From positions 1 through 11,717 of the forward strand of contig NZ_JAPNKD010000018.1 in the NCBI RefSeq assembly GCF_026626585.1: DNA of 11,717 nucleotides. The letters run 5' to 3'. The notes under the pieces are model-generated. The model saw only the letters and a list, made by a program, of their open reading frames with translations, was not told the DNA's origin and made no database searches. The position numbers were made by a program, and so were the translations under genes. Shown here piece after piece: positions 1-11,717 of this stretch. The DNA is from Nannocystis sp. ILAH1 (GTDB lineage: Bacteria > Myxococcota_A > Polyangia > Nannocystales > Nannocystaceae). How positions within the stretch are numbered: position 1 is the first letter of the stretch; the number at the start of each line of letters is the position of its first letter.

Positions 1-448
1 GCACGCTCAGCTGCACGCTGCCGGTCTGGAGGTCGTTGAGGTCGGTGATGCCCGAGGCCTCGTGGACCATCATGCAGCGCGGGCTCTTCTGCAGGCCGGG
101 GACGAGCGCGACCACCGGGGCGCCCTGGGCCCGCGCGAGCAGGATCTCGCTGGCGTCGGCGATGCCGAACTGGACGCGACCCGCGGCCACCTGCGGCAGG
201 ACCGGGGCGTCGGGCCGCCCGGGCACGAGCTCGACGTCGAGGCCCTCTTCCTTGTAGTAGCCGTGGACGAGGGCGGCGAAGTAGCCGCCGTGCTCGACCT
301 CGGGGAACCAGTTGAGGGCGATCCGCACCTGCTGCGAGTCCTGCTGGCGGCCGCAGGTGACGAGCAGCAAGCCGAGGCAGGCGACGAGCAGGCGGACGAG
401 GGCGCCGAACCGCGGGCGCGGCGGGACCGGTCGGAGCGGAGCGCGCAT
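1..448 (-). CDS. ABC transporter substrate-binding lipoprotein, NMT1/THI5 (SsuA/TauA/ThiY-like) family. Only the N-terminal ~149 aa are present; the gene continues past the left edge.
   Basis: My translation of the minus strand from the ATG at 448-446 gives MRAPLRPVPPRPRFGALVRLLVACLGLLLVTCGRQQDSQQVRIALNWFPEVEHGGYFAALVHGYYKEEGLDVELVPGRPDAPVLPQVAAGRVQFGIADASEILLARAQGAPVVALVPGLQKSP... There is no stop before position 1. The N-terminus has a basic n-region, a hydrophobic h-region and lipobox-like LVAC/LVTC. The segment LNWFPEVEHGGYFAALVHGYYKEEGLDVEL matches the N-terminal signature of the NMT1/THI5 periplasmic-binding family (LNWxP...GYFKExGLD). Third codon positions are GC-rich. The ORF is missing from the supplied track, probably because it has no in-window stop. 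Confidence 0.6.
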   Translation of the reverse strand, partial: MRAPLRPVPPRPRFGALVRLLVACLGLLLVTCGRQQDSQQVRIALNWFPEVEHGGYFAALVHGYYKEEGLDVELVPGRPDAPVLPQVAAGRVQFGIADASEILLARAQGAPVVALVPGLQKSPRCMMVHEASGITDLNDLQTGSVQLSV

Positions 449-513
449 GCCGGAAGCGTACACCCGAGCGCCACGGACGCACCAGCGGCCTCGACCGTGC
501 CACGGGGCGCATC

Positions 514-577
514 CATGGGGGCATGGTCTCGAGGACATGAATAAAAGAGCATGTCCTCGGGGACATGTGAAGTGTGG
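514..577. repeat. CATG-phased 14-bp tandem array, copy A. CATG at 514, 522, 536, 550, 564; four units are exactly 14 bp.
   Basis: Read directly. Units are CATGGTCTCGAGGA / CATGAATAAAAGAG / CATGTCCTCGGGGA / CATGTGAAGTGTGG. The 10-bp spacers are variants of the palindrome TCCTCGAGGA. The array lies between the reductase stop (719) and the substrate-binding gene start (448). Confidence 0.7.
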
Positions 578-718
578 CGTCCGGCGGGCAGTGCGAGGCA
601 GAAGCTCGCGGGCTCGCGCGGCGGAGCTCCGCGAAGACGGTCTCTCGCGGCGTGGTGCGCTTCCCCGCAGGTGAGTGCGACCCGACCGGAGCGCGGCACG
701 TGGGCTCCGCCCGCCGGT

Positions 719-1768
719 TCAGGCGACGGGGATCGGCGGCGGGACGATGCTGTCGGGCTGGCCGCCGGCGATCCGCGGGCGGCTGCTCTCGACCTGCTGG
801 TGCGGGGTGCCGAGGGCGATCGCGCTGGCGGCGTCGAGGCGGGCGAGCTGGGCCGGCGCGAGCTCGAGGGTGAGCGCGGCGAGGGCGGCGTCGAGATGTG
901 GGCGGGTGCGCGGGCCGAGGATGGGGATCCGCGCGGTCGTGGAGCGATCGGCGTGGGCCAGCGACCAGGCGAGGGCGACCTGGGTCGGGGCGACGCCGGC
1001 CTCGGCGGCGACTGCGACCACGGCGTCGAGGATGCTGGTCTCGCGCGCGGTCTTCTCGGTGTGGACGAGCATGCCGAGGCCGGTGAGGCGGCCCTCGTCG
1101 CTGGTGCGGTACTTGCCGGTGAGGAAGCCGCCGCCGAGCGGCGACCACAGGGCCGCGCCGAGCCCCAGCGCCTCGGCCATCGGCAGCAGCTCGCGCTCCC
1201 CGGTGCGCTCGACCAGGCTGTGCTCGATCTGCACGCCCGCGAGCGGGGTCCACCCGCGCAGCTCGGCGATCGCGTCGCCTCGCGCGACCCGCCAGGCGGG
1301 GAAGTTCGAAAGGCCGCCGTAGAGGATCTTGCCGGCCCGCGCGAGGTCGTCGAGGCCGCGCACGATCTCATCGATCGGGGTCAGGCCGTCGGGGAAGTGG
1401 ACCCAATACAGCTCGATGCGGTCGGTCTTGAGCCGGCGCAGGCTGGCCTCGAGCGCGGCGATCATGGTCTTGCGGCTGTTGCCGGTGGCGTGCAGGCCGC
1501 CCCCGACGCCGAGGGTGTACTTGCTGGCGACGACGAAGCGGTCGCGCTCGGCCGCGAGGAACTCGCCGAGCAGTTGCTCCGACTGGCCGACCTGGTAGGT
1601 GTCGGCGGTGTCGATGAAGTTGCCGCCCGCCTCGGCGTAGGCGTCGAAGATCCGCCGCGCCTCGGCGGGCTCGCTGCCGTGGCCCCAACCAGTGCCGAAG
1701 TTGCCGGTGCCGAGGGCGAGCTCGGAGACGCGTAAGCCTGTGCGACGACCGAATGTCCTGTACCGCAT
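719..1768 (-). CDS. Aldo/keto reductase (AKR superfamily, NADPH-dependent oxidoreductase)
   Basis: 349-aa ORF. The N-terminus MRYRTFGRRTGLRVSELALGTGNFG is the classic AKR start. Catalytic tetrad candidates are D/Y in FIDTADTYQ, K in VVASKY and H in WVHFPD. Third codon positions are GC-rich. AGGAG sits about 6 nt upstream of the ATG, read as reverse complement at 1774-1778. The overlapping ORFs 70..1371(-), 551..1735(+) and 675..1322(+) are low-complexity alternate frames. Confidence 0.85.
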   Translation of the reverse strand: MRYRTFGRRTGLRVSELALGTGNFGTGWGHGSEPAEARRIFDAYAEAGGNFIDTADTYQVGQSEQLLGEFLAAERDRFVVASKYTLGVGGGLHATGNSRKTMIAALEASLRRLKTDRIELYWVHFPDGLTPIDEIVRGLDDLARAGKILYGGLSNFPAWRVARGDAIAELRGWTPLAGVQIEHSLVERTGERELLPMAEALGLGAALWSPLGGGFLTGKYRTSDEGRLTGLGMLVHTEKTARETSILDAVVAVAAEAGVAPTQVALAWSLAHADRSTTARIPILGPRTRPHLDAALAALTLELAPAQLARLDAASAIALGTPHQQVESSRPRIAGGQPDSIVPPPIPVA

Positions 1769-1775
1769 CGTGTGC

Positions 1776-1830
1776 TCCTGAGGTGATTTTTAGATTATGG
1801 ACGTCATATGGAATCGGCAAGGGGATGGCG
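1776..1830. promoter_or_regulatory. AT-rich divergent promoter region between the reductase (-) and the MFS gene (+). It contains a direct repeat TATGGA(1796-1801)/TATGGA(1807-1812) and the GACGTC/CATATG palindromes.
   Basis: A local drop in GC (tgatttttagattatggacgtcatatggaatcgg) in a ~70% GC background, lying between divergently oriented genes. No -10/-35 consensus is asserted. Confidence 0.35.
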
Positions 1831-1895
1831 CGTGAGTTCGGTTGAATCGGGTCGGGCGGATCCGCGCGGCGAGGGCTTGCGATCCGGAAATTATT

Positions 1896-1912
1896 CGTTC
1901 AATGATTGAACG
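1896..1912. promoter_or_regulatory. Perfect 17-bp palindrome CGTTCAAT-G-ATTGAACG. Candidate operator for the HxlR-type regulator, or another dimeric wHTH repressor, abutting the MFS start codon.
   Basis: Read directly: 8-bp inverted arms with a 1-bp centre. It is AT-rich and lies immediately 5' of the ATG at 1914. HxlR/MarR-type regulators bind palindromes of this size near the genes they control. Confidence 0.5.
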
Positions 1913-1913
1913 C

Positions 1914-3278
1914 ATGGAGATGCGTCTGTCCCCGTTGGTCGTGGCCAGCCTGGCCGTGTTCGCGGTGTTCCTCGACACGACGGTGCTGTTCGTGGCGTTC
2001 CCGTCGATCGCGGCGACGTTCCCGGCGGTGCCGACGGCCGAGCTGTCGTGGGTGCTGAACGCGTACACGATCGTGTTCGCGGCCGCGCTGGTGCCGTTCG
2101 GGCGGCTCGCCGATCGCTGGGGGCATCGGGCGATGTTCCTGGCCGGGTCGATCGGATTCACCCTGGCGTCGCTGCTGTGCGCGGCGGCGCCGACTCCGGG
2201 GCTGCTGGTGGCCGCGCGCGTGCTGCAGGCGGCCGGCGGCGCGGCGCTGGTGCCTTCGTCGCTGGCGCTGGTGATGCGGGCGACGCCGCGCGAGAAGCTG
2301 CCGGTGGCGCTGGCGGTGTGGGGCGCGACGGGGGCGGTGGCCGGGGCGGTCGGGCCGACGCTCGGCGCGGCGCTGATCGAGGCGTGCGGCTGGCGCTGGG
2401 TGTTCGCCATCAACCTGCCGGTCGGGCTGGTGACTGTGCTGCTCGGGCGCCGGCGACTGGCCGAGTCACGCGACCCGGACAGCGTGCTGCCGGCGCCGCT
2501 CGGGGTGGTGCTGCTGGTGCTCGCGGCGGTGTTGATCACTCTGGCGCTGGTGCTCGGCGAGGCGTGGGGCTGGACGTCGCAACGGACCGCGGCGACTCTG
2601 GTGGCCGGCCTGGCGACCCTGGCGGTGTTCGTGCTCCATCAGGCGCGCACGCGGGCGCCGACGATCGATCTGTCGCTGTTCGCGGCGAGCAACTTCCGCT
2701 GGGCCAACGCGGCGACGCTGACGTTCGGCGCGGCGTTCACTGCGATGTTCCTGGCCAGCGTCCTGTTCCTCACCGCGGTGTGGGACTGGTCGATCCTCGC
2801 GGCGGGCTTCGGCGTGGCGCCCGGGCCGCTGCTGGTGGCGGTGCTGTCACCGCGGTTCGGGCGGCTGGCGGCGCGGATCGGCCAGCGACCGCTGCTTATC
2901 GTCGGCGGGCTGTCGTTCGCGCTCGGAGGGCTGTGGCGCCTGCTGATGCTGTCGGCCGAGGTCGACTACGCGATCGACTATCTGCCGTCGATGCTGCTGA
3001 CGGGGACGGGGGTGGCGCTGTGCCTGCCGCAGCTGTCGAGCGTGGTCGGCCAGGCGCTGCCGGCCAATCGCCTCGGGGTCGGCGGGGCGGTCCACCAGGC
3101 GCTGCGCCAATTCGCGGGGACGCTCGGGGTGGCGCTGGCGATCGGGCTGACTGCCGGGGCGAGCGGGCCGGCCGACGCGCTGGCGCGGTTCGACCGGGTG
3201 TGGTGGGTGATGATCGCCGGCGGCTTGGCGACCGCGCTGTGCTCGCTGCCCCTTCGGACAGGTCCGGCCCGGGCGTGA
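1914..3278 (+). CDS. MFS transporter, DHA2 (EmrB/QacA-like 14-TMS drug:H+ antiporter) family
   Basis: TM1 is LSPLVVASLAVFAVFLDTTVLFVAFPSIAATF. Motif A is GRLADRWGHR. Antiporter motif C is GAVGPTLGAALIE. There are many hydrophobic spans. The track ORF begins at 1842, but codons 1881-1913 have A/T-rich third positions and overlap the palindrome, so I prefer the ATG at 1914 (MEMRLSP...). The start is uncertain; 1842, 1902 and 1920 are all possible. Confidence 0.8.
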   Translation: MEMRLSPLVVASLAVFAVFLDTTVLFVAFPSIAATFPAVPTAELSWVLNAYTIVFAAALVPFGRLADRWGHRAMFLAGSIGFTLASLLCAAAPTPGLLVAARVLQAAGGAALVPSSLALVMRATPREKLPVALAVWGATGAVAGAVGPTLGAALIEACGWRWVFAINLPVGLVTVLLGRRRLAESRDPDSVLPAPLGVVLLVLAAVLITLALVLGEAWGWTSQRTAATLVAGLATLAVFVLHQARTRAPTIDLSLFAASNFRWANAATLTFGAAFTAMFLASVLFLTAVWDWSILAAGFGVAPGPLLVAVLSPRFGRLAARIGQRPLLIVGGLSFALGGLWRLLMLSAEVDYAIDYLPSMLLTGTGVALCLPQLSSVVGQALPANRLGVGGAVHQALRQFAGTLGVALAIGLTAGASGPADALARFDRVWWVMIAGGLATALCSLPLRTGPARA

Positions 3279-3291
3279 TACAACGAGCCTC

Positions 3292-3741
3292 GTGCGGCGC
3301 AAGCGACTCGACCGGATGCAGTGCTCGATCGCGCGGGCGCTCGACGTCGTCGGCGACCCGTGGACGCTGCTGCTCGTGCGCGACGCGCTGCTCGGGGTGA
3401 CGCGCTTCGAGGCGTTTCAGGCGCGGCTGCAGATCCCGCGGGCCACGTTGACGGCCCGCCTGGAGCACCTGGTCGCCGCGGGAATCCTCGAGCGCCGGTC
3501 CTATCAGGATCATCCGCCGCGCGAGGAGTACGTGCCGACGGCGAAGGGCCGGGGGCTGCGGCCGGTGATCGTGACTCTGATGCAGTGGGGCGACGAGTTC
3601 GCCCGCGAAGACCCACCGCCGACGGTGCTCGAGGACGCCGCCACGGGGCTGCCGATCGAGCCGGTGCTGGTCGACCGCGTCAGCGGGGCGCCGCTCACCG
3701 CGCTGCGGGTGCGCGCGGTCGGACCGGTGGTGCCGCGGTGA
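3292..3741 (+). CDS. HxlR-family (MarR-like winged-helix) transcriptional regulator. Probably a thiol-based electrophile/redox sensor.
   Basis: MQCSIARALDVVGDPWTLLLVRDALLGVTRFEAFQARLQIPRATLTARLEHLVAAGILERR matches the HxlR signature C-x-I/V-A-R-x-L-D-x-x-G-D-x-W-T, with an N-proximal Cys as in YodB/HypR/QorR-type regulators. The start may be the ATG at 3292 or at 3319. There is a ~45-aa C-terminal extension. Confidence 0.8.
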   Translation: MRRKRLDRMQCSIARALDVVGDPWTLLLVRDALLGVTRFEAFQARLQIPRATLTARLEHLVAAGILERRSYQDHPPREEYVPTAKGRGLRPVIVTLMQWGDEFAREDPPPTVLEDAATGLPIEPVLVDRVSGAPLTALRVRAVGPVVPR

Positions 3742-3752
3742 GGTTGAGGGAG

Positions 3753-3822
3753 CATGCTCGTTCGAGCATGTCCTCGAGTGCATGAAGGATGGGGCATGTC
3801 GGAGGAGACATGCGCGAAAGGT
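3753..3822. repeat. CATG-phased 14-bp tandem array, copy B. Five units: CATG at 3753, 3767, 3781, 3795, 3809, each exactly 14 bp apart.
   Basis: Units are CATGCTCGTTCGAG / CATGTCCTCGAGTG / CATGAAGGATGGGG / CATGTCGGAGGAGA / CATGCGCGAAAGGT. The array lies between convergent genes (HxlR stop at 3741, permease stop at 3822-3824). The last unit ends at the permease stop codon. Confidence 0.75.
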
Positions 3823-4610
3823 CAGGAGACTGCGAGCTCGCGGCCGCGCCAGCGGCGGAGGGCGAGCTCGCCGAGCAGGGCGACGAGGCCGAACAGCAGC
3901 AGGCCGAGCAGGGTGGCGGTGAAGATCGCGGCGAACAGGTAGGCGGTCTGCAGGCGGCCGGAGGTCTGGAGGATGAGGGCGCCGAGGCCGAGCTCGTCGG
4001 CGCCGAAGCCGGCGAAGAACTCGCCGACGATGGCGCCGATGACCGCGAGGCCGCCGCTGATCTTGGCGCCGGCGACGAAGTAGGGCAGCGAGCCGGGCAG
4101 GCGCAGCTTGAGCAGCAGCTGCAGGCGCGAGGCGTCGCTCATGGCGAACAGCTCGAGCAGCTGCGGGTCGACGCGGACGAGGCCGGTGGTGCCGTTGGTG
4201 ATGATCGGGAAGACGCTGAGGATCGCGGCGGTGAGGACGACGCTCTGCAGGCCGGTGCCGAACCACACGACGATCAGCGGGGCGACGGCGACGATCGGGA
4301 CGGTCTGCAGGAAGATCGCGTACGGGTAGAGGCTGCGCGCCGCCGTCTGCGACTGCGAGAACAGGACTGCTACCAGGCCGCCGACGACGAGGCTGGCCCC
4401 GAGGCCGCCGAGCGCGCCGAGGGCGGTCAGCAGCGCGGCCTGGGCGAGCTCGCCGACGTGGGCTGCGGCCTCGCGTGCGACCTCGGCCGGGGTCGGCACG
4501 AGGTAGGCCGGCAGCGCCAGGGCGCTGCAGGCGAGCTGCCACAGGCCGAGGAGGGCGAGGAAGACGAGGAGCGGCGGGAGCGCGGCTCGAGCGGCCGATG
4601 CGAGGGACAT
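3822..4610 (-). CDS. ABC transporter permease, nitrate/sulfonate/bicarbonate (SsuC/TauC-like) family
   Basis: 262-aa polytopic hydrophobic protein (…LLTALGALGGLGASLVVGGLVAVLF…IFLQTVPIVAVAPLIVVWFG…) with a BPD-transporter-like loop around GLVRVDPQLLELFAMSDASRLQLLLKLRLPGSLPYFVAGAKIS. It sits adjacent to an ABC ATPase on the same strand. Confidence 0.8.
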   Translation of the reverse strand: MSLASAARAALPPLLVFLALLGLWQLACSALALPAYLVPTPAEVAREAAAHVGELAQAALLTALGALGGLGASLVVGGLVAVLFSQSQTAARSLYPYAIFLQTVPIVAVAPLIVVWFGTGLQSVVLTAAILSVFPIITNGTTGLVRVDPQLLELFAMSDASRLQLLLKLRLPGSLPYFVAGAKISGGLAVIGAIVGEFFAGFGADELGLGALILQTSGRLQTAYLFAAIFTATLLGLLLFGLVALLGELALRRWRGRELAVS

Positions 4611-4779
4611 GCGAGGAGGCAGAGAGGAGAGGAGGAGGCGAGGTGCCGGCGCCAGGCGAGGGAGCGGGGAGATGTGGGGAGGAGGAAGGCCGGCTGCGGC
4701 GGCGGGGCGGGGATCGGCCGGGAGAGCTGTCCCGAGGGACTTGTGTGGAGGGACAGGTGCGAAGGGACAGGCGGAGAGG
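4611..4779 (-). other. 169-nt intra-operon spacer. It is ~80% purine on the + strand, so the transcribed minus-strand RNA is a polypyrimidine tract. It contains short direct repeats and there is no Shine-Dalgarno before the permease ATG.
   Basis: On the + strand: gaggaggcagagaggagaggaggaggcgagg … gagggacaggtgcgaagggacaggcggagagg, with AGGGACAGG(T/C)G repeated. The inverted repeat GTCCC-GA-GGGAC lies at 4729-4740. The GGAGG motifs are on the non-coding strand relative to the flanking genes. Confidence 0.5.
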
Positions 4780-5622
4780 TCAGGTCCGAACAGGCAGGTC
4801 CGAAGGGTCAGGCGGGGCGGCGGCGCGCAAGTGGGCGCGGACGTCGGCGGCGATCGCCGCGAACTCGGGGCTGCCGATCAGGGCGGCGCGGCGCGGGCGC
4901 GGCAGGGCGATCGGGATGTCGGCGACCACGCGGCCGGGGCGGCCGGAGAGGACGATGACGCGGTCGCCGAGCAGGACCGCTTCGGCGACGCTGTGGGTGA
5001 CGGCCAGGGCGGTGAAGCGGTCGCGCTCCCACAGGCGCAGCAGCTCGTCGTTGAGCCGCTCGCGCGTGAGCTCGTCGAGGGCGCCGAACGGCTCGTCGAG
5101 CAGGAGCAGCTCGGGCCGGGTGACGAGGGCGCGGGCCAGGGAGGCCCGCATCTTCATGCCGCCCGAGAGCGCAGTCGGCGGGGCGGCGGCGAACTCCGAC
5201 AGGCCGACGAGCGCGAGCGCGGCGTCGGCGGCGGTGGTCTGCTCGGCTTTCGGGGCGCGCGCGAGCTCGAGCGGGAGGCGGACGTTGGCGTGCAGGCTGC
5301 GCCACGGGAGCAGGGTCGGATCCTGAAACACGAAGGCGACCGCGCGGCGCGCCCGGGCCCGCTCGGGGGCCTCGCCCGCGACTGTGATGGTGCCCGCGCT
5401 GGCGGGCGCGAGGCCGGCTGCCACGCGCAGGAAGGTCGACTTGCCGCAGCCCGAGGGGCCGATGAGGGCGAGCAGCTCGCCGCGGCGGACGACGAGGTCG
5501 AGGCCGCTCAGGGCCTGCACGCCGCCCGCGAACTGCACGCCGAGGCCGCGGGCCTCGATGTGCGGGGCTGGGGCCGGCTCGGTCACGCGGCGGACGCTAA
5601 CACAGCAGCGGACGCGACGCAC
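4780..5622 (-). CDS. ABC transporter ATP-binding protein (SsuB/TauB-like)
   Basis: Walker A is GPSGCGKST. The ABC signature is LSGGMKMRASLARAL. Walker B is LLLLDEPFGALD. The H-loop is AVTHSV. The start may be the ATG at 5622 or, more likely, the GTG at ~5585 (VTEPAPAPHIEARGLGV…). Confidence 0.8.
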   Translation of the reverse strand: MRRVRCCVSVRRVTEPAPAPHIEARGLGVQFAGGVQALSGLDLVVRRGELLALIGPSGCGKSTFLRVAAGLAPASAGTITVAGEAPERARARRAVAFVFQDPTLLPWRSLHANVRLPLELARAPKAEQTTAADAALALVGLSEFAAAPPTALSGGMKMRASLARALVTRPELLLLDEPFGALDELTRERLNDELLRLWERDRFTALAVTHSVAEAVLLGDRVIVLSGRPGRVVADIPIALPRPRRAALIGSPEFAAIAADVRAHLRAAAPPDPSDLPVRT

Positions 5623-5706
5623 AGGCAGCCGGACGGCTTCGTGGTGACGGCGATCGGCGACACGGCGCGACGGACGAGCGAGGCGCTCGGCGTCCGGGTG
5701 GCGGCG

Positions 5707-6492
5707 TCAGGCCTTGCGGGGGCGCGAGCGGCGGGCGCGGGCGGGCTTGGCCGGGGGCGCTGGGGGCTCGGGCTCGGGCTCGTCTGCCTCTTCGGGCATG
5801 TCCTCGAGGTCCGGTGCTTCCGCACCTGTCGTTTCGGACATGTCCTCGGAGCCCTCCTCGGCCTCGGGCTCGGGCCCGGCCTCGGGCGGGTCGGACGGGG
5901 CCGCCTCGAGGCCGCTGTTGCGGAGGGTGCGGGGCGGCAGCAGCTCGGGCTCGCTGACGACCTTCTTGGCCAGGAAGATGGCGGCGTCGATCTGGGAGAA
6001 GCTGCGGGCGCGGTAGAACTGGAGCGCGCGCTTGTTGTTGGCGGCGACCTCGAGGACGAGGTGCGTGCAGCCGCGCACGCGGGCGAGGTGCTCGAGCTGC
6101 TCGATGACGAAGCTGCCGATCCCGCGGCCCTGGAAGTCGGGGTGGATGGCGATCTCCTCGACGAACAGCGGGCGCATGTCGCGGCTCTCGAAGTAGCGCT
6201 CGTTGATCCAATTGTCGGAGCCGATGACCTCGTAGGCGCACTCGGCGTAGCCGACGATCACCGGGGCGTCGCCCTCGTGGATCTCGAACAGCAGCTGCTC
6301 GATGCCCTCCTCCTCGTAGATCTCGAGGAAGCGGGTCTTGGTGCGGGGGCGCTGGTACTCGACGGTCTCGCGGTTGACCGAGCGGAACACGCGCTTGAGG
6401 AACTCCCACACCTTGTTGAGGTCGCGGCGGTGGATCCGGCGGACACGGATGGTCGGCTCCGTGACGGCGGGCGCGGGCTTGCGGGAGGCCAC
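5707..6492 (-). CDS. GNAT-family N-acetyltransferase (~175-aa core) with an ~85-aa acidic/Pro-rich low-complexity C-terminal tail that ends in a basic KPARARRSRPRKA
   Basis: The acetyl-CoA binding motif is QGRGIGSFVIEQLEHLA, followed by the GNAT core LVLEVAANNKRALQFYRARSF. The start is GTG (rc of cac at 6490-6492). The tail is ...EAGPEPEAEEGSEDMSETTGAEAPDLEDMPEEADEPEPEPPAPPAKPARARRSRPRKA. The gene is co-oriented with and immediately upstream of the ABC ATPase. Confidence 0.75.
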   Translation of the reverse strand: MASRKPAPAVTEPTIRVRRIHRRDLNKVWEFLKRVFRSVNRETVEYQRPRTKTRFLEIYEEEGIEQLLFEIHEGDAPVIVGYAECAYEVIGSDNWINERYFESRDMRPLFVEEIAIHPDFQGRGIGSFVIEQLEHLARVRGCTHLVLEVAANNKRALQFYRARSFSQIDAAIFLAKKVVSEPELLPPRTLRNSGLEAAPSDPPEAGPEPEAEEGSEDMSETTGAEAPDLEDMPEEADEPEPEPPAPPAKPARARRSRPRKA

Positions 6493-6542
6493 GGCCGAAG
6501 TCTAGCACCGCCGAAGGGCCGCTCGTCCGCCTTGCGTGTCTG

Positions 6543-6552
6543 CGCACGTGCG
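6543..6552. promoter_or_regulatory. Perfect 10-bp palindrome CGCACGTGCG in the 75-bp divergent promoter region between the GNAT gene (-) and the beta-helix lipoprotein gene (+)
   Basis: Read directly. It is followed by GGCATGCTCGG, which is similar to the GAGCATGCTC motif of the CATG arrays. Confidence 0.3.
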
Positions 6553-6567
6553 TGGCATGCTCGGCCG

Positions 6568-8388
6568 ATGCGTCCCCGCGCCGCTGCGTCCGCTGCCGAG
6601 CCCGCGCGCCGGCGTGGCCGACGTCCCGGCGCGGGCCTGCGCCAGATCGGGCTCGGGTGCGTGGCCGTCGCGCTCGCTTGCGGACCGGACGAGCAGAAGT
6701 CGCAGAAGGTCGAGGCGAACCCGAACATGCCCGACCGGGTGCAGGCGCCTGCGCCCGCGCCGCGCCGGCCGGAGGTCAGCGACTGCCCCGAGGCTCTCCG
6801 CGAGCCGGAGCAGGTCGACCGCGTGATCGGCTCGGCCTGCAAGTCGGTGACGGTCCACCCGGGCTACCGGATCGAGAACGGGTCGCTGACGATCGAGGCA
6901 GGGGTGACCCTGCAATTCATGCCCGACGCCGAGCTGGCGGTCGGCTTCGAGCGCCCGGCGACGCTGCACGTGCGCGGCACGCCCGAGTCGCCGGTCCGCT
7001 TCACGGCCGCGGGCGATCAGGCCAAGCCGGGGGCGTGGAAGGGGATCGCGCTGTACGACCACGCCGACGGCTCGGAGATCGCCGGGCTCGTGCTCGAGTT
7101 CGCCGGTACGGACCTGCGCGGGGCGATCTACGTGCAGGCGACCGACGTGAAGATCGACGGCTCGACGGTGCGCGACAGCCAGAACGTGGCGGTCCACGTC
7201 ACGTCGAAGGGCCACGTCAGCAGCTTCAAGGGCAACCGGCTCGAGCGCGTGAGCTCGCCGGCGCTGCTGCTGCCGGCCCGCTCGGCCGGGTCGGTGACGC
7301 CCGACAACACGTTCCCGCCCGACTCGGTGATCCACGTGCTCGGCGGGATGATCCGCGAACGCGCCCGCTGGGACGTGCCGAAGGTGCCGTTCGTGATCGG
7401 CGGGGTGATCGAGATCGAGGGCCCCGACGACAAGCACGAGGCGATGCTCGAGCTGGCCCCGGGGACAGTCCTGAAGTTCGACGACGACGCGTACTTCACG
7501 GTCGGCTACGACCACCCGGCGGCGCTCATCGCCGAGGCGGCGGGCAAGGAGCCGATCGTGCTGACGTCGGCGACGCGCGAGACGTCGCACGCGTGGCGCG
7601 GGGTCAACCTCTACCGCTCGGCCACCGCGAGCTTCAGCAACGTGGTGTTCGAGTACGGCGGCCAGCGTTCCGACCGCGGGGTGGTCTACGCCAACAACGA
7701 GGCGCGCCTCAGCGCGAAGGGCTGCACGTTCCGCGACAACGGCGGCGGGGTGACGCTCCAGGGCGCGAACGTCCGCCTCGGCGAGTTCCGCGACAACACG
7801 TTCGAGCGCTCGCACCCGGCCTTCGACGTGAGTCCGCAGCTGTTCGGGATGATCCCGGCCGAGAACAAGCTCGACGCGGCGACGACGGTCCAGGTCGAGG
7901 GCGGCGAGGTCAGCAAGGACGCGGTGTGGCACGACTTCGGGGTGCCGATCGAGGTCAAGCGCCCGGTCTCGGTCGACAACCAGGCGACGCTGACGATCCG
8001 CGCCGGCGCCAAGCTGCGCGTCCACGACGGCTTCTCGCTCGGGGTCGGCGAGTTCGGCGGCGGCTCGCTGCGCGTCGAGGGCACGGCCGAGCGCCCGGTG
8101 CAGATCTTCGGGACCACCGACCGCCGCGGGACGTGGGACGCGATCCGCCTGTACGAGAAGGCCCGCGGCAACCTGTTCGAGCACGTGCAGCTGCGCAACG
8201 CCGGCGGCGAGGGGGCGATCAACGTCGCCATGGGCGTCGACGCTGTGGTCCGCGACGTGTCCTGCGTGCGCTGCTTCAGCCCGACGCTGACGTGGGCCTG
8301 CGGCTCGCGCGTGACGTCCGAGCGCGTCACGGGCGGAGCCGAGACGCCGGCGGCGACGCTGCCGCCGTTCGGCTGCGATCCGTCGTGA
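6568..8388 (+). CDS. Secreted putative lipoprotein of 606 aa, built from three tandem ~180-aa right-handed beta-helix-like modules, with a Cys-rich C-terminus
   Basis: The ATG at 6568 gives MRPRAAASAAEPARRRGRRPGAGLRQIGLGCVAVALACGPDEQKS, a basic n-region, an h-region and lipobox-like ALAC. There are three internally repeated A modules: LTIEAGVTLQFMPDAELAVGFERPATLHVRGTPESPVRFTAAGDQAKPGAWKGIALYDHADGSEIAGLVLEFAG / LELAPGTVLKFDDDAYFTVGYDHPAALIAEAAGKEPIVLTSATRETSHAWRGVNLYRSATASFSNVVFEYGG / LTIRAGAKLRVHDGFSLGVGEFGGGSLRVEGTAERPVQIFGTTDRRGTWDAIRLYEKARGNLFEHVQLRNAGG. Each is followed by a B module with Asn/Asp ladder-like tracts (GCTFRDNGGGVTLQGANVRLGEFRDNTFERS). The last 45 aa contain 5 Cys. The 5' 2 kb of track ORF 4609..8388 is an antisense artifact. 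The real gene is the 3' third, in the same frame. Confidence 0.7.
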   Translation: MRPRAAASAAEPARRRGRRPGAGLRQIGLGCVAVALACGPDEQKSQKVEANPNMPDRVQAPAPAPRRPEVSDCPEALREPEQVDRVIGSACKSVTVHPGYRIENGSLTIEAGVTLQFMPDAELAVGFERPATLHVRGTPESPVRFTAAGDQAKPGAWKGIALYDHADGSEIAGLVLEFAGTDLRGAIYVQATDVKIDGSTVRDSQNVAVHVTSKGHVSSFKGNRLERVSSPALLLPARSAGSVTPDNTFPPDSVIHVLGGMIRERARWDVPKVPFVIGGVIEIEGPDDKHEAMLELAPGTVLKFDDDAYFTVGYDHPAALIAEAAGKEPIVLTSATRETSHAWRGVNLYRSATASFSNVVFEYGGQRSDRGVVYANNEARLSAKGCTFRDNGGGVTLQGANVRLGEFRDNTFERSHPAFDVSPQLFGMIPAENKLDAATTVQVEGGEVSKDAVWHDFGVPIEVKRPVSVDNQATLTIRAGAKLRVHDGFSLGVGEFGGGSLRVEGTAERPVQIFGTTDRRGTWDAIRLYEKARGNLFEHVQLRNAGGEGAINVAMGVDAVVRDVSCVRCFSPTLTWACGSRVTSERVTGGAETPAATLPPFGCDPS

Positions 8389-8480
8389 GGCGAGCTGTCG
8401 ACGGGCGGCGCTCGGGCGGCGCGGGTGAGAGCTCGCGAGACAAGAGGTAATTTTTGAGCCGTAAAGGCTGGTTTGGGCGG

Positions 8481-8506
8481 ACAAAGGTACATATATGCAC
8501 CTTTGT
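8481..8506. other. 26-bp near-perfect AT-rich palindrome ACAAAGGT-a-CATATATG-c-ACCTTTGT, followed by TTTCC, inside a ~70-bp low-GC island (8440-8510). Possible bidirectional terminator hairpin or protein-binding site.
   Basis: Read directly. 24 of 26 positions are self-complementary. The island lies between convergent genes (lipoprotein stop at 8388, kinase stop at 8643). A UUUUU run at 8451-8455 precedes a small hairpin AGCC-GUAAA-GGCU at 8458-8470. Confidence 0.35.
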
Positions 8507-8573
8507 TTCCGGCCGCGAGCGTCGGTGCATGAGCAGGCGAGAGCGCGAGTGGGATGGATGATGAGCGCGCTGG

Positions 8574-8647
8574 CATGACGCATGGAGCATGTCGACGAGG
8601 ACATGCTCCGAAGAGCATGCTCCTATGGACATGTTCTTCGAGTCATG
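8574..8647. repeat. CATG-phased array, copy D. CATG at 8574, 8581, 8588, 8602, 8616, 8630, 8644, with spacing 7, 7, 14, 14, 14, 14.
   Basis: The sequence is GCATGACGCATGGAGCATGTCGACGAGGACATGCTCCGAAGAGCATGCTCCTATGGACATGTTCTTCGAGTCATGG. It contains GAGCATGTC-GACGAG-GACATGCTC, a 9-bp perfect inverted repeat around a 6-bp centre. The final CATG overlaps the kinase stop codon (TGA = rc of 8643-8645). In-phase ATGs also occur at 8561 and 8554. Confidence 0.75.
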
Positions 8648-11393
8648 GCCTCGAGGGCAGGTGCGTCCGCGGGCCGGCGCGGGTCAGCAGGCGCTCGCTG
8701 GCGGCCAGCGGGCGGGCGAAGCTGGCGCCGGCGCTGCGGTAGAAGGCGAGCGCGGCCCCGAGGTGCGGGCGAGCGGCGGCCACGGCGGGAGGCGTGGCGG
8801 TCAGCAGGGCCTCGGCGAGGGTGCGGTGGGCGCGAGCGAGGCGCGGGGCCCAGTGCGGGTCGTCGGCGGCGAGGACGGTGAGCTCGGCGACCGCGGCGGC
8901 CAGCGGGACGCGGGCCTCGAGCGGTCGGCCGCGGACGAGCAAGTTCTGGCCGAGGACCAGGCGCAGCTCGGCGATCTCCTCGCTCGACCAGGTGGCGTCC
9001 GGCATGCGCGCGAGGGTGGCCTGGAGGTGCTCGACGGCGGTGTTGTCGTCGACCAGACCGGCGAGGCCGCGGTAGCCGGCGAGCAGGGTCGCCTCGGGCC
9101 CGAACAGGCGCGTGCCGGACAGCTCCGACAGCTCGGCGGCGGCGCGGAAGACCGAGGCGGCGTCGTCGTCATAGCCGATCTCGGTGGCGGCGCGGCCGAG
9201 GTGGAAGAGGCACCGCGTGCGGCGCACGAGGTCGTCGGGCAAGAATCGCTCGAGCGCGACGCAGCCGGTCTGGAGGATCGACCAGGCCTCGCCCGGCTCG
9301 GCCAGCTGGGCGGCGGTGATCCGCGCCTCGATCGTGGCGGGGTGGACGACGCCGAGCTCGGCGTCGAAGATCTCGAGGGCGCGCGCGAGGAGGTCGTCGC
9401 GCGCGGCGCCCGGCTCGGTGACGGAGGCGAGGTTGAGCAGGGTGTAGCCGACGTCGCGGTGGCCGGCCGACAGGGCGCCCTGGCGCACGCTCAGGGCCTC
9501 GGTGAAGTAGCGCCGCGCCTCGGCCGAGTTGCGCTGGGCGAGGTTGGCGACGCCGAGGTTGTGCAGGACGAGGCCGCGCAGGGCCTCGGGGGCGGCGCCG
9601 CGAGAGGCGAGGGCGAGGGCGAGGGGCTCGTCGGCGAGGGCGCGAGCGACCATCTCGGGCCGGCGGCTGGCGGCGACGATCCGCGAGGCCACGGCCTCGG
9701 CCGCGATCGCGTCGCCGCGCGACTCGATGCCGCTGCGCATGGCCCGGGTCAACCACTCGAGCTCCTGGCCGGTCTCCTCGGAGGTGTTGAGCGAGAGCCG
9801 CCCGCGCAGCAGCGCGACCTCGGCCCGCAGCGGGGCGTAGCCGATCTGCTCGGCGGCGGCCTCGATGTCGACGGCCTGATCGACCGCGTCGTGGATCCGC
9901 CCGAGCTTGGCCAGCGCCTCGGCCCGCGCCATGTGATTGCGCAGGTCGGCGACCCGCTCGCCGAGCTCGGGGTCGTCGGGCGCGGGCGGCTCGGCCTTGA
10001 GGAAGGCGAGCTCGTGACAGGCGGAGGGCGGCACGAGATCGCTGGCGGCGCCGAGCGCCCGCGGGGCCATGTCCATGTCGGCGATCGAGAGGGCCTTGAC
10101 GGTCTCGTCGAAGGCGTCGCGCCGGCGATCGAGGCAGCGGCGCTGGCGATCGAGCAAGGCCTCGGTGTAGCGGCCCTGGTGCTCGGCGAGGCAAGTGTCG
10201 CGGTGGTTCTCGGCCCACGAGGCGGCGAAGCGATCGAGCTTGTCGGCGACCCTGGGCCACAGCACCGCGGCGTAGTTGGGCGCCGCGTCGCGCAAGGCGG
10301 TGGCGACGGCGTTGCGCTGGGCCGGGCCCCACACGCGGGCGATGTCGGCGTCGGCGTCGGCACACGGGGACTCGGCGGCGGCCTCGGGCACGAAGGCGAG
10401 GCCGGCGGCGCCGGCGGTGAGGGCGAGCGCCAGCGCGGCGCCGACGACCCGCCAGGTCCGCCCGCGCGACGGGACGAGCGCGCCGAGCAGCGCCTCCATC
10501 GACGGGTAGCGGTCGCGCGGCTCGGTCTTGAGGCCGCGCATGAGGGCAGCGATCAGCCACGCGGGCACGCCGTGGTTGCGCGGCGGAGGCCGCAGGTGGC
10601 CGTTGGTGATCGCGTGCGAGAGCGCGAGGATGTCGTTGCCGGCGAACGGCGGCAGGCCGAACAAAGCCTCGTAGAGGGCGACGCAGAAGCTGAACTGGTC
10701 GGAGGCCGGCTCGGCCGCGCCGCCGCGCCAGCGCTCGGGCGCGAGATAGGCGGGCGTGCCGAGGATGTCCTCGCCGTCGTCGCCGACGCGGATCCGCATG
10801 CTCTGACTGGCGCCCGAGGACAGGTCGAGCAGGCCCGGGCGATCGGGGGTAGCGCGCACGAGCCCGAAGTCGAGGACGCAGGCGCGGCCGGTGGCGTCGA
10901 TCATGACGTTGCCGGGCTTGAAGTCGCGGTGCAGGAGGCCCACCTCGTGGGCGGCGGCGAGGCCTCGCGCGGCCTGAGTGAATACGTCGTGGATCTCGCG
11001 CCAGGTCCGCGGCCCGGCGGCCAGCCAGGCCGGCAGCGCGGCGCCGCGGATCAGCTCCATGGCGACGTAGACCTGGCCCTTGATGACCCCGGCCTCGAGC
11101 ACGGTGATGACATTGGGGTGGCTGACGCCGGCCATCGCCTGAGCCTCGCGCAGCAGCCGGATCTGGCCCTTCGACCCGGTGTCGGGCAGGACCTTGATCG
11201 CGACCTTGCGGTCGAGGAGCTCGTCGTAGGCGGCGTAGACGACCGCCGTGCCGCCGCCGAGGCGCTCGAGGATGGTGAACCGACCGAGCCGCGGAGGCAG
11301 GGTCGCAGGGACCGAGATCGCGACACCAGGCAGCGACTGCGTGATGTCCACCGAGATCCCCGACGCGTCCGTATCGGGAATGATGACGCTCAT
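8643..11393 (-). CDS. Membrane-anchored Ser/Thr protein kinase: an N-terminal Hanks kinase domain, a single TM helix, and a ~570-aa C-terminal TPR-like/helical-repeat sensor region
   Basis: The kinase domain has the beta3 Lys in VAIKVL, catalytic HRDFKPGNVMI, DFG (VLDFGLV), GTPAYLAPE, and a glycine loop LGGGTAVVY. The TM segment is RVVGAALALALTAGAAGLAFV. After the TM helix there are 4 Cys and TPR-like stretches (LHNLGVANLAQRNSAEARRYFTEALSV). The track start is a TTG at 11435. I prefer the ATG at 11393 (MSVIIPDTD…). The 766-aa ORF 9169..11469(-) is an Arg-rich alternate-frame artifact. Confidence 0.8.
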   Translation of the reverse strand: MSVIIPDTDASGISVDITQSLPGVAISVPATLPPRLGRFTILERLGGGTAVVYAAYDELLDRKVAIKVLPDTGSKGQIRLLREAQAMAGVSHPNVITVLEAGVIKGQVYVAMELIRGAALPAWLAAGPRTWREIHDVFTQAARGLAAAHEVGLLHRDFKPGNVMIDATGRACVLDFGLVRATPDRPGLLDLSSGASQSMRIRVGDDGEDILGTPAYLAPERWRGGAAEPASDQFSFCVALYEALFGLPPFAGNDILALSHAITNGHLRPPPRNHGVPAWLIAALMRGLKTEPRDRYPSMEALLGALVPSRGRTWRVVGAALALALTAGAAGLAFVPEAAAESPCADADADIARVWGPAQRNAVATALRDAAPNYAAVLWPRVADKLDRFAASWAENHRDTCLAEHQGRYTEALLDRQRRCLDRRRDAFDETVKALSIADMDMAPRALGAASDLVPPSACHELAFLKAEPPAPDDPELGERVADLRNHMARAEALAKLGRIHDAVDQAVDIEAAAEQIGYAPLRAEVALLRGRLSLNTSEETGQELEWLTRAMRSGIESRGDAIAAEAVASRIVAASRRPEMVARALADEPLALALASRGAAPEALRGLVLHNLGVANLAQRNSAEARRYFTEALSVRQGALSAGHRDVGYTLLNLASVTEPGAARDDLLARALEIFDAELGVVHPATIEARITAAQLAEPGEAWSILQTGCVALERFLPDDLVRRTRCLFHLGRAATEIGYDDDAASVFRAAAELSELSGTRLFGPEATLLAGYRGLAGLVDDNTAVEHLQATLARMPDATWSSEEIAELRLVLGQNLLVRGRPLEARVPLAAAVAELTVLAADDPHWAPRLARAHRTLAEALLTATPPAVAAARPHLGAALAFYRSAGASFARPLAASERLLTRAGPRTHLPSRP

Positions 11394-11561
11394 GGGACTC
11401 GACCAGTCTTGCACCGACCCGCACACACGCCCCAACCGCGGCGTCGCGAGGCCGATGCGGCGCGTTCAAGCGGCGCCGCCGGCCCGTGGCGCGTGTCCGC
11501 CCGACCGCGACGCGCAGCGGGCGCTAAGCATCGCCTGTCCCAAAGTTCTAAATTGATGTGG

Positions 11562-11689
11562 GCGACGAAACGCCGGCAGGAGCGCGCGCAAGGCGGTCAG
11601 ACCGCCGTTCTCGCGGATCGGCCGAGAGCCCGCGATTGTGCGACGGATCAAGGATCGAGCGGCGATCGTGGCGACGAAAGACCGGGTAT
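11562..11689. repeat. Pair of ~18-bp near-direct repeats GTGGGCGACGAAACGCCGG (11559-11577) and GTGGCGACGAAAGACCGG (11670-11687) in the >280-bp region upstream of the kinase. Adjacent is an AT-rich CCCAAAGTTCTAAATTGATG (11540-11559).
   Basis: Read directly. The region shows no convincing coding signal: the 80-aa ORF 11466..11708(-) has mixed GC3, including a CAA TTT AGA ACT TTG stretch. Confidence 0.3.
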
Positions 11690-11717
11690 TTGCGGGTGCG
11701 CCGGGCATGGAAGCGAT

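Follow-up and report, generated by a model that had tools for sequence, protein, structure and literature searches.

Strictly phased arrays of a 14-bp palindromic repeat at gene 3′ ends in the genus Nannocystis

Introduction

REP/BIME elements have roles that involve gyrase, IHF and the stabilisation of mRNA. The dRS3/NIME repeats of Neisseria (ATTCCC-N8-GGGAAT) occur in hundreds of copies in intergenic mosaics, and the met-boxes of MetJ are 8-bp palindromes arranged as 2–5 repeats. REP groups contain hundreds of identical 16-mers (PMC3337134), and the PadR dyad reads ATGT-N8-ACAT (PMC10295242).

Here, we analysed a stretch of 11,717 nt (hereafter, the window) with a GC content of 73% from the myxobacterial genus Nannocystis. 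It contains arrays that belong to a Nannocystis-wide family of short phased palindromic repeats. This family is apparently undescribed; no description was found in the literature searched for these Nannocystis repeats.

By function and location, REP/BIME elements and REPINs appear to be the closest known elements. The arrays share with REP/BIME elements and the REPIN-RAYT systems of Pseudomonas (PMC3337134) the character of short, extragenic, imperfect palindromes that are present in many copies, often clustered and capable of forming hairpins. They also share positions in transcribed 3′ regions and between convergent genes, rarity at promoters and persistence at orthologous sites. However, the Nannocystis unit is only 14 bp long, has 10 semi-conserved positions and abuts its neighbours in exact phase. 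Moreover, the arrays have neither a master sequence nor a high-copy 16-mer, and their CATG is the junction between units, not a 5′ GTAG-type tail. Bidirectional intrinsic terminators, as generally known, likewise place a symmetric hairpin-forming sequence directly after two convergent stop codons, the hairpin being bordered by a purine-rich tract on one side and a pyrimidine-rich tract on the other. The arrays differ from them in the lack of a real U-tract and in the iteration of conserved units at a fixed period. The dRS3/NIME repeats are comparable in their inverted conserved half-sites, variable centre, intergenic arrays and restriction to one genus, whereas the Neisseria units border longer blocks of repeats, do not abut one another in phase and are unrelated in sequence. 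A phage origin of the Nannocystis arrays was rejected, and a link to phage integration, as for dRS3, was not seen (0 viral matches). The sites of MetJ and PadR resemble the arrays in having a palindromic unit at an exact period with conserved half-sites and a free centre, and those array units in which CATG is flanked by T and A match the PadR dyad. Those sites are promoter operators of particular regulons, in contrast to arrays that occupy hundreds or more loci at the 3′ ends of genes, and the PadR dyad fits only about half of the units, a resemblance of sequence only.

Repeat Arrays in the Window

The gene map of the window begins with genes for an NMT1-type binding protein (<1–448, − strand, ATG at 448) and an aldo/keto reductase (719–1768, −), followed by an MFS transporter (1842/1914–3278, +), an HxlR regulator (3292–3741, +), an ABC permease (3822–4610, −), a Pfam-confirmed ABC ATPase (4780–5622, −), a GNAT acetyltransferase (5707–6492, −), a beta-helix protein (about 6601–8388, +) and a Ser/Thr kinase with TPR (8643–11435, −). 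The reductase was 99% identical to its counterpart in Nannocystis sp. RBIL2, and the permease was 98% identical to that of N. pusilla. The window lacks a Ser/Thr kinase gene that N. punicea and N. radixulma carry between their genes for GNAT and the ABC ATPase; this difference spans 5622–6601 in the window versus 3903–5935 and 3615–6037 in the loci of these two species (L001 and L002, respectively). No intervening kinase gene was found between the GNAT and ATPase genes of the more distant loci L116 and L117 either. A perfect palindrome, CGTTCAAT-G-ATTGAACG (1896–1912), overlaps the MFS transporter start (ATG at 1902 or 1914) within the AT-rich divergent region between the reductase gene and the MFS-HxlR operon, and is plausibly an operator of the HxlR regulator.

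Three arrays with a CATG core were found. Array A (514–577; CATG in phase at 522, 536, 550 and 564, and an additional one at 514) consists of TGYCC-N4-GGRCA units and is flanked by the reductase and binding-protein genes; it is atypical in that the reductase stop codon is 151 nt away. Array B (3749–3815), with five copies of CATG (3753, 3767, 3781, 3795 and 3809), occupies the 80-bp gap between the convergent HxlR and permease genes. Array D (8574–8650), with six in-phase copies (8574, 8588, 8602, 8616, 8630 and 8644) and an additional one at 8581, adjoins the kinase-TPR gene. The kinase stop codon (TCA, 8643–8645 on the + strand) overlaps the CATG at 8644, and this overlap recurs in N. punicea (933–935) and N. 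radixulma (861–863). Runs of CATG spaced by 14 bp extended over 522–567, 3753–3812 and 8574–8647. The pattern CATG-N10-CATG-N10-CATG-N10-CATG occurred six times in the window and not once in any of 200 dinucleotide-preserving shuffles. A coding role was rejected, given that the arrays are intergenic; the exceptions are the first unit of array D, which a stop codon overlaps, and the first units of array C.

Array C (4735–4812, − strand) is a related variant with the same 14-bp period (TRF period 14) and a non-palindromic core, CCTGTCC on the − strand and GGACAGG on the + strand. It straddles the ABC ATPase stop, upstream of the permease gene. Repeats of this type were observed at the ATPase–permease junction in four genomes (window, 4611–4812; N. 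punicea, 6743–6949; N. radixulma, 6821–7061; L114, a more distant relative, 7000–7106). The non-palindromic repeat (CCTGTCC on the sense strand) is followed there by a C/T-rich tract of ~120 nt, an arrangement conserved in kind. In the sister lineage L116 (5985–6058), five copies of CCCTGTCTCAYCGG mixed with a CATGTCC unit directly follow the stop codon of the beta-helix gene.

The first-pass annotation had singled out arrays A and D as sharing a module with identical spacing. Reading of the sequence bore out the gapless alignment of 530–568 with 8596–8634, in which CGAGGACATG (530–539 and 8596–8605), GAGCATG (547–553 and 8613–8619) and GGACATGT (561–568 and 8627–8634) stand in the same register, with 28 of 39 positions identical. 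The two N7 spacers, described as completely different, are almost so, with matches at 3 of 14 positions. A special kinship between the two arrays did not hold. In-register 39-nt segments of unrelated arrays shared 22.4 ± 2.6 positions, and the A–D value lies only at about the 97th percentile of this in-register similarity. Array A was closer to arrays of other species (31/39 and 30/39), and array B also has the CATG pattern of A and D. The similarity of A and D reflects the consensus shared by the family.

Repeat Unit and Distribution

The spacing of CATG was analysed across at least seven Nannocystis species, in a total of 318 kb of DNA. There were 220 CATG pairs at a distance of 14 bp, 134 at 28 bp, 88 at 42 bp and 34 at 56 bp, versus four and five pairs at 13 and 15 bp, respectively. 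The fixed spacing proposed from arrays A and D is thus found in other genomic copies. This DNA contained 56 arrays with at least three phased CATG, and 10 arrays were present in 54 kb not chosen for array content. In a scan for four phased CATG in which each bacterial and archaeal species was represented by one genome, at least 34 stretches among the 111 matches listed were from Nannocystis (N. bainbridge, N. exedens, N. pusilla, N. punicea, N. radixulma and a MAG). The 77 non-Nannocystis stretches among the matches listed were all near-perfect tandem repeats with a period of 7 or 14. CATG arrays were few or absent in relatives with 83%, 71% and 60% permease identity, and the family thus fades in sister lineages. 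The 14-bp phase is unusually strict and highly non-random, and the arrays are a genus-restricted type of extragenic palindromic repeat.

Each array comprises 3–7 head-to-tail copies of the 14-bp dyad TGYCC-N4-GGRCA. Because the units abut, every junction reads CATG, and the ten bases between successive CATGs are Y-C-C, four nearly free bases and G-G-R. The Y/C/C and G/G/R positions flanking CATG were 50%–75% conserved. Array ends retain GGRCA without the next TG (the commonest tetramers at the +14 position were CAGG, CATC and CAGC), and the unit was therefore defined as TGYCC-N4-GGRCA. The N4 centre was not fully random. CGAA/TTCG occurred 13 times versus 2.5 expected, and GAAG/CTTC, GAAC/GTTC and the palindromes TCGA, CGCG and GATC were also enriched, whereas GNRA tetraloops in N4 were not (26 versus 21.6 expected).

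Junctions favoured GGGCA-TGTCC and GGACA-TGCCC over perfect palindromes, as reflected in the junction hexamers GCATGT (66) and ACATGC (46) versus ACATGT (42) and GCATGC (24). A CATG-centred palindrome serving as a dimer site (GGRCATGYCC) was rejected, given that there was no complementarity across CATG and perfect palindromes were under-represented. The identity of this junction consensus with the p53 half-site RRRCWWGYYY was regarded as a coincidence. Avoidance of CATG through restriction was also rejected, with 926 sites outside the arrays versus 714 expected. CTAG was extremely rare in the 318 kb (42 sites, whereas the remaining palindromic tetramers that were counted had 536 to 3431).

Location and Persistence of the Arrays

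The 44 non-redundant arrays comprised 22 in convergent, 16 in tandem and 2 in divergent contexts, with 4 unclassified. Background intergenic regions of the annotated loci were 26% convergent and 21% divergent; relative to this background, the arrays showed a convergent excess (P = 7e-5) and a divergent deficit (P = 0.0055). At least one adjacent gene 3′ end was present for 38 of the 40 classified arrays. The stop codon nearest to the first perfect CATG was usually at −10 to +40 nt, and the arrays thus lie downstream of stop codons, as intrinsic terminators do. Of the 9 convergent gaps in the annotated loci that span 100 bp or more, 7 contained an array, although these loci are syntenic and hence non-independent. 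The strands of flanking genes were called by a home-made GC3 test, which is approximate and mislabelled some sides; the two visible errors were convergent sites labelled as tandem, so that the convergent estimate is conservative. The arrays mark gene ends rather than switching the neighbouring transporter gene, and gene 3′ ends are either where they act or the places to which they are restricted.

Loci syntenic with the window were compared in N. punicea, N. radixulma and the more distant relative L114, whose reductase is 81% identical; locus L115 was not syntenic. All three carried arrays at matching intergenic positions, including orthologues of array A, with different copy numbers and spacers. 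At the site of array D, CATG was in phase over 5–6 units in three species with single lapses (AATG and CCTA). Spacers at orthologous sites were about 40%–50% identical. Between N. pusilla and N. exedens, in which the coding flank is about 95% identical, only the two stop-proximal units could be aligned, one core had degenerated to CATT, and there was a duplicated segment of about 40 bp. Together with the persistence at orthologous sites, this gain, loss and decay of units indicates that arrays stay in place while individual units turn over, and that the constraint on each unit is modest. In the N. pusilla locus L007 (3690–3830), the ~40-bp tandem duplication relative to N. exedens includes the array start (TTCACGACGCGCGGCG.CGCATGTCTTGGA), which shows one route of array growth.

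RNA Folding and Possible Transcription Termination

The 44 arrays folded far better as single strands than their shuffles (mean MFE z −4.4). In the window, the RNA MFE was −23.9 kcal/mol for array A on the sense (−) strand (z −3.7), −34.1 kcal/mol for array B (z −4.5) and −39.6 kcal/mol for array D (z −4.2). Most of this fold strength is attributable to the dyad consensus, an imperfect palindrome capable of forming hairpins; compared with chimeras of pooled units, the arrays folded slightly better (mean z −0.6, p = 0.002). As the unit is a dyad, transcripts of both strands can fold into stacked hairpins with pyrimidine-rich tails. The arrays might therefore act through RNA only, as bidirectional intrinsic terminators or 3′-end stabilisers built from serial weak CAUGYCC-N4-GGRCAUG hairpins with U/C-rich tails. 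Between convergent genes, such hairpins would operate on both strands, either ending transcription or shielding the 3′ end of the mRNA. This explanation is a serious rival to the protein-docking reading that we favour below. We consider it possible but on balance rather unlikely, and still more probable than the selfish-repeat explanation.

The position of the arrays directly after stop codons, their enrichment between convergent genes and their strong folding are consistent with an RNA-only function. The enriched UUCG/CGAA centres point in the same direction, and so do the first spacer positions, which are T/C-rich (T at s1, s2 and s4 was 49%, 31% and 37%, respectively, versus about 13% expected in a genome with 73% GC). 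Modest extra complementarity was also observed: complementarity across the spacer was barely above that of shuffles (z 1.2–2.9), the excess over the consensus within a spacer had z values of 1.2–3.2, that between spacers i−1 and i+1 reached z 2–3.3 at several positions, and inverted similarity within the spacer and between spacers i−1 and i+1 had z values of 3.0–3.5. In array A, a unit hairpin (CATGTCC-CCGA-GGACATG, 567–550, − strand) is followed by the T-rich spacer CTCTTTTATT (549–540); this was the one terminator-like site found versus 0.1 expected. Judging from its sequence, 540–567 is terminator-like for the reductase transcript, and an AT-rich spacer after a unit hairpin is also present in the array A orthologues of N. 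punicea and N. radixulma. The suggestion that array A is a 3′ element of the reductase gene fits both this site on the sense strand and the location of the family.

Other features are difficult to reconcile with hairpins as the sole function. The three variable stem positions were pairable in 60%–70% at most even with G-U included, and complementarity across CATG was zero or negative (position 1, z −2.5). No T-tract follows the arrays: T accounted for 7%–20% beyond the last unit, the tails were mixed C/T, and, the one unit of array A aside, U-tract terminators are accordingly not a general feature. In tandem contexts, the sense strand had no folding preference over the antisense strand. Hairpins need neither an invariant CATG nor an exact 14-nt period, yet hairpin-incapable variants have the same period and location. 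A structured RNA family would be marked by compensatory changes and a curated model, whereas covariation in the arrays was weak and an Rfam scan of the window (E ≤ 1) gave no match at any array, its sole two matches lying at 7151–7197 and 3168–3198. The conserved blocks, free centre and little covariation are the pattern that the first-pass annotation had named as indicating protein contacts.

The beta-helix gene has an AT-rich hairpin downstream of it, ACAAAGGT...ACCTTTGT, with TT after the hairpin (8481–8508; RNA MFE −19.9 kcal/mol, z −2.9). A version with compensatory changes is present in N. punicea, and the hairpin is absent from N. radixulma. This element is probably a conventional intrinsic terminator next to array D. 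The presence of a canonical AT-rich hairpin-plus-T terminator beside the array suggests that the array is something additional.

Repeat Origin and Proposed Operator Function

The arrays could also be selfish or neutral, i.e., a REPIN-like family that a RAYT-type transposase has spread, or products of slippage or segmental duplication; they would then be tolerated at gene 3′ ends and have no host function. The harm caused by insertions into promoters would explain such toleration, and the arrays are extragenic, palindromic, abundant and depleted in divergent regions, as REPs are. The restriction to one genus with fading in sister lineages, and the local segmental duplication and unit loss between N. 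pusilla and N. exedens, also agree with this origin. However, neighbouring units were no more similar than units of different arrays (direct similarity z −0.9 to 0.1). Neighbouring spacers were as similar as random pairs, and recent tandem duplication was rejected on this basis. The consensus is thus kept by something besides recent duplication, and the arrays differ from ordinary mini- or microsatellites, in which units are near-identical through recent slippage. REPIN-like master copies were rejected as well, given that the arrays contain no high-copy long k-mers; no 16-mer of the arrays was repeated, whereas a master sequence of this length or longer would occur in tens to hundreds of copies. 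The 12 commonest 16-mers in 96 kb of N. pusilla DNA all lacked CATG and had a common GC-rich core, CGACGACGGCAA. Neither a RAYT gene nor a recurrent small gene was found beside the arrays among 282 ORFs at 34 loci, although a single-copy gene would probably have been missed. With neither a master sequence nor a RAYT found, the arrays were not classed as members of the REP/REPIN group. The lack of a recurrent transposase-like gene near the arrays in the sample is a weak argument against selfish spread, as RAYTs are single-copy. The persistence of cores and phase across species while spacers randomise also counts against it. A selfish or neutral origin therefore appears improbable, and the earlier view that the arrays are not neutral repeats is supported.

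A role of array A as an operator or upstream activating site dedicated to the substrate-binding lipoprotein gene, which the first-pass annotation had also raised, is very unlikely: the array does lie 66–129 nt upstream of the start (ATG at 448, − strand; the claimed range was roughly right), has a dyad unit with fixed spacing and includes units matching the PadR dyad (PMC10295242), but like arrays occur at hundreds or more sites genome-wide, mostly promoterless (22 of 40 convergent and 2 of 40 divergent), and the orthologous A arrays vary in copy number and in distance to the start, unlike promoter operators, which hold a conserved position relative to the start. The segment conserved beside this start in four species is not array A but 449–495, i.e., ~45 nt directly upstream of the start codon that read GCCGCTGGTGCGTCC.TGGCGCTC.G.TGTAC.CTT on the − strand, the remaining intergenic region being unconserved. 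From its sequence, this segment, to which Rfam gave no match, is a candidate promoter or leader of the binding-protein gene.

Putative Docking Sites at Gene 3′ Boundaries

Our tentatively preferred reading is that the arrays are phased docking sites for a putative DNA-binding protein at gene 3′ boundaries and are functionally similar to REP/BIME elements. A sequence-specific protein would bind duplex DNA with one dimer per unit, placing neighbours 14 bp apart. The docking arrays would sit where transcription units end, chiefly in the gaps that separate convergent genes. Once bound, they would halt transcription arriving from both sides, or insulate against it, through a roadblock or the handling of supercoils, a job comparable to that of REP/BIME elements in enterobacteria. 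The hairpins in the transcripts could be a by-product or an added contribution, possibly to termination or 3′-end protection.

Several observations favour docking. The period is exact, whereas hairpins alone would tolerate variable loops, and the half-sites are conserved with little covariation. The preferences in the N4 centre include symmetric sequences (TCGA, CGCG and GATC), and fold energy shows no strand bias. Non-palindromic arrays of the TGTCC type with a 14-bp period are unable to form hairpins and occur in either orientation relative to transcription. In addition, the arrays persist in phase at orthologous sites in four genomes despite spacer change, their ends respect the boundaries of the unit, and neighbouring units bear no trace of recent duplication. 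Their location at gene 3′ ends argues for docking specifically at transcription-unit boundaries. The existence of the family, its unit and strict phase, its location, its capacity to form hairpins and its persistence across species are shown by these results, whereas we infer protein binding and the effect on transcription. Signals of selection on hairpins, namely the chimera test, inverted similarity and CGAA/TTCG centres, count against docking, and so does the lack of a recurrent gene near the arrays among the 282 ORFs. Moreover, we know of no established bacterial precedent for phased DNA-binding arrays at gene 3′ ends.

A bolder form of the docking reading, which we regard as unlikely though worth stating, is that Nannocystis uses phased arrays to mark the 3′ ends of many, indeed a large share, of its transcription units. 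A dedicated protein would coat the arrays as a helix-winding series with one dimer per 14 bp, forming a bidirectional, sequence-programmed roadblock or topological barrier between convergent genes.

Conclusions

To our knowledge, little is known about the ends of transcription units in very GC-rich myxobacteria. The arrays are strictly phased, easily recognised elements at gene ends in every sampled Nannocystis genome, and they provide a direct handle on this question. In annotation, arrays of this type should not be taken for operators of individual genes. They could also be used as insulator parts for engineering these natural-product producers. If a dedicated protein does coat the arrays, they would represent a bacterial counterpart of the DNA-bound terminators and insulators of eukaryotes and mitochondria.

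Follow-up and report, generated by a model that had tools for sequence, protein, structure and literature searches.

This locus raises two questions: whether the reductase-MFS-HxlR block lying between the parts of an ABC transporter was inserted there, and whether the CATG arrays at its two borders mark the insertion junctions, as recombination sites or features of the target. The window (the whole stretch of Nannocystis sp. ILAH1 DNA analysed here, 11,717 nt) reads on its minus strand GNAT, ABC ATPase, permease, HxlR and MFS (these two on the plus strand), reductase and NMT1 lipoprotein. Pfam, NCBIfam and GC3 phase agree on this order, and the initial annotation had been correct both in the gene order and in the shared orientation of the transporter parts. 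The features are these:

2..448, minus strand: NMT1/SsuA-type substrate-binding lipoprotein gene, 5' part, leaving the window at left (Pfam NMT1, E=1.3e-22)
449..493, minus strand: probable insertion scar, copy 2, the decayed ancestral permease 3' end (ungapped, ATG-anchored alignment)
514..567, no strand: array A, four CATG at 14-bp pitch (522-567) and one out of phase at 514 (CATG positions, terminator scan, folding)
719..1768, minus strand: aldo-keto reductase gene of the inserted block (Pfam Aldo_ket_red, E=3e-64)
1914..3278, plus strand: DHA2/EmrB-type MFS efflux gene of the inserted block (Pfam MFS_1; NCBIfam TIGR00711)
3292..3741, plus strand: HxlR-family regulator gene of the inserted block (Pfam HxlR, E=5e-20)
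3753..3812, no strand: array B, five CATG at 14-bp pitch, between the convergent HxlR and permease 3' ends
3822..4610, minus strand: NitT/TauT-type ABC permease gene (Pfam BPD_transp_1)
3836-3856, minus strand: copy 1 of the apparently duplicated ~21-bp segment, in the permease 3' end (alignment of copy 1 with copy 2)
4749..4812, minus strand: 14-nt-phased CCTG array (CAGG on the plus strand) in the ATPase-permease gap (TRF period 14)
4780..5622, minus strand: ABC ATPase gene of the same transporter (Pfam ABC_tran; NtrCD/SsuB/TauB-like)
5707-6492, minus strand: GNAT gene (Pfam, GC3 phase)
8574..8647, no strand: array C, six CATG at 14-bp pitch and one at 8581, between convergent beta-helix and kinase genes

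In sister lineages and in more distant genomes, the permease and binding-protein genes were found to be adjacent. Four genomes with conserved flanks (L004, L005, L088 and L089) have the binding-protein gene 9–10 nt after the permease, and it directly follows the permease in the distant outgroups L012, L023 and L011 as well. The ATPase, BPD_transp_1 permease and NMT1/SsuA-type genes form one contiguous set in L004, L088, L089 and the outgroups, whereas the set in the window is split by the insert. The lipoprotein is cognate to the permease and ATPase. It can be assigned to no other transporter further left, since the genes beyond it encode no transporter parts. The block is present in the window and in L001, L002, L007, L252 and L253, which form one clade; its sister, L086, has an isochorismatase gene rather than the block at the same junction. 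Genomes with the uninterrupted operon are placed basally in the tree.

The insert, which we read as a detoxification block, measures ~3.3 kb and holds three housekeeping-type genes of native composition. Reductase orthologues occupy the same locus in six Nannocystis genomes, and the nearest outside relative (73%) stands alone in an unrelated gene context. The MFS gene scored 237 bits against TIGR00711, above the cutoff of 230.2, and the HxlR regulator gave a weak match to an RrpB-like redox transcription factor. The window permease is 98% identical to that of N. pusilla.

The insertion left a scar, which on the alignments is a direct repeat of ~21 bp bordering the insert. Its second copy, in the leader of the binding-protein gene, is made up of the duplicated core (468-489), the former TAG stop codon (458-460, changed to TAC) and next the old 9-nt spacer, all in register with the binding-protein ATG. 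Compared with uninterrupted junctions without gaps, anchored at the ATG and in a register specified beforehand, the scar was identical at 21–27 of 45 nt against an empirical null of 14 ± 3; only 5 of 41,500 registers scored as high for the window scar against L004, and the scars of L252 and L253 gave the same result. The permease-end relic lies just upstream of the binding-protein ATG in the window and in all six block-carrying genomes, and the L086 leader, a negative control, reached only 0.22–0.31 identity. Synteny and scar thus uphold the proposal of the initial annotation that the block was inserted and split a cognate ABC gene set. The reverse history, an ancestral interruption with later deletion of the block from the relatives, is conceivable in a formal sense only and vanishingly improbable: outgroups of other phyla show the genes adjacent, the basal genomes are the uninterrupted ones, and the scar, which keeps the old stop and spacer in register, refutes it.

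We would date the insertion to the stem lineage of core Nannocystis. A segment of ~3.3 kb with two divergently oriented transcription units (MFS pump plus HxlR regulator on one side, aldo-keto reductase on the other) would have entered the 3' end of the permease gene in a NitT/TauT-type ATPase-permease-binding-protein operon, duplicating ~21 bp of that gene's coding sequence. Of the two copies, one would now be the working permease end, the other would have decayed into the leader of the binding-protein gene, and that gene would be expressed separately. The HxlR end of the insert would face the permease end, and the reductase end the binding-protein gene. Such an insertion is ordinary genome evolution, yet it is unusually well documented: its scar can be dated, its target duplication measures ~21 bp, and the sister lineage has a second insertion, of a different gene, at this junction of the operon.

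As in an integrative islet, the insert is bordered by a direct repeat of the 3' end of its target gene, and that gene remains intact. Unlike an islet, the block has no integrase, tRNA target or mobility genes, and only its three housekeeping-type genes were carried. Domain searches and gene tables showed no integrase (within 20 kb) or transposase in or beside the block. Insertion as an IS element or transposon, which would bring a transposase gene, terminal inverted repeats and a target duplication of 2–14 bp, was rejected, as the block has no transposase and the direct repeat is ~21 bp long.

Arrays at both block borders, as reported in the initial annotation, were confirmed, and their 14-bp pitch is strict. 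Among periodic 4-mers, CATG at period 14 dominates. CATG pairs are spaced exactly 14 bp apart 12 times, 28 bp 9 times and 42 bp 7 times, and at other spacings up to 60 bp at most 3 times. Chains of at least three CATG at this period number three, against 0.001 expected from 2000 dinucleotide-preserving shuffles, and the window has none at other periods from 8 to 21. In array A, CATG starts at 514, 522, 536, 550 and 564; this array is separated by 151 nt from the reductase stop upstream of it and by 65 nt from the binding-protein start downstream. In array B, CATG starts at 3753, 3767, 3781, 3795 and 3809; here 11 nt lie between the HxlR stop and the array, and 9 nt between the array and the permease stop. 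Array C belongs to the same repeat family and lies in a gap outside the block, with orthologous arrays in relatives.

The repeated unit is the 14-bp inverted repeat TGTCC-N4-GGACA. Units joined head to tail give GGACA/TGTCC, and CATG is therefore created at the joins. Neighbouring units would pair on either strand as hairpins with a 7-bp stem and a 4-nt loop (CATGYYC-N4-GRRCATG), and arrays A–C fold with z of -3.0 to -5.8 on both strands (A, -3.0 on the minus and -5.8 on the plus strand; B, -3.7 and -5.2; C, -4.8 and -3.4). Core Nannocystis DNA (77 kb) has 19 copies of the unit, where 0.2 would be expected; sister lineages have 6 in 28 kb and 11 in 53 kb, and other Polyangia (41 kb) and other phyla (1.1 Mb) have none. 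An everted control unit was at zero or near zero in all groups (3 copies among the other phyla). The unit is restricted to the Nannocystis clade, and its arrays provide a simple genus-level sequence marker. Myxobacterial genomes are not, to our knowledge, known for REP-like elements.

Do the arrays mark the junction? The picture drawn in the initial annotation resembles integron gene cassettes, being a promoter-independent gene block bounded by imperfect palindromic repeats. On such a reading recombination at the arrays would have moved the block; they would serve either as the working ends of a mobile cassette or as sites of recombination, of attC type or in the form of terminal repeats built from tandem binding sites. 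The arrays do abut the insert ends, the permease stop being 9 nt away and the scar about 20–65 nt; their units start with TG and end with CA; of the 6 synteny breakpoints that separate Nannocystis from L004, 5 have arrays; and the focal neighbourhood has ~1 array per 4 kb, about five times the density of two unrelated loci (~1 per 23 kb, in 46 kb). We nevertheless consider this reading quite unlikely. Empty sites show a spacer of 9 nt and lack an array; the junction bears a stretch of ~21 bp duplicated from host coding sequence instead. The insertion and scar are shared by L252, where only array remnants of 1–2 units are present. The isochorismatase insertion of L086 has no array at the permease side, and the variable GNAT-ATPase junctions are mostly without arrays, which are absent at GNAT-X in L002, L252 and L253. 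Unlike integron cassettes, the block has no integrase within 20 kb, and arrays A and B have no R/L boxes or GTTRRRY core. An array as the insertion target was likewise rejected, the duplicated target being permease coding sequence and the scar lying outside the arrays. The claim that arrays mark insertion junctions is therefore not supported. Given that they abut both insert ends and are richer in the focal region, there may still be some link between arrays and rearranged DNA. An old insertion, together with separate clade-specific hairpin arrays that do not mark junctions, is the best explanation of the locus and probably the right one.

Why, then, do arrays flank the block? The reason is that the insert terminates on either side in the 3' end of a gene. 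At the focal loci arrays occupy 11 of 12 convergent, 5 of 19 tandem and 1 of 12 divergent gaps, counts that include orthologous, non-independent gaps, with only 46 kb of independent sequence; at unrelated loci they occur in 0 of 5 divergent promoter gaps. The fallback offered in the initial annotation, that arrays accumulate in any intergenic gap, comes nearer the truth, but in view of this bias it is too broad. Unit density is 2.7/kb in gaps and 0.25/kb in genes, an 11-fold difference, and some of the copies inside genes are conserved. Most arrays start ~0–30 nt from a stop codon, array A being an exception. The arrays of N. exedens and N. pusilla at unrelated loci again sit at 3' ends. Extrapolation from the focal region and the 46 kb of unrelated sequence would give hundreds of arrays per 12-Mb genome.

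In our reading the arrays make up a hitherto undescribed family akin to REP elements and to BIMEs, the clusters that REPs form. These are defined in PMC2817692 and PMC3733652, neither of which mentions myxobacteria, to which the present host belongs. Both kinds of repeat are short imperfect palindromes forming stem-loops; both are dispersed, lineage-specific, mostly extragenic and near gene 3' ends; both occur as single copies and regularly spaced clusters and keep their palindromy through complementary changes. REPs exceed 100 copies per genome, a number that the Nannocystis repeat may reach if the extrapolation holds. The Nannocystis unit differs in its length, 14 bp (18 nt if the CATG shared at each end is counted) against 20–40 bp for REPs, and in having no GTAG or CGTC tag, which REPs have at one end (PMC3733652). 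Its copies overlap through the shared CATG in a phase-locked chain, whereas REPs are separated by variable linkers; BIMEs are regularly spaced REPs in alternating orientation, and the Nannocystis spacing is perfectly regular (14 bp). REPs further have a cognate RAYT (an IS200/IS605-like Y1 transposase) flanked by the repeats, and the gene tables for ~200 kb of Nannocystis-clade DNA list no RAYT-type gene.

Bidirectional intrinsic terminators occur between convergent genes, and the Nannocystis hairpins may act on transcripts in a similar way, as bidirectional 3'-end, terminator or stabiliser structures. They resemble such terminators in being symmetric and folding on both strands a few nt from two facing stops, with a G+C-rich hairpin shortly past the stop (most arrays). 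Array A, downstream of the reductase gene, has on the minus strand the hairpin CATGTCC-CCGA-GGACATG followed by CTCTTTTATT, and this hairpin with its T-rich tail was the only one to pass the terminator scan as a terminator-like match; most units have no U-tract after the stem. Other differences are the multiple phased hairpins with an invariant tetranucleotide, and the copies inside genes and, rarely, in other gaps. Counted against the hairpin reading, the strict 14-nt phase and invariant CATG exceed what a simple terminator hairpin needs. The sense strand has no bias of G.U over C.A (3 vs 6), and T after stems is modestly enriched (0.21–0.24 against a background of ~0.13); we therefore only infer action at the RNA level. 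If the arrays do terminate transcripts or stabilise their 3' ends in a genome of 73% G+C that lacks U-tracts, operon and 3'-end annotation of Nannocystis would improve. The genus is a producer of natural products.

The arms of the unit co-vary. Position pair y1-x1 has 56 Watson-Crick pairs against 36 expected, mutual information between arms is 0.29 bits against at most 0.13 in mis-registered arm-to-arm controls, and total arm pairing is 183 against 157.6 ± 7.3, a signal that subfamily ancestry could mimic. N. radixulma shows a compensatory TTC/GAA change. Covariation is among the points against neutral 14-bp minisatellites arising by replication slippage in any free intergenic DNA. Unit number does vary by species, as that origin predicts (array B 5, 5, 5, 4; array C 6, 6, 4, 4), but within an array everything save CATG varies from unit to unit, unlike in true satellites, orthologous arrays differ by point substitutions in a fixed scaffold rather than by unit-sized indels, and the gap-type bias is strong, all of which makes slippage highly improbable.

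The ATPase-permease gap holds an array of a variant unit (CAGG/CCTG) that the initial annotation had overlooked. This CCTG array shares pitch and half-site (CTGTCC) with the CATG arrays but is not palindromic, and it does not fold (z = +1.97). Its non-folding units at the same pitch, inside an operon, hint that the half-site is read by something other than base-pairing. Units overall are bounded by C[A/C]TG ... CA[T/G]G.

The arrays could then be phased duplex-DNA sites for a dimeric protein, with the 5-N4-5 geometry of FNR-type sites or for a nucleoid-associated or condensing protein, the 14-bp pitch setting three dimers per four helical turns. We regard such sites as unlikely. The CCTG array is consistent with them, as is array B, which in four orthologous genomes has invariant CATG columns and no indels while other positions drift; phage contigs, moreover, have analogous heterogeneous 14-bp CATG arrays near terminase genes, plausibly protein-binding. 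Independent half-site recognition, however, does not predict co-varying arms, arrays sit at gene 3' ends rather than in divergent promoter gaps, and no candidate protein was found. The ±1 flanks also argue against it: they are less complementary than expected within units (19% vs ~33%) and more so between neighbouring units (42–49%), an asymmetry that suggests mixed unit orientations, in a small sample of near-palindromic units whose orientation is ill-defined.

More speculative, and rather unlikely, is a dedicated Nannocystis protein or single-strand DNA enzyme that would read [A/C]TGTCC at 14-nt pitch in both the palindromic CATG and the oriented CCTG chains, as a new REPIN-like or nucleoprotein array class of neither GTAG nor CGTC type, seeding or stabilising new intergenic DNA at rearrangement junctions. 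Such a reader, if real, would explain the array-rich, breakpoint-rich focal locus, and any protein that reads the arrays would define a new repeat-protein system. The repeat family is more interesting than the insertion itself. The CCTG array is found at the same gap in L001, L002, L007, L252, L088 and L004.

The gene map of the window (73% G+C), drawn from GC3 phase, Pfam and NCBIfam, agrees with the gene order of the initial annotation:

start 448, continuing past the left window end, minus strand: binding-protein lipoprotein (NMT1)
719–1768, minus strand: aldo-keto reductase
1914–3278, plus strand: DHA2/EmrB-type MFS transporter
3292–3741, plus strand: HxlR regulator
3822–4610, minus strand: NitT/TauT-type permease
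4780–5622, minus strand: ATPase
5707–6492, minus strand: GNAT
~6556–8388, plus strand: beta-helix protein
8643–11435, minus strand: Ser/Thr kinase with TPR repeats

Gene tables for loci fetched from other genomes and contigs (L numbers) relied on gene calls from the databases and on the Pfam-checked map, with an ORF/GC caller for L006, L007, L009 and L010 only. An exact-sequence look-up of the window permease matched no record. This protein is 98% identical to that of Nannocystis pusilla and 92% to those of N. bainbridge and N. radixulma, and the reductase is 99% identical to that of Nannocystis sp. RBIL2. Each of two N. pusilla CP185339 genes, those for the beta-helix and the binding protein, aligns with its window counterpart in two different frames (L001 6129–7962 and 14190–15153). 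These apparent frameshifts suggest either pseudogenes or long-read assembly errors.

Genomic context was collected around permease homologues. The HxlR-MFS-reductase block lies between the permease and binding-protein genes in L001 (N. pusilla), L002 (N. bainbridge), L007 (N. radixulma), L253 (N. punicea) and L252 (reductase identity 81%). In several relatives lacking the block the two transporter genes are adjacent, the arrangement that the initial annotation had proposed to look for. In L004/L005, L088 and L089 (permease 77–80% by global alignment) the flanking beta-helix, GNAT, ATPase and permease genes are kept, and the binding-protein gene starts 9–10 nt past the permease stop; the adjacency is also seen in one deltaproteobacterial, one Latescibacterota and one Gemmatimonadetes outgroup. 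Neighbor-joining trees of the permease, and of ATPase plus permease, placed uninterrupted genomes basally and block-bearing genomes in one clade. The binding protein might instead have belonged to another transporter further left, but no further transporter genes were found downstream of it in the collected block-bearing loci, so we assign it to this transporter.

A decayed second copy of the ancestral permease 3′ end, here called the scar, provides new direct evidence of insertion. The comparison took the 45 nt that precede the binding-protein ATG, without gaps and with the ATG as anchor, and set them against the corresponding 45 nt of uninterrupted genomes, which comprise the permease 3′ end, its stop codon and a 9-nt spacer. 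Matches covered 21–27 of the 45 positions in all six block-bearing genomes plus the window, against an empirical null from all other registers with mean ~14 and sd 3; for the window versus L004, only 5 of 41,500 registers were as high. The ancestral junction reads GCCGCTGGCGCGGCCGCGAGCGGACGCTGTAG-tctccccgc-ATG and the scar in the window GCCGCTGGTGCGTCCGTGGCGCTCGGGTGTAC-gcttccggc-ATG, while the functional permease still ends ...GCCGCTGGCGCGGCCGCGAGC, followed by changed last codons. Thus ~21 bp occur in two copies (window 3836–3856 and 468–489), forming a direct repeat that brackets the insert, which spans ~494 to 3821. When the binding-protein leader was aligned locally to the permease end without an anchor, the result was only marginal (p ~0.03–0.19); the real signal came from the anchored, pre-registered comparison. 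Synteny, tree and scar together support the proposal that an insertion split a cognate ABC gene set. Another candidate permease 3′-end relic, at 602–626, had a local score of 31, which 8 of 500 shuffles reached. We rejected it because that stretch occurs only in the window and N. pusilla, the gaps of N. bainbridge and N. radixulma being much shorter.

The leader that includes the scar (window 449–513 and orthologs) is 67–91% conserved across Nannocystis species over the 45 nt before the ATG, much more than the rest of the gap between the reductase and binding-protein genes. This conservation suggests that it now serves as a promoter or 5′ UTR; a consensus scan of the leader found no sigma-70-like promoter.

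Searches with Pfam and NCBIfam found no integrase or transposase within the insert. A foreign composition of the block was rejected: in GC, GC3 and tetranucleotide profile it agrees with its flanks (r = 0.92–0.95), so that the two cannot be told apart by composition. Relative synonymous codon usage of the MFS and HxlR genes was somewhat off, which we attribute to membrane composition and short length.

The neighborhood appears generally plastic. In L086, from the sister of the block-bearing clade (permease 85–86%), a gene for isochorismatase, encoded on the opposite strand, separates the permease and binding-protein genes (L086 1775–2761), and the binding-protein leader has no scar similarity (0.22–0.31 identity). 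This is an apparent second, different insertion at the same junction. The GNAT/ATPase gap holds 0, 1, 2 or 4 extra genes depending on the Nannocystis genome, either kinase paralogs or a SIR2 plus biotin-lipoyl set (L002 5034–9050, L007 6515–8931, L253 3903–5935, L252 2464–6219).

The CATG arrays reported at both block borders are real, and a third lies further right:

522, 536, 550 and 564: array A, four CATG, plus one at 514
3753–3809: array B, five CATG
8574–8644: array C, six CATG, plus one at 8581

The window contains 12 CATG pairs spaced at exactly 14 bp and three chains of at least three CATG at period 14, against 0.001 expected from 2000 dinucleotide-preserving shuffles; chains at any other period from 8 to 21 were absent from it. 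Whereas ordinary satellites have near-identical units, units within these arrays differ except in CATG and a GRR...YYC tendency. The underlying unit is a 14-bp inverted repeat, TGTCC-N4-GGACA; head-to-tail joining yields GGACA/TGTCC and hence CATG every 14 bp.

Were the arrays marks of insertion junctions, or the target of insertion, as the initial annotation considered? Neither idea was borne out. Empty sites consist of the 9-nt spacer with no array, and the duplicated target is coding sequence. L252 shares both insertion and scar, with border remnants of only 1–2 units and no chain of at least three units in its 17.9 kb. Convergent GNAT/X junctions are without arrays in L002, L252 and L253; the GNAT-side convergent gap has none in these or in L007. 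Instead, the block has arrays on both sides because a gene 3′ end lies at each of its borders.

Of the gaps at the focal loci, arrays occupied 11 of the 12 convergent, 5 of the 19 tandem and 1 of the 12 divergent ones (orthologous gaps, hence non-independent counts), and unit density was 11 times higher in gaps than in genes. They usually start 0–30 nt from a stop codon, but array A lies 151 nt past the reductase stop; on the reductase-sense strand this array contains a canonical-looking terminator, CATGTCC-CCGA-GGACATG then CTCTTTTATT. Across 46 kb from two unrelated loci, the sole arrays of at least three units were again at 3′ ends; occupancy there was low (convergent 1/4, tandem ~1/17, divergent 0/5), and array density at the focal locus was ~5 times higher. 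Five of six synteny breakpoints relative to L004 carried arrays, and arrays may be linked to young intergenic DNA. Between the beta-helix stop and array C (8436–8512) lies an AT-rich palindrome, ACAAAGGTACATATATGCACCTTTGT followed by TTTCC, with a small hairpin upstream. This region is kept in N. pusilla and N. bainbridge (folding z = −3.1 and −4.1), had no Rfam match, and could be the beta-helix gene terminator or a small RNA.

On either strand, arrays fold far more stably than their shuffled counterparts (z = −3.0 to −5.8), and the two arms of a unit co-vary. Watson-Crick pairs at the variable position numbered 56 versus 36 expected, arm mutual information was 0.29 bits versus at most 0.13 in mis-registered arm-to-arm controls, and total arm pairing was 183 versus 157.6 ± 7.3 after 3′ arms were reassigned. 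Array B of N. radixulma has a compensatory TC/GA to TTC/GAA change. We infer that arrays may act at the RNA level; post-stem T enrichment was only modest, no sense-strand G·U bias was seen as a sign of RNA-level pairing, and no array matched an Rfam family. A reading by protein is kept alive by features beyond the needs of a hairpin, namely strict phase and invariant CATG. Among orthologous arrays CATG columns are invariant and indels absent, with unit-number differences arising as point changes at array edges. The ATPase-permease gap (window 4611–4812) also bears on a protein reader: it holds a 14-nt-phased, non-palindromic CCTGTCC array (plus strand CAGG), preceded on the coding strand by a pyrimidine-rich stretch. 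This array shares pitch and half-site with CATG units yet cannot fold (z = +1.97), and it sits within the operon. Its copy number runs from 2 to at least 10 and its position is conserved even in genomes without CATG chains (L001 9820–9900, L002 9840–9930, L088 280–500, L252 6995–7065).

Returning to the hairpin unit itself, TGTCC-N4-GGACA has 19 copies in 77 kb of DNA from core Nannocystis, the block-bearing clade, where 0.2 were expected. The uninterrupted sister lineage has 6 in 28 kb, and more distant 'Nannocystis sp.' MAGs have 11 in 53 kb. None were found in 41 kb of other Polyangia or 1.1 Mb of other phyla, and an everted control was zero or near zero in all groups. Lone hairpins, such as CTGTCC-TCAG-GGACAG, are dispersed in intergenic DNA. 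Chains of at least three units were confined to the core clade and L086, with further cases at unrelated loci of N. exedens and a second N. pusilla strain. Our best reading is that the arrays form a clade-specific family of hairpin repeats, not described before, that is concentrated at the 3′ ends of genes. By published criteria (PMC2817692, PMC3733652), they resemble REP/BIME elements in stem-loop, dispersal, lineage specificity, extragenic or 3′-end location and regular clustering, but the unit is 14 bp rather than 20–40 bp and lacks both the GTAG and CGTC tags. From these sequence features we call the family REP/BIME-like in behavior, not a member of those superfamilies. The open-access literature yielded no description of REP, RAYT or palindromic repeats for Nannocystis or other myxobacteria.

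Units also occur within coding sequence. CTGCCCC-TTCG-GACAGG lies in the last MFS codons, right before the HxlR start (window 3247–3266), and is kept in L001, L002 and L007. An ECF sigma-factor ORF has, in the linker past its sigma domain, two invariant CATG, spaced by 14 nt and flanked by hairpin-unit sequence (L001 17609–17640; L002 17704–17749; orthologs in L007, L252 and L253); conservation in 5/5 orthologs led us to reject a discrete recent insertion. A 456-aa ORF without Pfam match, located downstream of the binding-protein gene, contains hairpin units (ACCTGTCCCCGCGGACATCC) at 54-nt intervals (L001 16033, 16087 and 16141; L002 16091–16322). The ORF may either encode a repeat protein whose coding sequence runs through the hairpin units or be a mis-called gene.

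A viral scan for five CATG at period 14 returned 42 loci, almost all homogeneous satellites. The few heterogeneous phage arrays near terminase genes were judged unrelated to those of Nannocystis. They lie on contigs of 46–47% G+C, ~650 bp upstream of a divergent large-terminase gene (L098 6672–6745, L118 4552–4625; also L127, L129 and L096), have AT-rich palindromic flanks (GAATWCATGWATTC), and may be packaging-site protein-binding repeats. A metagenome scan listed satellites among its matches; of those listed, only L147 seems related. This 71% G+C contig carries an oriented array (2781–2910) in which 11 units of the GACATGCCCCT type follow one another at 14-bp pitch, and may come from a related organism.

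Follow-up and report, generated by a model that had tools for sequence, protein, structure and literature searches.

Arrays of CATG palindromes in a conserved 14-bp register at gene 3' ends in Nannocystis

Introduction

Why would a tetranucleotide recur at intervals of exactly 14 bp between bacterial genes when the sequence separating its copies is not repeated? This question is raised by an 11,717-bp stretch of the genome of Nannocystis sp. ILAH1 (73% GC), to which we refer as the window. An earlier note on this DNA described five CATG tetranucleotides exactly 14 bp apart at 3753 to 3809, together with two related arrays, and proposed that the phase of the cores is under selection, naming several candidate mechanisms and giving preference to none. 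Most of this array sequence lies where genes end. Two textbook mechanisms terminate bacterial transcription, namely, intrinsic terminators made of a hairpin plus a U-tract, and Rho, and how transcription ends in high-GC bacteria that lack U-tracts is a long-standing question.

Results

Phased arrays in the window

The window contains 44 CATG tetranucleotides, 17 of which sit inside arrays A, B, and C (Table 1). The five phased copies in array B and the two related arrays (A and C) were confirmed, and all CATG steps within arrays A to C are 14 bp except for one 8-bp and two 7-bp steps. The pattern CATG-N10-CATG-N10-CATG occurs nine times in the window compared to 0.00 in 200 dinucleotide-preserving shuffles of it, which rules out a chance origin of the phasing. 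Outside the arrays we counted 27 CATG, rather than the roughly 20 given in the earlier note, against approximately 28 expected from base composition. CATG is therefore neither avoided nor enriched there, and the arrays are not a by-product of a general enrichment.

Variant cores extend this picture. Array B has a sixth core, CAGG at 3823, that is in phase and overlaps the stop codon of the ABC permease gene, and array C has an additional in-phase CAGG at 8658. A fourth array, D, had been missed when three were reported for the window; its cores are CAGG, its flanks and period are those of the CATG arrays, and it includes one 13-bp step. Read in the sense of the ABC ATPase gene, the cores of array D are CCTG. 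Tandem Repeats Finder reported array D with a period of 14. It missed arrays A and B and recovered array C in part (8598 to 8633, 72% matches), since what separates their cores is non-repetitive.

Table 1. Genes and arrays of the window. Genes were placed by third-codon-position G+C and Pfam.
Feature	Position	Strand	Details
NMT1-family binding protein	<1-448	-	
Array A	514-567	none	Cores 514 (8-bp offset), 522, 536, 550, 564
Terminator-like hairpin in array A	540-567	-	CATGTCCCCGAGGACATG then CTCTTTTATT, sense strand of aldo-keto reductase gene
Aldo-keto reductase	719-1768	-	
MFS transporter	1842-3278	+	
HxlR-type regulator	3292-3741	+	
Array B	3750-3826	none	Five GGR-CATG-YCC units, cores 3753, 3767, 3781, 3795, 3809
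ABC permease	3822-4610	-	
Array D (variant)	4749-4812	none	Plus-strand CAGG cores 4754, 4768, 4781, 4795, 4809
ABC ATPase	4780-5622	-	Stop 4780-4782
GNAT acetyltransferase	5707-6492	-	
Beta-helix protein	~6600-8388	+	
Array C	8574-8661	none	Cores 8574, 8581, 8588 (7-bp steps), 8602, 8616, 8630, 8644
Ser/Thr kinase with TPRs	8643-11435	-	Stop codon 8643-8645

Anatomy of the unit

Across 162 internal spacers, the consensus is YCC-NNNN-GGR, and the unit can be written as GGR-CATG-YCC-NNNN, a 10-bp palindrome with a free 4-nt linker. The inner flank positions are R in 87% and Y in 83% of cases, and the linker is 53% A+T against a genome of 73% GC. The first and last cores of the arrays carry the same GGR and YCC flanks, and further out a fading in-phase unit can be seen. 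Among CATG pairs separated by 12 to 16 bp, 186/194 are exactly 14 bp apart. Array size ranges from 3 to 8 units; three units amount to 42 bp, or four helical turns. The sharing of spacers between arrays is barely above a position-weight null.

These data revise two earlier descriptions of the spacer. It had been read as a degenerate form of TCCTCGAGGA; constraint is limited to three positions at either end (YCC...GGR), and the central four are free. The idealized 18-bp palindrome with a TCGA loop is likewise not the family consensus, given that 28/176 spacers are fully paired at the three outer position pairs and the TCGA linker is not favored. Linkers of the GNRA or UUCG type, which form stable tetraloops, showed no clear preference either. 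In arrays of at least four units, 28/156 spacers extend the CATG stem by three to four contiguous pairs.

We also sought arrays by their flanks alone. The cores recovered in this way were CATG (46), CCTG (9), CAGG (6), and CCGG (3), and the transition variants CGTG and CACG were found once each. The core therefore generalizes to C-M-K-G, with CATG dominant.

CATG and RCATGY are the recognition sequences of restriction-modification enzymes of the NlaIII and NspI types, respectively. The arrays could be clusters of target sites for a CATG- or RCATGY-specific methyltransferase, dense patches of which would be read by a methyl-sensitive factor. The purine and pyrimidine at the inner flanks are in keeping with such a target, as is the core being the most conserved part of the unit. 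However, methylation leaves the strict 14-bp register and the GG/CC outer flanks unexplained, and isolated CATG is about as frequent as composition predicts (741 observed compared to 688 expected), so that we regard this explanation as highly improbable. Isolated copies of the full 10-bp site number only 22 in 277 kb.

Taxonomic distribution

A search for five CATG in 14-bp phase, covering 185,579 species with one genome each, gave at least 110 stretches. Among the matches listed, 28 belong to Nannocystis, which the collection covers with five species (N. exedens, N. pusilla, N. punicea, N. bainbridge, and N. radixulma), and 27 of these 28 combine invariant cores with unrelated spacers. One N. 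pusilla locus (L075) is a near-perfect tandem repeat with a GGACATG-containing unit and was excluded from the motif statistics. All of the non-Nannocystis matches listed are ordinary 7- or 14-bp tandem repeats with near-identical units. Among the matches listed, variable-spacer arrays are limited to Nannocystis; at lower density, the family also occurs in close relatives. An ordinary tandem repeat was set aside as an account of the window arrays in their present form, whose spacers are unrelated, unlike those of every non-Nannocystis match listed.

In 235 kb of Nannocystis sequence, CATG forms chains at a 14-bp step and at essentially no other step. Leaving aside the arrays by which these loci were chosen, we found 16 further arrays of at least three units in 224 kb (approximately one per 14 kb), from which we infer on the order of a thousand arrays per 12-Mb genome. 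Most of the Nannocystis loci were chosen because they hold a five-unit array, and frequencies derived from them are therefore biased upwards; bias is smallest in the comparison of orthologs and in the 20-kb loci with annotation, which cover one genomic neighborhood. A metagenome scan for three full-consensus units returned 35 stretches, nearly all of them at 71 to 77% G+C. In IMG/VR viral contigs, no arrays of the GGR-CATG-YCC type were found.

Location relative to genes

The arrays lie at gene 3' ends. Array A is located between two minus-strand genes, approximately 150 nt past the stop of the aldo-keto reductase gene (719) and approximately 65 nt upstream of the start of the NMT1-family gene (~448). 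The HxlR-type (+) and ABC permease (-) genes converge, and array B occupies the 80 bp that separate their stop codons, which are 11 and 9 nt away from it. Array C is in the convergent gap that follows the end of the beta-helix gene (+, 8388), where its core at 8644 overlaps the kinase stop codon, and array D overlaps the final codons and the stop of the ABC ATPase gene. The claim that the arrays of the window lie at gene 3' ends, two of them on stop codons, holds for the location, with the qualification that array C overlaps a stop and array A sits well past one. An array is present within 200 nt downstream, and mostly within 30 nt, of 6/8 gene 3' ends in the window, and neither of the divergent gaps of the window (1769 to 1841 and 6493 to 6600) holds one.

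In N. pusilla and N. bainbridge, the loci syntenic to the window (L111 and L112, respectively) each contain 6 to 8 arrays in 20.8 kb. According to the depositors' gene calls, an array occurs within 200 nt downstream, again mostly within 30 nt, of 10/16 gene 3' ends in L111 and 7/16 in L112. When array and gene coordinates were read together, no array fell between divergent genes in the window, L111, or L112. The corresponding counts for two outgroup loci are 4/17 for L114, where the arrays are of the CCTG type and partly coding noise, and 0/17 for L119.

Over all Nannocystis loci, for which the gene calls are crude in the 8-kb loci, 29 arrays are in convergent regions, 16 in tandem regions, and 0 in divergent regions, out of 42, 102, and 40 such regions available. 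Arrays in tandem gaps are mostly beside the stop of the upstream gene. A seemingly divergent case (L001:3315) is a tandem context in which the start codon of the downstream gene is inside the last CATG. Such a placement suggests that the arrays act where transcription units end. We also considered arrays A and B as the ends of a mobile element, since they flank a reductase-transporter-HxlR block (719 to 3741) that is missing from an outgroup; both arrays fit the general gene-end rule and were therefore not taken as such ends.

Conservation and growth of orthologous arrays

We compared the window to the syntenic loci L111 and L112, to a metagenome relative (L118, 92% identical), and to the further relatives L116 (86%), L114 (83%), and L119 (71%). 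The window, L111, and L112 are non-independent samples. The ABC permease of the window, whose exact sequence was not found in a protein look-up, is 98% identical to its N. pusilla counterpart. L111 and L112 have counterparts of arrays A, B, and C at matching positions. Identity in the three pairwise comparisons was 96 to 100% for cores, 60 to 87% for flanks, and 45 to 69% for linkers (window and L111: 52/52 core bases, 87% of flank, and 69% of linker; window and L112: 50/52, 60%, and 53%; L111 and L112: 82/84, 66%, and 45%). Because random identity at this composition is approximately 30%, the linkers are near saturation, with the cores almost untouched.

Indels between species are whole 14-bp units, and an extra unit is seen in array C of L112 and in an FG-GAP/helicase array. 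Array B has five cores in both L111 and L112 and four in L118. In array A, both L111 and L112 retain the cores at 536, 550, and 564, and those at 514 and 522 have degenerated differently in the two species, indicating decay at the array edge. The ortholog of array C has six cores in L111; in L112 it has four cores and two in-phase degenerate cores in addition to its extra unit. Array D has five cores in L111 and seven in L112, all CCTG in one orientation, and the same junction in L114 reads CCTG, CCTG, CCTG, CCTG, CATG. Within 20 kb, L114 has solely CCTG-type arrays and L119 has none; a second contig of the sample that yielded L114 carries a four-unit CATG array.

Loss of the phase at orthologous loci, which had been named beforehand as a refutation, was not seen in L111 or L112. 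The proposal of selection on phase, as opposed to decaying tandem duplication, is supported, given that orthologs keep both the phase and nearly all core bases (50/52 to 82/84). Its second part needs a qualification. Metagenome contigs contain perfect arrays of up to eight identical units (L201, L221, and L203 are perfect multi-unit arrays), and these young arrays show that the arrays arise by tandem duplication of one unit; higher-order duplication of entire arrays also occurs. The arrays of the window, with spacers unrelated to one another, are old and diverged products of tandem duplication that no longer fit the definition of a tandem repeat. Cores and 14-bp phase are conserved across species, and growth is driven by the duplication of single units. 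As judged from these alignments, the tetranucleotide, the exact 14-bp register, and, more weakly, the symmetric flanks are under purifying selection, also where the intervening spacers are unable to pair.

A family that grows in this way could be selfish or neutral, either a minisatellite or a REP/RAYT-like repeat, propagated by unit duplication or by HUH-type cutting at CATG, with 3'-end insertions being harmless. The ongoing unit duplication in the perfect arrays, the differences in unit number between species, the whole-array duplications, and the expansion of the family in one lineage only (among the matches listed) agree with this possibility, and REPs, the closest known class, share the bias toward 3' ends and convergent genes. 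However, neutral relics would not keep cores and phase at orthologous positions in spite of near-saturated linkers. In addition, there is no master copy, with spacers differing between arrays, and the conserved tetranucleotide is not the GTAG or CGTC tag of the known REP superfamilies (PMC3733652). No transposase-like gene is present beside the largest arrays examined; in the ORFs adjoining the three largest array clusters, we found no transposase domain. A selfish or neutral repeat would account for how the arrays arose and spread, but not for the orthologous cores being conserved or for the missing master copy, and overall we consider this reading quite improbable.

RNA structure

The main rival to a protein-bound boundary on DNA, the reading taken up in the Discussion, is that the arrays are RNA-level 3'-end elements. 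CAUG-closed hairpins formed from either strand would terminate or protect mRNA as REP hairpins do, and CATG would be favored because it is self-complementary and hence serves both convergent genes. The location of the arrays directly downstream of stop codons, and their absence from divergent regions, are consistent with an RNA element. So is their folding: whichever strand is folded, arrays A to C surpass their shuffles (z = -3.0 to -5.8), and folding also exceeds motif-preserving nulls. For a set of 42 arrays, the mean was -36.5 kcal/mol compared to -33.5 kcal/mol for a position-specific-composition null (z = -4.9), and the same arrays folded better than a whole-spacer permutation null (z = -3.8). 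Perfect 7- to 8-bp hairpins are concentrated in the spacers nearest the flanking genes (22/78 terminal spacers compared to 6/78, p = 0.0014). The sense strand of array A has a hairpin followed by a U-tract (Table 1), and its T-rich spacer is partly retained in L111 (ctcttttcgt) and L112 (gccctttcac). This self-complementarity reflects some selection or generative bias, and it counts against a pure DNA-protein reading.

Several observations weigh against the RNA explanation. A hairpin needs no fixed tetranucleotide, yet CATG is 96 to 100% conserved, and compensatory changes are nearly absent from the rest of the putative stem. Covariation for hairpin pairing is weak (z = 0.6, 1.6, and 2.8 over the three flank pairs), and covariation for the palindrome around one core is null or negative. 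Full Watson-Crick pairing at the outer pairs is confined to the 28/176 spacers mentioned above, and in arrays of at least four units, 88/156 spacers (56%) add no Watson-Crick pair to the CATG stem and still retain the exact length. In one-directional contexts, the motif remains symmetric when arrays are oriented by transcription, and G·U pairs are not favored over C·A pairs (19 compared to 24 in 45 spacers, a sample of limited power), which argues against selection on RNA pairing.

A consensus scan found no U-tract after a hairpin in arrays B, C, or D, so the suggestion that the arrays are terminators is backed by a U-tract in array A alone. CCTG direct-repeat arrays fold no better as RNA than their shuffles (z = +0.55, -0.23, and +0.11), and the sense-strand RNA of array D is among the unstructured ones (z = +0.55). 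Nothing in Rfam matches at the arrays. An RNA-level element accounts for position and foldability, but not for the invariant CATG or the register, and we regard it as possible, if doubtful.

Other RNA-based proposals were rejected. If CCTG were a one-directional CMUG RNA motif, with CATG as its bidirectional form, then orientation relative to the flanking genes should be consistent; approximately five cases were for and five against. An alternating pattern of hairpins and linkers gave a lag-1 correlation of -0.13, and 8% of shuffles were as low. Rho takes up roughly 13 nt per monomer, and the period and YCC of the arrays resemble such a site. A Rho loading site was ruled out because GGR is conserved as strongly as YCC and because the arrays are G=C balanced and structured.

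Discussion

We tentatively favor the reading that these are BIME-like boundary arrays for a symmetric, oligomerizing DNA-binding factor, with terminal hairpins added at the RNA level. The reader protein, its action on DNA, and the boundary function are putative. A symmetric (dimeric), sequence-specific candidate protein would read the arrays as double-stranded DNA, would make its strongest contacts with the CATG core and weaker ones with the GGR/YCC flanks, and would bind neighboring sites cooperatively. Cooperative symmetric binding would explain the selected core and the exact 14-bp register together with the free linker; a register that is kept around a two-fold symmetric, direction-independent site is most simply accounted for by a symmetric, cooperative protein that binds double-stranded DNA. 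The graded conservation of core over flank over linker, independent of position, looks like that expected of a protein-DNA motif. The A+T-rich linkers, the placement of the arrays, and the limited sharing of spacers between them also speak for this reading.

Located directly past stop codons and in almost all convergent gaps, the protein-DNA array would act as a boundary, either as a roadblock or as an insulator against read-through and polymerase collision. Alternatively, the boundary could be a topological or nucleoid anchor, as proposed for the BIMEs of E. coli. Beside the stop codons, the perfect hairpins enriched in the terminal spacers would provide the RNA with a 3'-end hairpin as well. 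The uniform orientation of the CCTG arrays (7/7 in L112) is unexpected for a tolerated half-site variant of a symmetric site, and these arrays may have a different reader. We considered CdbA, a myxobacterial ribbon-helix-helix nucleoid protein, as the reader and rejected it, given that its motif, a G+C-rich direct repeat separated by 4 bp (PMC7156744), differs from the array unit.

Among known elements, REP and BIME sequences provide the closest comparison. REP palindromes carry a GTAG or CGTC tetranucleotide tag at one end, as described in PMC3733652, which mentions neither CATG nor myxobacteria, and BIMEs are also protein-binding sites for gyrase, IHF, and Pol I (see, in part, PMC2817692). 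Like these elements, the Nannocystis arrays are lineage specific, high copy, extragenic, and palindromic; they are clustered in regularly spaced arrays, are concentrated at gene 3' ends and in convergent gaps, and have the potential to form mRNA hairpins. In contrast to the 20- to 40-bp imperfect palindromes of REP/BIME, the Nannocystis unit is 14 bp, its possible hairpin is 18 nt, and neighboring units share cores. Furthermore, CATG (or the variant CCTG/CAGG) is at both ends of every spacer in place of a GTAG/CGTC tag, the stems show almost no compensatory variation (best z = 2.8), the arrays are positionally conserved between species with selected cores, and no RAYT association was seen in the ORFs by the three largest array clusters.

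Operator arrays suggest how the elements may work, with no claim of membership. MetJ metboxes are 8-bp palindromes in tandem and omega heptads are 7 bp; both are read by ribbon-helix-helix repressors that need the register for cooperativity. The Nannocystis arrays share with them short symmetric sites, a strict head-to-tail register, and a variable number of units. They differ in location and period: MetJ and omega sites are in the promoters of a few regulated genes with a known repressor, whereas the Nannocystis arrays have a 14-bp period, lie at the 3' ends of a large proportion of genes, and number zero in divergent regions. The TRAP site, which has 11 (G/U)AG triplets with two to three free nucleotides between them and one oligomer subunit per repeat, illustrates the same constraint on core plus register, with an invariant short core, free spacers, and a fixed period. 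Unlike the Nannocystis arrays, it is a single regulatory site in RNA, is one-directional, and has a period of 5 to 6 nt.

Intrinsic terminators, including the mycobacterial TRIT motif, resemble the arrays in following stop codons, in their hairpin potential, and in being bidirectional between convergent genes. Most of the arrays differ from them by having no U-tract (Y-C-C follows the core) and by having mostly unpaired spacers, and an invariant tetranucleotide in a fixed register is a feature of the arrays and not of terminators. HIP1 of cyanobacteria occurs as dispersed single copies, also within genes, and contains a methylation-target tetranucleotide. It is comparable in being a short, lineage-specific palindrome that is apparently selected; in contrast to HIP1, isolated CATG is not over-represented, and the motif is concentrated in phased arrays. 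CRISPR, with repeats of 23 to 55 bp and spacers of similar length, was rejected, given the 4-bp core, 10-bp spacers, 3 to 8 units, and hundreds of loci of the arrays; a Pfam search found no cas genes in the window.

The earlier note did not recognize a described element class here, and the literature we searched, which covers part of the journals, likewise contained no description of phased CATG arrays. The arrays are lineage-specific extragenic palindromic repeats with an unusual architecture and unusually clear selection. Even on this conservative view, they form an extragenic repeat family that is new and in which a tetranucleotide and its spacing can be observed directly to be under purifying selection, which is rare for REP-like elements. 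They offer a concrete cis element, defined by a CATG core, a 14-bp register, and 3 to 8 units, with natural variants in the form of CCTG cores and young perfect arrays. They are of use in annotating genomes, in typing strains, and in designing terminators with which myxobacterial natural products can be engineered.

If the protein-boundary reading is true, then the arrays would be a categorically new element. Its strongest form is a protein-based punctuation in Nannocystis, in which more than half of the genes would end in a phased array, coated by a dedicated oligomerizing protein, that stops or insulates polymerase from both directions. This would be a bacterial counterpart of the roadblock terminators of eukaryotic Pol I and mitochondrial transcription, of a kind that is undescribed in bacteria; we regard this form as rather unlikely. 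Should the arrays be functional boundaries, a whole genus with large, high-GC genomes would mark its gene ends outside the two textbook mechanisms.

Extra cores, stop codons and reading frames

The Nannocystis units repeatedly carry an additional CATG, which lies 8 bp past one core and 6 bp ahead of the next, or in the mirror-image arrangement. Counting CATG pairs in the Nannocystis loci gave 15 at distance 8 and 19 at distance 6, versus 0 to 6 at neighbouring distances, so this offset is much commoner for an intra-unit CATG than any other (examples in the table). Arrays B and C of the window are each extended by one further in-phase core, a CAGG at 3823 and 8658, respectively. Three stop codons of the window are built from a core and the base that follows it, in the pattern C-M-TGA; this may be coincidence.

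At the syntenic loci of N. pusilla (L111) and N. bainbridge (L112), an array lies within an annotated open reading frame. The N-terminal 165 residues of the product correspond to regions 2 and 4 of an ECF sigma factor, the C-terminal part has no Pfam match, and third-position G+C drops around the array. In N. bainbridge, a TAG comes after the last array core. The annotated frame may run through two separate genes or represent a fusion.

Features associated with the arrays and their locations
Feature	Location	Description
Kinase stop codon	window 8643-8645	inside CATGA
ABC ATPase stop codon	window 4780-4782	inside CCTGA
ABC permease stop codon	array B core at window 3823	inside CCTGA
Array in sigma-factor frame	L111:17609-17640; L112:17704-17749	3-4 units; annotated frame of 400-476 aa
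Intra-unit CATG	L008:5690; L012:7912; L020:4692; L031:4800; L071:7596; L087:313; window 514/522	examples from Nannocystis loci and the window
A+T-rich palindrome	window 8487-8512	acaaaggtacatatatgcacctttgt; 8-bp arms; beta-helix/kinase gap, ~60 nt upstream of array C
Second small hairpin	window 8450-8480	with T-runs; precedes the palindrome
Higher-order repeat	L064:7720-7960	Nannocystis locus; ~71-bp tandem repeat, each copy joining a G+C-rich segment to a CATG array of three units
Higher-order repeat	L011:3672-4080	Nannocystis locus; 400-bp run of diverged modules, CATG-aag-CATG-N10-CATG plus ~45 nt

Gene order and flanking sequence

L114 (10001-11752) comes from a relative at 83% protein identity, and there the genes for the ATPase, the permease and the NMT1-family binding protein adjoin without interruption. 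In Nannocystis, the permease and NMT1 genes are separated by an inserted block comprising the aldo-keto reductase, MFS transporter and HxlR-type regulator genes (window 719-3741); array B lies at one of its junctions and array A at the second.

Strand asymmetry is extreme in window 4611-4750, within the gap of ~170 nt that separates the ATPase and permease genes. The sense (-) strand of this gap is nearly all pyrimidine, with long CT-rich runs, and the + strand shows skews of up to +0.48 for GC and +0.6 for AT. The pyrimidine-rich segment directly follows the variant array D.

The A+T-rich palindrome upstream of array C is kept in N. pusilla and, in part, in N. bainbridge, and is a candidate for either a conventional terminator or an operator.

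A separate phage family

Six IMG/VR phage contigs (L136, L139, L170, L189, L190 and L192) also carry 14-bp-spaced CATG with variable spacers, which form a separate family. This family is A+T-richer (~46% G+C), with a consensus of roughly (a/t)at(a/t)CATG. It shares the 14-bp CATG spacing and the variable spacers with the Nannocystis family, but the flanks of the two are unrelated. The phage arrays may be iteron-like arrays, with a putative role in protein binding.

Growth and duplication of arrays

Eight identical units (CATGTCCTGCGGGG) form perfect arrays on two Nannocystis-like metagenome contigs (L201:13-124 and L221:4005-4116), and arrays on three further metagenome contigs (L203, L206 and L230) are partly homogeneous. 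These arrays are young, and they show that growth proceeds by unit duplication. Because higher-order repeats occur at two Nannocystis loci, whole arrays can undergo local duplication as well.

Follow-up and report, generated by a model that had tools for sequence, protein, structure and literature searches.

In Nannocystis sp. ILAH1, the ATPase and permease genes of a NitT/TauT-type ABC transporter operon stand 169 nt apart, which raises two questions: where did this spacer come from, and how is the permease behind it translated? The window, that is, the whole stretch of DNA that was analysed, comprises 11,717 nucleotides (11.7 kb) with a G+C content of 72–79%.

The Operon and Its Gene Models

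The ATPase gene lies on the minus strand at 4780..5586 (Pfam ABC_tran, E 2e-31). Its ORF is open as far as 5622 (4780..5622), and the start at 5586 was chosen by homology, as the annotated orthologs of N. pusilla and N. bainbridge have 268 aa. The permease gene follows on the same strand at 3822..4610 and encodes 262 aa (Pfam BPD_transp_1, E 5e-22). Its start is the earliest ATG, GTG or TTG in the open frame, and the closest homologs (259–264 aa) are annotated with the same start. As the ATPase ends with TGA at 4782-4780 and the permease begins with ATG at 4610-4608, the interval 4611-4779 measures exactly 169 nt; ORF coordinates and Pfam matches thus bear out the gap that a first-pass annotation had described. 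A GNAT acetyltransferase gene occupies 5707-6492 on the minus strand, and genes for an HxlR regulator and an MFS transporter on the plus strand converge with the minus-strand genes. A plus-strand ORF at 4609..8388, antisense to the ATPase gene, was rejected as an artefact of high G+C.

The permease shares 98% identity with its N. pusilla counterpart and 92% with the N. bainbridge and N. radixulma proteins. Against four orthologs, dN/dS amounted to 0.18–0.40 for the ATPase and 0.23–0.40 for the permease. As judged from these ratios both genes are under purifying selection and functional, which implies that the permease would still be needed. Several ways in which the spacer itself might be translated were considered and rejected. 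All three frames of its mRNA strand are open, yet none contains an ATG, GTG or TTG. An in-frame extension of the permease into the spacer is not conserved at the protein level between the window and ortholog L002. Fusion of ATPase and permease by readthrough or frameshifting does not fit the frame offset, because the window has +1 and N. pusilla +2.

The Ancestral Junction

ATPase–permease junctions were collected from 80 species-representative genomes and ten further contigs, which yielded 73 scorable pairs from many phyla. The two genes overlap by 4 nt (ATGA or GTGA) in 55/73 pairs and overlap somehow in 66/73, while three pairs have a 2-nt gap. Gaps of more than 20 nt were found in just four of the 73 pairs, so that a spacer of this length is indeed as unusual as had been claimed. 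The distant Nannocystis MAGs L001 and L005 keep a Shine–Dalgarno (SD) sequence (AGGAG) together with the ATGA/GTGA overlap. Spacers are limited to the N. pusilla / N. bainbridge / N. radixulma subclade, in which they measure 29, 38, 43, 143/144, 167, 169, 200, 234 and 241 nt. Since they are confined to this subclade and vary in length, the comparison identifies the spacer as a derived, lineage-specific insertion into a gene pair that was ancestrally ATGA-overlapping and translationally coupled. The coupling seen in most orthologs is the ancestral arrangement of this operon, and it has been lost here, where stop and start are separated.

Long spacers at the same junction in L003, L029 and L045, which belong to other phyla, were considered as a convergent pyrimidine solution and rejected, as these spacers consist of inserted hairpins or repeats whose composition is balanced.

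An insertion of this kind might simply be functionless. It would then be an expanding and contracting minisatellite or low-complexity sequence, the bias of which was inherited from a C-rich founder and kept by slippage, and the permease would be expressed adequately by chance, or poorly. The first-pass annotation had named the absence of comparable spacers from orthologous operons as a sign of a neutral insertion. They are absent from 66/73 of these operons, which comes close to that picture of a lineage-specific event. A neutral origin also agrees with the spread of spacer length among close relatives (29–241 nt) and with the related locus L004, where the junction is plainly triplicated. Nevertheless, we consider a functionless spacer rather unlikely overall, since purifying selection on the permease, and several properties of the spacer discussed below, argue against it.

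Composition and Small Motifs of the Spacer

On the plus strand the spacer consists of 95 G, 33 A, 29 C and 12 T and is thus 75.7% purine. The strong purine bias reported earlier therefore stands, but only the best 100-nt stretch attains the figure of about 80% G+A. On the mRNA strand C accounts for 56% and G for 17%. No other 169-nt stretch in the window is as purine-skewed (mean purine fraction 0.547, sd 0.050, maximum 0.769), and the skew extends over the initial ~80 nt of the permease CDS, which are C/U-rich on the mRNA. In 98 kb of related DNA examined, extreme purine/pyrimidine (R/Y) skew was almost limited to the spacer locus. Skewed intergenic DNA as a general habit of the genome was rejected on these grounds, and the near-uniqueness of the bias also speaks against a functionless insertion. 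The C/G ratio of the mRNA strand is 3.28 across the whole spacer; over 78 nt it peaks at 4.6 within the spacer, the highest value of the window (median 1.27, 99th percentile 2.75). The spacer mRNA contains no ATG, GTG or TTG, no stop codon and no GGAG, GAGG or AGGA, and direct reading of the mRNA strand revealed no TA dinucleotide.

The spacer falls into two main parts. The immediate leader of the permease is a C/U-rich low-complexity tract of 118 nt (4611..4728, minus strand), which is aperiodic, as autocorrelation gave no significant periodicity. Descent of this tract from a decayed 14-nt array was considered, but a residual 14-nt periodicity was sought and none was significant. The tract does contain micro-repeats (GAGGAGGA x3.1 at 4613-4637), which would suit a functionless product of slippage. 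Between this tract and the tandem array described in the next section lies the small inverted repeat GTCCC-GA-GGGAC (4729..4740, no strand assigned), which was correctly noted in the first-pass annotation. It corresponds to the GTCC/GGAC junction between units of the repeat family to which that array belongs, and in the ortholog alignment no relative but the closest, N. pusilla L081, retains it.

The purine bias had led to the suggestion of H-DNA. More generally, a DNA-level structure, either a triplex or a G-quadruplex on the G-rich template strand, could act in transcription or recombination, and one strand with 76% purine and several G3-4 runs on the plus strand would be its raw material. 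The sole candidate for H-DNA is the longest unbroken homopurine run, AGAGAGGAGAGGAGGAGG (18 nt; 4621..4638, plus strand), which holds an 11-nt mirror repeat, GAGGAGAGGAG. For H-DNA this is a short run, and L081, L082 and L002 do not conserve it; in addition, 41 pyrimidines (29 C and 12 T) interrupt the tract as a whole. The G-runs are spaced in a non-canonical manner, and nothing ties either structure to the spacer locus. H-DNA as a selected feature is thus unsupported, and we assign a DNA-level role an almost negligible probability.

A 14-nt Array Straddling the ATPase Stop

The 5' third of the spacer and the final 33 nt of the ATPase ORF are covered by a tandem array of ~4.6 copies of a 14-nt unit (4749..4812, minus strand; TRF period 14). 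The unit consensus is TTCGGACCTGTCCC on the mRNA strand and AGGGACAGGTCCGA on the plus strand. The array includes the direct repeats that had been described as AGGGACAGG(T/C)G; they are present as CCTGTCCC at 4750-4757 and 4764-4771 on the minus strand, 14 nt apart. What had been overlooked is that they belong to a genome-wide 14-nt repeat family. Autocorrelation peaked at lag 14 with a z value of 4.0 in the window, and values of 4.0–6.0 were obtained across the window, L081, L082 (N. bainbridge) and L089. The signal was weaker in L088 and L002, and the periodicity is limited to the 5' part of the spacer. When eight orthologs are aligned, the C.TG cores show no variation and keep their phase across four units. 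L084 (38 nt) and L086 (29 nt) have the shortest spacers, and in both of them the last CATG in register supplies the ATG of the permease.

The end of the ATPase has changed as well. Alignment of the orthologs places the ancestral stop at the TGA of ...GCCGCCTGA (4808..4810, minus strand). Because a 5-nt indel has put this TGA out of frame, the ATPase now reads nine further codons to its present stop. The resulting tail, PPDPSDLPVRT, reaches ~11 aa past the ancestral end, and repeat units encode part of it. The ATPases of L084, L002 and L088 end with ...RLRAA(A)* at the aligned TGA, whereas those of the window, L081 and L082 read on.

Units in the spacer have the form TCSGA-CCTG-TCCCT. Their flanks are the same as those of the CATG units found elsewhere in the genome, but the centre has changed from A to C and there are fewer G residues. 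The CCTG array has no excess RNA structure, with a fold z value of −0.06; the spacer of L082 gave +0.29. Going by its units, the spacer array is a CCTG-core (A-to-C) variant of the CATG array family.

CATG-Phased Arrays at Other Loci

CATG motifs in 96 kb of Nannocystis DNA have their nearest neighbour at a distance of exactly 14 in 52 cases and never at 13 or 15, while shuffled sequence gave a mean of 1.6 neighbours at distances 13–15. In 565 kb from other taxa only seven CATG pairs at distance 14 were present, with no peak, and the more distant Nannocystis MAGs were without CATG arrays. The 11.7-kb window contains four arrays and 20.8 kb of N. pusilla contains seven to eight. The CATG arrays of the window are found at 519-567, at 3750..3826 (no strand assigned) and, at the stop of a kinase gene, at 8574-8661. 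The array at 3750..3826 starts at the stop of the permease gene and takes up all the space as far as the stop of the converging HxlR gene; its RNA is predicted to form hairpins between adjacent units (z −4.67). It is an example of the family at the end of a transcription unit.

The unit consensus, nCGGA-CATG-YCCyn, is a palindrome, and CATG arrays in general fold as RNA into hairpins of adjacent units, with z values of −3.4 to −4.75. In the window, L081, L128, L129, L130 and L165, the arrays begin ~0–60 nt 3' of stop codons. They sit between convergent or tandem genes in N. pusilla (L081) and five family-like metagenome contigs, and the divergent promoter regions of L081 have none. These five contigs (L128, L129, L130, L165 and L167) came from a scan of metagenomes for four CATG motifs spaced by 14 nt, in which ~5/80 loci were family-like and the remainder were mostly unrelated perfect satellites from other organisms. 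By this distribution, the CATG-phased 14-nt arrays form a family that is specific to a Nannocystis subclade and is found just 3' of stop codons. The literature searched yielded no prior description of 14-nt CATG arrays, and the family at Nannocystis stop codons appears to be undescribed in the searchable literature.

The closest known counterparts are the REP and BIME elements of E. coli and other enterobacteria, which also occur between genes of ABC transporter operons, for example malE-malF. REP units are ~35 nt long and imperfectly palindromic, are present in many copies per genome, often in tandem, and form RNA hairpins. Like these, CATG arrays consist of short palindromic units that are multi-copy, dispersed, often tandem and hairpin-forming as RNA. 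They too are extragenic, located just 3' of stops, between convergent genes and occasionally inside an operon. They differ in their 14-nt unit with strict CATG phasing, and they have neither sequence similarity to REP nor an Rfam match. The copy in the spacer differs further, as the change from CATG to CCTG has abolished the palindromic core and no hairpin is formed. Since core and hairpin are lost, the spacer array probably does not act as REPs do. [quoted passage not shown]

Turnover of the Spacer

The two parts of the spacer evolve differently. In the array part, identity to the window is 94% for N. pusilla, 81% for N. bainbridge, 72–74% for N. radixulma-L088 and 70% for L089, which is about the rate of divergence of 4-fold degenerate sites. 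For the C/U tract the corresponding values are 78, 47, 40–43 and 45%, and this tract is effectively unalignable beyond N. pusilla, with many indels. Between the window and N. pusilla the whole spacer has 19% mismatches plus 12 gap columns, compared to 6.3–6.6% at 4-fold sites. The C/U tract evolves three to four times faster than 4-fold sites, and this speed, with the many indels, favours the view that the spacer has no function. Composition behaves otherwise, since every long spacer has 73–78% pyrimidine and 15–19% G despite the turnover of its sequence. That the pyrimidine content is held across lineages with unalignable tracts speaks against a functionless spacer.

The primary sequence of the C/U tract is therefore unconstrained, and its composition would be kept either by selection or by slippage of C/U-rich motifs. 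The low G content could have arisen passively, through slippage-duplication of C-rich units rather than selection. The lack of start codons in the spacer is not strictly conserved, since the spacers of L082 and L083 hold GTG or TTG. As the long spacers share one insertion event, the contrast presented by a G-purged sequence inside an operon amounts to a single locus (n = 1).

Translation Initiation at the Permease

An SD-like 4-mer within 20 nt upstream was present at ~8/44 Nannocystis gene starts, and the missing SD at the permease is not exceptional for this genome. Many starts, including those of the ATPase, GNAT, HxlR and NMT1 genes, instead have a TGnTAnnnT box 6–9 nt before the start codon. 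At the ATPase this is an extended −10-like box, TGTGTTAGCGT (5594..5604, minus strand), which ends 7 nt ahead of the GTG at 5586. The context TGTGTTAGCGTCCGCCGC directly followed by GTG, or its TG(C/A)TAGCGT variants, is kept in L081, L082, L084, L086, L088 and L090; the count of loci with this conservation is seven. A −10-type box near the start is the signature of leaderless transcription in the ‘group C’ genomes of GeneMarkS-2 (PMC6028130). The box at the ATPase thus suggests that the ATPase–permease unit begins with a leaderless transcript.

The permease start has no SD, no ATGA overlap and no leaderless-type −10 box, and a leaderless TAnnnT box before the permease was not found in the window or in any long-spacer ortholog. 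The proposal that initiation at the permease is SD-independent is thereby supported, as coupling and leaderless initiation are lacking as well. The leader directly 5' of the permease AUG, CCUCGCCUCCUCCUCUCCUCUCUGCCUCCUCGC, had been read correctly; it is the same as the anti-SD core (CCUCC), not its complement. The last 40 nt before the start are 80–90% pyrimidine, and no other of the 44 starts exceeds 70%. The region from −40 to +30 has a minimum free energy (MFE) of −10.7 kcal/mol, compared to a background of −25.3 ± 6.4, and belongs to the least structured 2.1% of 1165 same-strand windows. This rank, within the least structured 2% of the window, is a further point against a spacer without function. 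The MFE of the same region is −1.6 to −14.8 in long-spacer orthologs and −20 to −23 in overlap orthologs with an SD. The C/U tract gave a fold z value of +0.87 and its centroid structure is unpaired.

It is experimentally supported that absence of local structure permits initiation without an SD (PMC3121790), and non-SD genes have a symmetrical nucleotide bias around the start codon (PMC5397173). The weak structure at the permease start matches both rules: it has no SD, and the C/U-rich bias reaches about symmetrically from ~−116 to +80 around the AUG, where it would prevent pairing. Two differences should be mentioned. Firstly, the regions studied by Scharff et al. (2011) and Nakagawa et al. 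(2017) are mostly A/U-rich or A-rich (PMC3121790; PMC5397173), whereas low structure is reached here through depletion of G in a 73% G+C context. Secondly, the permease is an internal cistron that begins 169 nt past a stop. We consider that the G-poor composition probably does no more than keep the permease start unfolded and hence usable for ribosomes.

Promoters, Regulatory RNA and Rho

Instead of a translational leader, the spacer could contain an internal promoter or a cis-regulatory RNA (riboswitch, attenuator or sRNA) that serves the permease. Its unusual length is the one property that points in this direction, although a promoter for an alternative (non-sigma-70) sigma factor inside the spacer or the ATPase gene is conceivable. 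The promoter scan found no sigma-70-like site in 3600-6700, and the combined scan for promoters and terminators found nothing in or near the spacer. The spacer has no TA dinucleotide and no −10 box like those before other genes, and the internal promoter suggested by the first-pass annotation is unsupported. As for RNA, Rfam contained no family matching the spacer at the gathering score or at E<=1; one match at E<=1 was a spurious archaeal snoRNA inside the permease CDS and was rejected. The fold z values of the spacer (−0.06, +0.87 and +0.50) are around zero or positive, and its primary sequence is unconserved and cannot be aligned between species. A regulatory RNA, which had also been suggested, thus finds no support, and by these comparisons the spacer is not a conserved regulatory RNA. 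Altogether an internal promoter or cis-regulatory RNA seems highly improbable.

Termination by Rho is a further possibility. A rut site is C-rich, G-poor, unstructured and untranslated RNA of 70–80 nt or more. The spacer RNA has each of these properties over more than 80 nt within a transcription unit, but the likeness is one of composition, as no rut consensus exists. The spacer could therefore be an intra-operon attenuator that lowers transcription of the permease relative to the ATPase. The high C/G ratio across the spacer and over its best 78 nt, the unstructured RNA and the fact that no ORF can start within it are in line with such a role, for which E. coli REP325 provides an intra-operon precedent (bioRxiv 10.64898/2026.03.23.713779). 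However, ABC importers need equimolar amounts of ATPase and permease, so that strong polarity would bring no obvious benefit, and the permease is under purifying selection with no promoter of its own detected. An attenuator as the role of the spacer is therefore unlikely. Attenuation is compatible with the spacer being an unstructured leader, in which case it would be a side effect.

Origin and Role of the Spacer

The descriptive part of our interpretation, namely an array plus a C/U tract that together form a young and rapidly evolving non-coding insertion specific to one lineage, is solid. Regarding its role, the reading we prefer, with confidence evenly balanced between right and wrong, is that an insertion seeded by repeats now provides a leader that lacks structure and start codons and allows internal initiation without an SD; Rho-dependent polarity may accompany this. 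In this view, an array belonging to the local repeat family would have arisen at, or grown from, the ATGA junction and separated the ATPase from the permease, after which the C/U tract would turn over through indels and slippage. Co-transcription of both genes presumably persists from the conserved leaderless-type promoter before the ATPase, and the permease would be translated by de novo SD-independent initiation at its internal AUG. The G-poor flanks would leave the AUG region single-stranded, with neither upstream start codons nor the hairpins of the palindromic family. Binding of ribosomal protein S1 to the pyrimidine-rich, single-stranded tract is a plausible help. The CCTG state, non-palindromic and AUG-free, together with the C/U tract would thus make the separated arrangement tolerable. 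Some Rho-dependent polarity is a likely side effect, because 169 nt of untranslated, C-rich and G-poor RNA resemble a rut site. The same property counts against this leader, as such a stretch should favour Rho termination and so oppose expression of the permease.

In terms of known systems, the best place for the spacer is among intercistronic insertions: it derives from a dispersed repeat of the REP-like kind and seems to double as an unstructured, SD-less leader. By itself it does not represent a new regulatory device, and lacking an SD is the norm in this genome. Its meaning lies in the evolutionary route, in which a short-repeat family specific to one lineage breaks translational coupling in a conserved operon. 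The insert would then be tolerated or reshaped through RNA that is G-poor and unfolded in a 73% G+C genome.

A more far-reaching reading, which is possible though on the doubtful side, is that Nannocystis of the pusilla/bainbridge/radixulma subclade have an undescribed REP-like system. Its tandem arrays of a 14-nt unit, with a palindromic core in strict phase (GGA-CATG-YCC), would originate at or beside C(A/C)TGA stops and lengthen through slippage, and their role would be that of hairpin terminators or of stabilisers of 3' ends. The copy that grew inside the ATGA overlap of this operon would have been selected into a hairpin-free, AUG-free and G-depleted CCTG derivative, joined to a C/U ‘landing pad’ that sustains SD-independent internal initiation. 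If this were true, the locus would present a naturally disarmed terminator-type repeat inside an operon. The CATG family would offer a tractable system for the punctuation of transcription and translation in bacteria of high G+C content without U-tract terminators and SD sequences, and as a by-product of this analysis the 14-nt array family is of more interest than the spacer itself.

Tandem Arrays Downstream of Stop Codons

Tandem arrays of a 14-nt unit phased on CATG recur in the window (519-567, 3750-3826 and 8574-8661) and in the N. pusilla locus L081 (5903-5990, 10799-10858, 14034-14065, 15171-15216, 18206-18237 and 19907-19966). In both, stop codons lie just 5' of the arrays. The phasing is strict and the unit has the palindromic core GGA-CATG-YCC; in folding predictions, adjacent units pair as RNA hairpins with z-scores of -3.4 to -4.75. 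These arrays are restricted to the N. pusilla/bainbridge/radixulma subclade, and no earlier account of them turned up in the literature that could be searched. L081 also carries a repeat with a period of 54 nt and 2.7 copies (16028-16173), which holds sequences resembling the 14-nt unit (CGACCTGTCCCCGCGGACATCC) and lies within a predicted gene of 456 aa without a Pfam domain. Either the array family gave rise to a coding repeat here, or the host gene was mis-called.

Past the TAA stop codon (8448-8450) that ends the + strand gene 6552-8450, the window has an A/T-rich island (8482-8509). Its hairpin CAAAGGTACATATATGCACCTTTG, with TTTCC after it, resembles a conventional intrinsic terminator, and the island is only ~70 nt away from a CATG array.

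Variation at the ATPase-Permease Junction

The same site between the ATPase and permease genes has changed in other ways in other genomes. In the more distant Nannocystis MAG locus L004 (3846-3945), the junction, consisting of an SD and GCATGACCCGCG, is present in tandem triplicate with a period of 29 nt, so that the ATGA motif occurs three times and the gap measures 37 nt. This is a plain case of junction duplication. In the relative L086 (940-985), the spacer is 29 nt long, belongs to the CATG type and contains a perfect palindrome, AGAACATGTTCT. The ATGs of the spacer give rise to tiny uORFs: one begins within the ATGA at the ATPase stop, and the terminal TGA of another overlaps the permease ATG. 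These uORFs could form a relay of coupled mini-ORFs.

Junction insertions in L003 (3593-3976), L029 (193-310) and L045 (3919-3985) are independent gains in other phyla. In L003, from a Polyangia MAG, the spacer is 384 nt long and carries three copies of an element that contains AATGTACAGGCATGTTTTTGC; a good SD (GAAGGAGG) comes after them. The spacers of the two planctomycete MAGs (L029 and L045; 118 and 67 nt) resemble long hairpins. None of the three is pyrimidine-rich.

Operon Layout and Gene Starts

In the relatives L084 (4805-5752), L089 (1307-2266) and L090 (1750-2757), NMT1, which encodes the substrate-binding protein, comes 9 nt after the permease gene, whereas the window (719-3741) and its N. 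pusilla and N. bainbridge counterparts have an HxlR-MFS-aldo/keto-reductase block between the two. The binding-protein gene has therefore split off from the operon in the latter three.

Most genes in the window and in Nannocystis relatives lack an SD, and many starts are preceded by a TGnTAnnnT box that ends 6-9 nt from the start codon. In the window, this box is found at 5594-5604 ahead of the ATPase gene, and in the 40 nt preceding the starts of the GNAT gene (6492) and the HxlR gene (3292; GTGATACAATGGGCCCC|GTG). Equivalent boxes are present in L081, L082, L084, L086, L088 and L090. This suggests that leaderless transcription is widespread in Nannocystis, some of it from promoters lying within the 3' end of the gene before, as for NMT1 in L084, L089 and L090.

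Follow-up and report, generated by a model that had tools for sequence, protein, structure and literature searches.

The window, as we call the whole 11,717-nucleotide stretch of Nannocystis sp. ILAH1 DNA analysed here, carries a tandem array of short palindromes at the 3' end of a Ser/Thr protein kinase gene. On balance, we favour the view that this array, designated array D, is a copy of a Nannocystis family of REP/BIME-like arrays that would act as bidirectional 3'-end elements, as terminators and/or stabilisers. Arrays A, B and D of the window are assigned on their sequences to one family distributed throughout the genus, with the unit GGRCATGYCC followed by an AT-richer 4-nt spacer. The arrays of this family are tied to gene ends and to convergent junctions especially, as supported by the statistics of their contexts.

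Array D and its genomic setting

As the GC content of the window is 73%, long spurious ORFs are common, and real genes were told apart by frame analysis of third-position GC (GC3) combined with Pfam searches. These analyses identified genes coding for an NMT1-like binding protein (2..448, minus strand), an aldo/keto reductase (719..1768, minus), an MFS transporter (1914..3278, plus), an HxlR regulator (3292..3741, plus, stop codon at 3739-3741), an ABC permease (3822..4610, minus, stop codon at 3822-3824 reading TCA on the plus strand), an ABC ATPase (4780..5622, minus) and a GNAT acetyltransferase (5707..6492, minus). They are followed by a plus-strand gene for a beta-helix protein (~6502..8388), supported by GC3, Pfam and called orthologues of 575-589 aa. 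Its start is uncertain, and it represents the 3' part of a spurious 1259-aa ORF (4609..8388). Convergent with it is the gene of the Ser/Thr protein kinase with TPR repeats (8643..11435, minus; Pfam Pkinase and TPR). The kinase ORF starts with TTG, and the true start is probably ~14 codons downstream, since called orthologues have 916 aa. A Nannocystis pusilla protein matches the kinase with 98% identity, and the window is N. pusilla-like. An exact-sequence look-up with the aldo/keto reductase gave no match.

Array D (8571..8650; all arrays and hairpins are given here without a strand) is composed of six 10-bp units of consensus GGRCATGYCC in a strict 14-bp register, with CATG at 8574, 8588, 8602, 8616, 8630 and 8644. 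The beta-helix and kinase genes converge on a gap of 254 bp, and array D lies on the kinase side of it. There are 44 CATGs in the window, 17 of which fall in three clusters. The pattern CATG-N10-CATG-N10-CATG has nine matches, located at 522-567, 3753-3812 and 8574-8647, and none was obtained in 200 dinucleotide-preserving shuffles of the window. The original prediction had reported seven CATGs spaced 7, 7, 14, 14, 14 and 14 bp apart between 8574 and 8647, and these positions are correct. They had been taken as a mixture of 7-bp and 14-bp phasing, but array D consists of six in-register units and one interloper, a lone off-register CATG at 8581..8584 that accounts for the apparent 7, 7 spacing and is peculiar to the window strain. 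Three results lead to this conclusion. Over 293 kb of Nannocystis DNA, CATG pairs 7 bp apart number 5, which is background level (4.6 expected at random per distance), a CATG at +7 is found in a single one of 230 units, that of array D itself, and the extra CATG has no counterpart at the equivalent position of L001, the closest syntenic locus.

A perfect hairpin is found within array D (8584..8609), with arms GGAGCATGTC (8584-8593) and GACATGCTCC (8600-8609) around a 6-nt loop. Thus, the predicted hairpin is real, but its arms, proposed to be 9 bp long, are 10 nt long and 100% complementary. The hairpin is present in the minimum-free-energy structure of both strands. RNA folding of region 8566-8662 gave -49.3 kcal/mol for the plus strand (z -5.5) and -40.9 kcal/mol for the minus strand (z -3.9), so that the strand-wise folding suggested as a check in the original prediction yields strong folds on both sides. 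The TGA stop codon of the kinase (8643..8645, minus strand) overlaps the last unit as had been proposed, its reverse complement sharing two bases, 'CA', with the CATG at 8644-8647. The similar claim that array B ends on the permease stop was not borne out, as 9 nt separate its last CATG (3809-3812) from that stop (3822-3824).

Array A (519..570) has four units, with CATG at 522, 536, 550 and 564 and an additional CATG at 514, 8 bp out of register. It is located between two minus-strand genes, after the stop of the aldo/keto reductase gene (719) and before the start of the NMT1-like gene (448). Array B (3750..3815) has five units, with CATG at 3753, 3767, 3781, 3795 and 3809, and the convergent HxlR (stop at 3739-3741) and ABC permease genes are separated by a gap that it fills. 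Its fold has an energy of -35.4 kcal/mol (z -4.2), and that of array A has a z of -3.4. Array C (4749..4812) is a variant that follows the 14-bp register (TRF period 14) with CAGG cores, CCTG in the sense orientation. It overlaps the stop of the ABC ATPase gene at the operon-internal junction between ATPase and permease, and its sense strand is without folding potential (z +0.8 and +0.9). Lastly, an isolated hairpin module, TGCCC-CTTC-GGACA (3247..3260), which fits TGYCC-N4-GGRCA, is found at the MFS-HxlR junction, 18 nt before the MFS stop. An orthologous copy is present in the syntenic locus L002, at 18136.

Repeat unit, register and folding

The family statistics were established on Nannocystis loci most of which had been chosen for carrying a five-unit array. 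The position weight matrix of 230 units reads A-M-G-G-R-C-A-T-G-Y-C-C-K-T. The unit is thus a 10-bp palindrome, GGRCATGYCC, with a 4-nt spacer that is free in sequence and fixed in length. The spacers have a GC content of 48%, compared with 72% for the genome, and they are modestly T-rich; their centre is not conserved among the 230 units. In the same matrix no position outside GGRCATGYCC is conserved, and there is no GTAG-type head. The register is sharp, as 209 CATG pairs are 14 bp apart in the 293 kb of Nannocystis DNA, compared with 2 at 13 bp and 4 at 15 bp, and longer distances of 28 and 42 bp occur 138 and 93 times, respectively. The arrays contain between 2 and 7 units.

The original prediction considered CATG as a half-site, but another element stands alone more often. 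The motif TGYCC-Nn-GGRCA was found 76 times with n = 4, 6 times with n = 3, once with n = 5 and never with n = 6. Of the 76 occurrences of TGYCC-N4-GGRCA, 30 have no neighbouring CATGs, compared with 9 of 76 for GGRCATGYCC. The autonomous module is therefore the hairpin TGYCC-N4-GGRCA centred on the 'spacer'. As GGRCA abuts TGYCC without a gap, CATG is the joint between the half-stems of successive modules, recurring every 14 bp. Of the GGRC-NN-GYCC sites, 76 have AT at the joint, 9 have GC and 7 have CG, and thus AT predominates even though a GC joint would pair more strongly. The unit also fits exactly the response-element half-site of p53, RRRCWWGYYY. This is no more than a resemblance; the spacing rule differs, and we know of no p53-family protein in bacteria.

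The mean folding energy of 51 arrays is -29.4 kcal/mol, compared with -15.8 kcal/mol after mononucleotide shuffling. When arrays were reconstructed from the position weight matrix, or units swapped between arrays, the value was -26.9 kcal/mol (z of the real arrays ~-5). The reconstructed arrays being so much closer to the real ones than the shuffled sequences are, it is the palindromic consensus that accounts for most of the folding potential. Nevertheless, neighbouring units are more complementary than the consensus demands, with raised complementarity between the left side of one unit and the right side of the next (L1(k)-R1(k+1), odds ratio 2.9, p = 0.0014) and within-unit symmetry below expectation at the positions flanking CATG (z -3.1). 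The inner Y-R pair of the module showed no covariation (odds ratio 1.35, p = 0.41). Covariation is modest and uneven. The units are nearly palindromic; the asymmetric forms GCATGT and ACATGC are over-represented and tend to alternate, and units resemble each other's reverse complement slightly more at lags 1 and 3 (z only ~2.5). Convergent junctions show 56% complementarity at the variable positions of the stem, and tandem junctions 43%. We used strand asymmetry between G-U and A-C as a test for selection at the RNA level; none was detected in tandem junctions (44 vs 40), and the excess in convergent junctions (97 vs 55) is uninterpretable because the choice of strand there is arbitrary.

Direct similarity between the units of an array is 0.47, compared with 0.48 for random pairs. 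With no raised direct similarity, the arrays are old and not products of recent slippage, and recent tandem duplication was rejected as the origin of the register for the same reason. A scan of region 8200-8900 with consensus promoters and terminators yielded no terminator-like site and no promoter. Stable GC-rich hairpins are present downstream of the stops, and the array hairpins have no U-tract following them. An Rfam scan of the window at E values up to 1 gave two sub-threshold chance matches, neither of them close to an array.

Gene ends, orthologous junctions and taxonomic range

The original prediction placed the arrays at gene ends and convergent junctions, which is supported at the level of the family. 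Based on gene calls that are approximations from GC3 periodicity, 24 of 39 classifiable arrays are in convergent junctions, 13 are in tandem junctions, where they adjoin the upstream stop, and 2, distant from any gene, are nominally in divergent junctions, compared with a background of 36 convergent, 93 tandem and 34 divergent junctions. Arrays typically begin 2-35 nt from a stop, and several abut the stops on both sides or run into them. The overlap with the kinase stop is thus one instance of a general habit. In L001, L002 and L003, for which we used the gene calls of the database, almost every convergent junction bears an array, a two-unit hairpin or CCTGTCC-N4-GACAG hairpins, which are related to the family. 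In two unselected loci, L156 and L157, an array directly follows the ADYC stop in a convergent junction. Among the isolated modules, 20 of 28 are at gene boundaries and about 8 of 28 are apparently within coding sequence.

The original prediction also proposed a comparison of orthologous kinase 3' ends. We analysed the syntenic kinase loci L001, L002 and L003, whose kinases share 98, 90 and 83% protein identity with that of the window, respectively, and found that arrays recur in all three relatives, so that the absence named in the original prediction as a refutation was not observed. In-register units number 2 in L003 and 6 in L002; the window has 6 plus 1 and L001 has 3 plus 6. Flanks and spacers differ among the four kinase 3' ends, but each has a folding z between -4 and -6 on either strand. 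The idea that arrays sit exactly on stop codons survives in part. The overlap is common to the three closest strains, with CCATGA at the kinase stop kept in L001 and L002, but L003 has CCCTGA, and thus there is no precise rule. In L001 we identified a 60-bp tandem duplication (53 of 60 positions identical) that comprises the last 12 codons of the kinase gene and the first two units.

The other arrays of the window behave similarly. Arrays A and B are found in register at the same junctions of L001 and L002, where the surrounding intergenic DNA is deleted or unalignable, and a variant array with CCTG cores in 14-bp register occupies the ATPase-permease junction of the window strain, L001 and L002. 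Arrays are also found at the same junctions in N. exedens and N. punicea. The kinases P0008 and P0012 (51-53% identity) were considered as distant orthologues of the window kinase and rejected, as their neighbourhoods mark both as paralogues; their loci were used just as unselected Nannocystis DNA.

We searched for five CATGs at 14-bp spacing in one genome from each of 185,579 species, which yielded at least 110 loci. Thirty loci from five Nannocystis species are among the matches listed, and in 29 of these the arrays are degenerate, with identities between successive units of 0.4-0.7; the remaining one, L120, is minisatellite-like (0.91). The loci from other taxa among the matches listed are 7- or 14-bp tandem repeats, with unit identities mostly of at least 0.8, an exception being L142, an interrupted 7-bp repeat with unit identity of 0.64. 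No CATG-N10-CATG pair was found in two related metagenome-assembled genomes of 73% GC (Nannocystaceae and Myxococcales bins; 22.7 kb each), compared with a density of ~0.5 per kb in unselected Nannocystis DNA. A similar search of viral sequences for five CATGs at 14 bp gave 42 contigs, mostly with perfect minisatellites. A few phage contigs harbour degenerate direct 'AATWCATGC' arrays, which represent a different kind of element.

Arrays of at least three units number 51 in 272 kb of sampled Nannocystis DNA. The 69 kb that were not selected for arrays contain nine of them, or ~1 per 8 kb, and, extrapolated to a 12-Mb genome, these nine would correspond to arrays numbering of the order of 1,000 or more. 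CRISPR arrays consist of repeats of 23-55 bp with unique spacers of similar length. CRISPR, MITE and integron attC interpretations were all rejected on anatomical grounds, given the 10-bp units and 4-bp spacers of the arrays, the lack of terminal inverted repeats or target duplications and the fixed order of the flanking conserved orthologues. Our literature searches on repeats or palindromes of Nannocystis, on REP or RAYT in myxobacteria and on myxobacterial terminators found no description of the family. It is apparently undescribed and best filed as an element of the REP/BIME kind that is not a member of the REP/BIME family.

Candidate roles of the arrays

The arrays have a number of features in common with the REPs and BIMEs of other bacteria (BIME-2 of Escherichia coli, species-specific REPs of Pseudomonas and Stenotrophomonas). 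REPs are imperfect palindromes that reach hundreds of copies in a genome, and the gene of their cognate RAYT usually has REPs on its flanks. Both are short extragenic palindromes with very many copies per lineage that favour gene 3' ends and convergent junctions, occur in tandem clusters whose copy number varies between loci and strains, and form hairpins from either strand. REPs are frequent between convergent genes and concentrated just downstream of genes (PMC1525189), and a model REP of E. coli functions as a terminator as well as an mRNA stabiliser (bioRxiv 10.64898/2026.03.23.713779). In the tandem clusters of BIME-2 the units alternate in orientation, and TnpA-REP requires a GTAG-type tetranucleotide at the foot of the hairpin (PMC3333891). 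Unlike REPs, which are ~35-40 bp long, the Nannocystis units have 10 bp (14 with the spacer), are each nearly palindromic and carry no GTAG-type head. Their register is exactly 14 bp, whereas BIME linkers vary in length, and the units within an array are highly diverged, in contrast with the well-conserved tandem BIME copies of a given locus.

Another likeness is with bidirectional intrinsic terminators, including a proposed class without a U-tract. U-tract-less ('I-shaped' or tandem-hairpin) terminators have been proposed for high-GC bacteria. The Nannocystis arrays similarly provide GC-rich tandem hairpins right after stop codons, and they are symmetric, so that both convergent transcripts fold. 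They differ from canonical intrinsic terminators by the absence of a U-rich tract 3' of the hairpin. Furthermore, terminators do not constitute a sequence family, whereas these arrays share the GGRCA/TGYCC core, the 4-nt loop and the fixed period throughout the genome.

From their context, the arrays would function as follows. Folding into tandem or nested hairpins in transcripts of both strands, they would halt or weaken transcription running on into the converging gene and/or hold up 3'-exonucleases, like the REPs and BIMEs of enterobacteria and pseudomonads. The terminator or insulator role put forward in the original prediction is thus plausible, and it now has comparative support. In addition, a sequence-specific protein or a templated copying mechanism appears to constrain the family. 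We invoke such a factor because folding alone leaves the 14-bp register, the AT joint and the non-folding CCTG variant unexplained. The fixed 4-nt loop and the fixed 4-nt linker between hairpins are stricter than RNA hairpins require.

The same features could be taken as evidence for sites on double-stranded DNA. The 14-bp module TGYCC-N4-GGRCA would then be the operator of a putative dimeric, Nannocystis-specific protein, and abutting phased sites would assemble this protein into a helical array at gene ends, the hairpins being a by-product of palindromic operators. Such an assembly might be a transcription roadblock or insulator, a topological barrier (gyrase or SMC-type) or a nucleoid-organising site. 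Tandem operators or iterons bound by dimeric proteins include the metboxes of MetJ, the heptads of omega, the centromere repeats of ParR and ParG and the FNR-type boxes, and a 5-N4-5 geometry is that of classical dimeric operators, for instance FNR-type boxes. Like these, the Nannocystis arrays combine a short conserved core with a spacer whose length, but not sequence, is fixed, and their sites abut in exact register as 5-N4-5 inverted repeats. The sharpness of the register (209 pairs at 14 bp, 2 at 13 and 4 at 15) and of the half-site gap (76 with N4, 6 with N3, 1 with N5 and 0 with N6), the fixed length of a spacer of free sequence, the preference for an AT joint over the more stable GC or CG, the register kept by array C without folding of its sense strand, the modules within coding sequence and the lack of covariation of the inner stem pair all fit operators. 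In contrast, operators do not predict the low dyad symmetry within units next to CATG (z -3.1), the raised complementarity of adjacent units or the better folding of real arrays than of those built from the matrix (z ~-5). With a rotation of ~120 degrees per 14-bp period, successive sites do not share a face of the helix, and a 3'-end location is unusual for operators. Known arrays of this type number one or a few per replicon, at promoters or centromeres, whereas the Nannocystis arrays, by extrapolation, are of the order of 1,000 or more and at gene 3' ends. We consider this operator interpretation rather unlikely. A protein reader in general we rate as unlikely to rather unlikely; we keep it in consideration because loop and linker are exactly 4 nt long, the joint is AT, the CCTG variant does not fold and the inner pair does not covary. 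In its strongest form, which we deem unlikely, the arrays would be genome-wide gene-end 'punctuation' read by a putative dedicated Nannocystis protein and not primarily RNA structures.

It seems doubtful that the arrays represent mobile DNA of the REPIN/BIME type, selfish or near-neutral and with no host function of their own. In such a scenario, a putative RAYT (a domesticated Y1 transposase) or a similar enzyme acting on single-stranded DNA would recognise the hairpin and disseminate the arrays, which would build up at gene ends merely because insertion is tolerated there. In favour, the family is genus-specific with a very high copy number (order 1,000 or more arrays per genome by extrapolation), descent or recognition explains the conserved core better than pairing does, and unit numbers do differ between strains, as illustrated by the 60-bp duplication of L001. 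BIME-2 elements are also tandem arrays of alternating REPs with locus-variable copy number (PMC3333891). Nevertheless, the same junctions are occupied from 98% down to 83% protein identity, with the register kept while the flanks diverge; direct similarity within arrays is not raised, and thus there has been no recent amplification; no conserved GTAG-like head was found; and the presence of a family element in nearly all convergent junctions examined looks like selection rather than tolerance. Searches by tblastn with IS200 and RayT queries gave no match in 316 kb, or ~2.6% of one genome, a share too small to be informative. The alternative formulated in the original prediction, a CATG half-site with a 7-bp half-period recognised on alternating faces or by a dimer with 7-bp reach, is suggested by the CATGs of array D at 8574, 8581 and 8588. 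It is very improbable given the background frequency of the 7-bp distance (5 vs 4.6), the single +7 CATG among 230 units, the lack of an off-register CATG in L001 and the non-conserved spacer centre. As for a chance cluster or an ordinary minisatellite that arose by recent replication slippage, TRF does report a 14-bp period with 2.6 copies, and the units of L120 are near-identical. We regard its probability as negligible, because none of 200 shuffles gave a triple match, neighbouring units are 40-70% identical, direct similarity is the same within and between arrays, and the family is found at gene ends across the sampled DNA of five Nannocystis species.

Because the family belongs to one genus, as far as sampled, comparative genomics should allow both its origin and its partner protein to be traced. 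An exact register and core that are kept while the unit drifts make the arrays an unusually clean case for the wider question of whether RNA folding, a protein reader or a copying enzyme maintains REP-like repeats. If the punctuation hypothesis is true, nearly every convergent junction would be a site of factor-dependent bidirectional termination, insulation or topological blockage, which would give bacteria an equivalent of the protein-mediated terminators mTERF and Reb1, and operons would contain the CCTG variant as a tuned form that does not terminate. If the arrays are routine 3'-end signals, they would allow a sequence-defined annotation of transcription-unit boundaries in the 11-13 Mb genomes of these myxobacteria, which are mined for natural products, and they might provide ready-made bidirectional insulator parts for their engineering.

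Variant and single-hairpin members of the array family

At the junction between the ABC ATPase and permease genes, internal to the operon, the window harbours array C (4749-4812), a 14-bp phased array in which CAGG cores (CCTG on the sense strand) replace CATG. The CAGG/CCTG core is present in every unit, and the array is retained in all three strains, i.e. the window and the syntenic Nannocystis loci L001 (~16755-16800) and L002 (~16500-16600), whose kinases share 98% and 90% protein identity, respectively, with that of the window. Folding of the sense strand was absent for this array (z +0.8 and +0.9). Array C may be a purposely 'disarmed' version of the Nannocystis array family.

At least eight copies of a related hairpin, CCTGTCC-N4-GACAGCC, crowd one convergent junction (L001 4353-4851; L002 4589-4802), within which a ~75-bp tandem duplication was also found. 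These copies are out of the 14-bp register, showing that single-hairpin subfamilies exist in the array family. Isolated modules occur as well, and about 8 of the 28 detected in the sampled Nannocystis DNA are apparently inside coding sequences. One such lone module, TGCCC-CTTC-GGACA, lies at 3247-3260 of the window, within the MFS coding sequence and about 18 nt from its end; it is kept in L002 (18136).

Likenesses outside Nannocystis

Degenerate direct repeats with an exact 14-bp spacing were found in the phage contigs L010, L012, L032, L041 and L043, and also in L005, L029 and L034. Their unit, AATWCATGC followed by five variable nucleotides, is non-palindromic, and they resemble iteron-type protein-binding arrays. 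They represent another kind of element than the Nannocystis arrays. The Nannocystis unit GGRCATGYCC exactly matches the half-site consensus of eukaryotic p53, RRRCWWGYYY, a likeness that we take to be a coincidence.

Conserved and strain-specific intergenic segments

Directly upstream of the start of the NMT1/THI5-like gene (448), ~50 nt are near-identical in the three strains (window 440-500; L001 ~21090-21140; L002 ~20780-20825), whereas the remainder of this intergenic region is diverged or deleted among them. No Rfam match was obtained for this segment, which is probably a promoter, a leader or a regulatory RNA. At 4611-4650 the plus strand carries an extended run of purine-rich sequence, CT-rich on the sense strand, which abuts the permease start codon on its upstream side and is kept in both L001 and L002.

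The intergenic region containing array D, at the 3' end of the Ser/Thr kinase gene (8571-8650), also harbours an AT-rich island (8440-8510) common to the window and L001 only, being found neither in L002 nor in L003, the locus with 83% kinase identity. Within the island, ACAAAGGTACATA and TATGCACCTTTGT form an inverted repeat of 13 nt that precedes TTTCC, and a GGTAATTTTT motif is also present. Candidate identities for the island are a dedicated terminator of the beta-helix gene, a small RNA and what is left of an insertion.

Gene layout and a duplication around the arrays

Most of a 1259-residue plus-strand ORF (4609-8388) is an artefact of the high GC content. The actual genes beneath it code for the ABC ATPase and a GNAT protein, both on the minus strand, and for a beta-helix protein in the final ~1.8 kb of the ORF.

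In L001, a 60-bp tandem duplication (12716-12835; 53 of 60 positions identical) covers the last 12 kinase codons and the first two array units. This points to slippage or unequal recombination from one array unit to another, extending into the coding sequence. The ABC transporter genes of the window (2-5622) are split, with a HxlR-MFS-aldo/keto reductase block located between those for the ATPase and permease and that for the NMT1-like binding protein. Arrays B (3750-3815) and A (519-570) flank this block on its two sides. The corresponding region of L003 (5319-8427) is devoid of the ATPase, permease, HxlR, MFS and reductase genes, with a single gene coding for a 233-residue protein in their place. 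The arrays may delimit recombined or inserted segments.
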